Part shown: piece by piece, positions 1 through 64,000 of the stretch
Layout: the number at the start of each line of letters is the position of its first letter
How positions within the stretch are numbered: the first letter of the stretch is position 1
Source: a virus
Direction: 5' to 3' (one strand)
Virus genome (UHGV): UHGV-0125682
DNA: 64,000 nt
Made by a program: the position numbers and the translations under genes
The notes under the pieces: model-generated
The model's database searches: none
What the model was told of the DNA's origin: nothing
Seen by the model: the letters and a program-made list of their open reading frames with translations, nothing else

Positions 1-58
1 AGCGTTTAGTGACCAGCTGCGACATGTAAAACATAATCTTGCCATTGACGGAAAAACA

Positions 59-1063
59 GTGCTGGATAATGGCGCTGAAGTTAATTATATCACGTCCGGC
101 AGTGACAATTTCGTTACGATAGTAGCACCTGAAGGTAAATTCAGTATTGATGCCAGTGCTGTCAAAGGAGGCAGTTTGGCAGATGCTGCAACCAAATTAC
201 TTAAAGCCTACCGAGAGCATAACGCAGATAAATATAAAGTTGATGTGTTACCAGGCCAGCAGGAAGACCCCGAACCACCACAGACAGACCCCGAGACGAA
301 CCCAGTATCACAACCAGAGAGCCAGGATGTAGGTAAATACCACTATGCACTTCAATCTCGCCCGGCTGGTGTTGGTGCTGTGCCGGATGGAAATAAAGCC
401 GTGCTTGATCGTCCTGACCAGGCTGATCAGTATTACGAATATGCTCGTCACGGTATCATTACGTATGACCGTAAACTGACAGATGAAGAAGTCAGCCAGT
501 ACGAGTTGCTCTATCTTCCTGATGAAGATGAGCTGAAAGATTTTGCAGGCCAATTGGTTGTGTCCAGCATGTCGAAACATATTGATGGCTATGTAGACCT
601 GTTTGGCAGTGACCTGAAAACATTCAAGGCGCAAGTGAAAATTCTTTTCCGCAAAGCGTTTCCAAACGTGGCGTATCCACTTGGTGATGGGGAGAACCTT
701 TTCATTATGGACGTGTATAACGCCCTTCAAAATCATTCAAGCGAAGTAAAAACAGAGCATGTGGTTGAGCCGGAATCACAACCACAACCAGCACCAGAAC
801 AGGAGCCGGAGCCAGAAGAAGCTGGTGAATCAGCAAGTGAAGCTGATCAGGAGGCAGATAAAGCACTGGAGTACCTGAAATCCGTGCCGGAGCAGTTTAC
901 ATCCCGCGATCTGACGGTCATCAGTGCTGAACTTGATCATGTGCAGGAAGCAGCAAACGCTCTAATCAGCGCAGGTCGATACGACGAGAACGAAGCCACT
1001 GTTGGTGCAGCAGTTGACTACCTGATCAACATTCTGGCTGAAATTCAGCAGGGAGGTGCTTAA
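59..1063 (+). CDS. hypothetical protein, acidic Pro/Glu-rich linkers; may be 5'-truncated (frame open to position 2, GTG at 59)
   Basis: Long ORF, stop overlaps next start (TAATG at 1061..1065). Confidence 0.5.
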   Translation: MLDNGAEVNYITSGSDNFVTIVAPEGKFSIDASAVKGGSLADAATKLLKAYREHNADKYKVDVLPGQQEDPEPPQTDPETNPVSQPESQDVGKYHYALQSRPAGVGAVPDGNKAVLDRPDQADQYYEYARHGIITYDRKLTDEEVSQYELLYLPDEDELKDFAGQLVVSSMSKHIDGYVDLFGSDLKTFKAQVKILFRKAFPNVAYPLGDGENLFIMDVYNALQNHSSEVKTEHVVEPESQPQPAPEQEPEPEEAGESASEADQEADKALEYLKSVPEQFTSRDLTVISAELDHVQEAANALISAGRYDENEATVGAAVDYLINILAEIQQGGA

Positions 1064-1431
1064 TGACCATCTCTGTTTTAGACCGCCTGAAATTAGGTAA
1101 AGAGCTATCAGATCTAATGCAGGCGCAGAAAACGGCGCCAGTATTGCAACGCGTCACCATTGGTAAGCAGATTGTTGATGTGATGCTGAAATTGGGCTTG
1201 GGGACTGCCGCGCAACCGGCAGCGGAACCGCAACAACAGACTGATCCTGTTGTAGATGAAGTTCCTAAGATAGTGACTGACTTCCTGGGCGGTGTGTTCA
1301 CAAAGTCCACACAAATGGAATTTATTGATGCGCTGCGTGGGATCTCAAACTATGTTGGCGAGTTCCTTACGTTGGAACAGGCAAAAGAGCAGACCATAAG
1401 CTGGGTGAAAGCCAACGGTTATGCAGGGTAA
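1063..1431 (+). CDS. hypothetical protein (122 aa)
   Basis: ORF coupled to upstream gene; no recognised motif. Confidence 0.5.
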   Translation: MTISVLDRLKLGKELSDLMQAQKTAPVLQRVTIGKQIVDVMLKLGLGTAAQPAAEPQQQTDPVVDEVPKIVTDFLGGVFTKSTQMEFIDALRGISNYVGEFLTLEQAKEQTISWVKANGYAG

Positions 1432-1524
1432 TCAAAGGGGCTGAAATGCCCCTTTCACTTTCCTGTAAGTCCATAAATCACACACTTTTTACACTTCCTG
1501 CTTTCTATGTAAGGGGAGTGTATT

Positions 1525-4500
1525 TTGAACAAGTCAGTTACTTCCGCGCTATCCGAAGCAGCAGACATTAACAGTGTTATTGCGCTGGTTTCTTCATTAG
1601 AGAGGCGAGAAACACGCCAGGGGCGCAGTAGTTACGTAGTCACCAGTAAAGGGGCAGAGGTAAAGACGGCTTTTAAGGTCGTTGATGCCAGCAGTCTGAT
1701 CATTTCGAACAACCTTGACGGTACGATTAATCCGGCCTTCCCGGAAGAACTCCAGCCACGTGACCGTACACGGCTATCAAGCAAACTCCAGGTTAACCGT
1801 ATTGCCTCCAATTTACGCCCGGCACAATTAACGGATTCCGGCATGAGCAGCCACGGAGCGCCGATAGTTGGTCCGGACAACGTTGTTGAATCCGGCAACG
1901 GAAGGAGCATGGGTATCTGGCGTGCCTATGAGCAAGGGCAGGCGGATGAATATCGCCAGTACCTGATCGATCATGCAAAAGAGTTTGGTCTGAATCCTGA
2001 CGACATTTCACAAATGTCTATGCCCGTATTGGTGCGAGAAAGACTCACAGATGTAGACCGCGCACAATTTGCCCGCGATTCAAACATCAGCGATCTGCAA
2101 GAGATGGCTGCAAGTGAAAAAGCGTATGCGGATGCGCAATTTCTCACTGAGAGCGTCATGGCGCTATTTAATCCTTCAGATGATGGAAATCTACTGGCGC
2201 GGTCCAATGATGCGTTTATTCGTGCGTTTTTGCGCGAAATAGGTGATACGGCGACGGCAGGTTTGCTTACTGCCGATGGGCGTCCAACGAAACAACTTAT
2301 CGACCGCATCCAGAATGCAATTTTTGCCAAAGCGTACAAGGATGAAAGGCTTGTTCGGCTGGTGGCGGAAGAGCCAGATCCGGAAATGCGTAACATTCTT
2401 ACCGCATTAAATACGGCAGCCAGCGATTTTGCGCAAATGCAGTCGCTTTCAGGTGATGTTCACCATGACACGGTAACCGGACTGGTAGACGGTATAGAGC
2501 AATTGAATGGTCTGGATAAACAGGCTATTGCCGCGCTACAGGAAGCAATTAACCTTGTTCGTGAAGCAAAAGATAACGGTCAGGCAGTAGAAGAGGTGAT
2601 CGCACAGCGTGGATTGTTTGGAGATAGCACTCCGGAAGCAGAAGCGCTTGCTCTGTTTATTGTTGCCAACAACCGAAGCGCTAAGCGAATGGGGGCAGCT
2701 TTCAAGAAACTGGCGCAAAAAATTAACGATGAACTTATTCACCAGCAACAAGCGTTAGGCGATATGTTCGGCGGCGGAGATGTCGATCTGCGTAGCATTT
2801 TATCTGCCGTTTCTGATGAAATTGAGGCTGAGTATGGCGAAGGTAAAGGGCTTAATTTCGCCATGTTTGAATCGGTTTCAGGAGAGGTCGAACCATACAT
2901 TTCAAAGCTAATTGCTGATGCGACCAGCGTGGAGGACTTGATCCGAATCGTGAAGGTGTCAGAAAAAATTAAGGAGTCCGCAAAAAAAATAAAGCGCAAT
3001 GTATTTTTGGAACTTGGTTTTTATATTCGCAATGTCACCGTTAATGAGATTAAGGAGTGGGCTAAACGTTATGGATACAGCGACGCTGTGTTAACAACGA
3101 TGTTATTGTCTTATCAACGCAGCAATTTTTATGCTAACGCACTGCGTGACGCGATTGAAAAAGGAGATGAAGCTCCTTCGCTCGCAGATGAAAGAAATAT
3201 TGATTGTGATATTGAAACGTTTTGCAACATATCAGAAGAAGGCGTGCCCGCTGAACAATTTATACGTGTTTTACATAATGCAGCAAAACATATTCCTGAT
3301 GACTTTAGTATTGATGAATTGCGCAATGGTTGTCTTGTTTGGTTAGGTAACTATTTAAAATCTCCAGCGTCTATTGCAGAGAAAACAGCTTTAAGATTTA
3401 GAAAGGAAATGAATAAAGCTGGAAGCGCAGAAGAGATGGTGTGCATAATCCAAAATACTTTGAAGTTATTCAAAAAGAGCTTGCATAATATCGACGATAT
3501 TATGGCGGCTGGTAGGAAAATAACAGCCAGTGTCGGAGTTAGCTCTGAACTAACGGCAGAGGAGATCGCTGATGCGTATATTGAGACACTTGTCAGGCTT
3601 AAGGAGATAGTGGAATTAGCAGAGCATTCCTCATATTACGGAATCAAGGAGCGTGTTGACTTTACTATAGAACAAATCAATAAAGTTAGGTCAAATAAGG
3701 AAAAACTCACTGACTACCTTGCTGATGTTTTGCACCAGAATGATCATGGGATTGGATATGATCTGAAAAAAATGCTTGTTTTTAATCTGGACATACCGGA
3801 AGACTTGCAAGCAGAACTATATGAAATAGCTTCATTAACACGTGGACAAAAAGCCTATCCTAATGCGCTTGAAAATGTAGTACATAAAAAAGTCAGAGCC
3901 GCATTTGACATGATTCTTGAATCGTCAAATGTGTCACATGACCAGTCTAAGGAATGGAGTCGTGGGATTGCTATTTCTGATGAAGCAGAGCAGTTAAGTG
4001 GTCACGATAATGAAACTTTCTCCCGTAAAGCATACAGTATTCGCGAGACGATTGAAAAAGCCTATATTATTTCAGGAGGGACTTTATCTACATTAAAAAA
4101 TATTAACCACAAGAACAATGTTCGTGCTTTTGCAAGTCGAAATGGGAATATAACAATTGATGCTAATAGTGATCACGAGCGTGTATTATGGCATGAAATA
4201 GGTCACCATATAGAACATTCAAATCCCCATCTATTGGAGAGGGCCAAAGCCTTCATTAAATCAAAAACTAACGGTAAAGTTTCTTATCATAATATTGGTA
4301 GCCGTGGCAGTGCTGAGTATTTGGTGCGAACCGACCTAAGTCATGGATATATGTCTAAAATTTATATGGAAAATACGGTAAGTTCTGTCAGCGGCAGATT
4401 TATATCAAAGCCACCTGCATTAAGCAATTGCAGGGCGACTGAGATTTTTTCTATGGCCTTGCAGATGTATGCCGATCCGGAGCAGGCGACTAACTCTGTA

Positions 4501-4566
4501 TTAAACAATGACGGCGTGCTGGAATTTTTCTTGGGATGTATGAAGGAGTTGCAAAATGAAGTATAG
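1525..4566 (+). CDS. large polyvalent virion-type protein: ParB-like N-terminal motifs, HExxH metallopeptidase-like motif near C-terminus (P1 DdrB-sized)
   Basis: 1013-aa ORF; N-terminal NPAFPEELQPRDRTRL and GNGRSMGIWRA resemble ParB/Srx nuclease-domain motifs; WHEIGHH at about aa 885; C-terminal half markedly more AT-rich. Confidence 0.65.
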   Translation: MNKSVTSALSEAADINSVIALVSSLERRETRQGRSSYVVTSKGAEVKTAFKVVDASSLIISNNLDGTINPAFPEELQPRDRTRLSSKLQVNRIASNLRPAQLTDSGMSSHGAPIVGPDNVVESGNGRSMGIWRAYEQGQADEYRQYLIDHAKEFGLNPDDISQMSMPVLVRERLTDVDRAQFARDSNISDLQEMAASEKAYADAQFLTESVMALFNPSDDGNLLARSNDAFIRAFLREIGDTATAGLLTADGRPTKQLIDRIQNAIFAKAYKDERLVRLVAEEPDPEMRNILTALNTAASDFAQMQSLSGDVHHDTVTGLVDGIEQLNGLDKQAIAALQEAINLVREAKDNGQAVEEVIAQRGLFGDSTPEAEALALFIVANNRSAKRMGAAFKKLAQKINDELIHQQQALGDMFGGGDVDLRSILSAVSDEIEAEYGEGKGLNFAMFESVSGEVEPYISKLIADATSVEDLIRIVKVSEKIKESAKKIKRNVFLELGFYIRNVTVNEIKEWAKRYGYSDAVLTTMLLSYQRSNFYANALRDAIEKGDEAPSLADERNIDCDIETFCNISEEGVPAEQFIRVLHNAAKHIPDDFSIDELRNGCLVWLGNYLKSPASIAEKTALRFRKEMNKAGSAEEMVCIIQNTLKLFKKSLHNIDDIMAAGRKITASVGVSSELTAEEIADAYIETLVRLKEIVELAEHSSYYGIKERVDFTIEQINKVRSNKEKLTDYLADVLHQNDHGIGYDLKKMLVFNLDIPEDLQAELYEIASLTRGQKAYPNALENVVHKKVRAAFDMILESSNVSHDQSKEWSRGIAISDEAEQLSGHDNETFSRKAYSIRETIEKAYIISGGTLSTLKNINHKNNVRAFASRNGNITIDANSDHERVLWHEIGHHIEHSNPHLLERAKAFIKSKTNGKVSYHNIGSRGSAEYLVRTDLSHGYMSKIYMENTVSSVSGRFISKPPALSNCRATEIFSMALQMYADPEQATNSVLNNDGVLEFFLGCMKELQNEV

Positions 4567-4849
4567 CATTGTGAGTCCCGCTGGGATTAGAGGGATTGTT
4601 GAATGCTCTGATGACGGCACATTGCGTATATTTGAAGGCGATATTTCGGAAGAAAATATTGCGCAAGATTTACGCTTTATCAACACAAATTCCGCAATGG
4701 GGATCGTGAATACCATTCATGCCGATGGGGTGTTTGTTCTGCGGAGCCTGGAAACTGTTGGCTGGGAGGTTGAGTGGCCAGAGGTGGAAGGAGATCCTGA
4801 CGACGAAGACGATACTGGCGAATCATATCAAGACATTGATGTGAATTGA
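4556..4849 (+). CDS. small highly acidic protein (97 aa)
   Basis: ORF overlapping stop of the 1013-aa gene; C-terminus EVEGDPDDEDDTGESYQDIDVN; followed by intrinsic terminator. Confidence 0.5.
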   Translation: MKYSIVSPAGIRGIVECSDDGTLRIFEGDISEENIAQDLRFINTNSAMGIVNTIHADGVFVLRSLETVGWEVEWPEVEGDPDDEDDTGESYQDIDVN

Positions 4850-4862
4850 TATGATTGATAAT

Positions 4863-4885
4863 CCCGCCGTCAGGCGGGTTTTTTT
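4863..4885. terminator. intrinsic terminator between convergent genes
   Basis: cccgccgtcaggcggg hairpin plus T7 run. Confidence 0.7.
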
Positions 4886-5147
4886 AGCGTGGTGTAAGAA
4901 TAAATTCAGGATGCTCTCCAGCAAGCAATAACAGGTACTCAAATTCACCAGCCATAAGGCGTCTCGGTTTATTTCTATCTTCTTTGAATTGCCAAGCCCG
5001 GAGTTGATACCCCATTTTGTGGGCTAACTCCGTTTGCGTTAGCCCCATTCGCTGGCGGATTTCAATTATAGTTTCCGGGGTGTTTGGTGGGAGTTGTTTC
5101 ACAATATGCCCTTTGCCAATGCTGTGATTCGCAACGAAGTATATCAT
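4884..5147 (-). CDS. XRE-family HTH protein (antitoxin-like)
   Basis: MGLTQTELAHKMG helix-turn-helix signature; downstream partner of 5160..5462. Confidence 0.55.
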   Translation of the reverse strand: MIYFVANHSIGKGHIVKQLPPNTPETIIEIRQRMGLTQTELAHKMGYQLRAWQFKEDRNKPRRLMAGEFEYLLLLAGEHPEFILTPR

Positions 5148-5159
5148 CGTTGAATCGAT

Positions 5160-5462
5160 TCACAGAGCTGCGCCGAATAGACCGCAGCATGGCATCCCTT
5201 CATCACAGTACCTGGCCCATTCTTTTTGGCATTCTTCTGTTTGCGCGTATTGGCTTAACGCGTCATCCAGCATATCCCAGGCCTTATAGGAATCCTCTGC
5301 AACGCTAAACAAAGTCCTGCCTTCCCGGCTTAGAATTTGCAGATTGTAAATGTTTTCATTGCTCAGACATGCGCGGCTGATATGCATGTAAACCGACCAT
5401 GCAGGAACTCGATTTTTGATAGCAAGTTGGTGTAATTTGGAATTAATTAAAGAGCTTTTCAT
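5160..5462 (-). CDS. hypothetical protein, upstream partner of the HTH gene (start reassigned to MKSSLIN with GGAGA RBS)
   Basis: ORF with good RBS; toxin-then-HTH-antitoxin gene order. Confidence 0.45.
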   Translation of the reverse strand: MKSSLINSKLHQLAIKNRVPAWSVYMHISRACLSNENIYNLQILSREGRTLFSVAEDSYKAWDMLDDALSQYAQTEECQKEWARYCDEGMPCCGLFGAAL

Positions 5463-5645
5463 GGGATTTCTCCGCAGCAAAGTGGTCAACTTTTTCAATC
5501 TTAATGCGCACAATGTGCATATTCAAGTTTTATTCTTCACTTTGTTACGAGAGGGGCCAGCCAATATTTCTAGTTGAAAAGATCCATCATCAAAAATCAC
5601 ATACTGATTATGCTGCCGCAAACTGAAAACATTTCGCGGTGACTC

Positions 5646-7328
5646 ATGGCAACGAAAGACAAAAACAAAGGCTTTCTGTCGGCATTGAAGAAAGCCTTCA
5701 ACAGTGGCGATGTCACGCCTGCCGATCCGGTCGTTTTTACGAGCGGTCATAGTGTCGTTGCGCGTTCTGGTCTGTCCGCTTTACGTCCGGGGATACTGGG
5801 TGGCAATAGCGATGGCATGACAAGCGCGGCAGATACAGTATCAATTTCGGCAGAACTGCCCGGCGACCGCCTGCAAAAGTACAACATCCTGGAAACGATG
5901 GCTAAAAGCCCGACTATCTCGACGGCTTTAAATATTCACATTGCACATGCGCTTGCGCCTTCAAAAAAAACCGGACAAGCATTCATCCTTTCGCCAAAGG
6001 ATGGTTCCGATGCCGAGGCAGTAAGTAGATGTGAAGAGTTAACCGCTGATTTGGGGACGATGATTAATGACGGACTTCCTTCATGGGCCATGATTATGGC
6101 GATCTTTGGGGTGTCTTATGTCCGACCTTATGCTGAACAGGGCAGGGGGATAACAGGCATTGAGTCCAGTTATTACACTCTGCCACACTTCGTCCAGGAG
6201 TTTTATCGTGGTAGCCAGCTGGTAGGTTTCAGTGGTGATTACATTCTGGATACGCATAGTTTGCGCAGAGTAATAACCGAACCGTGGAATCTGGTTTCCA
6301 TGAAAAATCCCTATTGGACGCCACAGCATAAAGTTATTCCGGTTAGCTACGGCACAAAAGGGTACTCACTGTTAAGTGATCAGGCTGATAAGCCGTTAAT
6401 GGAGACGCAGAATTACGGAACTTCATTCCTGGAATACAGCTATGAACCTTACCTTAATTTATGTGCTTCGCTCGCCGCGCTGAAATCAACGCGAAATAAT
6501 GCAGCCAAAATTGACCGCCTGATTGCTCTTACGACGAACACACTGGACCCGGTTAATGCGGCGAACTATACGCGTGGCGTCAGCCAGGCATTGAAGCGTC
6601 ATAGTGACCTGGTGGCGCAAAGGTCGATTAATGCCAACGCTATTCCGACTGTGCTTAACCATCTGATACCTGTTATGGGAGACGGGAAGAACGGCATCAC
6701 CATTGATACGCAATCCATACCCGCAGATATCAGTGGTATCGAAGACGTTATGTTTCACCTCCGGCAGCTTGCTGCAAGCCTCGGCATTGACGCAACAATG
6801 CTTGGCTGGGCTGATCAGATGAGCGGAGGGCTTGGAGAAGGCGGCTGGCAGCAAACTGCTATCCAGGCTGCATTGCGTGCGAACTGGATCAGACAGGCCG
6901 CCCAGCGAACTATTTATCGGCTTCTGGACATTCACCTCGCTTATAAATACGGCAAGGTTTACACCGAAACAAACCGCCCTTATGACGTGCAATTCAACTC
7001 AATGAACACAGCTATCCAGGAAGAGGAAAACCGAGAACTGGATGCACGCGCCAACTTTGTTGCTGTCATCTCCCAAATTATGGACCAGATCCAGAACAAC
7101 CCGAAACTGGCTGGTAGTGACGCGTTTATGCGTTATCTGTTCACCGAGCAGTTGCACATCGACGATGACACTCTCAACACCATGATCAAAGAGTTTAAGG
7201 CGAATGAATCAGAGCAAAACAGCGAGCATGGTATGTACGAATCCGCGCCGTTGTCGTCCGGTGACGATCCGGAAAACTGGACGCCAGAACAGTTAATAAA
7301 CTTTGCAAAATTTGTGATGAGCAATTAA
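5646..7328 (+). CDS. putative head morphogenesis protein, portal-like by size and position
   Basis: 560-aa ORF followed by coiled-coil protein; assignment by synteny only. Confidence 0.35.
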   Translation: MATKDKNKGFLSALKKAFNSGDVTPADPVVFTSGHSVVARSGLSALRPGILGGNSDGMTSAADTVSISAELPGDRLQKYNILETMAKSPTISTALNIHIAHALAPSKKTGQAFILSPKDGSDAEAVSRCEELTADLGTMINDGLPSWAMIMAIFGVSYVRPYAEQGRGITGIESSYYTLPHFVQEFYRGSQLVGFSGDYILDTHSLRRVITEPWNLVSMKNPYWTPQHKVIPVSYGTKGYSLLSDQADKPLMETQNYGTSFLEYSYEPYLNLCASLAALKSTRNNAAKIDRLIALTTNTLDPVNAANYTRGVSQALKRHSDLVAQRSINANAIPTVLNHLIPVMGDGKNGITIDTQSIPADISGIEDVMFHLRQLAASLGIDATMLGWADQMSGGLGEGGWQQTAIQAALRANWIRQAAQRTIYRLLDIHLAYKYGKVYTETNRPYDVQFNSMNTAIQEEENRELDARANFVAVISQIMDQIQNNPKLAGSDAFMRYLFTEQLHIDDDTLNTMIKEFKANESEQNSEHGMYESAPLSSGDDPENWTPEQLINFAKFVMSN

Positions 7329-7341
7329 CCGGAGGGAAATA

Positions 7342-8340
7342 ATGCAATCACTGAATACTGTTACGGATCGCTTCTCCCTGGTAGAGAAAATCCGCAAACA
7401 CACACCGCAGAACAACCGAAATTACGTCATTCAGTCGGTACGAGACACATTCAACTCGCCAGAAACAAAAGAGCGTATCGCGCTGGGTGAGATGTATGGT
7501 TATTACGGTCATGGTCGCCGGGCGATGCACTATAACAAAACGAAAAGCCTGAACTTGCCGGAAGTCTCTGTTGTGATGGTAGATGGGAAGCCTGTTGTAT
7601 TGGAGAACGTGCCGTCAAACAGGACTATCGACATTTCGATTGACGACAACGGCATTGTTACTCATACGCAGGAAATACTGGATACAGACACCGGGCGTAT
7701 TGTTCAGGGCATGATTAATTCTGGTGCTGGTGGTTGGTCGTGGGCTACATCTGGTCCAGATTCATCGGTATCCCTGGTAAAGTCTTTCCACGGCTTTGAT
7801 TACGTAACTGTGCCTAACTATATCAGCCTCGACAAGAAAAGCCTGATGCTTGAATCAGCAGAAGAGCGCGATGCGGCTATTCATGCAGCACTTATCGAAC
7901 AAGGTTTTACCGATAACGCTGCTACGGATCTGGTTCACCACTTTTCAGCAATGAAAAATCAGCAAGCCATGCTCGAATCTGCACATCGTGAAGCCCTGGA
8001 ATCAGAATTGATGCTCCTTGAAGTGGAAAACATACAGCTTCGAGATAAGCTGCGCGCTCAAACAGCGATGATGGAAAGCCAGGGGGAAAATGCAAAGCAA
8101 TGCCGCCGGATTTTGCGTGACGCTATCCAGGAAATGCCTGTTTTTATCAGCGCAGAACAGCGCCGGGCGCTCTGCCGTATGCAGTCTGAAGATGATGCCC
8201 GCATAGTGGCTGCGATGCTTGAATCTCTTGGGGCAAATGCTACTTATGGCTTACCGGTATCAGGCAAGAAAGAACCAGAGTTATCACCGAAGGAGAACAA
8301 AAACACCACCCCGTTACTCTTCGTTTCCAGAAGGGGGTAA
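7342..8340 (+). CDS. hypothetical protein with C-terminal coiled coil (possible head protease/scaffold)
   Basis: GGAGGG RBS; coiled-coil-rich C-terminal half. Confidence 0.35.
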   Translation: MQSLNTVTDRFSLVEKIRKHTPQNNRNYVIQSVRDTFNSPETKERIALGEMYGYYGHGRRAMHYNKTKSLNLPEVSVVMVDGKPVVLENVPSNRTIDISIDDNGIVTHTQEILDTDTGRIVQGMINSGAGGWSWATSGPDSSVSLVKSFHGFDYVTVPNYISLDKKSLMLESAEERDAAIHAALIEQGFTDNAATDLVHHFSAMKNQQAMLESAHREALESELMLLEVENIQLRDKLRAQTAMMESQGENAKQCRRILRDAIQEMPVFISAEQRRALCRMQSEDDARIVAAMLESLGANATYGLPVSGKKEPELSPKENKNTTPLLFVSRRG

Positions 8341-8351
8341 TCGCCTTGTTA

Positions 8352-8369
8352 AGTTAAATTTCTAACATA
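8352..8369 (+). promoter_or_regulatory. operator-like 17-bp repeat (TTTCTAACA core)
   Basis: aaatttctaacatag upstream of repL-like gene. Confidence 0.55.
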
Positions 8370-8457
8370 GTGTATTTATATACACTGTTGATCCTGGTGG
8401 ATGGGATCGAGTAGGATCGCGGTCACTGCTCCGGTAGCGACTGCCAAAAAAGCAAAA

Positions 8458-8478
8458 GCCGCTGAGAAGCGGCTTTTT
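8458..8478 (+). terminator. intrinsic terminator
   Basis: gccgctgagaagcggc hairpin plus TTTTT. Confidence 0.65.
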
Positions 8479-8540
8479 GGGTGTATAAATCCACTGCCAT
8501 AGATTTATACGGTAGATAGATTTTTTCACGGAACTATCTG

Positions 8541-9503
8541 GTGAGTATTTTAAATTCAGTTTCAGTAACTTTCAACACTTCTGAGTATAAAAACAACACT
8601 GAATACCACAAAAAAATCAAAGGTCATCAGTTGAGTTTTTTTGCTCGTCATAGCGGTCTTCTTTCCCCTTCACATAGCGCCATTATTGCCGAGTTCGCCA
8701 ACCTGGCAGGGTCTACCGATGAATACATGATCCGTCGCTCATATGCTGATATGTCCGAGATTACAGGACGCAGTATTTCTACTGTGCGCCGGGCATTTGC
8801 TGAAGCGACGAAGTGCGGAATGCTTGTTAAGCAACATCAGGTAGCGAATAACAATGCCCAGGTGTGTAACGTATATCGGTTTACGACACAATTTCTCCAC
8901 TTCATTCATGTAGCAATGGAGATAGGGGGTAAGCAGGGCATCAAATTTGCCAACGCCACAAAACTGGTTAAGCAGTTGATTTCAAAGGTTCGTTATTTTT
9001 TTGAAACTGGGAACCCCCTGTTCAAATTGAACAAGTCCCCCCATGTTCAAAATGAACAGCCAATAGAAAATAAGAGTTACTCTATAGCCAAAAGAAGAGA
9101 AAGATCATGCGCGGTTCAGCCAAAGGCTTCACCAGCAGATAGTTCTCAAACGGATAACGGTGTACTGGATAAAAAACCAGTAATCAGGGAAGAACATACC
9201 AACCACTGCCTGGCGGCGGCAAAAGCGAGAGCTGCAAAGCGTCGTTCAGACGAGGGGCACGCAAAACGGCAGGCTCTGTATCGTACCGCTGAAAAGCTGG
9301 CAAAAAAATTTGCATGGATACGTAGTGCCGCTACCGCAGTGAATAAGCCTAAACAATCCAGTGCCCTGGATTTCTCAATGGATTATTCTGGCTCCCAGGG
9401 GTGTGCAACCATTGGTGAAGCCTTTGACCTGATGAAACAGCGTGGCTATCGGTCTGAATTTGACCGTGAGGATTGGTCAATCCCTGCGGGATTTAGGGGA
9501 TGA
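8541..9503 (+). CDS. repL: RepL-like replication initiator
   Basis: HTH-like segment MSEITGRSISTVRRAFAEATKCGML; operator upstream; adjacent to icd/ant module. Confidence 0.5.
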   Translation: MSILNSVSVTFNTSEYKNNTEYHKKIKGHQLSFFARHSGLLSPSHSAIIAEFANLAGSTDEYMIRRSYADMSEITGRSISTVRRAFAEATKCGMLVKQHQVANNNAQVCNVYRFTTQFLHFIHVAMEIGGKQGIKFANATKLVKQLISKVRYFFETGNPLFKLNKSPHVQNEQPIENKSYSIAKRRERSCAVQPKASPADSSQTDNGVLDKKPVIREEHTNHCLAAAKARAAKRRSDEGHAKRQALYRTAEKLAKKFAWIRSAATAVNKPKQSSALDFSMDYSGSQGCATIGEAFDLMKQRGYRSEFDREDWSIPAGFRG

Positions 9504-9556
9504 CCTGTGTGTCTACAAAACATCCCAATGATCGGAAAATGCTCGTTCGATGATTT

Positions 9557-9573
9557 GTGTTAGAAAATTAATT
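9557..9573 (-). promoter_or_regulatory. operator-like repeat
   Basis: tgtgttagaaaattaat, with a second partial copy gtttctaaa at 9578..9586. Confidence 0.55.
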
Positions 9574-9641
9574 TGCTGTTTCTAAATCGGAATGTATGAT
9601 CTGCATCATCGACTGAAGTCATCCATTGCTGAAATTTTTAG

Positions 9642-9670
9642 TTGATCTTCCATGTTTTCAGGCTTATATT
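9642..9670 (+). promoter_or_regulatory. sigma70-like promoter for immI-like module 1
   Basis: TTGATC, 17-nt spacer, TATATT, just downstream of operator. Confidence 0.45.
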
Positions 9671-9916
9671 CATGCCGTCGTAGCAAATTCTGCGACCGGG
9701 TTTGACAGCCTGAATACTTACGCGGACAACCGCACATTTCCGATATTGCGGTATTTTTGTGTCCGTAAAACCACGTTACGCCCGAATTATGGTGGGGCGT
9801 GATGGGGAGGCTTCGGCCTGCTGGTTTCGTAAGTGCCAGTCTGTCAACCCTGTCACGTCCTGCCACCTGTTTGACAGCGGGTCGCAGGTTGTTTATCAAC
9901 TTACGAGGCCGTAACT

Positions 9917-10141
9917 ATGGTTAATGCCAATCCTTGCTCACGCCCAGAATTCATCTGGCGTTTCCACTCCCTGCAAAAACACTGCGATCACTTCGCAATT
10001 GCCGCAACCGAAAAAGAAGCCCGTTCTCTGATCCCTGATCAGTATGGTGTTCTTACTGGTCGTTTCTCTACTTCCCCACAACCAAACACTAATCCCTGGT
10101 ATCGCAATATTACCAATCCCGGAATTGCGGAGGCACACTGA
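9917..10141 (+). CDS. Icd-like small protein (74 aa) preceding antirepressor
   Basis: Paralog of 50316..50531 (shared EFIWRF and CQKH motifs); stop/start overlap with ant-like gene. Confidence 0.5.
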   Translation: MVNANPCSRPEFIWRFHSLQKHCDHFAIAATEKEARSLIPDQYGVLTGRFSTSPQPNTNPWYRNITNPGIAEAH

Positions 10142-10848
10142 TGGAAATCTGCATTCTTGAAAAGCCATCAATGACCAGCATTGAGATCGCGGAGCTGGTG
10201 GGAAGTCGTCACTCTGATGTTAAACGCAGCATCGAAAGACTTGTTGCTAAAGGAGTTATCCAACATACGCCATTGGCTACAGTTGAGAATAATCAATCAC
10301 TTAGCCCTAATAAATACACAAAAGCCTATTTCTTCGAAGGCGAGCAAGGCAAGCGCGATAGTATTGTCGTCGTCGCGCAGCTCTCTCCCGAATTCACCGC
10401 CCGGCTGGTGGACCGCTGGCGCGAACTGGAAGAACAAGTACGCCAGCCGTTGACCGAAATAGAGATGATCGCCGCAATGGCTGCAAATGCAGTTCAGCAG
10501 CAAAAGCGGCTTCATGTTGTTGAGTCAAAGGTTAGTCAGGTGGTAGAAACCGTCGAGCAAATCAAGAAGGGCAACATGCCAGATGGTTACATTGGCTACC
10601 GCCAGCTGGCTGCGAAATGTGGACTGACCGAAGCCAAATGCCGCAACCTGGTTAATGCTTACCGGATTCCCACCGATACACATGAGTTTTTAACTCCAGA
10701 GGGGGTATTGTCGCGTCGTTCCATCGTGGCCTTATCTCCCTTCATGAATGCTTTTAACCGGATGATGTCGGAGGCTGAACACCGAGGAAAACGCTGGTAT
10801 CACCCCAAAATGGGGCAATTCCAGGTGATCGGTTGGGGAGGTGAGTGA
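10141..10848 (+). CDS. antirepressor-like protein (Rha/Ant-type)
   Basis: N-terminal MTSIEIAELVGSRHSDVKRSIERL signature; paralog of 50531..51472. Confidence 0.7.
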   Translation: MEICILEKPSMTSIEIAELVGSRHSDVKRSIERLVAKGVIQHTPLATVENNQSLSPNKYTKAYFFEGEQGKRDSIVVVAQLSPEFTARLVDRWRELEEQVRQPLTEIEMIAAMAANAVQQQKRLHVVESKVSQVVETVEQIKKGNMPDGYIGYRQLAAKCGLTEAKCRNLVNAYRIPTDTHEFLTPEGVLSRRSIVALSPFMNAFNRMMSEAEHRGKRWYHPKMGQFQVIGWGGE

Positions 10849-11045
10849 TGGACATCATGCAGGCGGTAAAAAAAATCAGGGAAGGACAGGCTGAAGTGTG
10901 CCGCCGTAAAGCATGGAGTGTTGGTGTATGGGCCTGGCCTGATAATTACTCTACTACCGGATGGTTTTGTATTAATGGACTCCAGATCCGGGAAGTTGAT
11001 TTATCGACGGCTGATATAGTCGGTAATGATTGGATCGTGACTTGA
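10845..11045 (+). CDS. small protein homologous to C-terminal domain of the second antirepressor
   Basis: VCRRKAWSVGVWAWP and DWIVT match the C-terminus of 50531..51472; ATGA overlap. Confidence 0.5.
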   Translation: MMDIMQAVKKIREGQAEVCRRKAWSVGVWAWPDNYSTTGWFCINGLQIREVDLSTADIVGNDWIVT

Positions 11046-11053
11046 AGCGTGAT

Positions 11054-11078
11054 GCCCCGGCCTGGCCGGGGCTTTTTT
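11054..11078 (+). terminator. intrinsic terminator
   Basis: gccccggcctggccggggc hairpin plus T6. Confidence 0.75.
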
Positions 11079-11563
11079 CATGCCTCATTAGTTGAGGTTG
11101 CTGCGTCTCCGACTGGTAACAGAGCGGTATTGCGTGGTTCGCCAGCAGGCCAGCGATAGCCAGACACTCTTGATGTTGGGAATGCACGAATATTAACCGC
11201 ATCCCCCTGGTTCCCACCCAGGACAAGCAGATCGCCATTGGCGCGGCGTCCGACAACGAAGCCTACGTGCCCACCGCCTACGCGGGTAAATACAACGATA
11301 CATCCGTATGCCGGTGTATCTAATTTCTCGCCCCAATCCAGATAGGATTTTGCCGACTCAAATCTTGTTGAGCGGATGCCTACACGTTCCAGCATTGCAC
11401 CGACAAATGCTGCGCACCACGGCGTTTCATCGTCTTTAATTCCGCCGCGCTTGATGTCGCGCCAGAACTGAACGATTTCAGGGTTGTGTTTAGCGCCTTT
11501 TATTTCAGTCAGGCCAATGTGCTTACGGGCTTCAATTAGCCAGCGAGGTTCAATGTTTGCCAT
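11078..11563 (-). CDS. NlpC/P60-CHAP-like peptidase family protein
   Basis: ETPWCAAFVG and GGHVGFVVG Cys/His segments typical of small phage cell-wall peptidases. Confidence 0.55.
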   Translation of the reverse strand: MANIEPRWLIEARKHIGLTEIKGAKHNPEIVQFWRDIKRGGIKDDETPWCAAFVGAMLERVGIRSTRFESAKSYLDWGEKLDTPAYGCIVVFTRVGGGHVGFVVGRRANGDLLVLGGNQGDAVNIRAFPTSRVSGYRWPAGEPRNTALLPVGDAATSTNEA

Positions 11564-11713
11564 ATTTTTCTCCCGGTCATGGGTTAATAAGTAGGCAAAC
11601 TATGGGGAGTATGTGATTTTGACGGTAGTATCGTCCCCCTGAAAATAACATTCTCCATACCCTCTCAACCGTACCGCATAGCGGAATTTTTACGGTTTAG
11701 AGGGGGAAATCCT

Positions 11714-14700
11714 TTGGACAAATTACTTCATTCAATCAGTGAAGCCTCCAGCTTAGGCGAACTGATTGAAATTGTTAGTCGGTTGCATAAATTACGTGCT
11801 GTTGCGACCTTTGGCGTCAGGAAAGCCGATGGCGTCAGTATTCAGAAAACACGCCGTGCAGCAAACAATGCCGCAGTAAATCTTCTTAATTCCCTTCCGC
11901 CCGGCTTCGATGGGGCGAAATTAACTGACGAACAACGTCAGATTCTTGCTGGGTATACCGGTGAAGGCGGCCTGACAGATGGTGAGGGCAGCCAATACGA
12001 ATACTACACGCCACAGTTTATGGCTGAAGGTATATGGGATCTGTTTGCTGACTACGGTATTGATGGCGGGCACGTACTGGAACCATCAGCGGGCACAGGT
12101 ATTTTCCAGGAGACAAAACGGCAGGGCATGATAATGACCAGCGCCGAACTGTCTCCGATTTCTGGTCGAATAAACCAGCTTTTGCACCCGGAAGACGATG
12201 TGAATATCGGGGCGTTTGAGGCGCTGGCGGCGAAAGATGCAATGTATGACCACGCTGTTGGTAACGTACCGTTTGGTGAAGGGCGTTCCGGCGTTGCCGG
12301 GCTTGATCCGGCATATGCAAACGAGAAGAACGTTGGCAATTACTTTGTGCTGCGCACGATCGACAAGGTTAAGCCAGGTGGGCTTATCGTATTGGTGGTG
12401 CCGAATGGCATGACCGATGGTACGAAATATAAAAAATTGCGCGATAAAGTCAGCCGTAAAGCGGAATTTTTGGGCGCACATCGTATGCCTTCCGGTACGT
12501 TCAGCGAATCTGGAACAGATACCGTGGTGGACGTATGGGTATTGCGTAAACACCCGGAAACCTTCCTGGAGATGATCCCCGACACGGATGATGCAACGCT
12601 CAAATCGGCAAACGTCCTTTGGGATACCTTCCTCAAAGGGAAATGGTTTACAACCGATGGGAAGCGATTTGTTTACGGCGACATGGAACGTACCAGCTTC
12701 CGCAATACCCTGGTGGTGAAAAAAGACGGTCGTGTATCCAATGAGTCGATGAAAACCGCGCTATCTCGTCGCTTTGATAGTCGCATCAATTGGGATTTGC
12801 TCGGCGTAACTACTCAGGCATGGCAGGGCGCGAAAGTGGGCGATAAACGCCTTGTAGGCGGTATCTGGCATGAGTTTGATGGTCTGAAATGGGTTAAGGA
12901 CACGACAACCAAATCCTCCGCGCTTGATGTAAGTCGATATGGTGTTTCGACGTTTGGCGATCTGCAGATCGCGTTCCAGTCAACAAACGGGATTCTGGCT
13001 TTGTCATGGGACCAGATATCGGCGATCGCGTCCGACTATCCATCGGTTGTCAGTGATGAAGTGGCAGCAATGATTCGCTTTGCTGGCAAACAGCGAGAAA
13101 AAGACAGGGAGCGCGTTATGCGCGGTGCGTTGATAGGGCAGTTGATCAACAAGGCACTTGATTTGCGTAACCTGGGGGTGAACGTTGATGACAAACTGGC
13201 AGATGCATCCCGCCTGGCGGCAGCAGAAGTTGCGAAGTATGGACCACCGCACGCGATTAAGCTGAATGGGCTTGCTGAAGCTGGCGCTAAAAACTGGATG
13301 ACGTTCACTGGCAATGTGAAACAGGATGGTTCCACTTCTGACCTTCTGGCAGGGCGACTTGATGTAACGGATGGTGCTGCCGGTATTGACTTTACGCGTC
13401 CTGAACAAGTGATAGCACATCTTTTTAGTGATGTAGCCCTTAATCCTATAACGCTGGGCGACTTTCGTGAGGCGTTTGCTGGTGAACTGCCAGAGGACGA
13501 CGACGCGGTCCTTGAATACCTGGCGAAATTTGATGATATCGCTATTGATGGGTATGGCTGTCTGCTGCCGATGGACCGCGCCACCAGCGGCGATGTTGCA
13601 ACCAAAACAGCACTGCTGGTGGGCTGGCGTGATGCGTCAACAGGTGAGCAGAAAGCGAACTTTGAGCGTCAGTTGGCGAAAATCGAAGAGAAACGCATTT
13701 TCACGCCACTAAATAAAGTCACCGTTAATCTGAATGCCCGCTGGCTGGATCGCCGCTTGATAAAAGAGTTCCTGGCAGAGCAGGGCTATGACGAGTTTAA
13801 GTACACTGAACCTGATCTGAAGGTCGTCGATGGCATTCTGGTATCTCCGGACGATTACGAAGGTAAGGACGGGGTATTTACCGGCTATCAGCTACGAACC
13901 GTAAACGGCAAAAACGGGAATGAGTTCAAGAAGGCCAACAATAAAGACGGCTTCCTGAACCAGTTAGAAAACTACCTGAACGGTGTTAAACCGCGTGGGC
14001 AGAACGCTAACGAGTACCTGGATAAAATTGCTCAACTGGAAGTTAGTTTTAACGACTGGTTACGCACTCACCCGCAGGCTGATCAGATAGCCCGCGAGTA
14101 TAACGACGCATTCAATGGTTTCATTCCGTTCACGCATTCTGACGCACCGCTTGGCCTGGAAGGGCTTAGTGGAAAGCGCATTCCTCTTACTTATCAGAAT
14201 GAAGAAGTTCGGCGCTTGTCAGAAGATGGGCGCGGCATCATGGGATTTGGTACCGGGCTGGGTAAAACCACGACCGCGCTTGCGCTTGAGGCGTATAACT
14301 TCGAAACAGGTCGCACTAAACGCACGTGTATTGTTGTTCCGAAGGCGGTTTATCAGAACTGGTATCACGAGGCACAGAGTTTCTACAGTGCTGATGCCTT
14401 CGCCAATATGATGTTTATCGGTTTGGATGAAGTTCGTGATGACAGCGGAAATATTCTGACCGCGCCGGTGCTTGATGAAAATGGCGAACCACGCCTCGAC
14501 AGTAACGGGCAGCCTCTTACCAGAAATGTTGTGAAAGAGTCCGCCAGCGCCGTTATCGTTCAGCGTATGAACATGATCCCGTCGTCAAATTGGCGAACGG
14601 TCATCATGACAAAAGAACAATTCGCGTCTATCCCGCTACGAGAAAAAACCATCGAGGAGAACTCACAGCAAGCTGTCTTTAATGCTGTGGAAATGGGGCG

Positions 14701-17700
14701 TCTTGACCTGGCGTCCGGTAAACACCGTGATGCGCAGAAGAAGAACAAGATTAAGGATCAGGCCGCGAATACCGGTACAACGAAGAAGCAGAATATCCCG
14801 TACTTTGAGGATATGAACTTCGATAGCGTGATTGCCGACGAGGGGCATAATTACCGCAACTCCTTTAATGCCGGGCGTGAAGCGGGACAACTGGCATATT
14901 TGCCTAACCCGGCAGTATCCAAGATGGCCCGCGACATGGCTGTAAAAGCTGCGTACATGATGAAACGCAACAACGGGCGTGGTGTAGTCATGCTGACGGC
15001 AACTCCGCTGGTGAACAGTCCGATTGATGCCTTCAACATGCTGTCTACTGTCATTCCGCAGGAAGAGTGGATGCGCATGGGTATTGTTACGCCGGATGAT
15101 TTCGTTCGCGTGTTCGGCAAAACAGCCACAGTTCAGGTTCAGAAAATTTCCGGTGAGGTGGAAGAGAAGCAGGGGCTGGTGGGCTTCCAGAACCTTGATG
15201 GTCTGCGTGGTATTTTCCACCGTTGGACCACTCTGAAGACTGCCGCAGATGTCGGAGCGACGGTTAAAATTCCCGATATCATCGAGAACACCTTGCAGAT
15301 CCCGATGACAGGGGAGCAGGAGGCTGCTTATGAAGAGCTTCGTAAGCGTGCTCAGGAGTTAAGTCGCAATGATGAGCTGACAGTCGATGAAAACGGGCAT
15401 ATCACTAACGACAAACCGGATGATTTCATCTTCTCCATCATCCGCGACATGGATAAGGTTGCTATAGATCCGGATCTGTATGCCAGTGCGATTACATTCC
15501 AGTTCCCCGTTGAGCTTGCAGACAAGGTAAAAGCTATTGCTGATGCCCTGCCAAAAGTCGCAGGCGGTAAAGTGGCAGATGATGCAGACGAGGCCGAAGA
15601 AGACGGCGCTGGTGGACTGGTCAGTACGCGTACCAGCAAGGTAGTGAAGACCACCTTTAGTGAACATCCGGCGCATGTTGAAATACGCGCCAGCATTGAA
15701 CTGGAAGCTGAAATACTGAAGGCCATTGCTGCCGCCGGGATTGATCTGCAGCAGGTATCACACCCCATCCCACCGAAGTATGCCGCGCTGATCGAAAACC
15801 TTCGTGAAGGTCTGAAGAACGGTAAACAAATTGTCTTCATTGATGAAAAAGCCCAGCACCAGAAGCTGCGCCGTATTATCGCCAGTGCACTGCAAATGCC
15901 GGAGCAGGAGATAGGCATTATCAATGCGACGACCGTTAGCCAAGCTGGCGGCATCAAGCTGAAGAAGGTGAATAAACCGACTGAACCTACTCCGAATAAA
16001 AACGGTGAATACAAAGAAGGGGCATGGGAAACCTACTACAGCAAACTTGCCCAATATGAGGATTATCTCTCAGCTAAAAATGATGCTGGCCTTGAGGGCA
16101 TGGAAGGTATTGCCGCCGACTATAACGAAGGTCGCACGCGCATCATAATCTGTAACAAGAAGGCTGAAGTAGGTATTAACCTGCACATCGGGACAACCGA
16201 TATCCACCACCTGACACTACCCTGGACACCAGCCAGTATCGACCAACGAAATGGGCGCGGTGCGCGCGTAGGGTCACCGCAAGAGAAGGTCAATGTTCAC
16301 TACTATTGTGGCAAAGGCACATTCGATGACTTCCGTCTGGATACGCTTAAACGTAAGAAAGACTGGATCAAGATGGTGATGACCTCCGACATGTCAGAGA
16401 TCGCCAATGGTGATGCGGATGATGCTGATGAACGCGCCATTATGCTGGCGGCAAACCCGGAAGAACGCCGCGCAATCATGGCTCGCCAGGCGCAAGAGCG
16501 TGAAGAACGTCTGAAACTGAAAGCACAGCGCGAGGCCAACAATGCTCTCGATATCTACCTGAAAGCGGCAAACGCCGCCGGAAAAGATATCGGCATGATG
16601 GAGACAGAACTGAAAAGCGCGATGGAACAGATAGAGTATTACCAGCGAAATCTTGACGACCTGATAAAAGCGGGTACGAACAGGAATGGGCAAAAATACG
16701 CGCTTGAGCAGTTGAGTAGCTACAGAAAACGTGCGCGGGTGCTGCGGTTTGCGATCACCAGGGCAAAAGACGCGGATACCATAATGAAACGCTCTCGTGG
16801 TGATGTGGAGCGCGCTATTAAGTCTGGTGTGCTGGATATCAGTATCGATGTTATTCAGAACCCACAGGAATATATGCGCACTGACAAGAATATCCTGTTG
16901 CATAAAGGTAGTTATTACCGTGCAGTCATTGATGATCGCGAAACAACAGCGATTGTCCGGGTGGAAAAAATTGACGGTGAAAAAGCACAATACCTCTGCC
17001 GTATCGCCTGGCTGGATAGAGCAAGTCGTTACGCTCGAGCACCGGGGTCAATCGTTACATTGCCGTTTGACTCTGTGATTGAAGCGGTAACTTTTGAAGA
17101 GGGGGTAGCTGAATCGCGCGCAACGGCTGCGCGAGGTGTTCAGTGCCACCAGCTATCAACAATACTTACTCGCGATCAGTTCTATGATGCTATTCGCAAT
17201 GGGGTAATGAATGTTATTGCTGGTAAACCTGGTAATGCATGGGGCGGTGGGTCAGCTATTAAATACTGGGCATATCGCACAGATGATGGTCAGATCGCGC
17301 TGTCATCGGCCTATGATGGCGTGATAGGCCAAAAAATCGGGCGAGCATCGGATATAGCACCTGAGCGATGGATATATCCTGATGGCAACGACGAGGCGCT
17401 GAAGCGTGAAGTGGCAAAAATACAAGCCAGTGATAACCCGCTGAATATCGTGGACGGCGAGGGATTCCTCCAGGCATTGTATGGGTATGATTACACCCAG
17501 GGAATGCAGGCATGGGGCGCACAGGCAACGATGGATGATGTTGCCCATGAGTTCGAAAACTGGATGGCTGGGCGTGGTCTGTCAGGTCGTTCGCTTAATA
17601 AAGTCACTTCTGAAGATATTCTTAGCTTGTTCCGCAAACCGTCCGGAGAAGGTCTGGAATCATTCTGGAGGACCGTGCTGGCATACCGTTTATTCCAGGG

Positions 17701-18550
17701 CAGGATGAAAGCCTTTAGCAATATCGATGATATTGAACGGATGTTTAATCAGGTCAAGATCGCGAAAATTAAGGCGAAGATCGAAAAAACACGTTCTGCG
17801 CTGGTGGCCTGGCGCGATGCATTGTTTGAGCAATATAAATCACTCAGTGATGCAGATGGATGGGCGGCATTGGAACAGCTGGCGAATAATGGGGTAGATG
17901 GAGCGAAACTCGCCATTGTTCAGGCTGATAACCCCCTGGAATCACCGGCAGCACAGTGGATTAAGGTGGGGGCTGTCATCAATGCATTTGATGAAAAACA
18001 CATTAGTAAGGACGATTTTGCTGATGCTGTTTCTGTTAATCGCCTGGTAGAAATGGCTACCCGCCGCGCCCGTGAGTTGAAAGACGGCGACTATGTGAAT
18101 GAGTTGCCGGATACGCTCAAATCGGCAACGTGGCAGGACTATGTATCGCTGAAAAACGGCGGGGCCACTGAATCAGAGATCGCGGAAAGGCTTGAGCAGG
18201 CTGAAAGCAAAAGAGAAGAGCAGGCGGCAGTGGCTGAAGCCAGAGCTGATGAAGCGGCGAATGATGACTATATCATTGTGGTTAATGATAAGCCGATTCG
18301 CGCTAAGGCGCGTGTTCGCGGGCGCTGGTGGAGCGTCAGCGAGGACGTTGGCGCGGTTTATCTCATTGCCGACCAACCAGGTTCCTCGACAATACGGAAC
18401 GCCAAAGACGCGATTAAGAAGATTGGCGGACGTTTCTGGAATTTTGAAGCAAACCCGGTTGCTGATGTGAACTTTGACCGTCCTGCATGGATGGTATCTA
18501 CGCGTTACTCGGTAGATGAACTGCGTAAAATAATCGCCGATGCGGCCTAA
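11714..18550 (+). CDS. darB: DarB-like antirestriction protein: N6-adenine methyltransferase fused to DExH helicase
   Basis: 2278 aa; AdoMet motif EPSAGTGIF, NVPF catalytic motif, Walker A GFGTGLGKTT around aa 842, DEGH motif around aa 1040. Confidence 0.8.
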   Translation: MDKLLHSISEASSLGELIEIVSRLHKLRAVATFGVRKADGVSIQKTRRAANNAAVNLLNSLPPGFDGAKLTDEQRQILAGYTGEGGLTDGEGSQYEYYTPQFMAEGIWDLFADYGIDGGHVLEPSAGTGIFQETKRQGMIMTSAELSPISGRINQLLHPEDDVNIGAFEALAAKDAMYDHAVGNVPFGEGRSGVAGLDPAYANEKNVGNYFVLRTIDKVKPGGLIVLVVPNGMTDGTKYKKLRDKVSRKAEFLGAHRMPSGTFSESGTDTVVDVWVLRKHPETFLEMIPDTDDATLKSANVLWDTFLKGKWFTTDGKRFVYGDMERTSFRNTLVVKKDGRVSNESMKTALSRRFDSRINWDLLGVTTQAWQGAKVGDKRLVGGIWHEFDGLKWVKDTTTKSSALDVSRYGVSTFGDLQIAFQSTNGILALSWDQISAIASDYPSVVSDEVAAMIRFAGKQREKDRERVMRGALIGQLINKALDLRNLGVNVDDKLADASRLAAAEVAKYGPPHAIKLNGLAEAGAKNWMTFTGNVKQDGSTSDLLAGRLDVTDGAAGIDFTRPEQVIAHLFSDVALNPITLGDFREAFAGELPEDDDAVLEYLAKFDDIAIDGYGCLLPMDRATSGDVATKTALLVGWRDASTGEQKANFERQLAKIEEKRIFTPLNKVTVNLNARWLDRRLIKEFLAEQGYDEFKYTEPDLKVVDGILVSPDDYEGKDGVFTGYQLRTVNGKNGNEFKKANNKDGFLNQLENYLNGVKPRGQNANEYLDKIAQLEVSFNDWLRTHPQADQIAREYNDAFNGFIPFTHSDAPLGLEGLSGKRIPLTYQNEEVRRLSEDGRGIMGFGTGLGKTTTALALEAYNFETGRTKRTCIVVPKAVYQNWYHEAQSFYSADAFANMMFIGLDEVRDDSGNILTAPVLDENGEPRLDSNGQPLTRNVVKESASAVIVQRMNMIPSSNWRTVIMTKEQFASIPLREKTIEENSQQAVFNAVEMGRLDLASGKHRDAQKKNKIKDQAANTGTTKKQNIPYFEDMNFDSVIADEGHNYRNSFNAGREAGQLAYLPNPAVSKMARDMAVKAAYMMKRNNGRGVVMLTATPLVNSPIDAFNMLSTVIPQEEWMRMGIVTPDDFVRVFGKTATVQVQKISGEVEEKQGLVGFQNLDGLRGIFHRWTTLKTAADVGATVKIPDIIENTLQIPMTGEQEAAYEELRKRAQELSRNDELTVDENGHITNDKPDDFIFSIIRDMDKVAIDPDLYASAITFQFPVELADKVKAIADALPKVAGGKVADDADEAEEDGAGGLVSTRTSKVVKTTFSEHPAHVEIRASIELEAEILKAIAAAGIDLQQVSHPIPPKYAALIENLREGLKNGKQIVFIDEKAQHQKLRRIIASALQMPEQEIGIINATTVSQAGGIKLKKVNKPTEPTPNKNGEYKEGAWETYYSKLAQYEDYLSAKNDAGLEGMEGIAADYNEGRTRIIICNKKAEVGINLHIGTTDIHHLTLPWTPASIDQRNGRGARVGSPQEKVNVHYYCGKGTFDDFRLDTLKRKKDWIKMVMTSDMSEIANGDADDADERAIMLAANPEERRAIMARQAQEREERLKLKAQREANNALDIYLKAANAAGKDIGMMETELKSAMEQIEYYQRNLDDLIKAGTNRNGQKYALEQLSSYRKRARVLRFAITRAKDADTIMKRSRGDVERAIKSGVLDISIDVIQNPQEYMRTDKNILLHKGSYYRAVIDDRETTAIVRVEKIDGEKAQYLCRIAWLDRASRYARAPGSIVTLPFDSVIEAVTFEEGVAESRATAARGVQCHQLSTILTRDQFYDAIRNGVMNVIAGKPGNAWGGGSAIKYWAYRTDDGQIALSSAYDGVIGQKIGRASDIAPERWIYPDGNDEALKREVAKIQASDNPLNIVDGEGFLQALYGYDYTQGMQAWGAQATMDDVAHEFENWMAGRGLSGRSLNKVTSEDILSLFRKPSGEGLESFWRTVLAYRLFQGRMKAFSNIDDIERMFNQVKIAKIKAKIEKTRSALVAWRDALFEQYKSLSDADGWAALEQLANNGVDGAKLAIVQADNPLESPAAQWIKVGAVINAFDEKHISKDDFADAVSVNRLVEMATRRARELKDGDYVNELPDTLKSATWQDYVSLKNGGATESEIAERLEQAESKREEQAAVAEARADEAANDDYIIVVNDKPIRAKARVRGRWWSVSEDVGAVYLIADQPGSSTIRNAKDAIKKIGGRFWNFEANPVADVNFDRPAWMVSTRYSVDELRKIIADAA

Positions 18551-18586
18551 CAGATAAGGAGCGGCCCCAACTGGGGCCGAATTTGA

Positions 18587-19021
18587 ATGACGACATTAAT
18601 TGACACTGTAAAACCGACGGAATCCTACCTTGAGGACATTTTGCCGCAGGCGCTCAATGGCAGGAGTGAAGAGGCGTTTCTGGATGCATATCTGAATGGC
18701 ATGGTGGAAAGGCTGAAACGAGATCCACAGCTTTATCACCTTTATGGGCCGTGGTGGCCTGCGCTTAAAACGTTATTGCTGGAGCGCGGCGACATATCAT
18801 TTGGACAAGTTGTAGATAGTGATGTGGCAGAGATCTACAAAATGAGTCGCCCGGCGCTTACGGTTTTGGCTGGGCATCTGTATTCGAGCGATCGCCTGGA
18901 AAATGACGCGGTATACAATCCTGTTCATGCTCTGGAAGTCGCACCTTATGCCGATGATACAGAGCCATACGTGTACACAAGTTACGACGAGTCTATAGAG
19001 AAATATCGAATTATGGGGTAG
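18587..19021 (+). CDS. hypothetical protein
   Basis: ORF following darB-like gene. Confidence 0.5.
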   Translation: MTTLIDTVKPTESYLEDILPQALNGRSEEAFLDAYLNGMVERLKRDPQLYHLYGPWWPALKTLLLERGDISFGQVVDSDVAEIYKMSRPALTVLAGHLYSSDRLENDAVYNPVHALEVAPYADDTEPYVYTSYDESIEKYRIMG

Positions 19022-19023
19022 CC

Positions 19024-19284
19024 ATGCGAAAGAATCGTAGGTTTACGGTCGAAGACCTAAAGGAATATTCCATATCGAAGGGGTATATCCTTGAGTTCCA
19101 CCGATACAAGAAGGTTTTTACGCTGCGAAAAGCAGAAAACCCTGCGAACTGGAGCTGGATATACTTTCCTCACACCGATGATAAGTTGGTAGAACTTGTT
19201 GATGATTTAACCTATGAAGGTTGGTTGATCGCAATCGACAAGACAATCAAAGAATTATCCGAACAGGATAAAATAACCCTTTAA
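19024..19284 (+). CDS. hypothetical protein
   Basis: ORF, 2-nt gap from upstream gene. Confidence 0.5.
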   Translation: MRKNRRFTVEDLKEYSISKGYILEFHRYKKVFTLRKAENPANWSWIYFPHTDDKLVELVDDLTYEGWLIAIDKTIKELSEQDKITL

Positions 19285-19420
19285 AAATAACAGGTTGGGT
19301 AAATGCCATGCGATTTACCCTCCTTGTTGATTAAGGTCACTCTTTACTCTAAAAGCAAATCCGACCTGTTGCATATAGACCATCCTTGAGTAGTATCTCT
19401 CTTGTTTTACAAATCTAACG

Positions 19421-19915
19421 TTGTTGTTATTATTTCGCATATTTACTATCAATGGGTGTGTTAGAAAAATAGCGCGAAAGAGAAGGCGTCGCAGTGAATA
19501 TTCTGAAACATCCCCACATGCCGCAGCTCTTAGAGAACTGGAGAAAAACCCAGATCTAATCAAAAGGAACCATGAGCATTACGAGCAGGTTCGCGTCCTG
19601 GACTGGATGTATCGCAATATGCGTTATGTGTATGAGCATACTCACGCCACTCCAAACGGTGGCCTGCGAGGCATAAGGACGGCAATAAAAATGGTGGCAG
19701 AGGGCCAAAAGAAGGGATATCCCGATCTTTCTATAGACCTTGCTTGTGGGGGATACCACGGAATGCGCATTGAGATGAAACATGGGAGAAATCGCCTGAC
19801 TCCCGAACAACTCGTCTGGATGACTCGCCTCACAGAAGCCGGTTACTACTGCTTTGAGGCGCGCAGTGCCGCTGAAGCCATAAAAGCTATCACGGAGTAT
19901 GTTTGTCTTGATTAA
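19421..19915 (+). CDS. VRR-NUC domain nuclease (start uncertain)
   Basis: PNGG, GYPDL and GGYHGMRIEMK segments characteristic of VRR-NUC. Confidence 0.6.
   Translation: MLLLFRIFTINGCVRKIARKRRRRSEYSETSPHAAALRELEKNPDLIKRNHEHYEQVRVLDWMYRNMRYVYEHTHATPNGGLRGIRTAIKMVAEGQKKGYPDLSIDLACGGYHGMRIEMKHGRNRLTPEQLVWMTRLTEAGYYCFEARSAAEAIKAITEYVCLD
19456..19470 (-). promoter_or_regulatory. operator-like repeat
   Basis: gtgtgttagaaaaat. Confidence 0.5.
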
Positions 19916-19929
19916 ACGGAGAAATCGTT

Positions 19930-20130
19930 TTGCGGTTACTTAACGTGGCAGAACTTATCCCTGCAGGAACTAATGCTATCGCTCGTCGTCGCTCATGGCA
20001 GCAGGCTCTATGTATTGAGATCTCGAAACGTATCAATGGAAGTTTTGAAGCTCGCAATATTGTTACTGGCGATAAGGTTCACATAACCCCGGAAAGTGCA
20101 AGCGCTGATGATTGGGAGTTTGTACATTGA
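19930..20130 (+). CDS. hypothetical protein
   Basis: ORF. Confidence 0.4.
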   Translation: MRLLNVAELIPAGTNAIARRRSWQQALCIEISKRINGSFEARNIVTGDKVHITPESASADDWEFVH

Positions 20131-20426
20131 GCAAAAAATATTATGTGAGTCTGGCGTTCGCTGACGATGCGGGGAGGACGCGGAGTATCACGTTGAGCAC
20201 ACCGGTTAAGGCTGTGACAGCGCCGTTAATCCGTGAAGCTCTCAGAGAGCTGGAATTGGGTGAAAACTCGGCACTGTTGTCGGTTAGTTGGTTAGGGAAA
20301 ATGTCAGAGAAACAATACGTGGATGGAGTTACCCCAATAACAGTAATGAGGCTACTTTCATTGCTGCAATGGGCCATCGTACCTGTATTTATCGCGTATC
20401 TTATTTATCAGGCTGCAACACAGTAA
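20112..20426 (+). CDS. hypothetical protein with C-terminal hydrophobic helix
   Basis: ORF; followed by terminator. Confidence 0.45.
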   Translation: MGVCTLSKKYYVSLAFADDAGRTRSITLSTPVKAVTAPLIREALRELELGENSALLSVSWLGKMSEKQYVDGVTPITVMRLLSLLQWAIVPVFIAYLIYQAATQ

Positions 20427-20434
20427 TTGCATAA

Positions 20435-20460
20435 AAACCCGCCAATTAGCGGGTTTTTTG
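20435..20460. terminator. intrinsic terminator
   Basis: acccgccaattagcgggt hairpin flanked by A and T runs. Confidence 0.7.
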
Positions 20461-20500
20461 TTTATTGCATCTTCCGATACCGTCATCAAACTAATAAAAT

Positions 20501-20518
20501 ATGTTAGAAAACTAATTT
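20501..20518 (-). promoter_or_regulatory. operator-like repeat
   Basis: atgttagaaaactaattt upstream of 20540 gene. Confidence 0.55.
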
Positions 20519-20539
20519 AACAAAGTAACGGGAACAGCA

Positions 20540-21748
20540 ATGAGTCAACACACTGATACTTCTAATCTGGAAATTATCTCGACAGCAATTGAAACGCTGC
20601 GCACACAAATCGCTCTTATACAGAAACGGAATCCGGGTGATGACCTGTCAAAGCGACTGCACGAGAGTGTCATTGCCACTACAGATAACCTGGTGGCGGA
20701 AATCAACAAGCTGCTTGATGATGGGGCAGTTGATTACAATAAGCTGGTGGATCAGTTTGAGGAATACCAACAAGCCGTTAATGATGGCTTGATCCGTTTT
20801 TCACAAGTCACAGGCGTATCAGCGACAGTTGAAAGCCTGGGTGATGCAGTTAATCAATTTGCCGCGAATATGCGTAATGAGATCGGCAATCTGGAAGCGC
20901 GTCTTGAACAGGCAAATACACTGCGTAAATCTGCCGAAGCCGATTTGAACCGTTACAAAAAAGACTATCCGCCCAGCCTGACAAAGCGGCTGGATGTTGC
21001 GGAGAAGGATAACCGCACGCTGAAAAGAGAGCGCCGGGAACTAAAAGAGCGTTTAACCAAGCTCAATCAGCAATGCATTGATTATCAAGGCGAAGGCGTC
21101 ACACTGCGTAAAAAGTTGGCTACAGCGCAGAGCATTATCGAAACATTAAAGCGAGAGTGCTCACAGCTTGGTCACGATCTGAACCGTGCTTGTGGCATGG
21201 GACAAAGACCAGAGACATTTCCACTTATGTATGACGGAAGGGATGCCATTGCCTACATCCATGAGTATCCGCACGGCCTGGTTGCGGAAACTGGGCAGCG
21301 TGGCGAAGCACTGCTGACGGCTAATTACCATCAACAAATCAGAACCAATCGCCTGTTAACGATGGATGTGATCCCATCGGTATGGGGAACGCCGCTTTAC
21401 TATCGCCTGCCGGGCTTCGAAAAGGACTGGAATACCGACATAGACGAATGTCTCGCAGATAAAATTATGGCGTACCTGGAGACGGATTTTCCGTGCTTAT
21501 ATCGCCGGATTATGGACTCTAAGGATGCGCCAATCGATGAATTAAAAATGCGTCCGGAGACGCTGGAGGCAATCAAGCAGACGGAGTTTGATACTGTATT
21601 CAGTGTGGCCTGCATTCCAAGCTGTTTCCATGAAAGCATTCCGTTCATGCAAGGAGATCGTCGTCAGGAAATCATTGACGCTTGCCGGGTATGGGCGAAC
21701 GAATGGGATAAGAATAATGGGGGTGTAGAAGATCTTTACGGGAAATAA
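20540..21748 (+). CDS. hypothetical protein, N-terminal coiled coil (402 aa)
   Basis: ORF with AGCAATG start context; operator upstream. Confidence 0.55.
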   Translation: MSQHTDTSNLEIISTAIETLRTQIALIQKRNPGDDLSKRLHESVIATTDNLVAEINKLLDDGAVDYNKLVDQFEEYQQAVNDGLIRFSQVTGVSATVESLGDAVNQFAANMRNEIGNLEARLEQANTLRKSAEADLNRYKKDYPPSLTKRLDVAEKDNRTLKRERRELKERLTKLNQQCIDYQGEGVTLRKKLATAQSIIETLKRECSQLGHDLNRACGMGQRPETFPLMYDGRDAIAYIHEYPHGLVAETGQRGEALLTANYHQQIRTNRLLTMDVIPSVWGTPLYYRLPGFEKDWNTDIDECLADKIMAYLETDFPCLYRRIMDSKDAPIDELKMRPETLEAIKQTEFDTVFSVACIPSCFHESIPFMQGDRRQEIIDACRVWANEWDKNNGGVEDLYGK

Positions 21749-21767
21749 TGTGTTAGAAATCTAAAAT
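21748..21767 (-). promoter_or_regulatory. operator-like repeat
   Basis: atgtgttagaaatctaaaat. Confidence 0.5.
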
Positions 21768-21904
21768 CACAATTCGAATGTATTGATTGTGAAGGTAACT
21801 TAACATAGAATTTTCCTTGCTGGTGGGCGGTACCCACGTTTCGCTTGCTGGGCTTGATAGTCACTTATTGGTTATTGTTCGCCCACCAGCATTTAACAAA
21901 TTAA

Positions 21905-21922
21905 AGTGTTAGAAAAGTATAG
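21905..21922 (-). promoter_or_regulatory. operator-like repeat
   Basis: agtgttagaaaagtatag. Confidence 0.5.
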
Positions 21923-22498
21923 TAACGCAAGAGCACGCTTTGGCACCGTGCAGGCCAAAGTTCAGCAGGTTTAGTGCGGAAAGTGGTTTCAGAGAGAGCA
22001 CTTTGCGGAGTAAACGACAATACATGTTGAGCCAAGGAAGGTCTTTTTAAGGTGTTTATTGATGATGGTCCGGCAGAGAGTAACGGTACATGCTGCATCT
22101 AATCATCAATGCACATCTTCAACATTAAGGAGGCATAGGGATTTTTGTGGCGGTTACCTTTTGCCCTGAGTCTCCTTAATGTTGCGGTAATGCACCTATG
22201 CGGATGTGGCCTTGCATTGTGTCTTGAAAGAATGGGGTAAGGCCGGGGATATCCCCAGGGGGAGGCACCCCCGCTGCAACGAACAGCCACAGACGGCAGT
22301 CGAGTGATGGAAACGTGCAAAGACTTTAAACCTCGTTACGGCTGGCGTGGCAAACGCGACAACCGAGACAGAGCGGTGACGGGCGGAGAGAGTGCCGCAT
22401 CAAGAAAGAAGCCGACTTGTGATCCCTTTCAGCGGGCATTTGAAAGTGAATCCAGCTCAGGCAGTCGGCTTCTTTCTTGTGTGAGATGTAGCGTATTT

Positions 22499-22522
22499 GC
22501 CCATCTTCGGGTGGGCTTTTTT
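22499..22522 (+). terminator. intrinsic terminator inside ORF-poor region
   Basis: gcccatcttcgggtgggc hairpin plus T6. Confidence 0.6.
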
Positions 22523-22982
22523 AGGGTTTTCGTCATGGTTAGCGACTTTGCGGCGGTTTATAAACTGACCATTAAAGTAAATGCAAACGATGATCTGATG
22601 ATGGTAGCGGCCTAAGAAGCCAGACGCCACGGGGTATGAGTCGTCCCCCGTCAAAAAATCGACCGCAGAGTGTCCCCGTCTGTGTATTAGGGAACGGGGA
22701 GGCATAACAGGCAAGGGCGCTGGTGTGATTAACCAGATGAATGAGAAGGGTCAGGTCTTTCTGGTCAGCGCCCTTACCTGTTACGTCCCTCCCGCGTAAC
22801 AGCCATTGATTAATGGCTTTCTGGGATAACATCCTACTACGGGTATATCCCGTCATGCTGAAGGCGCTAATCACGCTGGAAGCCAGGGTTGTGCATCCCC
22901 TGTTACCGAATTGCAGCCAGGGCGCGGTGCGCCGAAAAGCATACGGAGGTGGAAGCCCTCGCCGGAGACGTACCCGGCAAGT

Positions 22983-23059
22983 GATGGTGTAGCTCAGTAG
23001 GATAGAGCAGCAGCCTTCTAAGCTGTCGGTCGGTGGTTCGAATCCACCCACCATCGCCA
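22983..23059 (+). tRNA. tRNA-Arg (anticodon UCU)
   Basis: Manual cloverleaf fold: 7-bp acceptor GATGGTG/CACCATC, TTCGAAT T-loop, anticodon loop CTTCTAA, encoded CCA. Confidence 0.85.
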
Positions 23060-23061
23060 AT

Positions 23062-23137
23062 GCCGGTTTAGCTCAGTTGGTAGAGCGCCTGCCTTGTAAG
23101 CAGGATGTCAGCGGTTCGAGTCCGTTAACCGGCACCA
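23062..23137 (+). tRNA. tRNA-Thr (anticodon UGU)
   Basis: Manual fold: acceptor GCCGGTT/AACCGGC, anticodon loop CTTGTAA, T-arm AGCGG-TTCGAGT-CCGTT, CCA. Confidence 0.85.
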
Positions 23138-23146
23138 ACACAACAG

Positions 23147-23220
23147 GTAAGGGTATTTTGCGACGTCGGAGATCGCCGTGCTTGGCAGAGGGTTCGAATC
23201 CCTACGAAGTACCCTTACCG
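23147..23220 (+). ncRNA. tRNA-like element or tRNA pseudogene
   Basis: 10-bp terminal stem GGTAAGGGTA/TACCCTTACC enclosing AGGG-TTCGAAT-CCCT T-arm-like hairpin, but spacing is non-canonical. Confidence 0.3.
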
Positions 23221-23775
23221 TTGTGATGAAGTGCAGCTCTTTGAAGCAACCAGAAGATAAGCATCTGGCTTCACAACATAAACCGCAGGAACGACCAATA
23301 AACGGTAGTCCGTATGGAGAACACCCCGTTGAGGAAGAGGCCTGGCCGGAACCGTAACCGGCACTACAACGTTGAGAACACTGGCGTAACGGGGTCATAT
23401 CCCAATCTATGAATAAATGTTGCGTTGCAGCGTGACAACCAGTGTTCTCAACATTGTGGTGAATGCGCAGGCTGATGCGCGAAAGACATTGCAGCTATTG
23501 CGGAAAAGAGCTGTTCGGCGGGGCAATTAAACGCCCGTGAGAGTCTGAAATAACCGCAAGCCGGAGATCAGCACCGGTCGCCACAATAACGGGAGAGTAG
23601 GGAGCATGGTGCTCAAGCAGTCTTGAAAACCGTCCCATTGCGCACGCGGAACAGTTAAAACAATCCTCCTTAGTGGTTAAGTCAAACATCCCGGCGTTAA
23701 TTGTTAACTGGTTAACGTCACCTGGAGGCACCAGGCACCGCAGCTTTTTTATTCGTTAAATAATGGAGTGAGAGG

Positions 23776-24012
23776 ATGCAGAACAATCCGAACAAATGTC
23801 GAACGCTATGGGTGCGGTTATATATTTATGTCGTCCTCTGTTTGATTGTGTCACTGGTTCTGTATGTTTGGCTTTTGCCAAATATGATCTCATCTGACAG
23901 CACAATACTTGTATTGTTGGGAGTCCTTCTCGCGCTCATTTACCCGGCTTTTGCAGTAGTCTTTTTTCGTGAAAAAACCAGGAAATTGATTAATGAAAAA
24001 AACGTTGATTAG
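23776..24012 (+). CDS. small membrane protein (78 aa)
   Basis: GAGAGG RBS; two hydrophobic helices. Confidence 0.5.
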   Translation: MQNNPNKCRTLWVRLYIYVVLCLIVSLVLYVWLLPNMISSDSTILVLLGVLLALIYPAFAVVFFREKTRKLINEKNVD

Positions 24013-24820
24013 TGCAGCGATTATTTTTGGTTCTTTATGTCTGACCGGATGCGACCGGGTAGAACCAGGCAATGTAGGGATCAAAGTAAATAAGCTGGGG
24101 GATGATAAAGGTGTCGGCGAAGTAGTTGGCGTTGGTCGCTACTGGACAGGCTGGAACACAGAAGTTTATATCTTCCCGACCTTTAAGCAAATGAAGACCT
24201 ATGATGATCCGTTCAGCTTCCAAATGAGCGACGGGACAACAATTGGTTACCACATTGGTGTAGCTTACAAGGTTGATCCGGCAAAAGTCACAACTGTATT
24301 TCAGACCTACCGCAAAGGCGTGGATGACATTACCGACACCGACCTGCGCCAGAAGATTGCCGACGCACTTAACCGACTGGCCAGCAAAATGACCACCGAC
24401 AAATTTATCGACGGTGGCAAGTCTGAACTACTGGATGCAGCTCTTAAAGACATCCAGGAAGAAATGACGCCCATCGGTATTCAGGTAATGAGCCTCTCAT
24501 ATGTGGGCAAGCCGGAGTACCCGCCAACCGTTATCGACAGCATTAATGCCAAAGTCACGGCGAACCAGAAAACTCTGCAACGCGAGCAGGAAGTCAAGCA
24601 ACGCGAAGCAGAAGCCAACATGCTGCGCGCAGAAGCTGCCGGACAGGCCGATGCCATTCGCACAAAAGCCCAGGCTGAAGCTGATGCCATTCGTTTACGC
24701 GGTGAGGCTCTGCGCCAGAACCCCGGCGTTATGGAGTTGGAAGCGATCAACAAATGGAACGGAACGCGACCGCAGTATATGACCAGTAATACCGCTGTTC
24801 CGTTTGTTCCGGTGAAATAA
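23993..24820 (+). CDS. plp: SPFH/band-7 domain lipoprotein (Plp-like)
   Basis: Signal peptide with lipobox LCLTGC; coiled-coil Ala/Glu-rich C-terminus typical of SPFH proteins. Confidence 0.65.
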   Translation: MKKTLISAAIIFGSLCLTGCDRVEPGNVGIKVNKLGDDKGVGEVVGVGRYWTGWNTEVYIFPTFKQMKTYDDPFSFQMSDGTTIGYHIGVAYKVDPAKVTTVFQTYRKGVDDITDTDLRQKIADALNRLASKMTTDKFIDGGKSELLDAALKDIQEEMTPIGIQVMSLSYVGKPEYPPTVIDSINAKVTANQKTLQREQEVKQREAEANMLRAEAAGQADAIRTKAQAEADAIRLRGEALRQNPGVMELEAINKWNGTRPQYMTSNTAVPFVPVK

Positions 24821-24833
24821 CCAAATAGAGAAC

Positions 24834-24965
24834 ATGATGGAATTTTGGACGTTTGCCGACAAGAACCCTTGGTGGACATTTTTATTTCTGCTGGTGGTTG
24901 CATATGGGGTCGAGCAAGCAGCAAAAGCCTTACGCGGTCCTGGCAAAAAGCGTAAGCGGAATTAA
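24834..24965 (+). CDS. small membrane protein (43 aa), not in ORF track
   Basis: ATG ORF with one hydrophobic helix and basic tail. Confidence 0.35.
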   Translation: MMEFWTFADKNPWWTFLFLLVVAYGVEQAAKALRGPGKKRKRN

Positions 24966-24974
24966 CAGTAATCT

Positions 24975-25050
24975 GGCCCTTTAGCTCAGTGGTTAGAGCT
25001 GGCGACTCATAATCGCACGGTCACCGGTTCAAGTCCGGTAGGGGCCACCA
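24975..25050 (+). tRNA. tRNA-Met or tRNA-Ile2 (anticodon CAU)
   Basis: Manual fold: acceptor GGCCCTT/AGGGGCC, anticodon loop CTCATAA, T-arm ACCGG-TTCAAGT-CCGGT, CCA. Confidence 0.8.
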
Positions 25051-25503
25051 TATTTGGTTGTAACACGGCGTATGGCACATGCGTCGTTAGCGGTCTGGTG
25101 ACGTTAAAGGGGTTACCTTTTCCCCAAGCTCAGGCAACAAACCAGGTAGCCGGAATGTGCAAGCCCCGTACATAGCGTCGGACCGAGGACTCACCACCCT
25201 GGCGATTCGGTGTGACAGCCGGAAGAGTACGGCGCACAACAGGAAAAGGCGTTTAATTAACGCGAGCGCCGTTTCCGTTGTGGTAATTGCGGCTATGCGC
25301 TCGTGACGAAGCCATTTTCATTCACTACGTTCTGATAAGTGACGTCGCCAGGAGTGGCTAACCTGGCAGGTGGAGGCACCACCGCCACAACTCCTTTCAA
25401 TTCATCATATAGCCGCTCAGGCTGTACCCCTTAATTAATACGAAGTTTCGACATCTCTATCGGTTTAACCGAGGGATGGTCGCGCGTGTAAAAAGGAGAC
25501 GTT

Positions 25504-26079
25504 ATGTTAACGGCGAACGATAACGCGTATGCAGAAGCAGATCTCATATTGAGTGACTTCATCGGTCAGCGGGAACGCTGGACACAAAAGCGAGAGGAAC
25601 TTTATGCCTCGTTAGTTCGCAAAGGTGTCAACATTGAAACCGCTCAAAGCGGCGATATGACGGTAGTCAGTGTTGGATTACATGGTGTGAGCGTGTCCGC
25701 AGCCAATCATGAGCCATACGTAGCGTTATCAGAGTCGATGGCAAGGCTAATTAAGTTTCTGAAGCAAACAGAAGCCAATAATGTTTTCATCGCCAAAAAG
25801 AACATCAATTTTTCTGCCGCCGTGTTCTGGATGATGAAGGGGCTTGACGCCCGCCGGGCATCATGGCCTAAAGGGAGCTATATGTCGATGTTCCGTGGCA
25901 GTATAGGCAGCAAAGAAAAGCTCGTCGAATTCCTGCCGGAAGAAGCATTCGATATTGTGGAAGGGTGCGATGTGATGATTATGCCTCGGCTGGTAATGAT
26001 GAATGGAGACTTACAGGCACAGACAGACTGGTTCGCCACTGGCGTGGATATTATCGCGACTGACTGGGAGGCATTCTGA
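25504..26079 (+). CDS. hypothetical protein (191 aa)
   Basis: GGAGA RBS; ORF. Confidence 0.5.
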   Translation: MLTANDNAYAEADLILSDFIGQRERWTQKREELYASLVRKGVNIETAQSGDMTVVSVGLHGVSVSAANHEPYVALSESMARLIKFLKQTEANNVFIAKKNINFSAAVFWMMKGLDARRASWPKGSYMSMFRGSIGSKEKLVEFLPEEAFDIVEGCDVMIMPRLVMMNGDLQAQTDWFATGVDIIATDWEAF

Positions 26080-26471
26080 TGTACGAGACCACAAAATTAA
26101 GCATTCACGAAGTATCCAATGTGGAGTGGAATATCGTCACCTGTAAGATTGTATCGTGTAATGCTGCGCGTACTGATGCAGGCCATAAGAGCACGATAAC
26201 AGGCTACATGGTAATGGCTTATAGGGGATTGAGAGTTCGCTTTATCTGGAAAGCTCGGCAATTGACACCATTCAGAGAGCCGTCAATGCCATTAGAGGTA
26301 GAACAGGATTATTTAAGCCTGCCGGAAATAGACGGTGCAACGCTGGTGGATTCTGATGGTCGTAAGGCTGATTTTGAAGTCAGCTTAAAGGTGGCGCAGG
26401 CCGTAATTAATAACTCACGTGGTAAGTGGATCGCTAAGGTAAAACACGGCGTTCGCTTATCTCGCTGGTAG
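26079..26471 (+). CDS. hypothetical protein (130 aa)
   Basis: ATGA start/stop overlap with upstream gene. Confidence 0.5.
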   Translation: MYETTKLSIHEVSNVEWNIVTCKIVSCNAARTDAGHKSTITGYMVMAYRGLRVRFIWKARQLTPFREPSMPLEVEQDYLSLPEIDGATLVDSDGRKADFEVSLKVAQAVINNSRGKWIAKVKHGVRLSRW

Positions 26472-26485
26472 TGTTAGATGAATGG

Positions 26486-26505
26486 AATTAATTTTCTAAT
26501 ATAAC
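26486..26505 (+). promoter_or_regulatory. operator-like repeat (variant TTTTCTAAT) with inverted half-copy at 26471..26480
   Basis: gtgttagatg ... aattaattttctaatataac. Confidence 0.45.
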
Positions 26506-26579
26506 CAACTTTTTGCCAGTCTATACAGAAATAACATTCTCATTATCATCCCCTCGGTCATTTCCTGCCTGGGGGATTA

Positions 26580-26972
26580 ATGGAGCATATCAGCAGCGCA
26601 GAAATTGCGGATATCATGATTAGGGCTGACTGCTATCTGACAGTCACCGAAATCACCACTCTAGCTAAAGAAAAATATCCTCACCTTCATGTTTCACGCG
26701 TAAGTGTAACCAACATCATTCGGCATTTTGTGCGGTCAAGCCGAGCTATTTGTGAGCTTGATGATCGTGTTTACCCACGGAAATACTGGTTGCATGGCCT
26801 GAACGGATATCAGTTCAAGGTGCGCGGGCGCACGCCTGAATACGGTAGCTTACTGGTTAAAAACTGTAGCAGGAAATCAGTCGAACAGGCGCGAAAAGAG
26901 CAACGAGAGCTGGTGGACATGGCGAATAAGCTGTGGAATGCCGCCGTTAAAAAGCGTGGTGTTGCTTTATGA
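26580..26972 (+). CDS. hypothetical protein, possible late-gene activator (Lpa position upstream of pacA)
   Basis: Position only; stop overlaps pacA start. Confidence 0.35.
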   Translation: MEHISSAEIADIMIRADCYLTVTEITTLAKEKYPHLHVSRVSVTNIIRHFVRSSRAICELDDRVYPRKYWLHGLNGYQFKVRGRTPEYGSLLVKNCSRKSVEQARKEQRELVDMANKLWNAAVKKRGVAL

Positions 26973-28333
26973 GTCTGGTTAATTGGGAGGAGCACCGCGC
27001 CCGCTTTATAGCGTTGCGTGAAGAAAAAGGGATCACTGTAAAGGAATACTGTGAGGAGCATGGCCTTAGCTTCAATACAGCCAGAAAGCATCTCAATATG
27101 AAAAAAAATGAGGTGCGGTCGCAGGTAAAGACAACAAAAAAAAGCACCAAATCACCTGAAAAAAAACGGGCGGGAAGAGCAACAAAAAAGCTGGAAGAGG
27201 GTGCAGAAAAAACAAAATTTACAGAAATTGACAATTCGCAGGGCGCAGGTTCTTTCCGAAGTATGCCGAGAAAGAAAACTTCGGATCATGAAAATAATGC
27301 AAATAATAACAATGAGATAAAAGAATCTGTCAGGAGATCATTGCGCGAAAAAATGGCGAAAATGATCCCCGAAGAAGATAAAAGCGCCCCAAAAATTGAG
27401 GGATCTTCAGCAATGATCCCTGGCGGTGCTGTGCAGCGTGCCACATTGCCCACTACGAATGTGGCTCGCGATATGATGAAGAACGGCGCAGAAGAACACC
27501 TGCGGTTAGCAATTCAAATGGCGCAAGAGCGCGCACTTCAGTATCAAAGCATTGTTGATCAGGAGGCCGAACGTCTACAGGCGGAAATAGACGCCTTGGG
27601 CGATAAAGAGCCAGAAGGAATGCACCCTGGGCAGCGCCTTCTCGGTCTAATCAGTGACGCTGCCTACTACATGAATGATTTTATCAGTAGGTTGGCAGCT
27701 ATATATCAGTCCGAACAAAAGCTGCGACAGGGGGATGAAAAGCTTCGTCAGAGCGCTCGCCAGCAAGCATTCAAAGAGGCTGAGGCCAGAGAAAAACTCG
27801 AATTAGCACGCCTACAGGCCGAACAGCGTGGCAAAGAGATTGAATATCGCATTGGCGCTGACGCACGCGCAGCCAGAGTTATCGCCGCCGCTATACGTAT
27901 GCGTGAGCGCGAGGAACTGGATGATATCAGTGTTGCTGAATACATCGAGCGCCAGGGGGTCAGCGTCCCGGCTATCCTCGCGGCGCGCGCGGCGAAAGCT
28001 ATCACTCTTCTCGAACCACCTGTTTCTGACGTCAATGATGTTGATGATGAACAGCTGGACAAAGAGGCAAGGGAGTTTGCAACGCTTCAGGCTAACCATC
28101 CGCAATGGCTGGCAGAGCGCCGGGCGGATGTGGCAACCATTGTTGAAGAATTGGGGTGCGGAGATTACGACCGCAATGGCGAGCGTAAAGCTGGAGAATT
28201 CGAGGCCAACGACGAAGAGCTGGATATTGACCCTTCGGCAACGGCTGAAATTTACGGTGATTATGATGCATCTGATGCAGGGTATGACGCCGGAGATGAT
28301 GATATCGCGATAGAACCGCCGGAGGATGATTAA
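26969..28333 (+). CDS. pacA: terminase small subunit PacA-like
   Basis: Immediately upstream of and overlapping terminase large subunit; N-terminal HTH-like segment; contains GATC cluster. Confidence 0.65.
   Translation: MSLVNWEEHRARFIALREEKGITVKEYCEEHGLSFNTARKHLNMKKNEVRSQVKTTKKSTKSPEKKRAGRATKKLEEGAEKTKFTEIDNSQGAGSFRSMPRKKTSDHENNANNNNEIKESVRRSLREKMAKMIPEEDKSAPKIEGSSAMIPGGAVQRATLPTTNVARDMMKNGAEEHLRLAIQMAQERALQYQSIVDQEAERLQAEIDALGDKEPEGMHPGQRLLGLISDAAYYMNDFISRLAAIYQSEQKLRQGDEKLRQSARQQAFKEAEAREKLELARLQAEQRGKEIEYRIGADARAARVIAAAIRMREREELDDISVAEYIERQGVSVPAILAARAAKAITLLEPPVSDVNDVDDEQLDKEAREFATLQANHPQWLAERRADVATIVEELGCGDYDRNGERKAGEFEANDEELDIDPSATAEIYGDYDASDAGYDAGDDDIAIEPPEDD
27280..27420 (+). promoter_or_regulatory. 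candidate pac site (GATC cluster)
   Basis: Five GATC in 135 bp (27284, 27336, 27364, 27402, 27415), two as TGATCC, inside pacA. Confidence 0.45.
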
Positions 28334-29841
28334 TGGCTGGCGGGCGCAAGATTAAATGCGTCACCAGCGATCCACGCTGGCGCGATATGGTAATCAAATA
28401 CCGCTACAACTTTACCCAAGCTGTTGTCGATATTTTTGGGATGTTCCCCTCCCACCAGCAGCAGCAGATCATTCAGTCAGTGCAGGAAACGGGGAGTAGG
28501 ACTACCGTCACGTCCGGACACGGAACGGGGAAGTCGTCCCTTACCGCGATGTTGCTGTTGATTTTTATGATCCTGTTCCCCGATGCCCGTGTCATCATTG
28601 TTGCTAACAAGATAGGCCAGGTAAAAACAGGCGTATTCAAATACGTTAAACAGTATTGGGCGAATGCAGTTAAGCGTCATGGGTGGTTGCAGACCTATTT
28701 TGTCCTCTCTGACACCATGTTTTATGAGCGCTCCCGTAAGGGGATTTGGGAAGTTCTCTGCAAAGGTTATCGACTCGGCAACGAAGAAGCGCTGGCGGGG
28801 GAACATGCGGCACATTTGCTTCTAATTCTGGATGAAGCATCTGGTATATCTGATAAGGCGATCGGCGTAATGACCGGTGCTCTTACTGAAGAAGATAACC
28901 GGATGTTGATGCTATCCCAGCCAACAAGGCCAAGTGGTTATTTCTACGATTCGCACCATTCTCAAGCAAAAACCCCAGACAACCCGAAAGGGATCTGGAC
29001 AGCAATTGTTCTTAACTCGGAAGAATCACCGTTCGTCACACCACAATTCATCAAGCAGAAGCTTCTGGAATATGGCGGGCGCGATTCTATTGAGTACATG
29101 GTCAAGGTGCTTGGTCAGTTCCCACGAGAAATTAACGGCTATTTGCTTGGTCGTGATGAATGCGATCGCGCAGCTCGCCGCAAGGTGTTGTTGGAGAAAA
29201 ACTGGGGATGGGTGGCAACGGCTGACGTTGGTAATGGGCGAGATAAGTCGGTCCTCAACATCTGCAAGGTATCTGGTCACAGGGATAAGCGGCGCGTTGT
29301 TAACTTTAAGGTAATGGAGATGCCTGGCACTATGGACCCATTGGCCTTTGCTGACTTCATATATAACGAATGTACGCCGGAAAAATACCCGAATATAACA
29401 ATCGCGGTTGATGCCGATGGTTTTGGTTCTGATACGTGTGCGCAGTTGGTGCGTCGTGGTGCGAACCCGGTACGTATTCGGTGGGGAAAACCCATGTTTG
29501 CAAACAAAGACAGGGAGCGATTTGTTAATCAGCGTGCCTACGCAAATATTATCGCGCGAGATGCCATAAAGTCAGGGCGTATGCGGATAGACAGTGACCC
29601 TAAAACGGCAGAGCAAGCGTCAAAAATCCCCTTTTTACTGAATGAAGAAGGGAAAATGGCGATGATGCGCAAAGAGCACATGCGGCAAAAGCTAAACATC
29701 AAATCGCCTGACCGATGGGATACCTACTGCTTCACTATGCTGGTGGACTATGTGCCTGCTAATGAAGATATTGGTGCCGAAATGGCAACTTTTCGGGATC
29801 AGGTTCTGGCGGATATCGAAATGCCGGATCTGGATATATAA
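28333..29841 (+). CDS. pacB: terminase large subunit PacB-like
   Basis: Walker A SGHGTGKSS, Walker B LLLILDEASG, C-terminal acidic nuclease-type residues (AVDADGFGSD). Confidence 0.85.
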   Translation: MAGGRKIKCVTSDPRWRDMVIKYRYNFTQAVVDIFGMFPSHQQQQIIQSVQETGSRTTVTSGHGTGKSSLTAMLLLIFMILFPDARVIIVANKIGQVKTGVFKYVKQYWANAVKRHGWLQTYFVLSDTMFYERSRKGIWEVLCKGYRLGNEEALAGEHAAHLLLILDEASGISDKAIGVMTGALTEEDNRMLMLSQPTRPSGYFYDSHHSQAKTPDNPKGIWTAIVLNSEESPFVTPQFIKQKLLEYGGRDSIEYMVKVLGQFPREINGYLLGRDECDRAARRKVLLEKNWGWVATADVGNGRDKSVLNICKVSGHRDKRRVVNFKVMEMPGTMDPLAFADFIYNECTPEKYPNITIAVDADGFGSDTCAQLVRRGANPVRIRWGKPMFANKDRERFVNQRAYANIIARDAIKSGRMRIDSDPKTAEQASKIPFLLNEEGKMAMMRKEHMRQKLNIKSPDRWDTYCFTMLVDYVPANEDIGAEMATFRDQVLADIEMPDLDI

Positions 29842-29843
29842 AA

Positions 29844-29862
29844 GCCCCGCGATGCGGGGCCG
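29844..29862. terminator. hairpin terminator between convergent genes
   Basis: gccccgcgatgcggggc hairpin; weak T tracts. Confidence 0.5.
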
Positions 29863-29869
29863 GTTGTGA

Positions 29870-30907
29870 TTACCAGAGCTTCGCGGCGTACTGCGTTTGG
29901 GGGAATGTGTATCCGTAACGTTCTTCGATTGCTTTGCCGTATTTTTTACGAGCTTCATTCAGTTTAATGCCGGTCAGGTCGTCTCCAGAGGCCATCATTA
30001 CGTCTAACAATTCCAGATCCATTTTATCCAACCTTGCCATTGCTTCACGTGATGTACGTATCTTACGCTCAATGATATGGCGAATAGCCGGATCGGCATC
30101 CTCCAGCATCTTAGCGGATTTCTGCTTAAGGCTTTCATTGCGAATATCGATGTTCCTTAAGATGTACGACTTCGCAACGTAGCTTGGCTGGTGTTTTTCC
30201 AGGTCACGAACACGATATAAGTTAAAATCGCCGAGAAGGCTGCATGGTACCGATTCGACGCCAGAATAAATTGTAATGCTCCGGCGTTCACCAACATTAT
30301 TGACAACGGGGATCGTTGTCTTCGGTAGTCTTGCGAAAACCAATGCGCCATGTGCGCCAACTCTAAAGCGAGAAAGGGCATTGCTGCCTTCGATGTTTGT
30401 TGTCAGCACAACATCTGTATATGCCTCTTTACGCGCCCGGTAGATCTCGCCTTCAGGCTCAGCTTCAAAGAAGCGCTGTTCTTCTTCAAGAGCACCTACG
30501 ATTTGAGAAAAAACCCTATTTTTCAGGCTTTTCTTTATGATTTTGTCGTATTTTTTTAGCAATTGTTCACGTGTAAATGTACGTGTTGTTGTAGCGCTTT
30601 GCACAACGACATGCGTGCTTTGATTGGTGTCCTCAATGATGAATGGGATCGGAGAATATACAGACTCAACAATGTTCGACGCTTTGCCGTCGGCATCGCG
30701 GCACATGTCAACGAAGGCTTTCCATTCAGCAAGACATTTTTCAGCTTCTTCTAATATGTTTTGGTCATGCGTTAATGCAACATGGCGGAATTCCTCGCCA
30801 GCATAACTGGTATCATGGAAAACAGAGTTTGCGACCACCAGCTCTTTCCACCGTTCAGCGGTTTGCAGGAACCGTTTGTACTCTTTCTCGATCGACTTCT
30901 TACTCAT
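29870..30907 (-). CDS. hypothetical protein in the P1 c1-equivalent position (candidate immunity repressor)
   Basis: Only gene between pacB and the rox-like site; operator copy 14 bp upstream of its start. Confidence 0.4.
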   Translation of the reverse strand: MSKKSIEKEYKRFLQTAERWKELVVANSVFHDTSYAGEEFRHVALTHDQNILEEAEKCLAEWKAFVDMCRDADGKASNIVESVYSPIPFIIEDTNQSTHVVVQSATTTRTFTREQLLKKYDKIIKKSLKNRVFSQIVGALEEEQRFFEAEPEGEIYRARKEAYTDVVLTTNIEGSNALSRFRVGAHGALVFARLPKTTIPVVNNVGERRSITIYSGVESVPCSLLGDFNLYRVRDLEKHQPSYVAKSYILRNIDIRNESLKQKSAKMLEDADPAIRHIIERKIRTSREAMARLDKMDLELLDVMMASGDDLTGIKLNEARKKYGKAIEERYGYTFPQTQYAAKLW

Positions 30908-30920
30908 TATTCCTACTCGA

Positions 30921-30940
30921 TTTAGTTTTCTAACATAAAA
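30921..30940 (+). promoter_or_regulatory. operator-like repeat
   Basis: tttagttttctaacataaaa. Confidence 0.55.
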
Positions 30941-31106
30941 TTACTATGACAAATTTATGTCGAATAACAGGGTGAGTAAAGGATCGAACTGTGATTTTTT
31001 GTCATCAATTTTAGAAAACCAACCGTAGAAACCACACTTCGCAAATTAAAGACCATGAAGGCAACGTGTTACTGGTCATCATCAATCTATGATGGATTAA
31101 AAAAAA

Positions 31107-31138
31107 TCGGCATTTTATAACTTTAAATAATTGGCATT
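31107..31138. other. rox: rox/lox-type recombination site (14-bp arms, 4-bp spacer)
   Basis: TAACTTTAAATAAT-TGGC-ATTATTTAAAGTTA, perfect inverted arms, 164 bp upstream of cre-like gene. Confidence 0.8.
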
Positions 31139-31153
31139 ATTTAAAGTTAGGCT

Positions 31154-31159
31154 ATAATC
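31154..31159 (+). promoter_or_regulatory. possible -10 element for recombinase gene
   Basis: TATAAT directly downstream of the recombination site. Confidence 0.3.
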
Positions 31160-31301
31160 ATGTGTAGATGAACAGTGTTGACATCACTGAAAATACGTGC
31201 CTCGAATCAAAGGCTTGTATTTTGAAAATTAACTTATAGCTACCCTGTCATTTTTATATTTTTCGCGTAGCGTCATCTGTATATAGAGGTCAAATAGTTT
31301 C

Positions 31302-32330
31302 ATGGGCGAATTAATTATCTCTGGCAGTTCCGGTGGTTTTCTGCGCAACATTGGCAAAGAGTACCAGGAAGCCGCAGAAAACTTTATGCGGTTCATGAAT
31401 GACCAGGGAGCTTATGCGCCGAATACTCTGCGCGACCTCCGTTTGGTGTTTCATTCCTGGGCGCGCTGGTGTCACGCTCGCCAGCTTGCCTGGTTTCCGA
31501 TCTCACCAGAAATGGCCCGCGAGTATTTTCTTCAGCTGCATGATGCCGATCTGGCTTCGACCACCATTGATAAGCACTACGCCATGCTGAACATGCTGCT
31601 TTCGCATTGTGGCCTTCCACCACTTTCGGATGATAAAAGTGTTTCTCTGGCTATGCGGCGCATCCGGCGCGAAGCGGCAACTGAAAAAGGCGAACGAACA
31701 GGCCAGGCTATACCGCTGCGGTGGGACGATCTGAAACTGCTCGACGTCCTGTTGTCCAGGTCTGAACGGCTGGTGGCCCTGCGCAACCGGGCTTTTCTCT
31801 TTGTTGCATACAATACGCTGATGCGTATGTCGGAAATCTCGCGTATTCGTGTAGGAGATCTGGACCAAACAGGTGACACTGTCACGCTACATATTTCACA
31901 CACGAAGACAATAACGACCGCCGCCGGGCTTGATAAGGTGCTTTCCCGTCGCACTACCGCTGTGCTGAATGACTGGCTGGATGTTTCCGGGCTTCGCGAA
32001 CATCCTGACGCAGTGCTGTTCCCGCCGATACACCGTAGCAATAAGGCCAGGATCACGATAACGCCCCTTACTGCACCTGCAATGGAGAAAATATTCAGCG
32101 ACGCCTGGGTGTTGCTGAATAAAGGAGATGCTACGCCAAACAAAGGAAGATACCGGACGTGGACCGGGCATAGTGCACGCGTCGGGGCCGCTATCGATAT
32201 GGCTGAAAAGCAGGTCTCTATGGTGGAGATTATGCAGGAAGGAACCTGGAAGAAACCGGAAACACTTATGCGGTATCTGCGCCGTGGCGGCGTGTCTGTG
32301 GGGGCTAATAGCCGCCTGATGGATTTATAA
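31302..32330 (+). CDS. Cre/Dre-like tyrosine site-specific recombinase
   Basis: Alignable with Cre along its length (WFPxxPE, MRRIRRE, AFLxxAYNTLxRxxEIxRIRVxD, SGHSARVGAAxDMA, catalytic Tyr region MRYLR). Confidence 0.9.
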   Translation: MGELIISGSSGGFLRNIGKEYQEAAENFMRFMNDQGAYAPNTLRDLRLVFHSWARWCHARQLAWFPISPEMAREYFLQLHDADLASTTIDKHYAMLNMLLSHCGLPPLSDDKSVSLAMRRIRREAATEKGERTGQAIPLRWDDLKLLDVLLSRSERLVALRNRAFLFVAYNTLMRMSEISRIRVGDLDQTGDTVTLHISHTKTITTAAGLDKVLSRRTTAVLNDWLDVSGLREHPDAVLFPPIHRSNKARITITPLTAPAMEKIFSDAWVLLNKGDATPNKGRYRTWTGHSARVGAAIDMAEKQVSMVEIMQEGTWKKPETLMRYLRRGGVSVGANSRLMDL

Positions 32331-32349
32331 ATTAAATTTCTAACACATC
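32331..32349 (+). promoter_or_regulatory. operator-like repeat
   Basis: attaaatttctaacacatc upstream of 32404 operon. Confidence 0.55.
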
Positions 32350-32403
32350 TTTTTAGATTAACATCTTTGCTGTAAAGTACCCTCGCCTATTTAGGAGGGT
32401 GCT

Positions 32404-32748
32404 TTGCAGAGTCAAATCACGGAATCAAGACGCTTCAAGGTGGATGGTTACACCGTAACCTTCGCCGCTGGTGTTAAGAACAGTCATGCTGTCGTTGTGT
32501 TCGGCATCATGACCGGGCTTGAGGCCGTCCCTGTGTTTACCCTCGAAAAAAACTGGCGAAATCTGGAGGAAGCAGAAAGCTACGTCCGGAAAGTAACCAT
32601 CATTGCCGCCGAAAAACTCCTGGCCCACTATCAGGAAAATTATCGCACTATGGTCGAGAAGATTAATCTCGCTTTCACTCGCCCCACTACCGGCTTTATT
32701 GCACCGGATACTAATGCAGGTCGATATCCTGCAAGGGGGCGTCGGTGA
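32404..32748 (+). CDS. hypothetical protein (114 aa)
   Basis: ORF, first gene of operon. Confidence 0.5.
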   Translation: MQSQITESRRFKVDGYTVTFAAGVKNSHAVVVFGIMTGLEAVPVFTLEKNWRNLEEAESYVRKVTIIAAEKLLAHYQENYRTMVEKINLAFTRPTTGFIAPDTNAGRYPARGRR

Positions 32749-33221
32749 AAACTTATTACCCATCTCTGAATTGTTACCCGTCTTCCTATCCAGAATTATC
32801 CGGGAAGCTGTTAGCTCTATTAGCTAAAGCACCTACGGAATGGTTTAAGCCAGTCGTTATCAATCCACACTTCCTGGATTACGGATCTGTTCGCACTCGT
32901 AACGAACTCAAAAACCTACTGGCGCATGGATTCATTCGACACCGTGCCGGGAAAGGCTATCAGTTAGCGATTGCGCCAGAAGAGGCCGTGCGGCTATTCG
33001 CATATCGTGACAGCCAGACAAAAGCTCGGGTAATAGCTCAAATACTTCTTAACGGCAGCACCTATGCCCGCCAGTTTGGCGGCGACACGTCGCAGTTCTT
33101 GCGGGCGGTGCGATCGCTGGAGGAGCAAGGGGTTATTGAAAGTTCCTGTCTTCCTGTTCCTACCGTTCCACATATCAAACGTCGGGTTTACACCTTCACG
33201 CAGAGAGCTAAAAAACAATGA
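32745..33221 (+). CDS. hypothetical protein (158 aa)
   Basis: Overlapping stop/start. Confidence 0.5.
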   Translation: MKTYYPSLNCYPSSYPELSGKLLALLAKAPTEWFKPVVINPHFLDYGSVRTRNELKNLLAHGFIRHRAGKGYQLAIAPEEAVRLFAYRDSQTKARVIAQILLNGSTYARQFGGDTSQFLRAVRSLEEQGVIESSCLPVPTVPHIKRRVYTFTQRAKKQ

Positions 33222-33712
33222 TTTACGTAAAAGTGAAACGCCTACATCCGGCAGCAAAACTTCCAGCTTATGCCACCTCCGGATCGGCGGCGATGGATTT
33301 TGAGGCTGTTGAAATAAAACCATGCGTCGATAGCAATGGTGCAATTTCCTCAAGCTGGTGGGTGTACACCGGACTGGCTATGGAGATCCCGCCCGGCTGG
33401 TGTCTGAAACTCTATCCGCGCTCCGGATTGGGCTGCAAAAAACATACTCGCTTGGCTAACTGCGTAGGAATTATCGACTCCGATTATCGCGGTGAAATCA
33501 TGGCAAAACTGATTACTGATCCAGGCGGGGAAGTCGTTCGTCTCAAGCCTGGAATGGCTGTCATGCAAGGCATTTTTGAGCGTGTTGAACAAGTCTCACT
33601 AGTCGAGGTTGAGGAACTCAACGAAACGGAGCGTGGTGCTGGTGGCTTTGGTAGCACATCGGAAGGCCACTTTGAAATAAAGCGTTCACCGCTTCAGTAC
33701 GAAAAGTTATAA
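33218..33712 (+). CDS. dut: dUTPase (trimeric dUTP diphosphatase)
   Basis: dUTPase motifs GSAAMD, GIIDSDYRGE, ERGAGGFGSTS. Confidence 0.85.
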   Translation: MIYVKVKRLHPAAKLPAYATSGSAAMDFEAVEIKPCVDSNGAISSSWWVYTGLAMEIPPGWCLKLYPRSGLGCKKHTRLANCVGIIDSDYRGEIMAKLITDPGGEVVRLKPGMAVMQGIFERVEQVSLVEVEELNETERGAGGFGSTSEGHFEIKRSPLQYEKL

Positions 33713-33726
33713 GCAGAGAAAAGACC

Positions 33727-34494
33727 ATGAATAACATGAAAACAATTCAATACCGCTTGCGTAATGGCCTGCTGGTGGCTGTTAACGCCGACATGTCACT
33801 GCCGTTTGACACGATTGAACGCACTATCATGACGTATCTCGGCTTTAATGAAGAGCTGAATGAAGAGCATGGCGTAGCTATATGGAGTGATGCAGAAAGC
33901 GGCGTTCATCGTTACATCACCGCCAGGGGCAAAGACTACTCTCTTGAAGAACTGTTTACCCTTGCACAGTCTTTCGAATGTGTAGCATTAGACCTGTTTA
34001 ATGATCCTGCTATAGCGCAACGACTTATACGCGAGTTTGGGCTATCCGTTACACCAATTATCTTTAAAAATGGCAGCCTGACTGGCACATGGCGCGTAGA
34101 ACGCATCTCAAACTACCTTCCATATAACCGACAGTTAAATGGAGTAATCTCCGGCGTTAATCAGCCCGTAGCGTGTGAAAATGTAAACCTGGTTGTCGCT
34201 GTTTTGGCAACCGCATGTCGTGTTATCGGTTTGGCTAAACAGGCATTTATTCATTTCCCAAATGGTGCAGAAGGTAGCGCAGAGATTATCGCGTGTGATT
34301 TCGAATTTACCTGGATGCTACGCGAATATCTGGACCAAACAGTATTCCGTGCCGAAGAACTGGATATGTATATCACGTCAACGATTCCAGACGATGTGCG
34401 AGCTGAAGCAATCGCTACAGCCAGGGCGAAATGCCGTGCGGCGATTGCAGAACAGGCCAAAGAAGAAGTTAAGGAAGTGGCAGATGGCGACTAA
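33727..34494 (+). CDS. hypothetical protein (255 aa), coupled to terminase paralog
   Basis: Stop overlaps start of downstream gene by 11 nt. Confidence 0.5.
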   Translation: MNNMKTIQYRLRNGLLVAVNADMSLPFDTIERTIMTYLGFNEELNEEHGVAIWSDAESGVHRYITARGKDYSLEELFTLAQSFECVALDLFNDPAIAQRLIREFGLSVTPIIFKNGSLTGTWRVERISNYLPYNRQLNGVISGVNQPVACENVNLVVAVLATACRVIGLAKQAFIHFPNGAEGSAEIIACDFEFTWMLREYLDQTVFRAEELDMYITSTIPDDVRAEAIATARAKCRAAIAEQAKEEVKEVADGD

Positions 34495-35578
34495 GAGCAA
34501 TATTTATAAAGATCCGCGCTGGCTGTCGCTGGTGGAGAAATATAAAGACAATTGGGTACTGGCAGCAAAAGAATTGTTTGATATTGATTTAAGCCACCAG
34601 CAACAACAAATTGTTGAAGCTATACAGCCCAATAATGCAAAAGCTACTGTCACCACTCCGTATGGGATCGGACGACCGCAAGTGCTTGCTGTTATTAGTA
34701 CCCTTTATACGATTATGTATCCTGATTCCCGGACAGTAATTGTTTATCCAAAATCAAATGTTTGCAAAAGAGGAATTGTTGCATATGTGTGGCAATGTTG
34801 GGAGGCATTGCTGAAAAAACAACCTTTTATCATTGAGTATTTTAAGGTCGGTGATAGCGGTCTGATGTTCAATGAATTTTGGGGAATGTGCTTTTGTAAC
34901 TACCGCCTTAACTATGAAGATAGCATTGCAGGTCACTACGCCGACCATCTTTTATTCATTATTGTGGATTCCGCACATATCAGCGATCGGGCATACAGCA
35001 TTGTGTGGGCAAGCATGACTAGTGGTGATTCACGCATATTGCTCACTTCAATTCCGTCACCAGAGGAAATAGGCTTTTTTTATGATTCACATCATGGACG
35101 TGCTTTAGCTGAAGATAATCCGAGTGGTGTATATAAAGCCATTAAGCTGAGTGCGGAGGATTCACCATTTATTACCCAAGAATATCTTGATCATTTTGCC
35201 GAAAGGTATGGCGGGCGAAATAGTGATGACTATCGTCGTATGATTCTTGGTGAGTTCCCTGGTATTAGGGAGGCTGTTCTTGAATCAGATATGCCGAAGA
35301 CAATGCGCTTTTCGATGCCTGATGGTAGTGAATGGACAATGCCATTACGAGTGATAGCCCGGCATCATGCGCAGCACCACGCCAAAAAACATGGCGTCAC
35401 AACATTAGAATGGTTGAAATCGCACACTATTCCACTCTTCACTGCAGATCACAATGCTATCGTTGAGTGGGCAAAAACAATTCCGTGGGAGCATGTCGCT
35501 GAATATGCTCACATGCTAAAACCGCCGAAAGACAGGCACGAAATTAGCTGGCTGACAGCCGAAAAAATCATTGAATGA
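34484..35578 (+). CDS. terminase-large-subunit ATPase-domain paralog with degenerate Walker motifs, no nuclease domain
   Basis: Aligns to PacB residues about 20-260 (SHQQQQI, DSHH, EDNPxG, SPFxT, YGGR) but Walker A reads YGIGRPQ and Walker B reads IIVDSAH; start reassigned to ATG 34484 with AAGGAAG RBS. Confidence 0.7.
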   Translation: MATKSNIYKDPRWLSLVEKYKDNWVLAAKELFDIDLSHQQQQIVEAIQPNNAKATVTTPYGIGRPQVLAVISTLYTIMYPDSRTVIVYPKSNVCKRGIVAYVWQCWEALLKKQPFIIEYFKVGDSGLMFNEFWGMCFCNYRLNYEDSIAGHYADHLLFIIVDSAHISDRAYSIVWASMTSGDSRILLTSIPSPEEIGFFYDSHHGRALAEDNPSGVYKAIKLSAEDSPFITQEYLDHFAERYGGRNSDDYRRMILGEFPGIREAVLESDMPKTMRFSMPDGSEWTMPLRVIARHHAQHHAKKHGVTTLEWLKSHTIPLFTADHNAIVEWAKTIPWEHVAEYAHMLKPPKDRHEISWLTAEKIIE

Positions 35579-35582
35579 TAGT

Positions 35583-35614
35583 AAGAAGCCCGCCTGGTTG
35601 AGCGGGCTTCTTTT
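35583..35614. terminator. intrinsic terminator between convergent genes
   Basis: gaagcccgcctggttgagcgggcttc hairpin plus TTTTC. Confidence 0.7.
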
Positions 35615-35994
35615 CAAATATTGGAACCATATAGTTCACGTAGTTTTTTCGCTACTGAAGATACGGGGATTTCACCAGTTGCAGCCCCCACTGCAAGCTC
35701 CACCAGCACGGGATCATCATATACCTGTATACCGTTACGGCGTAGAAATAGCAGCGCACTGTTTAGCGCGGTACGCTTATTGGCATCATTGAATATATGC
35801 CCTCTCGCCGTAGCCACCAGGTAGGTGGCGGAGACTTCGAAAAGGTCGGTGATCTCTTCGTAGGCAACTCTGGCCTGAACTCTCCCGATAATGGCCTCTG
35901 CCCTACCCGGATCTGACATTCCCGGCAGGCCGCCGTAGCGGCTTATATTCGCATCATGAAGCGCAATAAGTTCTTCCGGTGATATATGCCTCAT
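35614..35994 (-). CDS. doc: Doc toxin (Fic-fold)
   Basis: Near-identical in my recollection to P1 Doc ([22 protein letters not shown]...). Confidence 0.9.
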
Positions 35995-36215
35995 TATCGG
36001 TTAACCAGTTCCTTGTTGGTGGAGTCCAGGGTGTCAAACAGGGATGCAAATTCGGCATCCAGCGCCGCTTTTTTGTAGGCTTCAAAAGTAGCCTTGCTAA
36101 CAATTACTGCTGGCTCACGGCCTCTGCGGGTGATTTCAACCTCTTCCCCGGCTTCAACATTGTTGAGCACTTCAGAAAGGTTGCCGCGCGCGGTACGGAA
36201 GTTAATGGATTGCAT
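35994..36215 (-). CDS. phd: Phd antitoxin
   Basis: [17 protein letters not shown]..., stop/start overlap with doc. Confidence 0.9.
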
Positions 36216-36323
36216 AAACACCTCGTGTGCTCGTTATGTGTACGCAATTATAGGTTTTAATGATGCTGAATACCACTTCTTGGTGCCTTAAATCCTCGAG
36301 ATGCAGTCTTGCAATTGCTGGGA

Positions 36324-36746
36324 TTAAGCAGAATAAGTGGTTGGAATTCTGAGCAGTAATCCAATCTTGGCTATGTGCTCATATGGCAGCTCTCCGGTTT
36401 TACCATCATGTATCGAGGCTATCAGATTCAATTCTTGCGCCGCTTTACGAATTTCAGTTTCTGATGGAACAAGGCGAAAACCGATGTGTAACATTTTGAT
36501 ATAGAAAGGTAATAGTTCGTACTTCACCCGTAACTGTGCTGCCGCATCTTTCAAATCATGGATGATTTCTTGTTTTAAGTCAGAGCGGGGATTCGATAGC
36601 TTTGCTTGGTTAGACAATAACAGATGCGATATTTCCCCCAACTGTTCCTTGAATGAAATGTAAGACTCAACCCCCTTGATGATGAGTCGACCTAGGACAA
36701 AAACGCTTACTCCAGTGACAACAGTGACAAAAGCAGACGAACTCAT
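36324..36746 (-). CDS. hypothetical membrane protein
   Basis: N-terminal transmembrane helix. Confidence 0.45.
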   Translation of the reverse strand: MSSSAFVTVVTGVSVFVLGRLIIKGVESYISFKEQLGEISHLLLSNQAKLSNPRSDLKQEIIHDLKDAAAQLRVKYELLPFYIKMLHIGFRLVPSETEIRKAAQELNLIASIHDGKTGELPYEHIAKIGLLLRIPTTYSA

Positions 36747-36880
36747 TCGCGTACCTAAAAAGAGAATTATAACCTCATCTTATCTTCAAGTGAGTAACCG
36801 CGTCTAATGGGAGGAATCATTTAAATGGCCAGGGCGATATAGATCCAGTCATGCCTCTCTATGGTTTCTCTGAAAACAAA

Positions 36881-37270
36881 TCATATAGCAGGACTATCAT
36901 CAAATTCACCGCCCCTGGCGTCATTGATAATGTGGGTGATCACACCAAAAACAGCATTACTACCCGTGTAACCATCGTCATCTACTGGTAACGCCTCTTT
37001 CTTCCCGGTGCTTAAATCCTCCAGGTGCTGGCGCGGATACTTCCGGTATCTTTTTACGCGATATTCTCCCTCCATAGCGCATATAAGCAGTGAGCCATCA
37101 ACCGGAGTAAGTGAGGAATCAACCACCAGCAAAGCACCTTGCAATATTCCCTCACGGTGATGGCTGTCTGCCGCCCGCATGAAGTAGGTCGCTGAAGGAT
37201 GTCTGATTAGTTGCTGATCAAGAGAAATACGGCTTTCAACATAATCCGCCGCAGGAGAAGGGAAGCCCAT
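36881..37270 (-). CDS. humD: UmuD-like S24 peptidase (HumD-like)
   Basis: LexA/UmuD C-terminal-domain-like sequence; LexA box upstream. Confidence 0.75.
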   Translation of the reverse strand: MGFPSPAADYVESRISLDQQLIRHPSATYFMRAADSHHREGILQGALLVVDSSLTPVDGSLLICAMEGEYRVKRYRKYPRQHLEDLSTGKKEALPVDDDGYTGSNAVFGVITHIINDARGGEFDDSPAI

Positions 37271-37288
37271 AGCGTTTTACCTTAATGA

Positions 37289-37308
37289 TACTGTTTATTC
37301 ATACAGTA
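37289..37308. promoter_or_regulatory. LexA (SOS) box
   Basis: TACTGTTTATTCATACAGTA, CTGT-N8-ACAG, 19 bp upstream of humD start. Confidence 0.8.
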
Positions 37309-37460
37309 TACATTGAAAAGGCATAGTTTGTGAAAGCGGGGTTTGTAAGCAACGCCGCTGGCGGCAAGGTCTACGTTCACCTTGTCTCGCTCTTCCTGGC
37401 TTTTAGCTGCTATATTTCGATCTGACACAAGAAACCTCCAGGAGTTAGTGGATCAGGCAC

Positions 37461-37811
37461 ATGCACAATAACGTTCTCAATGTTAGCCGTTCAATTCAGA
37501 CAATCAGAGACTGCACCAGTGTGGTGGCATCAATCCCATTGCGAAACAGCATAGACGAACTGCAAATTCGTGTATTGAATCCGAATCAGGCTAATAAGCA
37601 ATTGCGCTTTATTTTGACGCTGAAAAGTGAAACAGAGGGGATAAAGCACAGCGTAAAAGTGTTTTCTGAGGCCATTCTGCTTAATGGGAAGCTCCGGCAT
37701 CTGGTAAGGCCAGAACGTCAATATCCTGACGTCCTGGCGCGTGAAAAAGACCTTCTTTCTGAAGTTCAGGATAGGGTGATCGATTTCGTCAAATGCTATC
37801 CCCTGCATTGA
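37461..37811 (+). CDS. hypothetical protein (116 aa), divergent from humD
   Basis: ORF. Confidence 0.45.
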   Translation: MHNNVLNVSRSIQTIRDCTSVVASIPLRNSIDELQIRVLNPNQANKQLRFILTLKSETEGIKHSVKVFSEAILLNGKLRHLVRPERQYPDVLAREKDLLSEVQDRVIDFVKCYPLH

Positions 37812-38080
37812 GGGCAGGTGTTCCCTTCCGCAAAGTAGGGAAAACTGCTATCAAGTTCATCACACCATCTGCGATGGTCGTAGCACCAAAACGCCTCCCA
37901 CGGTGCACGGAAATACTTCATCCACCAGGACACTCGATCAGGTATATCTGCTGGTGGCAGTTCTTCTGGCAATAATTTGCCTGATAATTCCCTTTCCGCC
38001 CGCGACAGCATTTTTTTGAGGCTCGCGTTCTCTTTTTCAAGCTCATCTACGCGCACCTGTAATTCAGCTTTCGTTGGCAT
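37796..38080 (-). CDS. hypothetical protein with C-terminal CxxC
   Basis: Start reassigned to MPTKAEL. Confidence 0.4.
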   Translation of the reverse strand: MPTKAELQVRVDELEKENASLKKMLSRAERELSGKLLPEELPPADIPDRVSWWMKYFRAPWEAFWCYDHRRWCDELDSSFPYFAEGNTCPQCRG

Positions 38081-39569
38081 GGTCCGCCTCATGCTTTTCA
38101 GCCACCAGCGGCAATAAAGCCCTGGCCATCTTATGAACCAATAGTGCATCAATAATGCCAAGCGTATGCCCCGGCTTAATGTTTAATGCCGCCTCAAGGT
38201 GACACCTTTCCAGGCCACTTTTCTCGGCTTGTTTATGATGATCTGGTGTAATAACGTCGCCCAAAACACGGCTAATTCTTTCTCGTAATTGCTGGGTGCC
38301 AGCACACTTGATCGCTGTATCGTGGAGACGGTTAACCAGTTCGCGATAAACATGCGGCTTAATTCGGATACGTTCACCGGTGACGCCCTTTCCTGGTGCT
38401 GGCACCGAACTATCCGGAATATCCGGATAGTTGCCTGCCAGTCTACGCAAAACGGCCTTAACAGCCTCAATACGGTCATCATCGCAATTTTCCAGCGTAT
38501 CTATGCGATCGAGCATGATGATGGCGTTATCAATATCAGGATTGCCGGTCCACTCATTACCGCGATTGGATTCGGCAGCCTGGTTGCCGCGTACTGGTTG
38601 ATTATCGGCTTTACCCAGTCTGTCGTTGCTGCATGAATGCCCTTCCAGCAAGGCCAATGCTTGTCGCATGAAATACGCAATATGTTTGCCGTGGTAATCG
38701 TCTTCATCGATGTGAAAAGCGATACTGCGGATGTATTCAATTGCGTTTTCAATGGCCTCCGGCGTTATCGGCGCTGACATATTTTGATTTTGGAGTGCCA
38801 AGACGCGACTGGCATCCTCAACGTTCTTCACTGCATCTGCGCAGTAGTTATAGCGATTGCATTCCACTAACTTCTGCTTGAGATTTTCAATTGCTTGCGC
38901 GACATCAGCCTGTATTTCCGGAACTGGCGGAACGGCTGTCTGCTGCTCTCGAACGTCATTAGTCGCTATCGGTTCTGCTGCCAGCTGACTGGCATATTTG
39001 TTAATGGTAACGATAAGCTCTTGCTCGGCCTCATCCAGACAATCACCGATACCTCGCCTGTCACCGTCAAAATCATCGAAATCGGCACGAATCTTGGCAA
39101 CCTTCTGGATTGCGGACAACACCTCACTAGGAATTACCGGATAGTTGGTTGACGTTTCCGCGATTTCCCGAAAATTATTGGTTGACGAATTCTTGTTTTC
39201 CCGAAAGTTTCCGGACTGAAGCATGGCTTCGCGGCAATCGTTCCAGCCTGTAGCGTATGCAGCCGCTTTGCTGCTGCCTTCAACTGGCGCATCCTGCCAA
39301 TACATTTCTTCCGGCACTACCTGCACCTGAGGGGTGGCGTAGAGTGGAATTCCTCCCCCTCCACCAGAAAATTCATTGCGAGCGTTATACTCACGACCAT
39401 CTGCGTCATCACGCATCCACGCCACCGGTTCTGCTTCCAGCGATGCCAGCGCGATACGAAACACATTGGCAAGCAGGCTGTCTGAAGATTGGTTATCGTG
39501 CGCCGGGTCGCTCAGGAAGCCTGTGATGAATGATTTAATCTCCGCACGTTCTTTGGTAATAGTGGTCAT
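38064..39569 (-). CDS. hypothetical protein (501 aa)
   Basis: Shares a YRELVNxLxD...GTxQLRER segment with 48042..48656. Confidence 0.5.
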   Translation of the reverse strand: MTTITKERAEIKSFITGFLSDPAHDNQSSDSLLANVFRIALASLEAEPVAWMRDDADGREYNARNEFSGGGGGIPLYATPQVQVVPEEMYWQDAPVEGSSKAAAYATGWNDCREAMLQSGNFRENKNSSTNNFREIAETSTNYPVIPSEVLSAIQKVAKIRADFDDFDGDRRGIGDCLDEAEQELIVTINKYASQLAAEPIATNDVREQQTAVPPVPEIQADVAQAIENLKQKLVECNRYNYCADAVKNVEDASRVLALQNQNMSAPITPEAIENAIEYIRSIAFHIDEDDYHGKHIAYFMRQALALLEGHSCSNDRLGKADNQPVRGNQAAESNRGNEWTGNPDIDNAIIMLDRIDTLENCDDDRIEAVKAVLRRLAGNYPDIPDSSVPAPGKGVTGERIRIKPHVYRELVNRLHDTAIKCAGTQQLRERISRVLGDVITPDHHKQAEKSGLERCHLEAALNIKPGHTLGIIDALLVHKMARALLPLVAEKHEADHANES

Positions 39570-39579
39570 GTGTTACTCC

Positions 39580-39843
39580 TTAACCCGCAGTGCTTTCAAC
39601 TGATGAGGGGAACAAAATCTTTTCATCAAACCCTGCATTCATATCATGAACAGCAACACACCAATCCATCGACGAACGATTATCAAGAGCCTCCATGATT
39701 TCATCCATGCGGCGCAGGTCATACAGGTAAATGCTTTTATCGCCAATGGTGTAAAAGCCAATTTTTTTCGGTGATGGACAGCGATCAAGAACGTCCTGTA
39801 ATTCGTTCAACCATGCCCGTTCTTTTTTTGTTAAAGTTGCCAT
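39580..39843 (-). CDS. hypothetical protein
   Basis: Start reassigned to MATLTKK with AGGAGAG RBS. Confidence 0.45.
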   Translation of the reverse strand: MATLTKKERAWLNELQDVLDRCPSPKKIGFYTIGDKSIYLYDLRRMDEIMEALDNRSSMDWCVAVHDMNAGFDEKILFPSSVESTAG

Positions 39844-40205
39844 ATCACTCTCCTTTAGTGCGCAAATGGTTTTTCCAGCGGTTTTGCGCCGCGCTGGGCT
39901 TTTTGCAAAAACCACAATCCATCATCCCGTAATATTTCATCAACCCCATCCGTCGGTTGCTGAGTCTCACCCACTGCCAGACGCCAGGAGCGTTTCTACG
40001 AACTAACAGAATCTTTGCTTTACGGTTTTTCATCGCTTTGCTCTCCTGCGTCTCTTTGCTGCTCGTCGTGCCGCTGCAATACCGGTATGGCGGCGCTTTG
40101 GTGCCGGGATGATGTTGTCAGCCATCAGGACATACGGCTTTGCAATTAGCGCAGAAGCCCAAAAACGAGTCGGGTACGGTAACAAGCCGATACATGCCAC
40201 ACGCA

Positions 40206-40967
40206 TTACTCACCTCCTTTGATGCGAATGCCTGCAGCGCGGATTGCAGCGATGACTTCAGAAACTTTGTATGCCATTACCGTTTGGTAATCATCGTGAA
40301 AATCTGTTCGATGAAGCATGCTGCTACGTTCCGGGAGCGATATTTCCCGAGCATCCAGTTCCTTAACGCGTTCCTCCAGTTCGTAGACCCTGCATTGTTC
40401 TCTATCATCAATCAGATATAACCCAAGACATTCGCTTTCTACCCAACCGCCAAAATCATGATCGTAACGCTCACATGAAAACTCACCGTCACCGTCCTTT
40501 GTTGGAATGGTGTAACTATCTAATGGGCCACCATATGTCGGCACATTTCCCAATGTTGGATGCTCAATCCACATGAAAAATGCACGTCCGGTTATTGGGC
40601 AAATATCTGGCCGCCATTGGTTACGAACAGCCTTGGTTTCGGATAATTCTTCAGCGTGTTGTTTTACTTCCTCAAGCTCAACTCTCAGCTTCCCTACCGT
40701 TAGCGCAATATCCTCGTTCTCCTGATCGCGGCGTTTTATGTATTGCTGGTTTCTTTCCCGTTCATCCAGAAGCGCCAAGACGGTAGCCGGATTGGCTGCG
40801 GCGATGAATTCAGCATCACGAGATTCGTTTTCACTGAACACCATAGCTATTTGCTCATGGTTTATGCCGTCAGTGGAGTAAATCTCATCGTCGAATTCAA
40901 CAGCCCACTTACCTTTCGTAGCCTTCTCTGCCGCCTCACGCAGTGCCTGATAGTCAATCTTGCTCAC
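40206..40967 (-). CDS. Ead/Ea22-like protein
   Basis: N-terminal MSKIDYQALREAAEKAT signature. Confidence 0.55.
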   Translation of the reverse strand: MSKIDYQALREAAEKATKGKWAVEFDDEIYSTDGINHEQIAMVFSENESRDAEFIAAANPATVLALLDERERNQQYIKRRDQENEDIALTVGKLRVELEEVKQHAEELSETKAVRNQWRPDICPITGRAFFMWIEHPTLGNVPTYGGPLDSYTIPTKDGDGEFSCERYDHDFGGWVESECLGLYLIDDREQCRVYELEERVKELDAREISLPERSSMLHRTDFHDDYQTVMAYKVSEVIAAIRAAGIRIKGGE

Positions 40968-41268
40968 TGGCAGCCTCCTTTGCCGGGATTTCTAACTTTT
41001 GAGTGGTTGTATCAAATTCAAACAACTTAACCACGTCATCAAACAGGACATAATCACCATCAGGATCTTCAGTCATATCTGCGCCACAATCCTGACCGCA
41101 CGAGTCGCAACCATCCATATCAAGCTCGTATCGCTTCAGGTTTGCGATATTTGATAAATTCAGCGCCAGTACAGCCAGGTCATAAACCTCTTCGGCAGTG
41201 ACATCGCTGTTCAGTCCCATTTCATGGCGATATATGATTTTTTCTACCCGTTGTTTTGTGATTGTCAT
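40954..41268 (-). CDS. hypothetical acidic protein
   Basis: ORF. Confidence 0.45.
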   Translation of the reverse strand: MTITKQRVEKIIYRHEMGLNSDVTAEEVYDLAVLALNLSNIANLKRYELDMDGCDSCGQDCGADMTEDPDGDYVLFDDVVKLFEFDTTTQKLEIPAKEAASEQD

Positions 41269-41765
41269 TTTTGCTCACCTCCCTGTTCTTCCAGAAAAAT
41301 ACGCATAGCCTCAAGCATCTCTTCGGTGTCATACGGTGACAACTTGTCACGCAGGATGTGTTCAATGCTGTTAATGAACTTGCGGATTGCTTTGCGTTCA
41401 ATTTCAGCCAGGAAAGCGTCGGTGGCTGACATATTTCCTGTTGCCTTCATGGCCTTCAAAATAACCAGAACGCCATCTCGCCCAACCACCTCAGCGATAA
41501 CCTCAGTGTTGTCGCCAACAACATCGCAGAATGCCTGAACTGCCTTACGAGCCAGCTCATTCTCCACTGCCAGCGCCGCGCACTTGGCCTCAAGAGCGGC
41601 AACCACTTCCTGATGGTCTTTGTACTTAACGTATGAGCCGGAGATGTCATCACCTTCGGTGTTTAGCCATGCGTCATTGCAATTCACTGCGTAGGTTCTG
41701 ATGCTCATGTTGATGCTCTCCCGCCCCTGACAGACGCCAGGCCAGTCAATAAAGTATCCGCACAA
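41265..41765 (-). CDS. hypothetical protein (Ea22-like C-terminal region), start uncertain
   Basis: Overlaps an Ea22-like N-terminal fragment ORF (41705..41890) in another frame. Confidence 0.4.
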   Translation of the reverse strand: MCGYFIDWPGVCQGRESINMSIRTYAVNCNDAWLNTEGDDISGSYVKYKDHQEVVAALEAKCAALAVENELARKAVQAFCDVVGDNTEVIAEVVGRDGVLVILKAMKATGNMSATDAFLAEIERKAIRKFINSIEHILRDKLSPYDTEEMLEAMRIFLEEQGGEQK

Positions 41766-41876
41766 TGCCTACCCTCAGACGTGCGCGCAGGATAAATGCC
41801 GTTATGACCCGGCAAAATATATGCTACCCATTCATCTTGCGTTGCCTGTTCCGCCGCCTCGCGCAGTTCTTGATAG

Positions 41877-42578
41877 TTAATTTTGCTCACTGGTTGCCCC
41901 CTGAATACGCTTAAACTCGATTACCCACACCCAAGGATTAGCGTTCCAACTATCTTCGCCATAAATTGATTTCCATAGGCTACGGAAACATGGGTAATGC
42001 TTATCGCCAATGAGGGTCGATTCTGTTGGTGCGCCCTCAGCCCTTGCATCGCATTCGCTGATATCGTTCAACCGCTCAACGCGCACGTTGGTAATTTCCA
42101 GAAGAATGCGCGATGCCCAGCGCGGCATGTGAATTGATGGACACCACCCGCCATCAAATTTTTCATTCACAGTGTGAGGTTTCCAGTCGGCATCATCGGG
42201 TATCGACCACAAGCCGTAATCACCCGGCTTTTGCTCACAACTGGCCCGATAAATCCTTGCTGCGTTCTTCTCATCGCCACGACAAAGGTTGTCGTTCCAG
42301 TCCACACTGCAACCATCCTCATTGCCTAATATCGCCCACGCCTCACGGACCCATATGCGATCACCAACGTTACCGAACGGGCATAAACCATGTTCAGGTG
42401 CATCCATAACGTGGGTATAGACACCATTGCGTTTCTTTGTCGGTTTACGGATAACCAGGCAGTTATCGGCCCTGACATTTTTTACAGGTCGGCGAGTCTG
42501 CGTCTTCCTTCCTTCGAGGATGGCCCTGACCATCTCATCGTTAAAAATCATCCCGCGTTCTTTCATTTTTTGATCCAC
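41877..42578 (-). CDS. hypothetical prophage protein
   Basis: ORF. Confidence 0.5.
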   Translation of the reverse strand: MDQKMKERGMIFNDEMVRAILEGRKTQTRRPVKNVRADNCLVIRKPTKKRNGVYTHVMDAPEHGLCPFGNVGDRIWVREAWAILGNEDGCSVDWNDNLCRGDEKNAARIYRASCEQKPGDYGLWSIPDDADWKPHTVNEKFDGGWCPSIHMPRWASRILLEITNVRVERLNDISECDARAEGAPTESTLIGDKHYPCFRSLWKSIYGEDSWNANPWVWVIEFKRIQGATSEQN

Positions 42579-42582
42579 CTCA

Positions 42583-43578
42583 TCAGTTATTGAAAGTGAT
42601 CACTCCGCGCTCGATGGCGAAGTCAAAAAGCTGGTTAGCGGCTACGTAAAGGCGTATGCCATGTGCTTTTTCCCATGCCCGGACATCGTTTTCTGCGCTT
42701 CTGGCGCAGTCATCGCAAAGAGGAACAGCCCAGCGGTCGTGTTCGTTTAACGAGCGGGCGCGGTACATGAACGGGTGGTTAACTTTGCCACCGCATCCGA
42801 TGCACGGACGAGAAACCACAAACCGGAGATAAGCCGGGCTTTTACCGAGGACCGCTTTTGGTCGGCGCATATAAAGCAGGCCGGAATCCTCATCTACAGA
42901 CAGGTTGACGATCTGCTCTGCGGTTATGTCCACCAGCTCGCGGGTACTGTGCTCCCAGGTGATATCTGATTCTTTCAGCGTACCGGTAGGGATTTCAGTT
43001 TTTGGCTGACAAAATGCAATGCGACCGGCTTCATCTGGCAGCTCATCTTTCAGATTCCGGCGAATGGCCCAAAAAGTGAGTTCAACCATGCTCAGATCGC
43101 GTTCTGGCGGTAGTTTTAACTCGCTCGCAGCCCAGTTCATAACCCAGTTGGCACGATTCAGGGATAACTGGTCGTCCAGCTTGCTGTACCCCTTCATCAT
43201 GTATTCCGCATCATGCTTCCAGCACAGGCGAACGGCAGAGCCGTTATAGAAATGAGTGGTTAGCTGGTGGCTGCAATCGCGCTTATCGTGCGCCTGGCAA
43301 TCGTGGATATTGGAACTTACCCAATGAACAAGCGAATCTTCACCGCCCAACGCGTTAAATACGCGCTCGCTTTGAAAAAACGGTTTCAGAGACTGGTTGG
43401 CAACCAGCGAATAATTCAGATCCACTACGCCATCTGGCGTGTTTTCAGCCTGTTCACGCGGAAGTGGGGAGATAATGAAACGGCGACCTACGCCAATGTA
43501 GTTACTGGTGGGCTTGTCTACCGGAAAGACAGCCACACCAGCTCCGTTTACGAAATGAGGTGTGATTATTGCACTCAT
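42583..43578 (-). CDS. hypothetical protein with Cys-rich C-terminal domain (DUF968-like)
   Basis: C-terminal CIGCGG...CDDC cysteine cluster. Confidence 0.5.
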   Translation of the reverse strand: MSAIITPHFVNGAGVAVFPVDKPTSNYIGVGRRFIISPLPREQAENTPDGVVDLNYSLVANQSLKPFFQSERVFNALGGEDSLVHWVSSNIHDCQAHDKRDCSHQLTTHFYNGSAVRLCWKHDAEYMMKGYSKLDDQLSLNRANWVMNWAASELKLPPERDLSMVELTFWAIRRNLKDELPDEAGRIAFCQPKTEIPTGTLKESDITWEHSTRELVDITAEQIVNLSVDEDSGLLYMRRPKAVLGKSPAYLRFVVSRPCIGCGGKVNHPFMYRARSLNEHDRWAVPLCDDCARSAENDVRAWEKAHGIRLYVAANQLFDFAIERGVITFNN

Positions 43579-43618
43579 AATGTATACCGACTCTGTTTTG
43601 TTCCGAGCGGTAAAATAA

Positions 43619-43656
43619 TATGTTAGAAAACTAAAATCAATGTTCTAACACATTTT
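43619..43656. promoter_or_regulatory. tandem divergent operator-like repeats
   Basis: atgttagaaaactaaaat and aatgttctaacacatttt, upstream of the leftward operon starting at 43578. Confidence 0.55.
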
Positions 43657-43675
43657 GAGTGCGTAAATGATTTGA

Positions 43676-44368
43676 TCAGACTTTAAGCTGCCCTCCCTTC
43701 ACCTGCATTAGCGTCAGATTTCCGCAAAAAACCGCGCCCGTGTCTATGTAGTGCTGATTCCAGTATGCTTTTGGTCTTCGTACCGGTGTGTGCCCAAAGA
43801 TAAAGCGATCTGCGCCTGTGATTTCTCCACCAATGCCATCTATCGAATCACCGACGCGACTGCGCGACCAGACAACATCAAAAAGCGACACATCCTTACC
43901 GAACTGGTACTCTCCACCTGGATAGTCGGCATGGGCTATAACGATAGTTTCATGCCCGGTGTTCAGCTCAATGATATAGGGAAGACGTCTTACCAGCTCC
44001 ACCAGCGCCCTGGCTAATATTTCCCGATCAGCGTCCAGCATGAAGAACCATTGACCGCCATTCATTAGCCAGTTATTCACATTGCCTGCGGGACTTAACG
44101 CATCGATCATTAATCGCTCGTGGTTTCCCATAACCGACCGAAACCAGGGCATCTGCAATAGCTCCAGGCATTCAACATTTTCGGTGCCGCGATCGATAAG
44201 GTCGCCAACCGATATCAGTAAATCCTGCGCCGGGTCAAAATCCACACGATGGAGTTCATTCATAAGTAGGGTGTAGCAACCGTGCAAATCACCAACAACC
44301 CATATGTTTCTGTAGCCTGAACCATCAATACGGCTATATAAATTCACTTCATGCAGCGCCTGGTTCAT
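43676..44368 (-). CDS. Ser/Thr protein phosphatase (PPP family)
   Basis: Metallophosphatase motifs GDLHG, GDLIDRG, GNHE. Confidence 0.8.
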
Positions 44369-44676
44369 GCGGCAACCTTCTCCCGCAGCCAGATACAAAC
44401 CGGGCCATCTTCAGTGTCATGAATAGAGCCAACAAACCATCCTTCGCCCGCTGGTCGCTCTGGTTCCCAGGCGGCAATATCGGGACCATCTGCGTCCAGA
44501 TTAAAATCATCTTCATCCATACTGCGAATAGTCCACTGAAGATTATTTTCCTTCATCCAGGCGTCAAATTCCTCAGTGGATATATATTCACGACCTGCGC
44601 AAAACTTTTCATACTCCGGATGTGTCCAGCAGCCATATTCATCACGTTCTACCGGCATTTCTTTAATTGTGCTCAC
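44365..44676 (-). CDS. hypothetical protein
   Basis: ORF. Confidence 0.45.
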
Positions 44677-44897
44677 TCTTCATCCTCCAAGTCGGCAACG
44701 GCATCCATCACATCAGAACCGCGAATAAACTCAAAAGCACGGCAAGCCATTTCAAACACCTGTTGTTCTTGCGGATGCGGTGACTCCCAATACTTAAAAC
44801 CAGGTCGATGCTCGTAACCCATCATGGAATAAAAATCGCCAGCAAGTTCAATCGCGGCATCAACAAGTTCGCGATTTGTCATCGTCTGTTCTGTCAT
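44673..44897 (-). CDS. hypothetical protein
   Basis: ORF. Confidence 0.45.
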   Translation of the reverse strand: MTEQTMTNRELVDAAIELAGDFYSMMGYEHRPGFKYWESPHPQEQQVFEMACRAFEFIRGSDVMDAVADLEDEE

Positions 44898-45169
44898 TTT
44901 GTTTTCTCCTGTCTGAACATCACTATCATCAGGTCGCCTTTTGTCGCTATCCTCGCTGTTGTGCCTGGTTCAATGCTGCCAAGTTCAAATGCGTCATAGA
45001 ACGCTTCTAATGCCTTCAGGCGTAGTTCCTGTTTGCGCCGTTTTTTCCACTGTTTCAGGAAAATGGAACCCAGCCATCGCCATGTACGGGACATGATGTA
45101 AAGCCAACCGAGAAGTGCCAGACCGGTATTTAGGGCCGTATCGAGCGTTATCGTGGTGTCGATATTCAC
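44894..45169 (-). CDS. hypothetical membrane protein
   Basis: ORF with hydrophobic helix. Confidence 0.45.
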   Translation of the reverse strand: MNIDTTITLDTALNTGLALLGWLYIMSRTWRWLGSIFLKQWKKRRKQELRLKALEAFYDAFELGSIEPGTTARIATKGDLMIVMFRQEKTK

Positions 45170-45414
45170 TGTGGTGGCTCCTGCTTTTCTGCCTTTAATA
45201 CCATGCGAGAACCATCATCCAGCTCCCAATTAATTTCACCGCCTTCAGCCATGACTAGATGCCAAACGAGTTGTGCGGCCTCGTTGGTTACATCACGACC
45301 GCGATCATTGCCGACACGACGTTTTGTTCCATCCCCTAAGTCACGCATTTTTGCCAACACGATGGTTTTTGATAGCGGTGAAAAACCAAGCTGTAGTCGT
45401 GCGGTATTACTCAC
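45166..45414 (-). CDS. hypothetical protein
   Basis: ORF. Confidence 0.45.
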   Translation of the reverse strand: MSNTARLQLGFSPLSKTIVLAKMRDLGDGTKRRVGNDRGRDVTNEAAQLVWHLVMAEGGEINWELDDGSRMVLKAEKQEPPQ

Positions 45415-46052
45415 TGTTTGCCTCCTTTTCGAAGCTGGTCAGCGAACCTATCAGCTGCATCCGCGCAAGCAGAAGCAACGGAATCAAAAAATGGATCATC
45501 TCCGGTATCGCGCATCGTCAAAGCGAATGCCTCCACCCCTTGTGCCTGTATTTCTACAAGGTATGCCTTAGATGTAGTGCTTTTCGCCTCGCCTAATTCG
45601 TTATGAGCGATGTTCGCTATACATGCGATGTCTATATCTGGATGATTAATTGGGCAATGGCTAAGAATTGCCTCAAGTGCTGCTTTTTTGCTTTGGCATT
45701 CCGCCACCATCGCCCCGCAATTGCTTTCATATTCGGCAATACGCTGTTTAGCAGCCTCCAGCTCAACACGCAGCTTCTCAAGCGTTAGAGCCATCTCCAT
45801 GTTCTCGTCCAGCAGTTCAATCACATCAGGATCGCTATCATCAACTACTGTTATGCGCGATTTTTTGTAATGCTCGTCAGCATAAGTTCGTCCAGTTTTG
45901 AAGCATCCGTCGTCCTCCATGCCGGAACAGGCATAAACAACATGTGATCCAGATATGCGCTGCATTGACATTTCCTCGCCACAAACAGAGCATTTAGGCG
46001 CTGGTTTCGGTGAAAAACGTTCACGTAACGTATGATAGTAAAGCTCGCTCAC
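45411..46052 (-). CDS. Ea22-like protein
   Basis: Shared C-terminal ...ADQLRKGGKQ module and coiled coil. Confidence 0.5.
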   Translation of the reverse strand: MSELYYHTLRERFSPKPAPKCSVCGEEMSMQRISGSHVVYACSGMEDDGCFKTGRTYADEHYKKSRITVVDDSDPDVIELLDENMEMALTLEKLRVELEAAKQRIAEYESNCGAMVAECQSKKAALEAILSHCPINHPDIDIACIANIAHNELGEAKSTTSKAYLVEIQAQGVEAFALTMRDTGDDPFFDSVASACADAADRFADQLRKGGKQ

Positions 46053-46846
46053 TGGCTGCCTCCTTTGCGAAGCTGTTCAGCGATATCTTCGAGAACGCCA
46101 TCAGAGAATGAGCGGTCAAAATCGCCTTCCCGCGCATTAGCCATAAACTCAGTAGAGGTAAGAATCATCCGGGCAATATCCGCGGCGTTCTTCGCAGTAT
46201 CATCAATAAAACCAGCTTCCCAAGCAGCCAGCATTCTGTTCGCCACAAAGTAAGCGCCCTCCTTGCGTGCTTCAGTCTTCACTTCATCCAGGAAAGTGTC
46301 GGTCGCAGGAGTGGTTTTTTGTGGTGATAGGGCGATACGAATTGTTTCAAGAGCTGGATCTATTTCCACTGTTGGCACTTTGATAAAACCAAGCTGCACG
46401 CCATTCATAATGAACGTGCGGCGATCCTCACATATCGCCTTCAGTCTCGCATTCTCCGCAGCCAGCGCCGCGCGATTACCCTCCAGCTCTGCAATGCGCT
46501 GTTTTGCGGTATCAAGTTCAATCGATAATTTTTCCAACTGCTCTTTATGCTTCTTATATTCCTGATATGCGTGCCAGGACTGACCTTTGCGCACACTATC
46601 AGTAATATCAGTAATCTGTTCTGGTGTTAGCGTAGTCAGTGGCTGTGCTGGGAAAATCAGCACTTTCCCGGAATCCCAATCAAAACCAGCGTGAATTGAC
46701 TGAACCTCAACTGAGGGTGTTGAACCAATGCTGCCAGGCGAATGAACAACGATCGTTACATCCATATCGCGACGATGGCTGTGGTTGTTGGACAAAATAC
46801 GATTCACCAACTCAGAAAATTTGGAGAATTTCATGCGGAGCCTCAA
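46049..46846 (-). CDS. Ea22-like protein
   Basis: C-terminal ...AEQLRKGGSQ module. Confidence 0.5.
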   Translation of the reverse strand: MRLRMKFSKFSELVNRILSNNHSHRRDMDVTIVVHSPGSIGSTPSVEVQSIHAGFDWDSGKVLIFPAQPLTTLTPEQITDITDSVRKGQSWHAYQEYKKHKEQLEKLSIELDTAKQRIAELEGNRAALAAENARLKAICEDRRTFIMNGVQLGFIKVPTVEIDPALETIRIALSPQKTTPATDTFLDEVKTEARKEGAYFVANRMLAAWEAGFIDDTAKNAADIARMILTSTEFMANAREGDFDRSFSDGVLEDIAEQLRKGGSQ

Positions 46847-47253
46847 TATGCAAAATAGACCGTTGCCACGCCGTTATAGTGATCAAACGATACGGCGTTT
46901 ACTTCATAGCTGGCAGGGAGCTTCGATCCGAGAACATATCCGGGCCACGTTTTCCATGGAATTTCTCTACTCTCACTATCCCCATATACCGTACATCCAA
47001 GTGAACCTACAGCTTCATTAGAACGCGTGCCGCACGTTATGAATCCCAGATTTTGCTTACTGCTCTTAATGGTGATTGAGTGAACGCTGGCTGATGCATT
47101 AGCAGCACGCTGTGCCTGTTGGTTTGCGATATTCGCAGAGTTCGCAGCAGCTACAGCAGCCGTAGTCGCGGCGGTAGAGGCTACAATAGCTGCTGAAGCA
47201 TGCACTTGTTGGATATTCACCAACAATGCCGCGACAAAAATCATCTTCTTCAC
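46843..47253 (-). CDS. secreted protein with signal peptide
   Basis: N-terminal signal sequence MKKMIFVAALLVNIQQVHA. Confidence 0.5.
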   Translation of the reverse strand: MKKMIFVAALLVNIQQVHASAAIVASTAATTAAVAAANSANIANQQAQRAANASASVHSITIKSSKQNLGFITCGTRSNEAVGSLGCTVYGDSESREIPWKTWPGYVLGSKLPASYEVNAVSFDHYNGVATVYFAY

Positions 47254-47738
47254 TTGTCAGCTCCTTTGCGAATCTGTTCCGCCCATTCTTCAAGGGATTT
47301 CTCCGCATATTCACCGGACAGGCCATCAATCGGGTGCGGTTCATTAGCCAACTCTTCTTTCGCTGACAGAATCATGCGTGTAACGTCGAAAACTTCACGT
47401 AAAGACTTATTGATAAATCCGTGGTTGAAAGCAGCAGCAAGACGGCTTGCGGTATAGTTAATCCCCTCGTTGCGAGCCTCCGCACGAATTTCAGCCAGAA
47501 AAGCATCGGTGGCTGGAGTTTCGCTGTGGTGCAGGGCATCGTTGATAATCATTGCAGCAACTCCGGCCTGCCCTGCATCCGTGACCGACACATGCTCAAG
47601 AGTTACAGCCATTGCATGTTTCAGCCCAGCATTCTCCGCCGCCAGCGCCGAGCGTTCTTTCTCAAGTCGGGAAATTTCCGTTACATACTCAGCGTTACGC
47701 TCTGCCAGTTGTGCTGGCGTTAAACCTTCAGACTTCAT
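47250..47738 (-). CDS. Ea22-like protein
   Basis: C-terminal ...AEQIRKGADK module. Confidence 0.5.
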   Translation of the reverse strand: MKSEGLTPAQLAERNAEYVTEISRLEKERSALAAENAGLKHAMAVTLEHVSVTDAGQAGVAAMIINDALHHSETPATDAFLAEIRAEARNEGINYTASRLAAAFNHGFINKSLREVFDVTRMILSAKEELANEPHPIDGLSGEYAEKSLEEWAEQIRKGADK

Positions 47739-48045
47739 GTACTCTCCTTTCGAAATAAACGTACTGATTAATCATGCTCAAGGGCATTTCGAGTTTTTCT
47801 GCGATCTCACGGCGGGGAACACCACACCGATGAAGCTGCCGTGCCAGTTCTATATCGCCCTGCCGGTATTTGGCTGACGGGTGAAAGTCTCCTTTCAGAA
47901 TCATGCAGATCCGCAGTTGCCGCGCTTTGGTTCTGACAGCACTACCGGTACGCCCGATCAGCCTCCCAATACTCTCGACTGTCATAGTCCCGGCGCACTG
48001 GCGGAGTATCATGATTTCTGCCCTTCCCCATCCCCGCCAGCTCAC
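47728..48045 (-). CDS. hypothetical protein, possible HTH
   Basis: ORF. Confidence 0.4.
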   Translation of the reverse strand: MSWRGWGRAEIMILRQCAGTMTVESIGRLIGRTGSAVRTKARQLRICMILKGDFHPSAKYRQGDIELARQLHRCGVPRREIAEKLEMPLSMINQYVYFERRVHEV

Positions 48046-48656
48046 GCAGAACTCCTTCTAACCAAAAGAACGCCATCTTCAGAAACAACGTTGCAGGACT
48101 TCAGGTAATTCATTGCCTCTTTCGGTAATGGATTCTTTGGATCGGCGTTTGCCAGGGATTTCGATAACCTCATGATAAATTTGATCATTACCTTCTGGCG
48201 GAGCTTGTGCTCATGAGATAAAGACAGGTAATAGGAAATGGTATGGGCTAAACGCTCACGAAGCTGTTCTGTGCCGTGATATACAGCAGCGATATCACGC
48301 AGTGCATTGACCAGTTCCCGGTAAATATGCGGAGCAACCTGGCATTCAATGTTGGTTGGTGACTCATAAATTACAGTCAGCCCCAGCTTTTCAGCCAGCG
48401 CGTGCTCTGCACGAGCACCAATCGATTCCTCCCATCGATTGAGCAAGTAGATCGCATCAGCAGAACGCACCATTGCCAGGCAAATATCCATGTATTCACT
48501 CTGACAAAGGCCACCAGGTAACACAGCTGGATTCAGAACGATATGCCCTTCAGCCATCAGCTCGCTCGCTTTCGCATTAAACGCCGCACGGTTGTAGTCT
48601 GGATAACCAGTCATCGGCCCCGCGATGTAAATTTTCAAAACACGTCTCACCATCAA
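48042..48656 (-). CDS. nucleoside 2-deoxyribosyltransferase-like (DUF1937/DUF4406-type) protein
   Basis: N-terminal KIYIAGPMTGYPDYNRAAF signature. Confidence 0.5.
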   Translation of the reverse strand: MMVRRVLKIYIAGPMTGYPDYNRAAFNAKASELMAEGHIVLNPAVLPGGLCQSEYMDICLAMVRSADAIYLLNRWEESIGARAEHALAEKLGLTVIYESPTNIECQVAPHIYRELVNALRDIAAVYHGTEQLRERLAHTISYYLSLSHEHKLRQKVMIKFIMRLSKSLANADPKNPLPKEAMNYLKSCNVVSEDGVLLVRRSSA

Positions 48657-48845
48657 AATTTCCCCAGCATCGTGACGAAAAACATCAGCACGGCAAAAAG
48701 CTCAATACCTAATTCAAGTAGCGCCAACGCCCCGAAAAAAAACACATAGAACAGGCCAATCTCATTCACAGATGGCTGGTGGATCGCACTTAAAGCTATA
48801 AGCATCATGTCCTCCAAACATTTATCAGTGATGATATTAATGTTT

Positions 48846-48865
48846 TGTGTTAGAAAATCAATTTT
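48846..48865 (-). promoter_or_regulatory. operator-like repeat
   Basis: tgtgttagaaaatcaatttt upstream of ref-like gene. Confidence 0.55.
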
Positions 48866-48925
48866 GAATATCTAACTGCTTTGATCAATCATAGAAAAAT
48901 CGCTGAAAAGTAAGAGGCAGCCATC

Positions 48926-49504
48926 ATGCAGAAACAGAGCTATTGGGAGAAACAGAGACAAAAAGCCATGCAAAAATTGGCTGACCCAGCCTGGCGAGAG
49001 GAACAAAGGGCAAAGCGCCTTCAACAAGCTCAACGCCAGCAGCAGCGAGCGAGAGAAAAAGCCGCATCGCCTGAATATCGGCAAAAGAAAATTGAAAAAG
49101 CAAAGCAATATGAACAGCGGAGAAAAGATAAAGCTGTATCCGCTCCGTCCAAAAAAACACGCACGTCACGCGGCCTGAAAGGCAGATCACTCACAGCCGA
49201 TGAACGCCGGATACAGACCGCTATCGGTGCTCTCCCCTGCATTGCCTGCCATATTCACGGGCAACATAGCCCAGTGGTATCCCTGCACCATATCTTCGGG
49301 AGAACGGCAGAGAACGCGCATAAATATGTCCTCCCTTTGTGTAAATGGCACCACCAGTACGCAGCGCCAGCCGAGGTCAGAGAACAATATCCCTGGCTGG
49401 TCCCTGTTCATGCTGACGGAAAAATAGGCGGAAAAGCAGATTTCATGCGGCACAATGCCGATGAAATGACGTTGTATCAGATGGCGATTGAGTTGATAAA
49501 TTAG
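48926..49504 (+). CDS. ref: Ref-like HNH endonuclease
   Basis: Basic Lys/Arg/Gln-rich N-terminal 80 aa then His/Cys cluster (CIACHIHGQHS, HHIFGR, CKWHH); operator upstream. Confidence 0.6.
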   Translation: MQKQSYWEKQRQKAMQKLADPAWREEQRAKRLQQAQRQQQRAREKAASPEYRQKKIEKAKQYEQRRKDKAVSAPSKKTRTSRGLKGRSLTADERRIQTAIGALPCIACHIHGQHSPVVSLHHIFGRTAENAHKYVLPLCKWHHQYAAPAEVREQYPWLVPVHADGKIGGKADFMRHNADEMTLYQMAIELIN

Positions 49505-49518
49505 TTTTCTAACATTTT
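49499..49518 (+). promoter_or_regulatory. operator-like repeat
   Basis: attagttttctaacatttt. Confidence 0.5.
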
Positions 49519-49835
49519 AAGTTGAATTGAAAAACTCTCCGATGTACATTCACTACCGATTGGCACACCGGTCAACTTTTTGAGACAAACTGTTTAGTTT
49601 TTCGTATTATTGCCTCCGCCATACCTATGGCGGTGCAATATAGGTGGCTGAAAAGCCCCCGTTGACTCACGGTGTTCCAGCCTTTATTGCGCCGCCACCA
49701 GACCGTGGAACAGTCGATGGCGGCTCCGAAAGCAAGGAGTCACAACACTATGAACAACTACAGTCTTTTCCCATCACTCGTCTTCCACCACTCACGCGAT
49801 AATCTGCATTCTTTGCTCGCGCCGGGGGTGTCAAA

Positions 49836-50003
49836 ATGACTGTTCGCTACCTCAACTTTCAAATCAAGAACATTACTGGCGGTTGCTATGACTGGTTTGT
49901 CACTCTCGGAAAAGAAGTGATCACCGGGAAGCTGGATGAAGTGAAAGCTAAAGCAATGGCCTACGCCTGCAAGCAAGTCAGGAAGAAATCCGCCAAAGCA
50001 TAA
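49836..50003 (+). CDS. small hypothetical protein (55 aa), not in ORF track
   Basis: ATG ORF followed by terminator-like hairpin plus T run at about 50112..50132. Confidence 0.35.
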   Translation: MTVRYLNFQIKNITGGCYDWFVTLGKEVITGKLDEVKAKAMAYACKQVRKKSAKA

Positions 50004-50315
50004 AACACTGACTGTTGCGCCCTGGCATTATCGTGGGGTATATTTCTACGGCACCTTAGAAAAACGGGTGCCGGGATTGGAACCCCGGATAATGCAAAAG
50101 GCGACACAGACGCCGAAAGCGTCTTTTTTTGTGTCATGCCATCGCACAGCCATACGTAGCGTTTAGCTCAGAGATCAATGGTAGTGCTGGCTGGGCTGCC
50201 GAAAGGCAGGCCGGTTCCCTTTTGCGCCGGTAGTTCCAACCCAGTCAGTGCTACCGCCATTGAGATTGGAACCTCACGCGGTAGCTCCTTAAATTAGCAA
50301 AAGGAGGCTGCCAAT

Positions 50316-50531
50316 ATGGCTACTATCCCTACCCCAACTCATTCTGAATTTATCTGGCGTTTCTATTCCTGCCAAAAACACCTGTATATCTGCGTCATGG
50401 CTGCTACCGAAGCAGAAGCTCGTTCATACCTTCCTGAAGAACCCTGCATTTTTGCCGCACGCTTCACTCTTGATGCGATGGAGATCCTAAATTACTGGAA
50501 TCTGCCAATGAACTGCGTGGAGGTGCACTGA
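50316..50531 (+). CDS. Icd-like small protein, copy 2
   Basis: Paralog of 9917..10141; AAAGGAGG RBS. Confidence 0.5.
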   Translation: MATIPTPTHSEFIWRFYSCQKHLYICVMAATEAEARSYLPEEPCIFAARFTLDAMEILNYWNLPMNCVEVH

Positions 50532-51472
50532 TGAATCTGTCCATCTCTCAAAAAGCGACAATGACCAGTATTGAGATCGCGGAACTGGTAGGTAAGCGTC
50601 ATGATAATGTGAAGCGTACCATTGAAGTATTAACTAAAGGTGGTGTCATTCAATTTCCTCAAATTGAGGAAATTGAAAATAAACAATCAGTTGGCCCTCG
50701 TCGATTTTCCAAGGCTTACATATTTGAAGGCGAACAAGGAAAACGAGACAGCATCATTGTCGTCGCGCAGCTCTCTCCGGAATTCACCGCCCGGCTGGTG
50801 GACCGCTGGCGCGAACTGGAGAATGCCCGGGTACAGTTAAAATCAAAAGCCGAAATTCTGGCTGAAATGGCGCAAATGCATCTTGAGCATGAACGCCGGA
50901 TCAACGCCGTAAATGCCCAGGTAGCCGAGGTATCAGCACAAGTATCGATGGTCGCTGAAACACTCGAGCAAATAAAGAAAGGCAATATTCCGGAAGGCTA
51001 CATTGGCTACCGCCAGCTGGCGGCGAAATGTGGCCTGACTGAAGCCAAATGTCGCAACCTGGTTAACGCTTTCCGGATTCCCACCGATACGCATGAGTTT
51101 TTAACTCCAGATGGTTTGCTTGCGCGACGCTCCATTGTGGCCCTGGTCCCCTTCCGGAAAGCCTTTAAGCAGGTGATGTCGGAGGCAGAACCACGCAATA
51201 AACGCTGGTATCATCCAAAGATGGGGATGTTTCAGGCAATCCACCATCCTGTGCCTGAAAGCCCAAAGGATAATCTGTCACTACATACCGTCAGAGAGAA
51301 GATCAGGACTGGATACGCAACAGTGTGTCGTCGTTCTTCCTGGCCTGAAGGTATATGGGTGTGGCCCGAAGGTGGATCACGAAAGCACTGTCGCACCATC
51401 CGTGACGGGAAAATCCATGCTATTGATTTAGCTCCAGAGGATGTTATTGCTATGGACTGGATTGTTAGTTAA
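50531..51472 (+). CDS. antirepressor-like protein (Rha/Ant-type) with fused C-terminal domain
   Basis: Paralog of 10141..10848 plus C-terminal region matching 10845..11045. Confidence 0.7.
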   Translation: MNLSISQKATMTSIEIAELVGKRHDNVKRTIEVLTKGGVIQFPQIEEIENKQSVGPRRFSKAYIFEGEQGKRDSIIVVAQLSPEFTARLVDRWRELENARVQLKSKAEILAEMAQMHLEHERRINAVNAQVAEVSAQVSMVAETLEQIKKGNIPEGYIGYRQLAAKCGLTEAKCRNLVNAFRIPTDTHEFLTPDGLLARRSIVALVPFRKAFKQVMSEAEPRNKRWYHPKMGMFQAIHHPVPESPKDNLSLHTVREKIRTGYATVCRRSSWPEGIWVWPEGGSRKHCRTIRDGKIHAIDLAPEDVIAMDWIVS

Positions 51473-51478
51473 ATGCTG

Positions 51479-51499
51479 CATCCCCGGCGACGCCGGGGA
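51479..51499 (+). terminator. hairpin terminator
   Basis: atccccggcgacgccggggat hairpin; weak T tract. Confidence 0.5.
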
Positions 51500-51531
51500 T
51501 TTAACTGCCAAATAATCGGATTATCCGCACG

Positions 51532-51843
51532 ATGAAAAAAATAGATTTCACTTATTCTGCCGCCACACTTGAGCGGCGCTTCACCCTCATTAGAGAGTTG
51601 GAACTGTCAAAAGTCTGGTATCAAATCCTACTGGATGAAGAGTTTTCACTGATGGTTATAGCAGAAAAATTGGCTATGCCTAATGATCGGCACAAGGTCA
51701 TAGCCAGCCTCGATCTGGTGACAAACAGATACTGGGAAACAGAGGAACTACATGAGGCGGGAGTAATTCGTGACCTGATGGAGAATTCCGTTCCCCGCCG
51801 CTATCGTGCAGGGAACGGCATCTCCGTGGTTAAAGGTGTTTAA
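51532..51843 (+). CDS. hypothetical protein
   Basis: ORF. Confidence 0.45.
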   Translation: MKKIDFTYSAATLERRFTLIRELELSKVWYQILLDEEFSLMVIAEKLAMPNDRHKVIASLDLVTNRYWETEELHEAGVIRDLMENSVPRRYRAGNGISVVKGV

Positions 51844-52232
51844 AGCTCACCTGCGCGCTGTTTTTCAAGCACAGATTTAACATTTGGCGCTTTCCCTTTA
51901 AAAGAATGGAAAGTGCCACATTTTTCTGTTTTAACCTCGCGCAGAGCTTCGCCATCGGCGTTCTGCCATTGATGGGATAATGTCATATCACCGCGAGAAG
52001 GAACATCCAGCGAGTACAGCGTGTAAGTTCCCCCCATCTCCGCATACTCCTGGAACACATAGCTCATTACGTCAGATTCAGTTTTTCGGTGTGCGTTATC
52101 AACCTTATTCCCATTCAGAAATATGGCATCTGGATAGATTTTTATATCAAACCTACCGCACTTAACTTGTAAATTTCCGGCGCTCGCGATCAAAGGGAAA
52201 GACGCCAGTAAAGCAATAGCCAATCTTTTCAA
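51840..52232 (-). CDS. secreted protein (signal peptide, ASA cleavage site)
   Basis: MKRLAIALLASFPLIASA signal. Confidence 0.5.
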   Translation of the reverse strand: MKRLAIALLASFPLIASAGNLQVKCGRFDIKIYPDAIFLNGNKVDNAHRKTESDVMSYVFQEYAEMGGTYTLYSLDVPSRGDMTLSHQWQNADGEALREVKTEKCGTFHSFKGKAPNVKSVLEKQRAGEL

Positions 52233-52252
52233 TTCTGCCTCCGCTGCGTAAC

Positions 52253-52876
52253 TTATTGCCCGTATTTTTTACACCATTGCTCTGCCATTTGTTTGGCTAA
52301 AGGCCCGGCTACTGCACTGTATTCTGCTGTTTTACTTTGCACACATGAAGCAGATGTTTTTTTATTTCGCTGCTCGGTTAGTTTGCGCTCATAAGCCATC
52401 ATGCTATCGAACCCGGCAATATCACTTTGGCGAAGCATTCCCTTTTTAACCAAAAATTGCTGCCCCTCGGGCACCAGCGCAAGCATAAAAAGTGGTTGTA
52501 ATAACTCACCTAATCCTTGCTGGCGATACACTTCGAATTGCTGCCATCCCTGACTTAATCTGGAAAGAGTATCTTTGGTTGAATAACCTGTTTTTGTTAT
52601 AGCTTTGTCCGTCAGATATGCTGTATATGCAAAAACGCAAAAGTCAGTTTTACCAATAAACTGAGTTCCAACAGGCCGTAATGGAATGCCCTCTCTCTTG
52701 CAAAAGTCCATAATTGCCGCTTGTGAATGATCCCCACCAGCGTTATTCATAACCTGCTGCCCTGCCCTGAATTGTGCAGGTAACGCAGTTGCATTGGCTG
52801 TATTAACAGATACGCATCCCAACATAGCCGCGAGCGCGGTCCCTAAAACCCTTAACTTCACTACACCGTCCTTCAT
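52253..52876 (-). CDS. secreted protein or lipoprotein
   Basis: Signal peptide with MLGC lipobox-like site. Confidence 0.5.
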   Translation of the reverse strand: MKDGVVKLRVLGTALAAMLGCVSVNTANATALPAQFRAGQQVMNNAGGDHSQAAIMDFCKREGIPLRPVGTQFIGKTDFCVFAYTAYLTDKAITKTGYSTKDTLSRLSQGWQQFEVYRQQGLGELLQPLFMLALVPEGQQFLVKKGMLRQSDIAGFDSMMAYERKLTEQRNKKTSASCVQSKTAEYSAVAGPLAKQMAEQWCKKYGQ

Positions 52877-53092
52877 GTAAACAAAATGAAGTTTTATGTT
52901 ACAAAAACAATCAACTACATCAACATGATTTAGGCCAAATTTCGGTCAAAAAATAAAATCCACAAAAAGTGGTTGACACTATTTTGGAAATCACAAACTG
53001 CACATAATCCATCGCGCTAACGGCTCCCGTTGAAGGTTCTTTTGACGATTAACTTTCAGCCGAAGCGCGGTAGGGAGTCATAACGCCAAAGC

Positions 53093-53117
53093 AGGCCGCC
53101 ATGTGCGGCCTTTTTTT
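53093..53117 (+). terminator. intrinsic terminator with no upstream plus-strand CDS
   Basis: aggccgccatgtgcggcct hairpin plus T7. Confidence 0.6.
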
Positions 53118-53144
53118 GTATCCGTCATCCGTGGAGGAAGGACA

Positions 53145-53798
53145 ATGGAAAAGATCGCAATATTCAGCCTGACCACCAGCAAGCCTCAAATGCTCACTGC
53201 AATACTGAAAGACGGTGCTCTCATTATTAACGAAGTAAAACCCCTTCCCGCGTCAGCATTGGAGCAAAAGCAAAAAATTCCTCCAGCCATAGCAGCCCTG
53301 CGGAAAAGCAAATTTAAGGTACTGGTAGACGAAATTACGCCAACGATCTCCGCTGGCACCGGAGCAAGCCAGGTGACTCTCAAGACCCGTCATGCCGATG
53401 GCAGAGCAGCAATCATCGTCGGGATGGAAAGATACAGAGAGTTAAAACTCCAGAAGCTATTATCCCTGCCGCAAAATAACAAAGGTGCTTTCGAAATCCC
53501 CGACTCTATCGTTGATACCGAATACAACGGTAACGGAGAAGAAGTCTACAGGGTGAACTGGCAGGATATCAGGCCGGAGCATATTCTGATGATCCTGTGT
53601 TGCTACGCGACCGTATACCACAACGTTGCCAGTGCGGATTACGTAGAGCAGATGACCGGTACAGTCGATAAAGAGCAAAAAACAGGCATACTCGCTTCGT
53701 TCCTTTCCATTATTGGGCATGAAAAAGTTAAAGCAGGCACCTCCCAGCCAAAGTCACTGGCTGGGAAAGAAGTTGATGAAGATACCGTGATACTTTGA
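53145..53798 (+). CDS. hypothetical protein (start reassigned to MEKIAIF with GGAGGAAGG RBS)
   Basis: ORF; track start 53103 overlaps the terminator. Confidence 0.55.
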   Translation: MEKIAIFSLTTSKPQMLTAILKDGALIINEVKPLPASALEQKQKIPPAIAALRKSKFKVLVDEITPTISAGTGASQVTLKTRHADGRAAIIVGMERYRELKLQKLLSLPQNNKGAFEIPDSIVDTEYNGNGEEVYRVNWQDIRPEHILMILCCYATVYHNVASADYVEQMTGTVDKEQKTGILASFLSIIGHEKVKAGTSQPKSLAGKEVDEDTVIL

Positions 53799-54126
53799 TC
53801 ACATTAGTAGCTTTGTTAACTCCCTCAATACCAGGTAGAAGAGTAACAAAAATATTGACGCCAGTATTTGAGTGGACAATGAAGCGTTCATAAACAGATC
53901 AATTAGCATTAATAATTCGAAGATAACATCCATGTCATGCACTCCGTTTAATTTTTAATCTAATGCCAGCAAATGAAGCTGGCCCCCGCATAAAGATTAA
54001 TGAAAGTCACTTGTCACCAGTGAGGGGATTTATGAACCACATCCCCCTGAACTGGTGGCCTGTCTGTTTCTCGCATTTCACACCCTGCATACAGTTTCCC
54101 CCAGGTTATGACTGAGGGGCTTTGTT

Positions 54127-54456
54127 ATGGGCTATAGCAGACTCGACGATAGGTACATTGAAGACGATATTTTTCGTGCGCTGTTTCACCAGGAAATGAT
54201 TAAGCGGGTATCGGAGTATCACTCTGATAATTTCCAGTACACGATAAAGATTGATGAAGTATATCGTTCAGACCTTGCAGCCTACAGGGCGTATGGCAAT
54301 GCAGATTTGCGCTGGGTATTCCGGGTGCTGGTGGGCCATGAGTCAGAAATGGAAGAAATGCCCGCCGGGACCACGTTAACTCTTCCTGATGTGGCATGGC
54401 TGAGGAACAAGATCCGTGATTACGCGAGCGCGGAACCGGAGATAGAAAATGCCTGA
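54127..54456 (+). CDS. hypothetical protein
   Basis: ORF, overlaps next gene. Confidence 0.5.
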   Translation: MGYSRLDDRYIEDDIFRALFHQEMIKRVSEYHSDNFQYTIKIDEVYRSDLAAYRAYGNADLRWVFRVLVGHESEMEEMPAGTTLTLPDVAWLRNKIRDYASAEPEIENA

Positions 54457-55639
54457 TTTCCTGAAAAACCAGGACGGGCGCTATATCACTGACGGTCTGT
54501 CCTCTAAGGACTTCACGCGTTTATTCGACCTTATCAGGAAAGAACAAACCCGTAAGCGCCGACAAGCTCACCGGACGCTGACGCCAGGCAGACTTAGGAA
54601 CAAATCCGCCGAAGATATTCTCAAGTTAGGGAAGAAAAAAGGCGGCACGTTCTTTACGCGAGACGATCTGAAAGGCTTCGAAAAGCTACGGAGTAAAACG
54701 CGCGAAAAATATGACAGCAAGACGGCTGGCATCACATACGCCCAGCTGGTGGCATCCAGCCAGGCTATCGATATTAAGCGTGCAAATAACGCCGTGGATG
54801 ACGGATCTGGTATCAAAAGAGCTACACCCGTATCTCTTCGCCACAATGTGATTAATATCCGCGTAGAAGCATCGGATATATCCGTCCACCAGCACCATAT
54901 CGTCCGGATACGCTTTGAAGAATGGGATCAGATGGTTGATGATATCGCAGAAGACGATAAATCAGCTCTCAAAATCACTAAATCACTGTGCGCCGGGCGA
55001 GTGTCTTTCGATTGTGACTGTGGTCGTCATCAATACTGGTATCGTTACATCGCCACTGCGGGTAACTTTGCCCTGGCACCGCCAAAAGAATACGCCTATC
55101 CAAAAGTTCGCAACCCGAAGCTGCAAGGCGTCGCCTGTAAACACGTGATCCACTCAATGACGCGGTTACAGTCCGCCAGTTGGCAAATGAGTATTGCTCG
55201 TGCGCTACAAAAGGCTGCAACGCAAATTGCATTTGGTGACGATCGCCGCCGTACAACCAAACACTTCTCAAAAGAAGACGAGAAGGAGTTTAATCGCAAT
55301 CGTAGCAGTAAAACGAACGTTGACGCTGCCAAGCGAGAATGGAGGCTCTATCAGAAGCGCCAGGCCGCTTTAAGCACAAAACTGGCAAAGGACAACGGCA
55401 AGATTGACAAGCTACGTGACCAACTGACCAAGGCCAGAAAGTTGTCAGACGCACAGAAAAAACGGGCGGCAGCAAAAGAAGCGGCGTTGCAACGTGAGAA
55501 ACAGAAAAACAAGGAGCTTCAGCAACGCCTGGCCGATCAGTTCGCACTGAAGAAGCAGGCGTTCATTGATGCGCTTGTCATGGCTGGAACACCACCAGCA
55601 CAAGCTGAAAAAATGTTCATGGAGTACATAAAAAATTAA
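54449..55639 (+). CDS. hypothetical protein with CxC...CxH (SWIM-like) zinc-finger motif and basic coiled-coil tail
   Basis: FDCDCGRHQYW...GVACKHV. Confidence 0.5.
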   Translation: MPDFLKNQDGRYITDGLSSKDFTRLFDLIRKEQTRKRRQAHRTLTPGRLRNKSAEDILKLGKKKGGTFFTRDDLKGFEKLRSKTREKYDSKTAGITYAQLVASSQAIDIKRANNAVDDGSGIKRATPVSLRHNVINIRVEASDISVHQHHIVRIRFEEWDQMVDDIAEDDKSALKITKSLCAGRVSFDCDCGRHQYWYRYIATAGNFALAPPKEYAYPKVRNPKLQGVACKHVIHSMTRLQSASWQMSIARALQKAATQIAFGDDRRRTTKHFSKEDEKEFNRNRSSKTNVDAAKREWRLYQKRQAALSTKLAKDNGKIDKLRDQLTKARKLSDAQKKRAAAKEAALQREKQKNKELQQRLADQFALKKQAFIDALVMAGTPPAQAEKMFMEYIKN

Positions 55640-55641
55640 CA

Positions 55642-55666
55642 AAGGTGGGTTTATCCCACCTTTTTA
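55642..55666. terminator. bidirectional intrinsic terminator
   Basis: aggtgggtttatcccacct hairpin flanked by A and T runs. Confidence 0.65.
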
Positions 55667-56382
55667 TTAGCATCGCATTTAATTTTTTCAAGTGAATCAG
55701 AAAGCTTTGAGAGAAGCTCCTCAAGTGTTTCCCTGTCATTTGTATCACCCGAACGAAAAGATGAGTTTTTCACGGCGGTAAAAAATTCATAAAAATCATC
55801 CACCGAATTTAAGCTCTCACCTTTCTCTCTATATAATTTAATAATATGAATGATATCGCTATCCACACATTCAATCTGTTTCCTAATTTCTTTAAGCCGT
55901 TTTTCTAATGATTCAAGTTCTTCTTCTTGTTCAATATACTTTTTAACGTCTCTCTGCTTCTTAATGGCTTTCTTAATATCACTGTTAATTGTCCTTATTT
56001 GTTCTTTTTTATTTGCAATTTCATCTATTTTTCTTAATTTAGCATATAATGTGCTTGTCACCAAAGAAATTAACAGGGTTAACAGTGGCGCTAATATTGA
56101 TGCCACAACACCATAAATAAAAGGCAAAACAAAATGAGCTACGAACGATGGTAAAAAAAGATTCCCCAATAATGGGATCTTTTCCCCGACAAACACTATA
56201 GATAATGTATACATAACATCATCTTTTGACTTCAGTAATATAAATATGTCTCGCCAATTAGAAATTAAAAACGAAATAAAAATGTAGGCAAAAACCTTAT
56301 TAAACAACTTATCTTTTACAGCATCTTCTAACAGATTTTGGGTAGAGGAGTTTTCCTTTTCTATTGATGAATCAGCGCTCAT
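55651..56382 (-). CDS. AT-rich membrane-anchored coiled-coil protein
   Basis: About 32 percent GC by eye versus roughly 50 percent for the phage; two transmembrane helices then Lys/Glu-rich coiled coil. Confidence 0.55.
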   Translation of the reverse strand: MSADSSIEKENSSTQNLLEDAVKDKLFNKVFAYIFISFLISNWRDIFILLKSKDDVMYTLSIVFVGEKIPLLGNLFLPSFVAHFVLPFIYGVVASILAPLLTLLISLVTSTLYAKLRKIDEIANKKEQIRTINSDIKKAIKKQRDVKKYIEQEEELESLEKRLKEIRKQIECVDSDIIHIIKLYREKGESLNSVDDFYEFFTAVKNSSFRSGDTNDRETLEELLSKLSDSLEKIKCDANKKVG

Positions 56383-56442
56383 ATAATTACCAAATATTTA
56401 AACATTGATTTTATGTAAAAGCGGTCATCCAGACCGCAAAAC

Positions 56443-56802
56443 TTAAACACCAACCAGACTTTCCAGTGGAATACCAAACTGGGCATGTAAACGACGAATC
56501 ATAGGTAACGTCAAATTTCGTGTCCCATTAAGCACTTCGTAAACACGGTTTGACTTACCAATTGCCGGTTCCAGATCCTTCACGGTCAGCCCTTGCTGTT
56601 CCATACGGAATTTAATGGCCTCAATAGGTGATGGTGGCTCAATTGGGTAATGTTTTTTCTCGTACTCCTCAATGAGAAGACACATGACCTCAAAGAAATC
56701 ACCTTCCGGGGTGTTCATTTCCGGTTCGTTATCGAACATCGGTTCGACCGCACGCAGTGCGGCCTCATAATCTTGTTCTGTACGGATAGGTTTAATGTTC
56801 AT
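56443..56802 (-). CDS. higA: HigA-like antitoxin (HTH)
   Basis: C-terminal HTH (GLTVKDLEPAIGKSNRVYEVLNG); downstream of HigB-like toxin. Confidence 0.75.
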   Translation of the reverse strand: MNIKPIRTEQDYEAALRAVEPMFDNEPEMNTPEGDFFEVMCLLIEEYEKKHYPIEPPSPIEAIKFRMEQQGLTVKDLEPAIGKSNRVYEVLNGTRNLTLPMIRRLHAQFGIPLESLVGV

Positions 56803-56805
56803 GAT

Positions 56806-57108
56806 TTACTCCAGTTCTATTGTATCCGCTTCAATGGCATCGTATTCCTTATGTGTTCCAATAAACTTAACGAACATCCATCCTCGCTGATAAGCAATTG
56901 CGACAATTAACCTGTAATCATTTCCCTTAATATTGAACACCACGCGCCTGTTTTTAAGGATGCTGGCTGTCCGGTACTGTTCTTTGATCTCAGCCGGATT
57001 TTTCCAGTCAGCCTTTGTTGCTTCATCAACCCATGCCTTTAATGGCTGTTCTGCATCGGGATTCTTCGCCCAGAAATCCCTTAGTGTTTTTACCGAAATT
57101 ATTTTCAT
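56806..57108 (-). CDS. higB: HigB-like toxin (RelE/ParE superfamily)
   Basis: FNIKGNDYRLIVAIAY...IGTHKEYD matches HigB family; start reassigned to MKIIS with AAGGAA RBS. Confidence 0.75.
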   Translation of the reverse strand: MKIISVKTLRDFWAKNPDAEQPLKAWVDEATKADWKNPAEIKEQYRTASILKNRRVVFNIKGNDYRLIVAIAYQRGWMFVKFIGTHKEYDAIEADTIELE

Positions 57109-57253
57109 CACAGATTCCTTCTCTCTGAAAGCAGAGTAGTCCCAATATGGGACAATGTAAAGCACTTTAGTCCCATGCTGGGATATGAATTGAAATCACA
57201 ATCTCCAGACAATGCACCCTCGATACCTGATAAATCGACCTTTGAGGATGCTT

Positions 57254-58045
57254 ATGGGCCGTTTTGACGAATGGTTTTCTGACGATGCAAACCTGGCAAG
57301 TAAGGAGTCAGAACATGACAGCACGCAGAGAGAAACGCCAGCGCCGATTGAAGCGAATGCAGGAGGCGCGCCGGAACATGGCAATACCAGTTCGGATTCA
57401 TTCAGCATTCTGGAAGAGCAACCCGCCGCCAAAGCTGATAGCCATGATAATTTTGCTGATAGCAACGGTGGCCTTACTCCAGATGCTGGCGAATCAGATA
57501 TAGCCATACTTCCACCTTCCCTGGCTGGCAGAGAACCAACTCCACAGCTAAAAGCACGCTATAACGGGCATAAAGCCTTTAACGACCAAATCCGCGCAGA
57601 CTGGATGCTGATTATTGAATCCAGCCCAGACGCGTTTCAGGCTCTCTTATATCGACCAGATGTTGGCACATATGGGGTAGTCAGCGACGAAACAGGAGAA
57701 GAGTCATTCACTGAACTGGATAACAACCAGCGCGAACTGACTTACCAGGAACCTGAAATCGTTTATGTGCTGGATAACCCGGACGGGCGTGACTCTTTCC
57801 ATGCGATTGACGCAGACGGTGAGCAGGATGGCTTAACCGATGATGTTCTGATTCTGCGTATTGCAGCAAATAACGTCCCCGTCGGCTCAATTCTTGAATG
57901 GAATGAAGAGATGGTAAACGGCGTAGCCCGCCGCTGGTGGTACGTGCACCGTATTTTTAGCTACGGCACACAGCATGTTGGTTCGCTTTACTACTGCATA
58001 CCAGCCAGGAATTTTGATACGACTCAAAACGGAGTGATCGAATGA
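57254..58045 (+). CDS. hypothetical acidic protein (possible tail/baseplate module)
   Basis: Start reassigned to MGRFDEWF with GAGGA RBS. Confidence 0.45.
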   Translation: MGRFDEWFSDDANLASKESEHDSTQRETPAPIEANAGGAPEHGNTSSDSFSILEEQPAAKADSHDNFADSNGGLTPDAGESDIAILPPSLAGREPTPQLKARYNGHKAFNDQIRADWMLIIESSPDAFQALLYRPDVGTYGVVSDETGEESFTELDNNQRELTYQEPEIVYVLDNPDGRDSFHAIDADGEQDGLTDDVLILRIAANNVPVGSILEWNEEMVNGVARRWWYVHRIFSYGTQHVGSLYYCIPARNFDTTQNGVIE

Positions 58046-58809
58046 CTTCAAATAAAACCCTCCTGGCGCGAACAGGTGAATGGCAAACCTCACGCACAGG
58101 AAAATTCCAGACCACGGGCTTTGAAAACGTGGATAACGCGTTTGCGACGCTAATCAGCAACATTTTTTCTGATATCTTACTGGTGGCCCCCGCGCCGGAA
58201 GAAAAACGCTTTGCGTCATTCTTGAATCGTCCACCAGCAGAGCGTGTCTATGTGGCCCGTTTCGACAATGCGATCGAGTTTCTTAAAGCGGTTCGTCGCG
58301 CAAATGCCGGGCAAGGGAGAAAACCTGAAAACCAGAACATTAACCGGGATGCTCTCCCCCTGGTCAATATCTCACGCACTATGGATATCAATTATATCAA
58401 CGATGATCAGCAGATTGACCGCAAAAAAGTAGCCAGTTTTTGCGAACCGGATACCGGAATGCCTTTAGCAGAACTGGAATACACCCAGGCCATTCTGACG
58501 TATGACGTTACGTTAATGGCAACTGATAAAGCGACCATGAGTCTGATGTGTAATTCGCTGGGCGCACGGCTTCGCCTGATGACAGGTACACAATTTGAAG
58601 CAACCACTCACCTTGTTCGTGTTCCGGTCCCGCTGATTTGCTCGATACAGGATGCCAAAGAAGTCGGCTTTACGGATGTTTCAGCACCAATTGGAGAAGA
58701 GCGTATTTATGCCACACAAGCGCCGATAAGTGTGATTGCAGACGTGATCACAGCATGGGAGTTGGACGCAAAACGTATTATTACCGAAACCTCGATATCT
58801 ATGGGGTGA
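58042..58809 (+). CDS. hypothetical protein (possible baseplate)
   Basis: Overlapping operon. Confidence 0.45.
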   Translation: MTSNKTLLARTGEWQTSRTGKFQTTGFENVDNAFATLISNIFSDILLVAPAPEEKRFASFLNRPPAERVYVARFDNAIEFLKAVRRANAGQGRKPENQNINRDALPLVNISRTMDINYINDDQQIDRKKVASFCEPDTGMPLAELEYTQAILTYDVTLMATDKATMSLMCNSLGARLRLMTGTQFEATTHLVRVPVPLICSIQDAKEVGFTDVSAPIGEERIYATQAPISVIADVITAWELDAKRIITETSISMG

Positions 58810-58812
58810 TAA

Positions 58813-59793
58813 GTGGCCCAGGAGTTACAACAATATTTTCTACAGTCAGTGCTCATTAACGATAACAAAGTGCCACGAGACTGGATTTTTACCGCAGTAT
58901 ATGTAGAAAAAACCAGCCTCAAAGCCCCTTTGCTAAAACTGGAAATTCATGACGCTACCGGCACCGTAATTGATGACTGGAAAGCCAAATACGGTGCATC
59001 GCTGGTGGCTGAAATGGGCGATCCAAACGGTAATGCAGGCACTTTTAAAACAGATTTCTTTGTTACGTCTGCAATGCTGGCTGGTGATGTTGTTACCGTT
59101 ATTGCTGTCAGTGAAGACGTGCGCAGGTTTAAGCTCCCCTCCCCGCGCACAAATTTACATACCAACAAAACACCAGACGCTATATTCAAGGCATATTCCG
59201 GCAAGCTTAAAATTACCAGCAGCGTGCTAAAACGCGCAGTTACATATCATCTGAATGCCGGTGACAAACCGTCAAAAATGCTTTCGGAGATAGCGCGAGA
59301 CAAAGGTGCATTATGTTGGGTATGCCGGGGGGAATTTAACTTTTACACCCTGGATGATCTGATGAAGCAAACGCCATCATTTACCTACGAGGGGAATAAC
59401 CCTAAAGCAGAATACACTTTGTCCAAAATGCGCCTACTCCAACAGGAACATGCGACAACAGCAAAGAATCAATATCGTTTTGTTGGGTATTCCATGACCG
59501 ATGGCTACGTCGAATATGGCGATAGCTCACTCCCAGTGCGTTATATATCCGACTCTGATATGGAAACTCTTCGCAATATGCAGCTGTCTCTCGTCCCCAA
59601 AATGGATATAGAAGTCGCAGGCAATCCTGATATAAAACCGGGGATGGTGATAGAGATTATCGTATACCGCTATGACCAGGAAAACCGCATTGATGAATCA
59701 ATGCCCCGTAAGCTGATAGTAAAAAATGTTGCGCACTTTGAAGACCGCGTAGGCTACACAACACGAATGATATTGGGAGTGCCGAACAAATGA
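58813..59793 (+). CDS. hypothetical protein (possible baseplate hub)
   Basis: Precedes spike-like gene. Confidence 0.45.
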   Translation: MAQELQQYFLQSVLINDNKVPRDWIFTAVYVEKTSLKAPLLKLEIHDATGTVIDDWKAKYGASLVAEMGDPNGNAGTFKTDFFVTSAMLAGDVVTVIAVSEDVRRFKLPSPRTNLHTNKTPDAIFKAYSGKLKITSSVLKRAVTYHLNAGDKPSKMLSEIARDKGALCWVCRGEFNFYTLDDLMKQTPSFTYEGNNPKAEYTLSKMRLLQQEHATTAKNQYRFVGYSMTDGYVEYGDSSLPVRYISDSDMETLRNMQLSLVPKMDIEVAGNPDIKPGMVIEIIVYRYDQENRIDESMPRKLIVKNVAHFEDRVGYTTRMILGVPNK

Positions 59794-60443
59794 AGCGTAG
59801 AGCGCAAATTGTTGGAACTGTGCACCCGGCAGGGCTTATGCGTGCTCAAGTCCGTGTTTTACCTGACTGGAATGGCGTTCCTGATGACGATCTACCCTGG
59901 GCGGAATACCTGTTACCCATCGGAAACGCTTTTGTACCCACAGTCAAAGGTGACCTGGTCTGGGTAGAGTTTCCTTATTTAGATGTTAACGGTCGAATAG
60001 ACACCAGACGCCCAATGATAGTTGGTGCCGCTCAGGATGCACCGGGAGGAATTCCAAACGTTGCACCAGAAGCATCTGGCAAAGGCAACGGCTGGACGCC
60101 GCCGGAAGTAGATGGAGCACCTCCCCGCCCCCAAATCTCAGCAACGAAAGACTTCGTTATTCACCGCAACAATATTCTTGAAGTACGAACTGCTGGTGGC
60201 GGCTATGAAATTGCCAATACGGCAGCAGGCTCAAGGATTGGCATGAATGAGTCCGGGCAGATATATATCATTGGTCCGGCTGATGTAATCGTGAATGCAG
60301 GAGGGAGTGTTAACGTCAAATCAGCCAACAACATCAATGTTAATGGGGAAAATATAGCTGTCACCGCTAACGGGGACATAGCTTTCAAGGCTGGGGGAAC
60401 CTTTCAGGCCACTGCTGGCAACTTCGATTTCAAGAAAGGATAG
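59790..60443 (+). CDS. baseplate central spike-like protein
   Basis: N-terminal OB-fold-like segment (VRVLPDWNG...GDLVWVEF) then Gly/Asn-rich beta-helix repeats. Confidence 0.5.
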   Translation: MKRRAQIVGTVHPAGLMRAQVRVLPDWNGVPDDDLPWAEYLLPIGNAFVPTVKGDLVWVEFPYLDVNGRIDTRRPMIVGAAQDAPGGIPNVAPEASGKGNGWTPPEVDGAPPRPQISATKDFVIHRNNILEVRTAGGGYEIANTAAGSRIGMNESGQIYIIGPADVIVNAGGSVNVKSANNINVNGENIAVTANGDIAFKAGGTFQATAGNFDFKKG

Positions 60444-60457
60444 AAAATGCACCCATT

Positions 60458-60495
60458 TGTGTTAGATAATTAATATGTATTTTCTAACATAAATG
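60458..60495. promoter_or_regulatory. pair of operator-like repeats
   Basis: tgtgttagataattaat and gtattttctaacataaatg upstream of rdgC-dmt. Confidence 0.55.
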
Positions 60496-60502
60496 GTGAG
60501 AC

Positions 60503-61408
60503 ATGAGATCAGTCGCTTTCAAAAATATCTTCATCTATCGTCTTTCACGCGAAGTTAGCTGGGATACTGCAGAAGTAAATGCAGCCCTTAGCAAGTTTGT
60601 GTTTACCCCATGCGGTTCTCAGGATATGACTAAAGCTGGTTGGACCCCCGTTCTTGGTGACAACCTCACCCATGAATACCAGGGTTTTCTTCTGATACAG
60701 CATAAACGAGAGGAAAAAATCCTACCTTCTCAAGTGCTCAAAGAAGAGTTACAGAAAAAAATCCTGACACTTGAAGAAGAGCAAGACAGAAAGCTGAAGA
60801 AGACCGAAAAAGATTCGCTGAAGGATGAAGTGCTTCACTCTCTTCTTCCTCGTGCTTTCACGAGAAAATCAGTCGCTAAAATCCTGATAGACCGAAGCAA
60901 TCATCTGGTTTTTGTCGAGGCCAGCAGTGCTAAAAAAGCAGAGGATCAGCTGGCTTTGTTACGGAAATCGCTTGGCAGCTTGCCAGTGGTCCCCTTCTCT
61001 CCGAAAGACCCATTAGAACTGACCATCACTGGCTGGATTAAAAATGGCTTCCCGAACGGTTTCCGTGCCGGTGAGGAAGCGACTTTAAAAGCATTGCTTG
61101 ATGATGGCGGCGCGGTCCGCTGCAAAAAAGTGGACCTGCTATCCGACGAGATAATGAGTCATATAGAAGCTGGTAAGGTTGCAACCACAGTTGCGGTCAA
61201 CTGGCAAGACCGTGCATTTTTCAGACTGAATGACGATATGAGTATCAAGGCTTTGTCGTTCAGCGACGAATTGTACGACCAGAACGACGGTATTGATCGA
61301 GAGGATGTTGCGCAACGATTTGACGCTGACTTTATCCTATTTACTGCTGAATTATCAGCGATGTTCACCTCGCTAGTGGAGGCCGTTGGTGGTGAAGCAG
61401 AACGTTAA
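60503..61408 (+). CDS. rdgC: RdgC-like recombination-associated protein
   Basis: Closely resembles bacterial RdgC as I recall it ([70 protein letters not shown]). Confidence 0.85.
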
Positions 61409-63680
61409 CCTTCGATATGGTTCAGTTTGCAGTGGAATTGAAGCCGCGAGCATTGCCTGGGAACCGTTGGGTATGCGTCCGGCGTGGTTTGCTGAAATTG
61501 AGCCTTTTCCATCTGCCGTTCTTGCGCACCGCTGGCCTCATGTCGCCAACCTTGGCGATATGACAAAACTTGCCAAAAAAGTCCTGGCTGGGGAAATCGA
61601 ATCCCCTGATGTGCTCGTCGGGGGAACACCTTGTCAGGCATTCAGTATCGCGGGATTACGTGGTGGGCTTGATGATGAGCGCGGCGCGCTAACTTTGAAG
61701 TATGTGGAGCTTGCAAATGCAATTGACGACAAACGGTCTGAGTCCTTCCTCAAACCGACAGTTATCGTCTGGGAAAATGTCCCAGGAGTCCTGTCATCGG
61801 CAGATAACGCCTTCGGATGTTTCCTTGCCGGATTGGCTGGAGAAGATGCACCATTTGAACCAGGTGATCGACCTGAATCAGGAAAAAGTAACGCGTTCTG
61901 GCGGTGGGATGGCAAAACCGGTTGCCATGCTCCAAAGTGGCCGCAGTGTGGTTGTATTTATGGACCGCAGCGAAAGGTGGCCTGGAGAATACTTGATGCC
62001 CAATACTTCGGAGTGGCACAACGACGCCGACGCGTGTTTGTTGTCGCAAGTGCTCGAACAGACCTCGATCCCGCAACGGTACTTTTTGAGTTCGAAGGCG
62101 TGCGCCGGGATATTGCGCCGAGCCGAAAAAAGAAGGAAATCGCTTCCGCCATTATTGCAAATGGCGCTGCAATCAGTGGCGAAAGCCTAAATCCATGCCT
62201 ACACGCTGACATTCCACCCGGTATGAAATCGACGAAAGCCGTAAACGCTTTCAGGATGGCAGCATTTGGGGAATATATTGACGATGAAACCGCATCGACA
62301 GTAAAGGCAAGAGATTTTAAAGATGCCACTGACCTTGCCGTTTTTAGCAGCACAGGAGCAGGTTTTTGGTCAGAAGGGCATGGTACATTGCGGGCACGTG
62401 AGCAAGAAAGCCATGAGCATCTTGTTACATTGGCTTTTCCTGAGCGTATGAGCGGTACACAACATGCTGCAACTAAGAATACTTCACCATCTCTAATGGC
62501 TAAAAATCCAACAGCTGTTTGCTATGAAGTAAGAAACGCAGAAGTAGCTGTCCGCCGTCTTACCCCTGTCGAATGTGAAAGGCTGCAAGGTTTTCCTGAT
62601 GGGCATACGTTGATCCCGACGGAAAAGCGTAAAAAAGTTAATTCAGATGAACTGGCATATCTTCGCAATCACTATCCAGATTTAAGCGAAGAAGAGGCCG
62701 CGATGCTTGCAGCTGACGGACCGCGTTACAAAGCGATCGGCAACAGCATGGCAGTTCCTGTTATGCAATGGATAGGGTGTCGCATTCTTGCGACCGTAGC
62801 GGATAAACAGCAAAAAACAATAAATACCATTACCTACACAAGAAAACTCCGGACTCCGGATGAATATGAACGCCCAATATTCAAATGGGTAGGCGGTAAA
62901 TTCTCAGAGTTGCCTACAGTGCTTGAGCATCTACCACACGGCAAGCGGTTAATAGAACCATTCGTTGGTGGCGGTTCCGTATTTACGAATGCAGGATTTC
63001 GCCACAACCTGCTTAATGATATTAACGGTGACCTGATTAACTTCTATCAGACATTGCAGCGAGAAGGACATTCGCTCGTCACGCTGTCATATAGTTTTTT
63101 CCAAAATTACAACAACGCTGACGCTTACCTCGAAGTGCGTGAGGCATTTAACAGAGGAAAGTATGACCAGCTACATCATGCTGCCGCCTTTTTGTACCTT
63201 AATCGGCACTGTTTTAATGGCGTAACGCGGTACAACCAAAATGGCGAGTTCAACGTGGGGTATGGCAAATACAAAGCGCCCTACTTCCCACATGCAGAGA
63301 TGGAGGCATTTTTGGCTGATGACGTACTCAAAAACACGTCCTTTGTATCAGGTGACTTTGCTGGCGTCATCGAGGCGGCTGGTGAAGGCGATGTGATTTT
63401 TTGCGATCCGCCGTATGAACCGCTGCCGGATACAGAAGGGTTTACCAGTTATTCAGGAAATAGCTTCCGTTTCGACGAACAGAAACGGCTGGTATCTCTA
63501 TTGGTGGAAGCCCACCAGCGCGGCGCTAAGGTAGTGATAACAAATAGTGGTGCGCCAAACATCCGTGAACTATATGAAGGAAACGGGTTTAAAGTACATC
63601 ATATGGCAGCCAGACGGTCGGTGTCCTGCAAGGCGTCAACACGTGTAGTTGCTAACGATATAATTGCAATAATGAAGTAA
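61389..63680 (+). CDS. dmt: Dmt-like bifunctional DNA methyltransferase (C5-cytosine N-terminal, Dam-like N6-adenine C-terminal)
   Basis: PCQ motif GGTPCQAFS and ENV motif; C-terminal KWVGGK and DPPY; GTG start after GGAGG RBS, overlapping rdgC end. Confidence 0.85.
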
Positions 63681-63682
63681 AA

Positions 63683-63712
63683 AACGCCGCAGTAGCGGCG
63701 TTTACTTTTTTA
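63683..63712. terminator. bidirectional intrinsic terminator at phage/host junction
   Basis: acgccgcagtagcggcgt hairpin plus T-rich run. Confidence 0.7.
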
Positions 63713-63728
63713 TGTGGCGAAATACCTA

Positions 63729-64000
63729 TTAACCTAACTTCGCCCAGGTATCACGCAGCCCAACGGTGCGGTTAAATACCGGTTTTTCCGCCGTAGAATG
63801 GCGGCTGTCGAGGCAGAAATAACCTTCACGCTCAAACTGGAATGCTTTACCCGCTACCGCTTCTTTCAGCGACGGTTCAGCAAAACCCTGTTTGATCACC
63901 AGCGATTCCGGGTTAATCACCGACAGGAAATCATCCGCAGCACCTGGGTTCGGCACGCTGAACAGACGATCGTACAGGCGGATTTCAACCGGCAGCGCAT
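63729..64000 (-). CDS. glnS: glutaminyl-tRNA synthetase 3' end (partial, continues past window)
   Basis: C-terminal translation ...[35 protein letters not shown] matches GlnRS as I recall it; frame open to window end. Confidence 0.7.

Follow-up and report, generated by a model that had tools for sequence, protein, structure and literature searches.

Two separately exchanged cassettes, a HigBA module and an AT-rich membrane-protein gene, in a tail-cluster slot of a D6-like phage-plasmid

A D6-like phage-plasmid, related to P1, has between genes 25 and 7 of its tail-gene cluster a slot that is a recombination hot spot with horizontally exchanged cargo. In the window, which denotes the whole stretch of DNA analysed here (64,000 nucleotides), this slot is filled with two distinct cassettes, both encoded on the opposite strand from the tail genes, namely a HigB/HigA toxin-antitoxin (TA) module and an AT-rich gene for a predicted inner-membrane protein. 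As judged from profile comparisons, this protein belongs to a wider, so far undescribed family. Its genomic contexts and its architecture tentatively point to phage exclusion or abortive infection (Abi), which is the best-supported reading of its function. P1/D6-type phage-plasmids occur commonly in E. coli and Salmonella and disseminate resistance genes, and their accessory slots therefore decide which phages and plasmids a lysogen accepts. The locus also yields an uncharacterised protein family that fills moron slots of P2-like and lambdoid prophages as well and that is repeatedly juxtaposed with swappable TA modules. The following features are referred to below:

55641..55663, both strands: symmetric hairpin, 9-bp, GC-rich, AAAGGTGGG-ATAAA-CCCACCTTT, with U-runs on both strands
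55651..56382, minus strand: AT-rich membrane gene, ORF of 243 aa with ATG start
56421..56437, minus strand: 6-bp GC hairpin, GCGGTC-TGGAT-GACCGC followed by TTTTAC, immediately past the higA stop
56443..56802, minus strand: higA-like antitoxin gene (HTH119), 119 aa, HTH_3
56806..57108, minus strand: higB toxin gene, 100 aa, Pfam PF09907 HigB_toxin over the full domain
57133..57184, minus strand: putative higBA promoter and operators, the promoter read by eye and not called by the scan

The slot and its two cassettes

Among related plasmids the flanks of the slot are 95-100% identical, whereas the membrane gene shows only 45-70% identity there or is missing. The toxin cassette contains either HigB (PF09907) or RelE (PF05015), plus HigA, and it is swapped independently of the membrane gene. 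The membrane-gene cassette of these plasmids occurs in at least five alleles with 39-82% identity or is empty, and the locus is thus a cleanly delimited hot spot with a natural series of alleles and empty sites in near-isogenic backbones. In L003, one recombination breakpoint is located inside the membrane gene. In L005 and L007 the TA module is present without the membrane gene, and in D6 the cognate HigB has been replaced by RelE-HigA with HTH119 being kept beside the membrane gene. The commonest variant retains the membrane gene with HTH119 deleted, truncated or pseudogenised; HTH119 is truncated in 10 of the 22 IMG/VR loci and a pseudogene in L057, and the membrane gene is intact in these. 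As family members also occur without any TA module, the membrane gene is autonomous from it.

A member of the family fills the slot in most D6-like plasmids, and also in three distant D6-like phages with tail proteins of just 57-73% identity (L054, L055 and L058), which carry it in the same position without a TA module. The islet is consequently not the one-off that the sequence-only reading had taken it for, and the gene is found in this slot as a rule. Of the listed D6-like plasmids, about a quarter (H14-H20, H36-H38) do not contain it and otherwise look intact. Among phage records it was found in D6 alone, and in complete E. coli genomes it is present in 58 out of 5426, on plasmids only. 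An insertion sequence (IS) disrupts it in 55 Klebsiella plasmids. Two scans of genome contigs gave zero and 2 loci, respectively, and a metagenome scan added 5 further loci, one of which (L062) is the same contig stretch as L055.

The membrane gene has a GC content of 0.317 and a GC3 of 0.287, well below its neighbours with 0.42-0.50 and 0.43-0.53, respectively. It is the lowest-GC 732-bp stretch of the 64-kb window (mean 0.478, standard deviation 0.035); 0.3% of all 732-bp stretches are equally low, and every one of these overlaps the gene. An AT-rich islet had been proposed from the sequence alone, and it is found at exactly the predicted coordinates. It was also considered that the gene might turn out to be conserved with normal composition in all P1-like phages; P1 does not contain it, and each of the 21 family genes inspected is richer in AT than its flanks.

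The two hairpins delimit the membrane gene. The symmetric hairpin at 55641-55663 folds with -14.1 kcal/mol on either strand (z -3.7 and -4.1), none of 200 shuffled sequences folds as well, and its loop contains the stop codon of the membrane gene. It is likely the shared terminator of this gene on the minus strand and of tail gene 25 on the plus strand, which stops at 55639. The bidirectional function that had been assigned to it is plausible in view of the symmetry and of the U-runs on both sides, although the terminator scan called the minus strand only. The hairpin at 56421-56437 (-11.6 kcal/mol, z -3.9) marks the border between the two cassettes and is kept in all D6-like variants, even in those without the membrane gene, and it is likely a leaky terminator or attenuator of higBA.

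The HigB/HigA pair and related systems

HigB matches the Pfam profile HigB_toxin with an E-value of 3.3e-34 and 117 bits (cut-off 27) over positions 1-74 of 74, and it matches chain A of the E. coli K-12 HigB/HigA structure (PDB 5ifg_A) with 1e-7. HTH119 matches 5ifg_B with 2.8e-8 and is homologous to E. coli K-12 HigA; its toxin-binding part is N-terminal and is followed by an HTH_3 domain in the C-terminal half (residues 63-115), without a peptidase domain. The Pfam matches and the agreement with both chains of 5ifg bear out the previous designation as a HigB/HigA pair, and by homology the module is a genuine type II TA pair of the K-12 type. It is the second TA module of the window, as had been noted, since phd-doc is indeed present at 35623-36215. 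The K-12 system (ygjN/ygjM) likewise has the toxin first, a 100-aa HigB_toxin protein, an antitoxin in which the toxin-binding part precedes a C-terminal HTH, and promoter palindromes, but the pair described here is located on a phage-plasmid inside a tail-gene cluster and its antitoxin has 119 instead of 138 aa.

The higB start codon at 57108 is preceded by AGAAGGA, and the antitoxin gene begins 3 nt past the higB stop codon. A candidate promoter consists of a -35 element TTTACA (57161-57156), a 17-nt spacer and a weak -10 element TACTCT (57138-57133). Its spacer is occupied by the perfect palindrome GTCCCAATATGGGAC (57139-57153), and the near-palindrome GTCCCATGCTGGGAT (57170-57184) is located at a distance of 31 bp from GTCCCAATATGGGAC. 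The underlying pattern occurs twice in the window with 1.8 occurrences expected, yet both lie within the 100-bp promoter region. HigA autoregulation has been described (PMC11980606), and by analogy both palindromes may serve as operators. HigB would be a ribosome-dependent mRNase that is neutralised by HigA, and HigA would repress the higBA promoter via the two palindromes, with the operon ending in its own hairpin. The module most likely serves for plasmid-prophage addiction, and perhaps for abortive infection.

Two known three-gene systems resemble the locus. HigB matches the PADLOC model PD-Lambda-2_A with 1e-41 and HTH119 matches PD-Lambda-2_B with 7e-43, the latter only over positions 1-119 of a 402-position profile, and PD-lambda-2 likewise is a three-gene arrangement on a mobile element. 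In that system, the B protein has a C-terminal ImmA/IrrE peptidase and is the toxic component, and the P4-antitoxin-like C protein is needed for defence (Vassallo et al. 2022, PMC9519451). By contrast, the B counterpart of the window has no peptidase according to Pfam, the third gene encodes an unrelated membrane coiled-coil protein, and the membrane protein gave no match to PD-Lambda-2_C at E <= 1 in PADLOC. As both the ImmA/IrrE peptidase and a P4-antitoxin-like third gene are missing, an identity with PD-lambda-2 was rejected. HigBAC/TAC also combines a HigB-HigA pair with a third gene and, according to the account of Mets et al. 2024 that is given in PMC11980606, is located in variable regions of temperate phages; in the same account, the third gene encodes a SecB-like chaperone, which binds to the antitoxin at a C-terminal extension called ChAD. 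Neither the membrane protein of the window nor any of 29 family members has a Pfam match to the SecB family, and HTH119 has no room for a chaperone-addiction extension because its HTH_3 domain extends to residue 115 of 119. With neither a SecB-like third gene nor a C-terminal antitoxin extension, an identity with HigBAC/TAC was rejected as well.

The membrane protein and its family

The predicted layout of the 243-aa protein is as follows:

N-terminal part: short N-terminus, first transmembrane segment at about residues 30-50 with N42 and W43, and a loop
Second transmembrane segment: about residues 79-113 with P87, G91 and P99
C-terminal part: cytoplasmic coiled coil at residues 114-186 and a small helical C-terminal domain at 187-243

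Hydropathy indicates two membrane segments at about 30-50 and 79-113, and residues 114-186 form a Lys/Glu-rich helix with 20 K+R and 16 D+E, which agrees with the two transmembrane helices and the long Lys/Glu coiled coil of the sequence-only reading. An AlphaFold2 model (63-sequence alignment, pLDDT 83.8) contains a single continuous helix from residue 79 to 186. Counts of K+R favour an N-in/C-in topology in 98% of 63 family members, and the protein is thus predicted to reside in the inner membrane with both termini in the cytoplasm. The gene has a weak Shine-Dalgarno sequence; the promoter scan called no promoter ahead of it, and no HigA-type palindromes are present upstream.

The sole family-library match of the membrane protein is phrog_8191 (PHROGs v4, function unknown), the group of D6 orf73, which it matches in full length with 5.9e-74 (residues 1-241 against profile positions 1-242 of 242). 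The family comprises 15 clusters at 90% identity, and a profile search yields 72 representatives; this search widens the group to about 70 diverged representatives outside the D6-like phages. Residue N42 is invariant and W43, P87 and P99 are shared by 90% or more of 63 members, and in an alignment of 29 sequences N42, P87, G91 and P99 are all invariant; pattern scans were precluded by the diversity of the alignments A3 and A8. Among D6-like alleles, mean identity is 0.66 in the membrane part, 0.29 in the coiled coil and 0.39 in the C-terminal domain, so the membrane module is conserved and the cytoplasmic coiled coil and C-terminus are hypervariable. The dN/dS ratios between the allele of the window and the closest distinct allele are 0.12, 1.04 and 0.26 for the same three parts. 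Purifying selection acts on the membrane part, and the ratio near 1 in the coiled coil could just mean relaxed constraint.

Relatives of the gene are found in various genomic contexts. In P2-like prophages they are located between gpS and gpV and also between ogr and gpD, in a lambdoid prophage in the nin region, and on a second plasmid backbone immediately behind TacAT or HigBA; non-phage plasmids and chromosomal islands carry relatives as well. One relative starts twelve nucleotides after a PD-T7-4-like gene, and others adjoin a mad6/PD-T4-6-like kinase and a nuclease-STAND NTPase. Such moron slots, TA modules and PD-T7-4-like, kinase or STAND neighbours are typical contexts of conflict genes. 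TA modules and defence genes are frequent in any accessory region, however, and their commonness weighs against reading the adjacency as evidence for defence. One relative adjoins a CdiA-like haemagglutinin, and the relative P0020 lies in a plain chromosomal context between asr and a peptidase.

Searches of Pfam, PADLOC, NCBIfam and PDB sequences with the membrane protein and 29 family members gave nothing beyond coiled-coil noise (LmuB, JetC, ZapB and SMC, and ORC_WH_C with 19 bits against a cut-off of 26), and they detected no homology to a known defence, exclusion or Abi protein. SieB (PF14163), TraS (PF10624), the PADLOC Abi families and 2TM effectors gave no significant match, with a faint, non-significant resemblance of TraS to the membrane part (E 0.063) and a 2TM effector model matched by one of the 29 family members with 4e-4. 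Structure searches found no fold match for the membrane protein. A literature search on six protein accessions of the family retrieved no paper, and the hot-spot and superinfection-exclusion literature that was searched contained nothing on it. A lysis function of the spanin or holin type is unlikely because of the relatives on non-phage plasmids and in chromosomal islands. The gene had been regarded as a horizontally acquired Abi or exclusion gene, for which defence-HMM collections were expected to be informative: its exchange as accessory cargo and the conflict-type contexts are in line with that, but no defence or exclusion HMM matched, PADLOC yielding coiled-coil noise. Because neither an HMM nor a fold match was obtained, we infer an Abi or exclusion function from context and architecture.

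Two single-gene systems are comparable in architecture. P22 SieA is also a small inner-membrane protein present in only some members of a phage group; it is expressed from the prophage and has been proposed to act at the inner membrane during DNA entry (PMC10883804). SieA differs in having 162-164 aa and three predicted transmembrane segments without a coiled coil, and no sequence similarity to the 243-aa protein was detected. SNIPE shares the N-terminal membrane anchor and the helical cytoplasmic middle region, and it is a membrane-anchored DUF4041 protein with a GIY-YIG nuclease, for whose variable regions binding to phage or host proteins at the site of injection has been proposed (PMC13190303). 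In SNIPE the C-terminal nuclease is conserved and the N-terminus variable, whereas the protein described here shows the reverse, a conserved membrane module and a variable C-terminus. Its C-terminal domain comprises merely about 57 residues of helices, and neither DUF4041 nor a GIY-YIG nuclease was matched in Pfam by any of the 29 family members.

Possible functions of the membrane protein

With phage exclusion or abortive infection as the tentatively preferred function, the second cassette would be an autonomous moron for a homo-oligomeric inner-membrane protein with cytoplasmic termini. This protein may be made at a low level in the lysogen, either through transcription that passes the higBA hairpin or from a weak promoter that is AT-rich, and would guard the lysogen at the inner membrane against incoming phages or other mobile DNA. 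Its variable cytoplasmic part could recognise a component of the invader, and the conserved membrane module with the intramembrane Asn-Trp and the Pro/Gly/Pro residues could then block DNA entry or perturb the membrane, the latter amounting to abortive infection. If this holds, a membrane-based single-gene system would be added to the defence catalogue, with natural specificity variants at hand to map the sensed component; otherwise, the locus still documents an ordinary HigBA addiction module next to an AT-rich moron.

A lysogenic-conversion or plasmid-fitness gene, in the form of an envelope or stress modulator, an entry exclusion factor directed at related plasmids or an H-NS-silenced membrane toxin, is an unlikely alternative to exclusion or Abi of phages, to which several observations nevertheless lend some weight. 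Moron-like placement and AT-richness are generic for many conversion genes, AT-rich DNA typically attracts H-NS, relatives lie beside the CdiA-like haemagglutinin and in the chromosomal asr locus, and the faint, non-significant TraS resemblance belongs here too. Hypervariable alleles at a fixed slot and the recurrent defence-type neighbours fit an arms race better, and Pfam and NCBIfam offer no family that would back any specific alternative. It is still less probable that the protein serves the life cycle of the phage-plasmid, in lysis timing, DNA ejection or entry, or membrane assembly, as a fast-evolving core-adjacent gene. The synteny of the tail cluster across D6-like phages could point to such a phage-specific role, as the slot between genes 7 and 25 is occupied even in the distant phages and in most D6-like plasmids. 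However, the gene has its own terminator and the opposite orientation to the late tail genes, it is dispensed with by the quarter of intact-looking plasmids, by P1 and by all phage records other than D6, it is IS-disrupted in the 55 Klebsiella plasmids, and its relatives extend to non-phage plasmids and chromosomal islands.

Other readings connect the membrane protein to the TA genes. That HigB, HigA and the membrane protein form one tripartite TA-derived system (compare PD-lambda-2 and HigBAC), in which the membrane protein as accessory sensor or effector couples an infection signal at the membrane to the release of HigB, seems distinctly unlikely to us, though somewhat less so than a life-cycle role. 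A triad of HigB (PF09907), HTH antitoxin and family member, all encoded on one strand and spaced by 55-70 nt, is found with deeply diverged components in three settings, namely in the window, on Klebsiella and Enterobacter plasmids (HigB 26% and family protein about 31% identical) and on the second plasmid backbone L029 (22% and about 20%), and the spacer contains a hairpin in each of them, as attenuated co-transcription would allow; the strong PD-Lambda-2_A and PD-Lambda-2_B matches of HigB and HTH119 also agree with a common system. Against it, family members stand without a TA module in the same slot of the three distant phages and alone in P2-like and lambdoid prophages, others follow the unrelated TA modules TacAT and RelE/HigA, many loci with a truncated or pseudogenised HTH119 keep the membrane gene, and L005 and L007 keep the TA module alone. 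Co-divergence of family alleles with the TA module was tested and not found, and HigA-type palindromes do not precede the membrane gene. The latter also speaks against a second, overlapping TA pair with the membrane protein itself as toxin and HTH119 as its antitoxin or repressor, which we regard as highly improbable. The retention of HTH119 in D6 in spite of the replaced HigB would suit such a pair, but some family members are without any HTH gene, and we reject that HTH119 acts on the membrane gene as its antitoxin or regulator because HTH119 is often truncated or absent, as in the commonest variant, and the gene is kept.

A more far-reaching form of the exclusion reading is speculative and, in our view, rather unlikely to hold as a whole. 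The proteins could constitute a new and widespread family on mobile elements of Enterobacterales in which a single gene provides immunity or exclusion, with a conserved two-helix intramembrane effector and a hypervariable cytoplasmic coiled-coil sensor, whose C-terminal specificity cassettes recombine via the conserved 5' half and whose genes are parked behind interchangeable TA operons. The type II operons in front would be HigBA, RelE/HigA or TacAT, and their stress-derepressed, leaky-terminated transcription would supply infection-responsive expression of the membrane gene, which would represent a new mode of cooperation between a TA module and a membrane effector. In L003, one recombination breakpoint is located inside the membrane gene.

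A two-cassette hot spot between tail genes

The sequence comes from an E. coli phage-plasmid of the D6-like, P1-related kind. Plasmid pF374-2 matches the region at 99.4% identity, and phage D6 is alignable in part only. The locus lies on the strand opposite to the flanking homologues of the P1 tail genes 25 (54449..55639) and 7 (57212..58045). Its features, together with a distant addiction module, are as follows:

35623-36215, minus strand, phd-doc addiction module
55641-55663, both strands, 9-bp hairpin overlapping the stop codon of the membrane gene, with U-runs on either side
55651..56382, minus strand, membrane-protein ORF, 243 aa
56443..56802, minus strand, helix-turn-helix protein HTH119, 119 aa, matching E. 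coli K-12 HigA (solved structure)
56806..57108, minus strand, HigB_toxin protein, 100 aa, Pfam 3e-34, matching the solved E. coli K-12 HigB
57133-57184, putative higBA promoter region with the palindromes GTCCCAATATGGGAC (57139-57153) and GTCCCATGCTGGGAT (57170-57184)

The AT-rich ORF is present exactly as the sequence-only reading had claimed, with two hydrophobic segments (residues ~30-50 and 79-113), the second of which is followed by a Lys/Glu-rich stretch (residues 114-186). With a GC content of 0.317 and a GC3 of 0.287, against 0.42-0.50 and 0.43-0.53 in the flanking genes, the ORF is the lowest-GC 732-bp stretch of the 64-kb window (mean 0.478, sd 0.035). The hairpin at its stop codon folds with -14.1 kcal/mol on each strand, no shuffled sequence folding as well; given this equal stability and the U-runs on either side, it can end transcription of both the membrane gene and tail gene 25, which converges on it, in agreement with the bidirectional terminator proposed before. 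On the plus strand, antisense within the membrane gene, promoter-like hexamers (TTAACA, 16-17 nt, TAATAT) are found at 56070-56098; these could be spurious promoters of AT-rich DNA or could give an antisense transcript.

The adjacent HigB/HigA pair, which is encoded upstream on the same strand, is genuine by its matches to Pfam and to the solved K-12 pair; it falls within the K-12 HigBA family and is an ordinary module. Since phd-doc was also found, higBA is indeed the second toxin-antitoxin module of the window. Identity to the P1 proteins is 100% for Phd and 92% for Doc. In the higBA promoter region, the two palindromes are 31 bp apart, and GTCCCAATATGGGAC takes up precisely the 17-nt spacer that separates a TTTACA -35 from a weak TACTCT -10 element; both palindromes are likely HigA operators. 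Directly 3' of the HTH119 stop codon lies the hairpin GCGGTCTGGATGACCGC. As it is kept in every variant, even where the membrane gene is absent, it is part of the toxin-antitoxin operon and marks the cassette junction.

When the window was aligned to eight related plasmids, with identity scored in 100-nt bins, the tail genes and HTH119 were 95-100% identical, and two blocks deviated, namely the membrane gene and a toxin block at 56800-57200. The membrane-gene block is only 45-70% identical, with sharp borders at the gene 25 stop codon and near its own 5' end; in locus L003 a breakpoint falls inside the gene, of which the first ~200 nt are 79-97% and the remainder ~50% identical. Besides the window form, variants at 79-82%, 73%, 50%, 39% (259-275 aa) and 42% (the D6 orf73 type) occur, and some related plasmids lack the gene completely. 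The toxin block carries either HigB (PF09907) or a RelE (PF05015) and HigA pair. At the DNA level, homologues of the membrane gene are found in 58 of 5426 complete E. coli genomes, all on plasmids and only two with the window allele, and D6 is the only phage record with one. Horizontal acquisition, as suggested from the composition, is therefore well supported, and the membrane gene is cargo of a prophage/plasmid hot spot. A second variable slot lies at 53799-54126, between a mat-like gene and gene 26; it holds a HigA-family antitoxin gene in three related loci (L002, L006, L007) and only short ORFs in the window and D6.

The membrane-protein family

The family of the membrane protein is undescribed and offers a ready natural allele series. 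A word-indexed search gave 15 clusters, and an exhaustive profile search 72 representatives at E <= 1e-3, most of them 200-270 aa long with full-length matches. The sole known match is phrog_8191, a PHROG without assigned function; searches of Pfam, PADLOC and NCBIfam returned no real match, and a PDB sequence search returned nothing. From the N-terminus, which is short, the common plan runs through TM1 (Asn42 invariant, Trp43 kept in at least 90% of members), a loop of ~19 residues starting K-S-K, TM2 with a Pro87/Gly91/Pro99 motif and the coiled coil to a small, helical C-terminal domain in which Tyr184 is conserved. Counts of Lys and Arg, which favour cytoplasmic N- and C-termini in 98% of 63 members, suggest that both termini are cytoplasmic. 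In an AlphaFold2 model built from a 63-sequence alignment (pLDDT 83.8), a single helix spans residues 79-186, taking in TM2 and the coiled coil.

Averaged over D6-like alleles, identity is 0.66 for the membrane part, 0.29 for the coiled coil and 0.39 for the C-terminal domain; in the same order, dN/dS between the window allele and the nearest distinct one is 0.12, 1.04 and 0.26. By these values the gene is judged functional, its membrane module being constrained and its coiled coil free or diversifying.

Genomic contexts of distant relatives of the membrane gene
P2-like prophage; between tail-completion genes and gpV; opposite strand
P2-like prophage; between ogr and gpD
Lambdoid prophage; nin region; opposite strand
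Island; DUF4942, H-NS and DUF1173 genes
L031 3309-4732; relative P0049, with its start 12 nt downstream of a 226-aa DUF4145 protein; resolvase adjoins
Adjoining a Ser/Thr kinase; kinase matches mad6 (1e-21) and PD-T4-6 (8e-11)
Adjoining a 985-aa STAND/KAP NTPase; restriction-like N-terminus on the NTPase
Adjoining a CdiA-like haemagglutinin
Plain chromosomal site, one case; between asr and a peptidase

The DUF4145 protein of L031 matches PD-T7-4 (5e-13) and may form a two-gene unit with P0049. In all 21 family genes examined, GC content is 0.04-0.21 below that of the gene's own flanks, which together with these contexts reads as the signature of a moron travelling among conflict loci.

Toxin-antitoxin neighbours and possible role

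In the PF09907 family, HigB is an mRNase toxin and HigA acts as antitoxin and repressor (PMC11980606). The window HigBA would accordingly work as a standard addiction module, in which HigA neutralises HigB and represses via the two palindromes. Two known three-gene systems with HigB were ruled out: PD-lambda-2, as component B of the window has no peptidase and component C is different, and HigBAC, as a SecB-like chaperone is missing and the antitoxin leaves no room for a ChAD extension.

That HigB, HigA and the membrane protein form a true three-part unit we consider unlikely. The triad of a PF09907 HigB, an HTH antitoxin and a family member does recur, its components having diverged deeply, in the IncFIB plasmids of Klebsiella and the D6-like plasmids of Enterobacter, and again in L029, where the plasmid backbone is a second, unrelated one; the HigBs of these triads are merely 22-26% identical to that of the window, and a spacer of 55-70 nt with a hairpin is present each time. 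The hairpins between higA and family gene in L010 (4895-4973) and L029 (3940-4003), with stems of 14 and 10 bp, are strong but unrelated in sequence and mirror the window hairpin at 56421-56437. However, on the second backbone TacAT replaces HigBA before other family alleles, and the divergence of family alleles does not follow that of the module. HTH119 is cut to ~65 residues in 10 of 22 IMG/VR D6-like loci and has an internal stop in L057, the membrane gene being intact in each case, whereas L005 and L007 possess the module without the membrane gene. The higBA palindromes have no counterpart before the membrane gene. Finally, in three distant D6-like phages the slot between genes 7 and 25 holds a distant family member (L054 2956-3645, L055 2583-3227, L058 3001-3717) and no toxin-antitoxin module at all; in L054 and L055, gene 7 is ~57% and gene 25 ~73% identical, and the membrane gene thus looks like the older occupant and the modules like later arrivals. 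We regard the membrane gene as autonomous and the modules as its neighbours, which supply read-through transcription at most. A pairing of the membrane protein, as toxin, with HTH119 is very improbable.

Exclusion or abortive infection, which the earlier reading from sequence had suggested too, is what we tentatively favour for the autonomous membrane protein, with the inner membrane as the site of action; this is plausible but unproven. A different conversion or fitness function retains an appreciable, if minor, chance, and a function in the phage life cycle is quite improbable. The proteins that it may most resemble in its working are SieA of P22 (PMC10883804), a single-gene exclusion protein of the inner membrane whose types are very divergent, and SNIPE (PMC13190303), a defence protein that is anchored in the membrane and has a helical region in the cytoplasm, but no common sequence or domain was detectable with either. 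All steps past the anatomy are what we infer: the effector would be the conserved hairpin in the membrane, in which the intramembrane motifs Asn-Trp and Pro/Gly/Pro could serve oligomer packing or pore formation, and the variable coiled coil and C-terminal domain in the cytoplasm would set specificity. Expression might be low and constitutive, or raised under stress via a leaky higBA hairpin.

In D6 (L001 5068-6195) and most D6-like elements (L032-L053), a PF05015 RelE and a 112-aa HigA stand in place of the PF09907 HigB, leaving HTH119 orphaned, and in pGF60-C (L057 2302-2661) HTH119 carries the internal stop; the orphan is an antitoxin decaying after toxin loss. The second backbone (L021-L024 versus L029, ~2780-4730), with ParA-like and SLT genes nearby, repeats the two-cassette design with TacA-TacT or HigB-HigA followed by one of three family alleles (P0030, P0036, P0035). 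On the non-phage IncFIB plasmid p3IncF of K. pneumoniae (L009 4174-6767), an IS-flanked cassette contains HigB, HTH139 and a family gene that is split by an IS insertion into an N-terminal (4941-5384) and a C-terminal part (6432-6767), and the Klebsiella plasmid records listed by tblastn again show a match to the N-terminal part only (55 Klebsiella records with a match).

Follow-up and report, generated by a model that had tools for sequence, protein, structure and literature searches.

What does an RdgC-family gene do at the head of a DNA methyltransferase operon in a phage, and how much of this arrangement is already known from related phages? The question is raised by a locus close to the end of a 64,000-nt stretch of viral DNA (UHGV virus genome UHGV-0125682), referred to here as the window. 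A sequence-only reading had placed at 60503-63680 a full-length RdgC-like protein behind a pair of operator repeats, with its stop codon overlapping the start of a dual methyltransferase, and these coordinates proved exact. Positions 58000 to 64000 belong to a phage-plasmid of the P1 family that resembles D6.

Operon layout

The following features were assigned to the operon.

60441..60470, plus strand, predicted sigma-70 promoter (TAGAAA, 18-nt spacer, GATAAT; 9 of 12 consensus matches)
60453..60470, minus strand, left arm of a putative bivalent operator (ATTATCTAACACAAATGG on the minus strand; inverted repeat; identical in phage D6)
60479..60496, plus strand, right arm of the putative bivalent operator (ATTTTCTAACATAAATGG; covers the start of the 5' leader)
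60503..61408, plus strand, hrdC (301 aa, ATG start; RdgC family; homologue of P1 HrdC and D6 orf65)
61378..61382, plus strand, Shine-Dalgarno sequence GGAGG of dmt, within the 3' end of hrdC (by sequence inspection)
61392..63680, plus strand, dmt (762-763 aa; fused C5-cytosine, N-terminal, and Dam-type N6-adenine, C-terminal, DNA methyltransferase)
61406-61408, plus strand, hrdC stop codon TAA
63682..63703, both strands, bidirectional intrinsic-terminator-like hairpin (9-bp stem with 6 GC pairs, T runs)

The upstream neighbor is a homologue of baseplate gene 5 that ends at 60443, leaving a 59-nt intergenic space to hrdC in which a uhr gene is absent. No terminator is present between the baseplate gene and hrdC, so late read-through may also express the operon. 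The predicted promoter comes from a consensus scan and is weak taken alone, but it is the sole promoter-like site found in this intergenic space, and its spacer and -10 hexamer are covered by the left operator arm. The dmt reading frame is open from TTG 61386. Its likely start is either GTG 61392, the start position annotated for D6 orf64, or GTG 61389, and the GGAGG sequence lies 9 or 6 nt upstream of these codons, respectively. With either GTG start, dmt overlaps hrdC by 17-20 nt, and the overlap of stop and start described in the sequence-only reading is confirmed. Both methylase domains, PF00145 (C5 methylase) and PF02086 (D12 Dam methylase), are encoded in one intact reading frame. A Rho-independent-type hairpin and T run at 63682-63703 closes the operon and separates dmt from a convergent glutaminyl-tRNA-synthetase-like gene (glnS-like). 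A search with Rfam at gathering thresholds identified no RNA element in 60400-64000.

The HrdC protein

The product of hrdC is a full-length member of the RdgC family. Its match to Pfam RdgC (PF04381) spans model positions 3-298 of 298, with an E value of 2.7e-101 and 339.3 bits against a curated cut-off of 25 bits, and the protein also matches PHROG 724 (E = 1.3e-125). Alignments to the E. coli RdgC structure 2OWL (E = 5.7e-109) and to 2OWY, an RdgC-family ring-dimer structure (E = 1.5e-63), extend end to end. Amino acid identity is 89% to D6 orf65, 60% to E. coli RdgC, and 54% to P1 HrdC. Identity of 60% to a protein of solved structure settles the predicted fold.

RdgC is a toroidal dimer, and ten residues of the E. 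coli protein were shown to matter by Briggs et al. 2010 (PMC2965237). Nine of the ten are conserved in HrdC (R97, K98, K100, K101, R118, F120, E218, H222, and K227), for which reason HrdC very likely is toroidal and binds double-stranded DNA non-specifically. The fingertip basic residues R97, K98, K100, and K101, which serve the loading of the ring on circular DNA, are all present, and the gate interface residues R118 and F120 are both found within an invariant block. At the horseshoe interface, E218, H222, and K227 are kept and Q212 is replaced by valine in HrdC of both the window and D6. Within the set of 20 compared sequences, valine at position 212 is confined to these two proteins, and glutamine occupies the position in P1 HrdC, the distant relative L013, four lambdoid copies, and 12 chromosomal RdgCs. 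The Q212A substitution abolishes the in vivo function of E. coli RdgC while DNA binding is normal. Because Q212 is replaced in D6-type HrdC and Q212A inactivates E. coli RdgC, the RecA-related activity of D6-type HrdC may differ from that of host RdgC. We found no biochemical or genetic experiment dedicated to a phage HrdC or RdgC protein in the searchable literature; in a genome-wide CRISPRi screen, P1 hrdC scored as non-essential and its knock-down gave no plaque phenotype (PMC10695390).

Operator repeats and a putative repressor regulon

The pair of operator repeats reported in front of hrdC is an 18-nt inverted repeat, 60453-60470 on the minus strand and 60479-60496 on the plus strand, in which 16 of 18 positions are complementary and the arms lie 8 nt apart. 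The repeat motif has four matches in the window at up to three mismatches, compared with 0.17 expected. In the complete D6 genome the motif ATTWTCTAACAYAAAT has six sites, compared with 0.34 expected, all of them intergenic. Every copy of the motif lies between genes and close to a gene start. The D6 sites lie in front of the c1 homologue, in front of the c4/icd/ant region, in front of hrdC (the pair), within the divergent region of ref and orf88, and in front of orf52; the copy before orf52 is extra to those in the window.

The loci marked by the motif in the window are those annotated in P1 as under C1 control. One copy lies 18 bp before the c1 homologue (window 30925; D6 194), which was annotated as follows.

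29870-30907, minus strand, c1 homologue (345 aa, 21% identical to P1 C1)

Another copy, at window position 9553, precedes an immI-type region, in which Rfam identified a C4 antisense RNA and a1b1 targets at 9664-9870, followed by the icd and anti-repressor genes. A third copy, at 48843, is in a divergent region beside the gene for the RecA-dependent nuclease Ref (PF16786). In P1, c1, c4-icd-ant (immI), ref, and dmt are C1-controlled (PMC4713147 and the P1 annotation), dmt is induced along with other C1-controlled genes (PMC4713147), and hrdC and dmt change together in RNA-seq data (bioRxiv 10.64898/2025.12.28.696737). Because the motif recurs at the c1, c4-icd-ant, and ref loci, the repeats before hrdC are very probably operators of a D6-type C1 repressor; we infer repressor binding solely from this distribution of the motif.

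We also searched for operators of P1 specificity. The P1 operator consensus ATTGCTCTAATAAATTT has two poor matches in the window, each with four mismatches (at 30940 and 43639), and no match in the hrdC-dmt region, and P1-type operators were rejected for this reason. The identity of only 21% between the two C1 proteins fits an operator sequence unlike that of P1. An analogous inverted pair (TGTTAGATT and AATCTAAACA) precedes hrdC in the distant relative L013. On this assignment, hrdC would also share one repressor regulon with the gene for the RecA-dependent nuclease Ref.

Mosaic structure and history of the operon

Comparison with P1 and D6 revealed segments of different affinity. The operator region is nearly that of D6, with one base different over the 59-nt intergenic space and 3 of 141 nt different in the aligned stretch, and the first 380 nt of hrdC match those of D6 at ~99% identity. 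From ~60900 to its 3' end (~500 nt), hrdC has ~72% identity to D6 and 46-64% identity to P1, which places a recombination breakpoint within the gene near 60880-60900; no source was found for this 3' segment. The C5 module (61484-62683) is 95-100% identical to P1 dmt per 100-nt bin, with most bins at 98-100%. From 62850 to 64000, a stretch that spans orf63 (Dam) and the end of glnS, identity to D6 is again high (98.7%). Judged by these identities, the operon is a mosaic in which the 5' part of hrdC and the Dam module resemble D6, the C5 module resembles P1, and the 3' part of hrdC is distinct. Further C5 variants follow the same hrdC in additional viral contigs of the D6-like group.

The ratio of non-synonymous to synonymous substitution (dN/dS) in hrdC is ~0.09 in the comparison with D6 and 0.06-0.12 between diverged alleles (dS ~0.7-1.3), values that indicate that the gene is under strong purifying selection. 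Identity between the window HrdC and chromosomal RdgC is uniformly 58-61% across the 80 best-matching chromosomal loci found, nearly all of them from named Enterobacterales. When 12 of these were placed in a tree, they grouped into a tight clade, with 74-89% identity to E. coli RdgC, and the phage copies fell outside of it. Because HrdC is equidistant from the chromosomal RdgCs, and because those form a separate tight clade, hrdC is by these comparisons an old phage lineage. A recent capture of hrdC from a host chromosome was rejected on the same two grounds. P1 and D6-type HrdC form no shared group in the identity-based neighbor-joining tree, which carries no support values.

Linkage of hrdC to the methylase

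A methylase coding region lies directly 3' of hrdC in every D6-like viral locus examined (L003-L014) and in L013. Some of the D6-like loci have the C5 module of the window, and others have that of D6 or further variants. The start of the methylase overlaps the end of hrdC in L003, L007, L010, L012, and L013, in which a P1-type C5 module could be aligned, as well as in D6 and P1, and the overlap was found in all loci where it could be checked. The methylase keeps its place directly behind hrdC in P1, D6, the window type, and L013 even though identity among their HrdC proteins is only 54-66%.

Among the 80 best viral loci, a methylase is directly downstream only in those of the P1/D6 family (L003-L014). 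Loci of the lambdoid type have no overlapping methylase, and in some of them a Dam or C5 gene occurs at kilobase distance. A general or obligate linkage of RdgC and methylase in phages is unsupported, since the lambdoid RdgC homologues have no overlapping methylase.

Proposed mechanism and alternative readings

We consider it probable that hrdC-dmt is an early operon of a D6-like, P1-family phage-plasmid that works as follows. In the plasmid prophage state, the C1-type repressor encoded at 29870-30907 would bind 60453-60496 and occlude the promoter. Derepression would produce one mRNA that ends at the hairpin at 63682-63703 and encodes HrdC and then Dmt, and the observed position of the dmt start inside the 3' end of hrdC suggests coupled translation of the two genes. 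Given the 60% identity to E. coli RdgC and the conserved functional residues, HrdC is predicted to dimerize into a ring of the RdgC type, to bind double-stranded DNA irrespective of sequence, and to limit the activities of RecA filaments (strand exchange, RecFOR-dependent loading, and co-protease signalling). This limitation of RecA would act on replicating phage DNA in the early lytic phase. Dmt would methylate two kinds of site. One is GATC, whose methylation is required for pac cleavage in P1, and the other is a C5-cytosine target that depends on the exchangeable N-terminal module and may protect the DNA from restriction. The two genes would travel together as an inherited operon.

The sequence-only reading had suggested coordinated control of host recombination and restriction evasion. 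Modulation of RecA combined with restriction evasion is a reasonable reading by homology and is the same as the guess made in the P1 annotation. What is documented for P1 Dmt is that it methylates GATC in pac for packaging, a function needed in dam- hosts (PMC12707154); restriction evasion is plausible solely for the swappable C5 module.

Other roles for HrdC have to be weighed against RecA modulation. Lambda RexA has the RdgC fold (PMC11077077), and the authors of a survey of lambdoid phages proposed a RexA-like role for phage RdgC homologues (PMC12315714). HrdC would then be a switch or exclusion factor, a non-specific DNA binder that biases the choice of lysis or lysogeny or excludes other phages, with no modulation of RecA. 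The loss of Gln212, a residue needed in vivo but not for DNA binding, would fit such a changed role. We nevertheless regard it as unlikely, given that there is no RexB-like membrane partner next to hrdC, where the neighbors are the methylase (3') and the baseplate gene (5'), and that control would be by operators of a lytic regulon. Judged by the operator pair, hrdC would be repressed in the lysogen, an expression pattern unlike that of the Rex system. It is very improbable that hrdC is a passenger, a host-derived copy that serves no function specific to the phage, and of the readings considered we give this one the least credence. The non-essentiality of P1 hrdC under CRISPRi (PMC10695390) and the high similarity to a host gene of housekeeping type speak for it, but the dN/dS of ~0.09 contradicts it, hrdC is retained in diverged P1-family lineages, and the phage lineage appears old, at 58-61% identity from all sampled chromosomal RdgCs.

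The constancy of the gene pair itself could point to a functional partnership, in which HrdC as a DNA-encircling ring tethers or guides Dmt on phage DNA that has just been replicated. RdgC dimers are toroidal (PMC2965237), the methylase follows hrdC in all of P1, D6, the window type, and L013 despite divergence and C5 swaps, and a partnership would explain the conserved translational coupling. However, the boundary of hrdC and the methylase is a recombination joint at which the same hrdC is found with different methylase modules, and this free exchange argues against co-adapted surfaces on HrdC and Dmt. Neither the lambdoid homologues nor chromosomal RdgC are overlapped by a methylase gene, and common descent of one operon suffices as an explanation of the linkage, so that a partnership appears very unlikely. 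A broader variant, in which D6-type HrdC is a re-purposed RdgC ring that works with Dmt, Ref, or both on replicating phage DNA, is also improbable. Its grounds are that the DNA-loading and gate residues are all kept, that Gln212 is stably replaced, that the coupling to a methylase has persisted through several swaps, and that hrdC would have its repressor regulon in common with ref. If it were true, HrdC would do more than copy host RdgC and could, for example, shield or mark phage DNA from cleavage by RecA and Ref, or tether the methylase. Modulation of RecA by an RdgC-type ring that is made together with Dmt on derepression is the most economical reading for HrdC.

For the most part, these results confirm existing annotation, in that hrdC and dmt are already annotated in P1 and D6. 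The analysis adds a consensus for the probable operator of the D6-type repressor, with a putative regulon of four loci that parallels that of P1, and modular exchange at the joint of hrdC and the methylase. The role of phage RdgC homologues, which are carried by hundreds of phages, is not made newly testable by the window, but D6-type HrdC, with its Q212V replacement, is a natural variant well suited to probing the function of a phage RdgC homologue.

Comparison with known systems

Whether P1 has a homologue of this gene had been raised in the sequence-only reading, and it does. In phage P1 (GenBank AF234172), hrdC (65510-66415) is annotated as RdgC family and overlaps dmt (66412-68676), behind Odmt and Pdmt. 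The P1 uhr-hrdC-dmt operon (Odmt/Op68, Pdmt) and the operon of the window both have an RdgC-family gene that is 5' of, and overlaps, the gene for a bifunctional C5/Dam methylase. Each lies behind a C1-type operator and is co-regulated with c1, the c4-icd-ant immI region, and ref, putatively so in the window. The two differ in that uhr is the first gene in P1 and is missing from the window, and in that the P1 Odmt is a single site (ATTGCTCTAATAAATAT), whereas the window has an inverted pair of different sequence. The map position also differs, being between upfC and the ban region in P1 and after baseplate gene 5 and before the glnS-like gene in the window. The gene overlap is 4 nt (GTGA) in P1 and 17 nt in D6, compared with 17-20 nt in the window.

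Another close counterpart is orf65-orf64-orf63 of phage D6 (GenBank MF356679), in which orf65 is annotated as similar to P1 hrdC and overlaps orf64. Gene order is the same in D6 and the window, from the gene 5 homologue to hrdC, the methylases, and the convergent glnS. The D6 methylases are separate, with an unrelated 226-aa C5 methylase (orf64) followed by Dam (orf63), whereas in the window a P1-type C5 module is fused in frame to Dam. The arrangement is also found on plasmids. The E. coli plasmid NZ_CP067430 has 98.9% identity along the entire 58000-64000 region, ~20 others are alike, and PLSDB plasmids 98-99% identical to the region are annotated with rdgC, a Dam-family methylase, and glnS.

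Outside of the P1 family, the characterized counterpart of HrdC is E. coli RdgC (2OWL), a toroidal DNA-binding inhibitor of RecA functions that is 60% identical to HrdC over its full length. Unlike E. coli rdgC, hrdC of the window is phage-borne, under putative repressor control, coupled to a methylase, and outside of the tight Enterobacterales clade. RdgC homologues are encoded in 390 of 50,697 phage records, including phages of Vibrio, Pseudomonas, and Klebsiella, and the lambdoid homologues lie in early DNA-metabolism regions (PMC12315714). Lambda RexA is related to HrdC by fold alone and works with RexB (PMC11077077). The RdgC homologue and methylase, under putative repressor control, are the D6-like version of the annotated P1 hrdC-dmt operon, a common gene pair, and the system as such is already known.

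Mosaic structure of the hrdC-dmt pair

Identity comparison of the window with phages D6 and P1, which both carry hrdC-methylase gene pairs, placed three recombination joints in the region of hrdC (RdgC family) and dmt (fused C5/Dam methylase).

60880-60900: joint 1, within hrdC, from a D6-like 5' part to a 3' part only ~72% identical to D6
61410-61480: joint 2, at the hrdC/dmt boundary
62700-62850: joint 3, in the linker, from a P1-like C5 module to a D6-like Dam module
61100-61115: HrdC residue aligned with Escherichia coli RdgC Q212, here Val

Gln212, part of the horseshoe interface network of E. coli RdgC, is invariant elsewhere in the sequences compared and is replaced by Val in both diverged D6-type hrdC alleles. 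The Q212A substitution in E. coli RdgC abolishes in vivo function and leaves DNA binding intact.

Among the viral loci compared, a lambdoid-type contig (L061, IMGVR_UViG_3300031419_000529) encodes an RdgC homologue at 3998-5140 with a C-terminal extension of ~80 aa (SISGLQRQFRIGYNRAARLIEQME), which, judged by eye, resembles an FtsK-gamma-type winged helix. Beyond one small ORF downstream of this homologue lies a putative N6-adenine methylase gene, whose product contains the NPPY motif (FANPPYS).

Copies of the probable operator motif and regulatory RNAs

The probable operator motif found before hrdC (ATTTTCTAACAYAAA) has further copies at three positions in the window, listed here with their neighbors and the RNA loci.

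9553-9568 (-): operator copy preceding the c4-icd-ant region
9664-9870: immI-like locus 1, C4 antisense RNA and a1b1 targets
29870-30907: c1 homologue (345 aa), neighbor of cre
30925-30940 (+): operator copy, 18 bp before the c1 homologue
31302-32330: cre
48042-48656 (-): DUF4406 protein gene (E=1.1e-33)
48843-48858 (-): operator copy adjoining the ref homologue
48926-49504: ref homologue
50051-50261: immI-like locus 2, isrK-family match, then C4 RNA

The DUF4406 gene is divergent from ref, and the operator-bearing intergenic region is common to both. Judged from motif position, the three copies would jointly outline a D6-type C1 regulon paralleling that of P1. The two immI-like loci, identified with Rfam, are separate, consistent with the D6 annotation of two icd/anti-repressor gene pairs.

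Translation-related genes

Rfam also called three tRNA genes, within 22983-23134 and 24975-25047; D6 likewise carries tRNAs (Ser, Thr, and Asn). A gene resembling that for glutaminyl-tRNA synthetase converges on dmt, with its 3' end inside the window:

63729-64000 (-): glnS-like gene, continuing past the window end

This segment is 98.7% identical to D6, where its counterpart is orf62, annotated as "similar to E. coli GlnS." It is unusual for a phage-plasmid to carry a complete aminoacyl-tRNA synthetase, but such a gene has previously been annotated in D6 and many plasmids.

Follow-up and report, generated by a model that had tools for sequence, protein, structure and literature searches.

The window, i.e., the entire 64,000-nucleotide stretch of viral DNA analyzed here, is very probably a section of a D6-like (P1/D6-group) phage-plasmid, and the glnS gene into which its right edge runs very probably belongs to this element as a captured cassette of Escherichia type, that is, as a moron. 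This reading removes a false lead, in that the housekeeping gene beside the phage genes is known cargo of a known phage-plasmid family and does not mark an integration site; members of this family have been found in E. coli and Shigella as well as in invasive lineages of Salmonella.

The assignment of the window is based on similarity, gene order, and gene content. Phage D6 (91,159 bp) matched 68% of window positions 40000 to 64000 with an identity of 95.6%, and positions 1 to 25000 matched E. coli plasmids of approximately 90 to 96 kb with a coverage of up to 95% and an identity of 98.5%. On the circular plasmid NZ_CP117014.1 (approximately 96 kb), the two window ends map approximately 65 kb apart on the same strand, i.e., the whole window is collinear with this plasmid; the D6-like phage-plasmids collinear with the window are approximately 90 to 97 kb in size. 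Besides the C4 antisense RNAs and the c4 target element listed in Table 1, isrK and three tRNAs were detected with Rfam. C4 RNAs are typical of P1-type immunity, and the RNA set fits a P1/D6-group phage-plasmid. Genes for portal, head, and tail proteins are annotated in the plasmids matching the window, and the properties by which a D6-like element was recognized, namely, similarity and gene order together with P1-type immunity elements and morphogenesis genes, were found. Partition genes are located beyond the end of the window; in relatives, ParM and ParA-like genes follow glnS, the junction being situated on a plasmid record in 75 of 75 E. coli cases.

Table 1. Features of the window, with positions given for the whole 64,000-nucleotide stretch
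Feature	Position (nt)	Strand	Source or remark
c4-a1b1 (c4 target element)	9664-9716		Rfam
C4 antisense RNA	9785-9870		Rfam
C4 antisense RNA	50174-50261		Rfam
higB (toxin-antitoxin)	56806-57165		Domain search of the window
Dmt-like bifunctional DNA methyltransferase	61386-63680	+	ORF of 764 aa from the first TTG
Bidirectional intrinsic-terminator hairpin, AAACGCCGC-AGTA-GCGGCGTTT	63682-63703	Both	Terminator scan and folding
glnS 3' end (glutamine--tRNA ligase)	63729-64000	-	Stop codon at 63729-63731 and last 89 sense codons

The right edge of the window comprises two convergent genes, which correspond to D6 orf63 (dmt) and orf62 (glnS). The end of a Dmt-like gene at position 63680, as given in the preliminary description, was confirmed by the coordinates and by the presence of both methylase domains: according to Pfam, the N-terminal half is a C5-cytosine methylase (PF00145 at residues 12 to 140) and the C-terminal half a Dam-type D12 N6-adenine methylase (PF02086 at residues 501 to 745). 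The window gene is 87% identical to P1 dmt at the nucleotide level, and its AR_0119 homologue is annotated in RefSeq with 718 aa. The spacer between dmt and glnS (63681 to 63728) has 48 nt, which agrees with the earlier statement that glnS begins 49 bp after the end of dmt. The single hairpin reported to lie in it was likewise found; it starts 2 nt past the dmt stop codon and consists of 9 pairs (6 of them G-C) closing a loop of 4 nt, flanked by an A-run and, at the opposite end, by a T-run. The terminator scan scored it as terminator-like on both strands, with folding energies of -15.3 kcal/mol for the plus strand and -17.6 kcal/mol for the minus strand (z = -3.6). The recognition of a glnS-like 3' end also held, as the minus strand of positions 63729 to 63998 provides an open translation of 89 residues without an internal stop, which matches PF20974, the anticodon-binding domain of class I Glu/Gln tRNA synthetases, with an E value of 2.5e-20. 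The gene runs past the window end, and the identical plasmid allele has 1,662 nt including the stop codon, encoding 553 aa. Two sequence features expected of a glutamine--tRNA ligase (GlnRS) were found, the C-terminal anticodon-binding domain in the window and the catalytic motifs, HIGH and VMSKR (KMSKS-type), in the full-length relatives, i.e., the D6 and AR_0119 alleles.

For the location of the junction, a 671-nt segment (63330 to 64000) was compared with 5,426 complete E. coli genomes under an E-value cutoff so strict that a match had to span the junction to be retained. Matches were obtained in 75 records, all of them plasmids and none a chromosome; four of these plasmids were 100% identical to the window over the 671 nt, and at the sequence level such a match is far beyond chance. 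RefSeq labels the gene as "glnS: glutamine--tRNA ligase" in the 75 junction-bearing plasmids, and PLSDB contains 98 plasmids having the cassette with both flanks, mostly from Escherichia and some from Salmonella and Shigella. Phage D6 exhibits the same arrangement: orf62, annotated as "glutaminyl-tRNA synthetase, similar to E. coli GlnS," has orf63 (dmt) on one side and orf61, a ParA-like gene, and StbA/ParM-type partition genes on the other, and this gene order is also annotated in AR_0119 unitig_3 and pEP91B-2. The visible part of glnS is itself of plasmid type. Over its 272 nt it matches the alleles of pEP91B-2 and AR_0119 perfectly, versus 3 to 10 mismatches in 260 nt to chromosomal alleles, the 89 residues are identical to those of the two plasmid alleles, and the translation ends with the plasmid-specific C terminus KLG*.

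These results do not support the suggestion in the preliminary description of an element integrated into or linked with the chromosome, given that 75 of 75 junction records are plasmids, that D6 has the same arrangement, and that the glnS 3' end is of plasmid type. What a chromosomally integrated prophage adjoining glnS should display was not observed: no chromosomal place was found for the junction among the 75 records bearing it, and in relatives glnS is followed by orf61 and partition genes. The integration proposal had been made with the proviso that the glnS-like sequence should not prove to be a phage-encoded synthetase, and the gene is indeed a synthetase encoded by the phage-plasmid. 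Of the four possibilities raised (chromosomal integration, a cointegrate, phage capture of host DNA, and an assembly join), capture is the only one that fits the evidence. In the passage of PMC6799933 dealing with this gene, which cites Gilcrease and Casjens 2018, glnS is reported for phage D6 and "all D6-like genomes" and is regarded as a moron; because it had already been published, the junction can no longer be called unexpected.

The window holds the 3' 272 nt of glnS, and the promoter, the catalytic domain, and the plasmid genes on the far side were read from near-identical relatives. There, the cassette is bordered by orf61, a gene on the partition side, and by the 3' end of dmt. Homology to the K-12 chromosome starts approximately 75 to 87 nt upstream of the ATG and extends to the stop-codon region, and it includes the glnS promoter (TTGTCA-17-GATCAT, approximately 40 nt upstream of the ATG) and the Shine-Dalgarno region. 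The 3' end reads AAG TTA GGT TAA (...WAKLG*) in plasmids versus AAA GTA GGC GAG TAA (...WAKVGE*) in chromosomes. A hairpin of the form ACGCCGC...GCGGCGT(T)n follows chromosomal glnS at +13 to +28 in Citrobacter, Salmonella, Enterobacter, Kluyvera, Trabulsiella, Atlantibacter, and Pseudescherichia; in E. ruysiae and in three of four E. coli chromosomes it is displaced by REP-like elements to +62 to +200, the fourth, GMF065, having a variant stem outside the exact hairpin pattern. Since the same hairpin follows chromosomal glnS across genera, the "shared" hairpin of the window is, as judged by this comparison, the native glnS terminator that was brought along with the gene, and not phage sequence. 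The cassette in the relatives is therefore a complete transcription unit of approximately 1.8 kb, which comprises the native promoter of glnS, the 553-aa ORF, and the native terminator and ends a few bases from the dmt stop codon, where this terminator probably now doubles as the one facing dmt.

An empty site was present in the diverged D6-like plasmid NZ_CP104667.1 (flanks 72 to 78% identical), in which orf61 and the 3' end of dam are separated by only approximately 125 bp containing a different hairpin. The hallmarks of a moron, i.e., its own promoter and terminator and an empty site in a relative, were thus found. Inspection by eye revealed no target-site duplication, IS element, or recombinase next to the cassette, so that illegitimate recombination is retained as the mode of capture. 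The most plausible course of events is that a single-gene cassette was copied once from an Escherichia-type chromosome into an ancestor of the D6 lineage.

All 12 distinct alleles examined from plasmids and viral contigs encode 553 aa, end with KLG*, possess the same 3' junction, and are free of frameshifts and stops; they differ from one another in up to 36 nucleotides (up to 2.2%) versus at most three amino acids. The common length, C terminus, and 3' junction of these alleles argue for a single origin of plasmid glnS by one capture. Among the matches listed, the plasmid allele is 96.4 to 97.7% identical to E. coli chromosomal copies, approximately 95% identical to E. ruysiae, and 85 to 88% identical to other genera. 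As to the donor, the assignment stops at an Escherichia-type source not represented among the sampled E. coli alleles, E. ruysiae being the Escherichia species compared besides E. coli, with E. albertii, E. fergusonii, and E. marmotae left out of the comparison. The first approximately 660 nt of plasmid glnS have a signature that was absent from all chromosomes compared, and a 300-nt probe from this 5' part detected 65 plasmids and no chromosome at an identity of at least 97.3%.

The plasmid alleles are of mosaic structure. The glnS gene of D6, which was sequenced from a lysogen of E. coli C600 (PMC6799933), changes from plasmid type to chromosome type (K-12/FORC044-like) at approximately nt 1071: 28 of 31 informative sites are of plasmid type before this point, and 19 of 22 are of chromosome type after it (Fisher P = 1.5e-8, uncorrected for breakpoint scanning). 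Conversely, in the allele of IMG/VR contig L096 it is the 5' part (the first approximately 660 nt) that is chromosome-like. Because of the mosaic structure of these two alleles, the process is, as far as can be read from them, gene conversion from chromosomal glnS to the plasmid copy, and it took place more than once. With an identity of 96 to 98% to the host gene, the cassette also recombines with host glnS, and chromosomal tracts have in this way entered some plasmid alleles. Together with the extent of the cassette and the unoccupied site, these conversion tracts explain the tendency of short-read assemblies of D6-like plasmids to break inside this gene. One further sequence, pSa1423-90k (NZ_MK356557.1), was set aside; gene and flanks matched at approximately 90%, no intact GlnS reading frame was found in it, and the uniform 90% over gene and flanks suggests low sequence quality.

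Intactness, the small number of amino acid changes, dN/dS, the catalytic motifs, and the presence of promoter and terminator together point to an expressed and active GlnRS. The 272-nt 3' end of the pEP91B-2 allele is identical to the window, and its product differs from that of AR_0119 in a single residue, at position 106. The dN/dS values of 0.02 to 0.04, obtained also between plasmid alleles, say less about selection acting on plasmid glnS than they seem to, as the divergence partly predates capture and conversion imports sequence that has already been purified, and repeated conversion from the chromosomal gene, itself under selection, could also hold them down; the values for plasmid versus chromosome, which mostly reflect pre-capture divergence and conversion imports, were dropped as main evidence of function. 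A lysogen would transcribe glnS, as a moron, from the gene's own sigma-70 promoter, and an active plasmid GlnRS would add to the host enzyme and not replace it. A full-length glnS copy is kept in 5,425 of 5,426 E. coli genomes, with 5,428 chromosomal places counted; at the DNA level, plasmid glnS is therefore an addition to the host gene and no replacement of it, and strain LD93-1 is an example in which both chromosomal and plasmid glnS are present. In Salmonella hosts, the plasmid encodes an enzyme of Escherichia type, and the cassette is 98.6 to 99.6% identical to the E. coli plasmid version, the identity of Salmonella chromosomal glnS being approximately 85%. The best reading of these sequence data is a moron that would supply extra GlnRS. 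No experimental follow-up on the function of D6-like glnS was found in the literature searched; Silva et al. 2019 proposed a role in host fitness or plasmid maintenance by analogy with cysS of pBT1 (PMC6799933). The defined extent of the cassette, together with the empty site and the tracts of conversion, offers clean starting points for functional experiments on this gene.

Three more specific views of the role of the gene were considered. It is unlikely that the D6-family GlnRS acts as a maintenance or counterattack device, for instance through takeover of the host function in the manner of pBT1 CysRS or by buffering the lysogen or the lytically infected cell against insults to Gln-tRNA charging, and that its near-identity to the host gene serves as a recombination portal as well. 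If so, approximately 1.7 kb of near-identity would constitute a standing portal linking phage-plasmid and host, through which gene conversion and, occasionally, reversible integration or mobilization of the chromosome could take place. Quite unlikely is an addiction-like maintenance device in the strict sense, in which the plasmid GlnRS would take over from the chromosomal enzyme, as proposed for the CysRS of pBT1, and thereby make plasmid loss costly. Silva 2019 (PMC6799933) and Canals 2019 (PMC6785131) drew the parallel to pBT1 cysS, the cassette adjoins partition genes, and another enterobacterial plasmid carries cysS and glnS beside a higBA module; however, full-length chromosomal glnS is retained in all but one of the 5,426 genomes, carriers included, and D6-like elements already possess toxin-antitoxin modules (higB in the window; phd-doc and higAB according to PMC6799933).

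It is decidedly unlikely that glnS is a hitchhiking passenger without a selected plasmid function, kept intact solely by recent origin and gene conversion. While the chromosomal conversion tracts in D6 (from approximately nt 1071) and L096 (first approximately 660 nt) would accord with such a passenger, as does the lack of a reported phenotype for D6-like glnS in the literature searched, practically every close D6-like plasmid from E. coli, Shigella, and Salmonella carries the cassette. Moreover, despite nucleotide divergence of up to 2.2%, the 12 alleles have accumulated no frameshift or stop and no more than three amino acid changes, and conversion cannot easily maintain the plasmid copy in Salmonella, where chromosomal glnS is only approximately 85% identical.

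The recombination between the two glnS copies also bears on the placement of the element. A Campbell-type homologous recombination between plasmid and chromosomal glnS, with the crossover beyond the window end, could have integrated or cointegrated the element, for which the cassette provides approximately 1.7 kb at 96 to 98% identity to the chromosomal gene; the mosaic alleles demonstrate that the two copies did recombine, and the window ends at position 64000, inside glnS. Such an event is nevertheless highly improbable for the window, considering that chromosomes account for 0 of the 75 junction-bearing records from the 5,426 complete E. coli genomes, that the plasmid-specific 5' signature occurred on 65 plasmids and zero chromosomes, and that the visible 272 nt of glnS are purely of plasmid type. 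The probability that the junction is an assembly artefact joining a plasmid contig to chromosomal glnS is negligible: 9 of 24 IMG/VR contigs carrying glnS break off inside the gene, and assemblers thus do struggle with the plasmid/chromosome repeat, but phage D6, 75 complete E. coli plasmids, and nine IMG/VR contigs have a join identical to that at 63681 to 63728, and the plasmid-type stop-codon region and the terminator without REP elements are unlike those of any E. coli chromosome examined. The assembly join envisaged in the preliminary description is very unlikely, given that this join is found again in numerous complete assemblies made independently.

The presence of glnS in a D6-like phage-plasmid is an already-known feature, to which the present analysis makes modest additions: it defines the cassette limits exactly, traces the hairpin to the native terminator of glnS, and adds an empty site and conversion tracts. 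In a set of 50,697 phage records, the only named, cultured phage with a complete near-host GlnRS is D6; every other complete phage GlnRS match has an identity of at most 57% and stems from a metagenomic or unnamed record. D6 orf62 and D6-like plasmid prophages such as pYU39_89 share the gene, its neighbors, the 3' junction, and the KLG* end with the window and its relatives. The window junction is 98.7% identical to that of D6 and 100% identical to that of pEP91B-2. Differences from D6 concern both genes: the 3' part of D6 glnS is of chromosome type, with 9 mismatches in 272 nt, whereas the 3' end in the window is of the common plasmid type, and the window dmt has a P1-like C5-methylase module at its N terminus, which is missing in D6. 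Phage P1 (Punavirus) resembles the window in its bifunctional Dmt (87% identical), its plasmid-prophage lifestyle, and its C4 immunity RNA, but most of its genome has only a distant relationship to that of D6, and no P1-named record is among the 27 phage records matching GlnS.

Plasmid-borne synthetases are known more widely (PMC6785131). The CysRS of pBT1 from Salmonella Typhimurium ST313 D23580 is likewise a paralogue of an aminoacyl-tRNA synthetase of essential function on an enterobacterial plasmid; a function in fitness or maintenance was proposed for it, and both expression takeover and enzyme kinetics were measured (Canals et al. 2019, PMC6785131). It differs from the D6 GlnRS in amino acid and plasmid type. 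A conjugative plasmid of Citrobacter carries cysS and glnS beside higBA. An Enterobacter ludwigii "plasmid" with an Enterobacter-type glnS beside an SNF2 gene was considered as a second phage-plasmid capture and rejected, as it is ICE-like (type IVb pilus, TraJ, integrases). A chromosomal counterpart, glnS of E. coli K-12 (b0680), has 96 to 97% nucleotide identity with the plasmid gene from approximately position -75 to the stop codon and shares with it the promoter, the Shine-Dalgarno sequence, and the HIGH and VMSKR motifs, with three to seven amino acid differences over the first 550 codons. The K-12 gene differs in being located between nagE and chiP, in ending with VGE*, and in having REP elements between stop codon and terminator.

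The plasmid-borne glnS alleles are mosaics that include chromosome-type tracts, located at nucleotides ~1071 to 1650 of the gene in phage D6 and at nucleotides 1 to 660 in the IMG/VR viral contig L096, which indicates gene conversion of the plasmid alleles by the host glnS copy. In a search of 5,426 E. coli genomes, the 5′ signature of the plasmid glnS was present on 65 plasmids and on none of the chromosomes. Nine of the 24 IMG/VR viral contigs with the gene (L101 and L108 to L115) start or end inside glnS; these ends are probably assembly breaks at a repeat common to the plasmid and chromosomal copies.

According to PMC6799933, glnS is carried by all D6-like genomes. The diverged D6-like plasmid NZ_CP104667.1, which has the site without glnS (positions 6141 to 6265), narrows this statement. 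For NZ_AP027414.1, NZ_CP056699.1 (E. marmotae), and NZ_AP027678.1, the probe match was limited to the flank on the side of the partition-side gene orf61. No tRNA-Gln gene was among the tRNA genes found within the 64-kb window, and GlnS is therefore without a phage-borne cognate tRNA there. The C4 antisense RNAs form two separate loci, and thus two immI-like regions seem to be present in the element.

Features of the window outside the dmt-glnS region
Feature	Position	Strand	Remark
c4-a1b1 target element	9664-9716		accompanies first C4 locus
C4 antisense RNA	9785-9870		first locus
2,278-aa ORF	11714-18550		N6-methylase, SNF2, and helicase-C domains
Three tRNA genes, Arg(TCT), Thr(TGT), Met(CAT)	22983-23137 and 24975-25050
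isrK	50051-50129		accompanies second C4 locus
C4 antisense RNA	50174-50261		second locus
HTH protein	56443-56802	minus	adjoins HigB-type toxin
HigB-type toxin	56806-57165	minus

Between positions 40000 and 47650, Stx-converting phages and phage vB_EcoM-Ro157c2YLVW share short patches with the window at 92 to 98% identity, which indicates exchange with lambdoid prophages. The patches take in pphA and ead/Ea22-like genes.

The N-terminal (C5-methylase) module of dmt (61408 to 62850) is exchangeable. Its stretch from 61416 to 62773 is 98.2% identical to P1 (AF234173.1), whereas plasmid AR_0119 has the window's module only in part, with a homology break between 62126 and 62535, and phage D6 and plasmid pEP91B-2 lack the P1-like module and feature other sequence in its place. 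The HTH protein is probably the antitoxin of the adjoining HigB-type toxin; the Citrobacter cronae conjugative plasmid NZ_CP060445.1 carries a module with 73% DNA identity to that of the window, adjoining cysS and glnS. Finally, the 2,278-aa ORF resembles DarB of P1.
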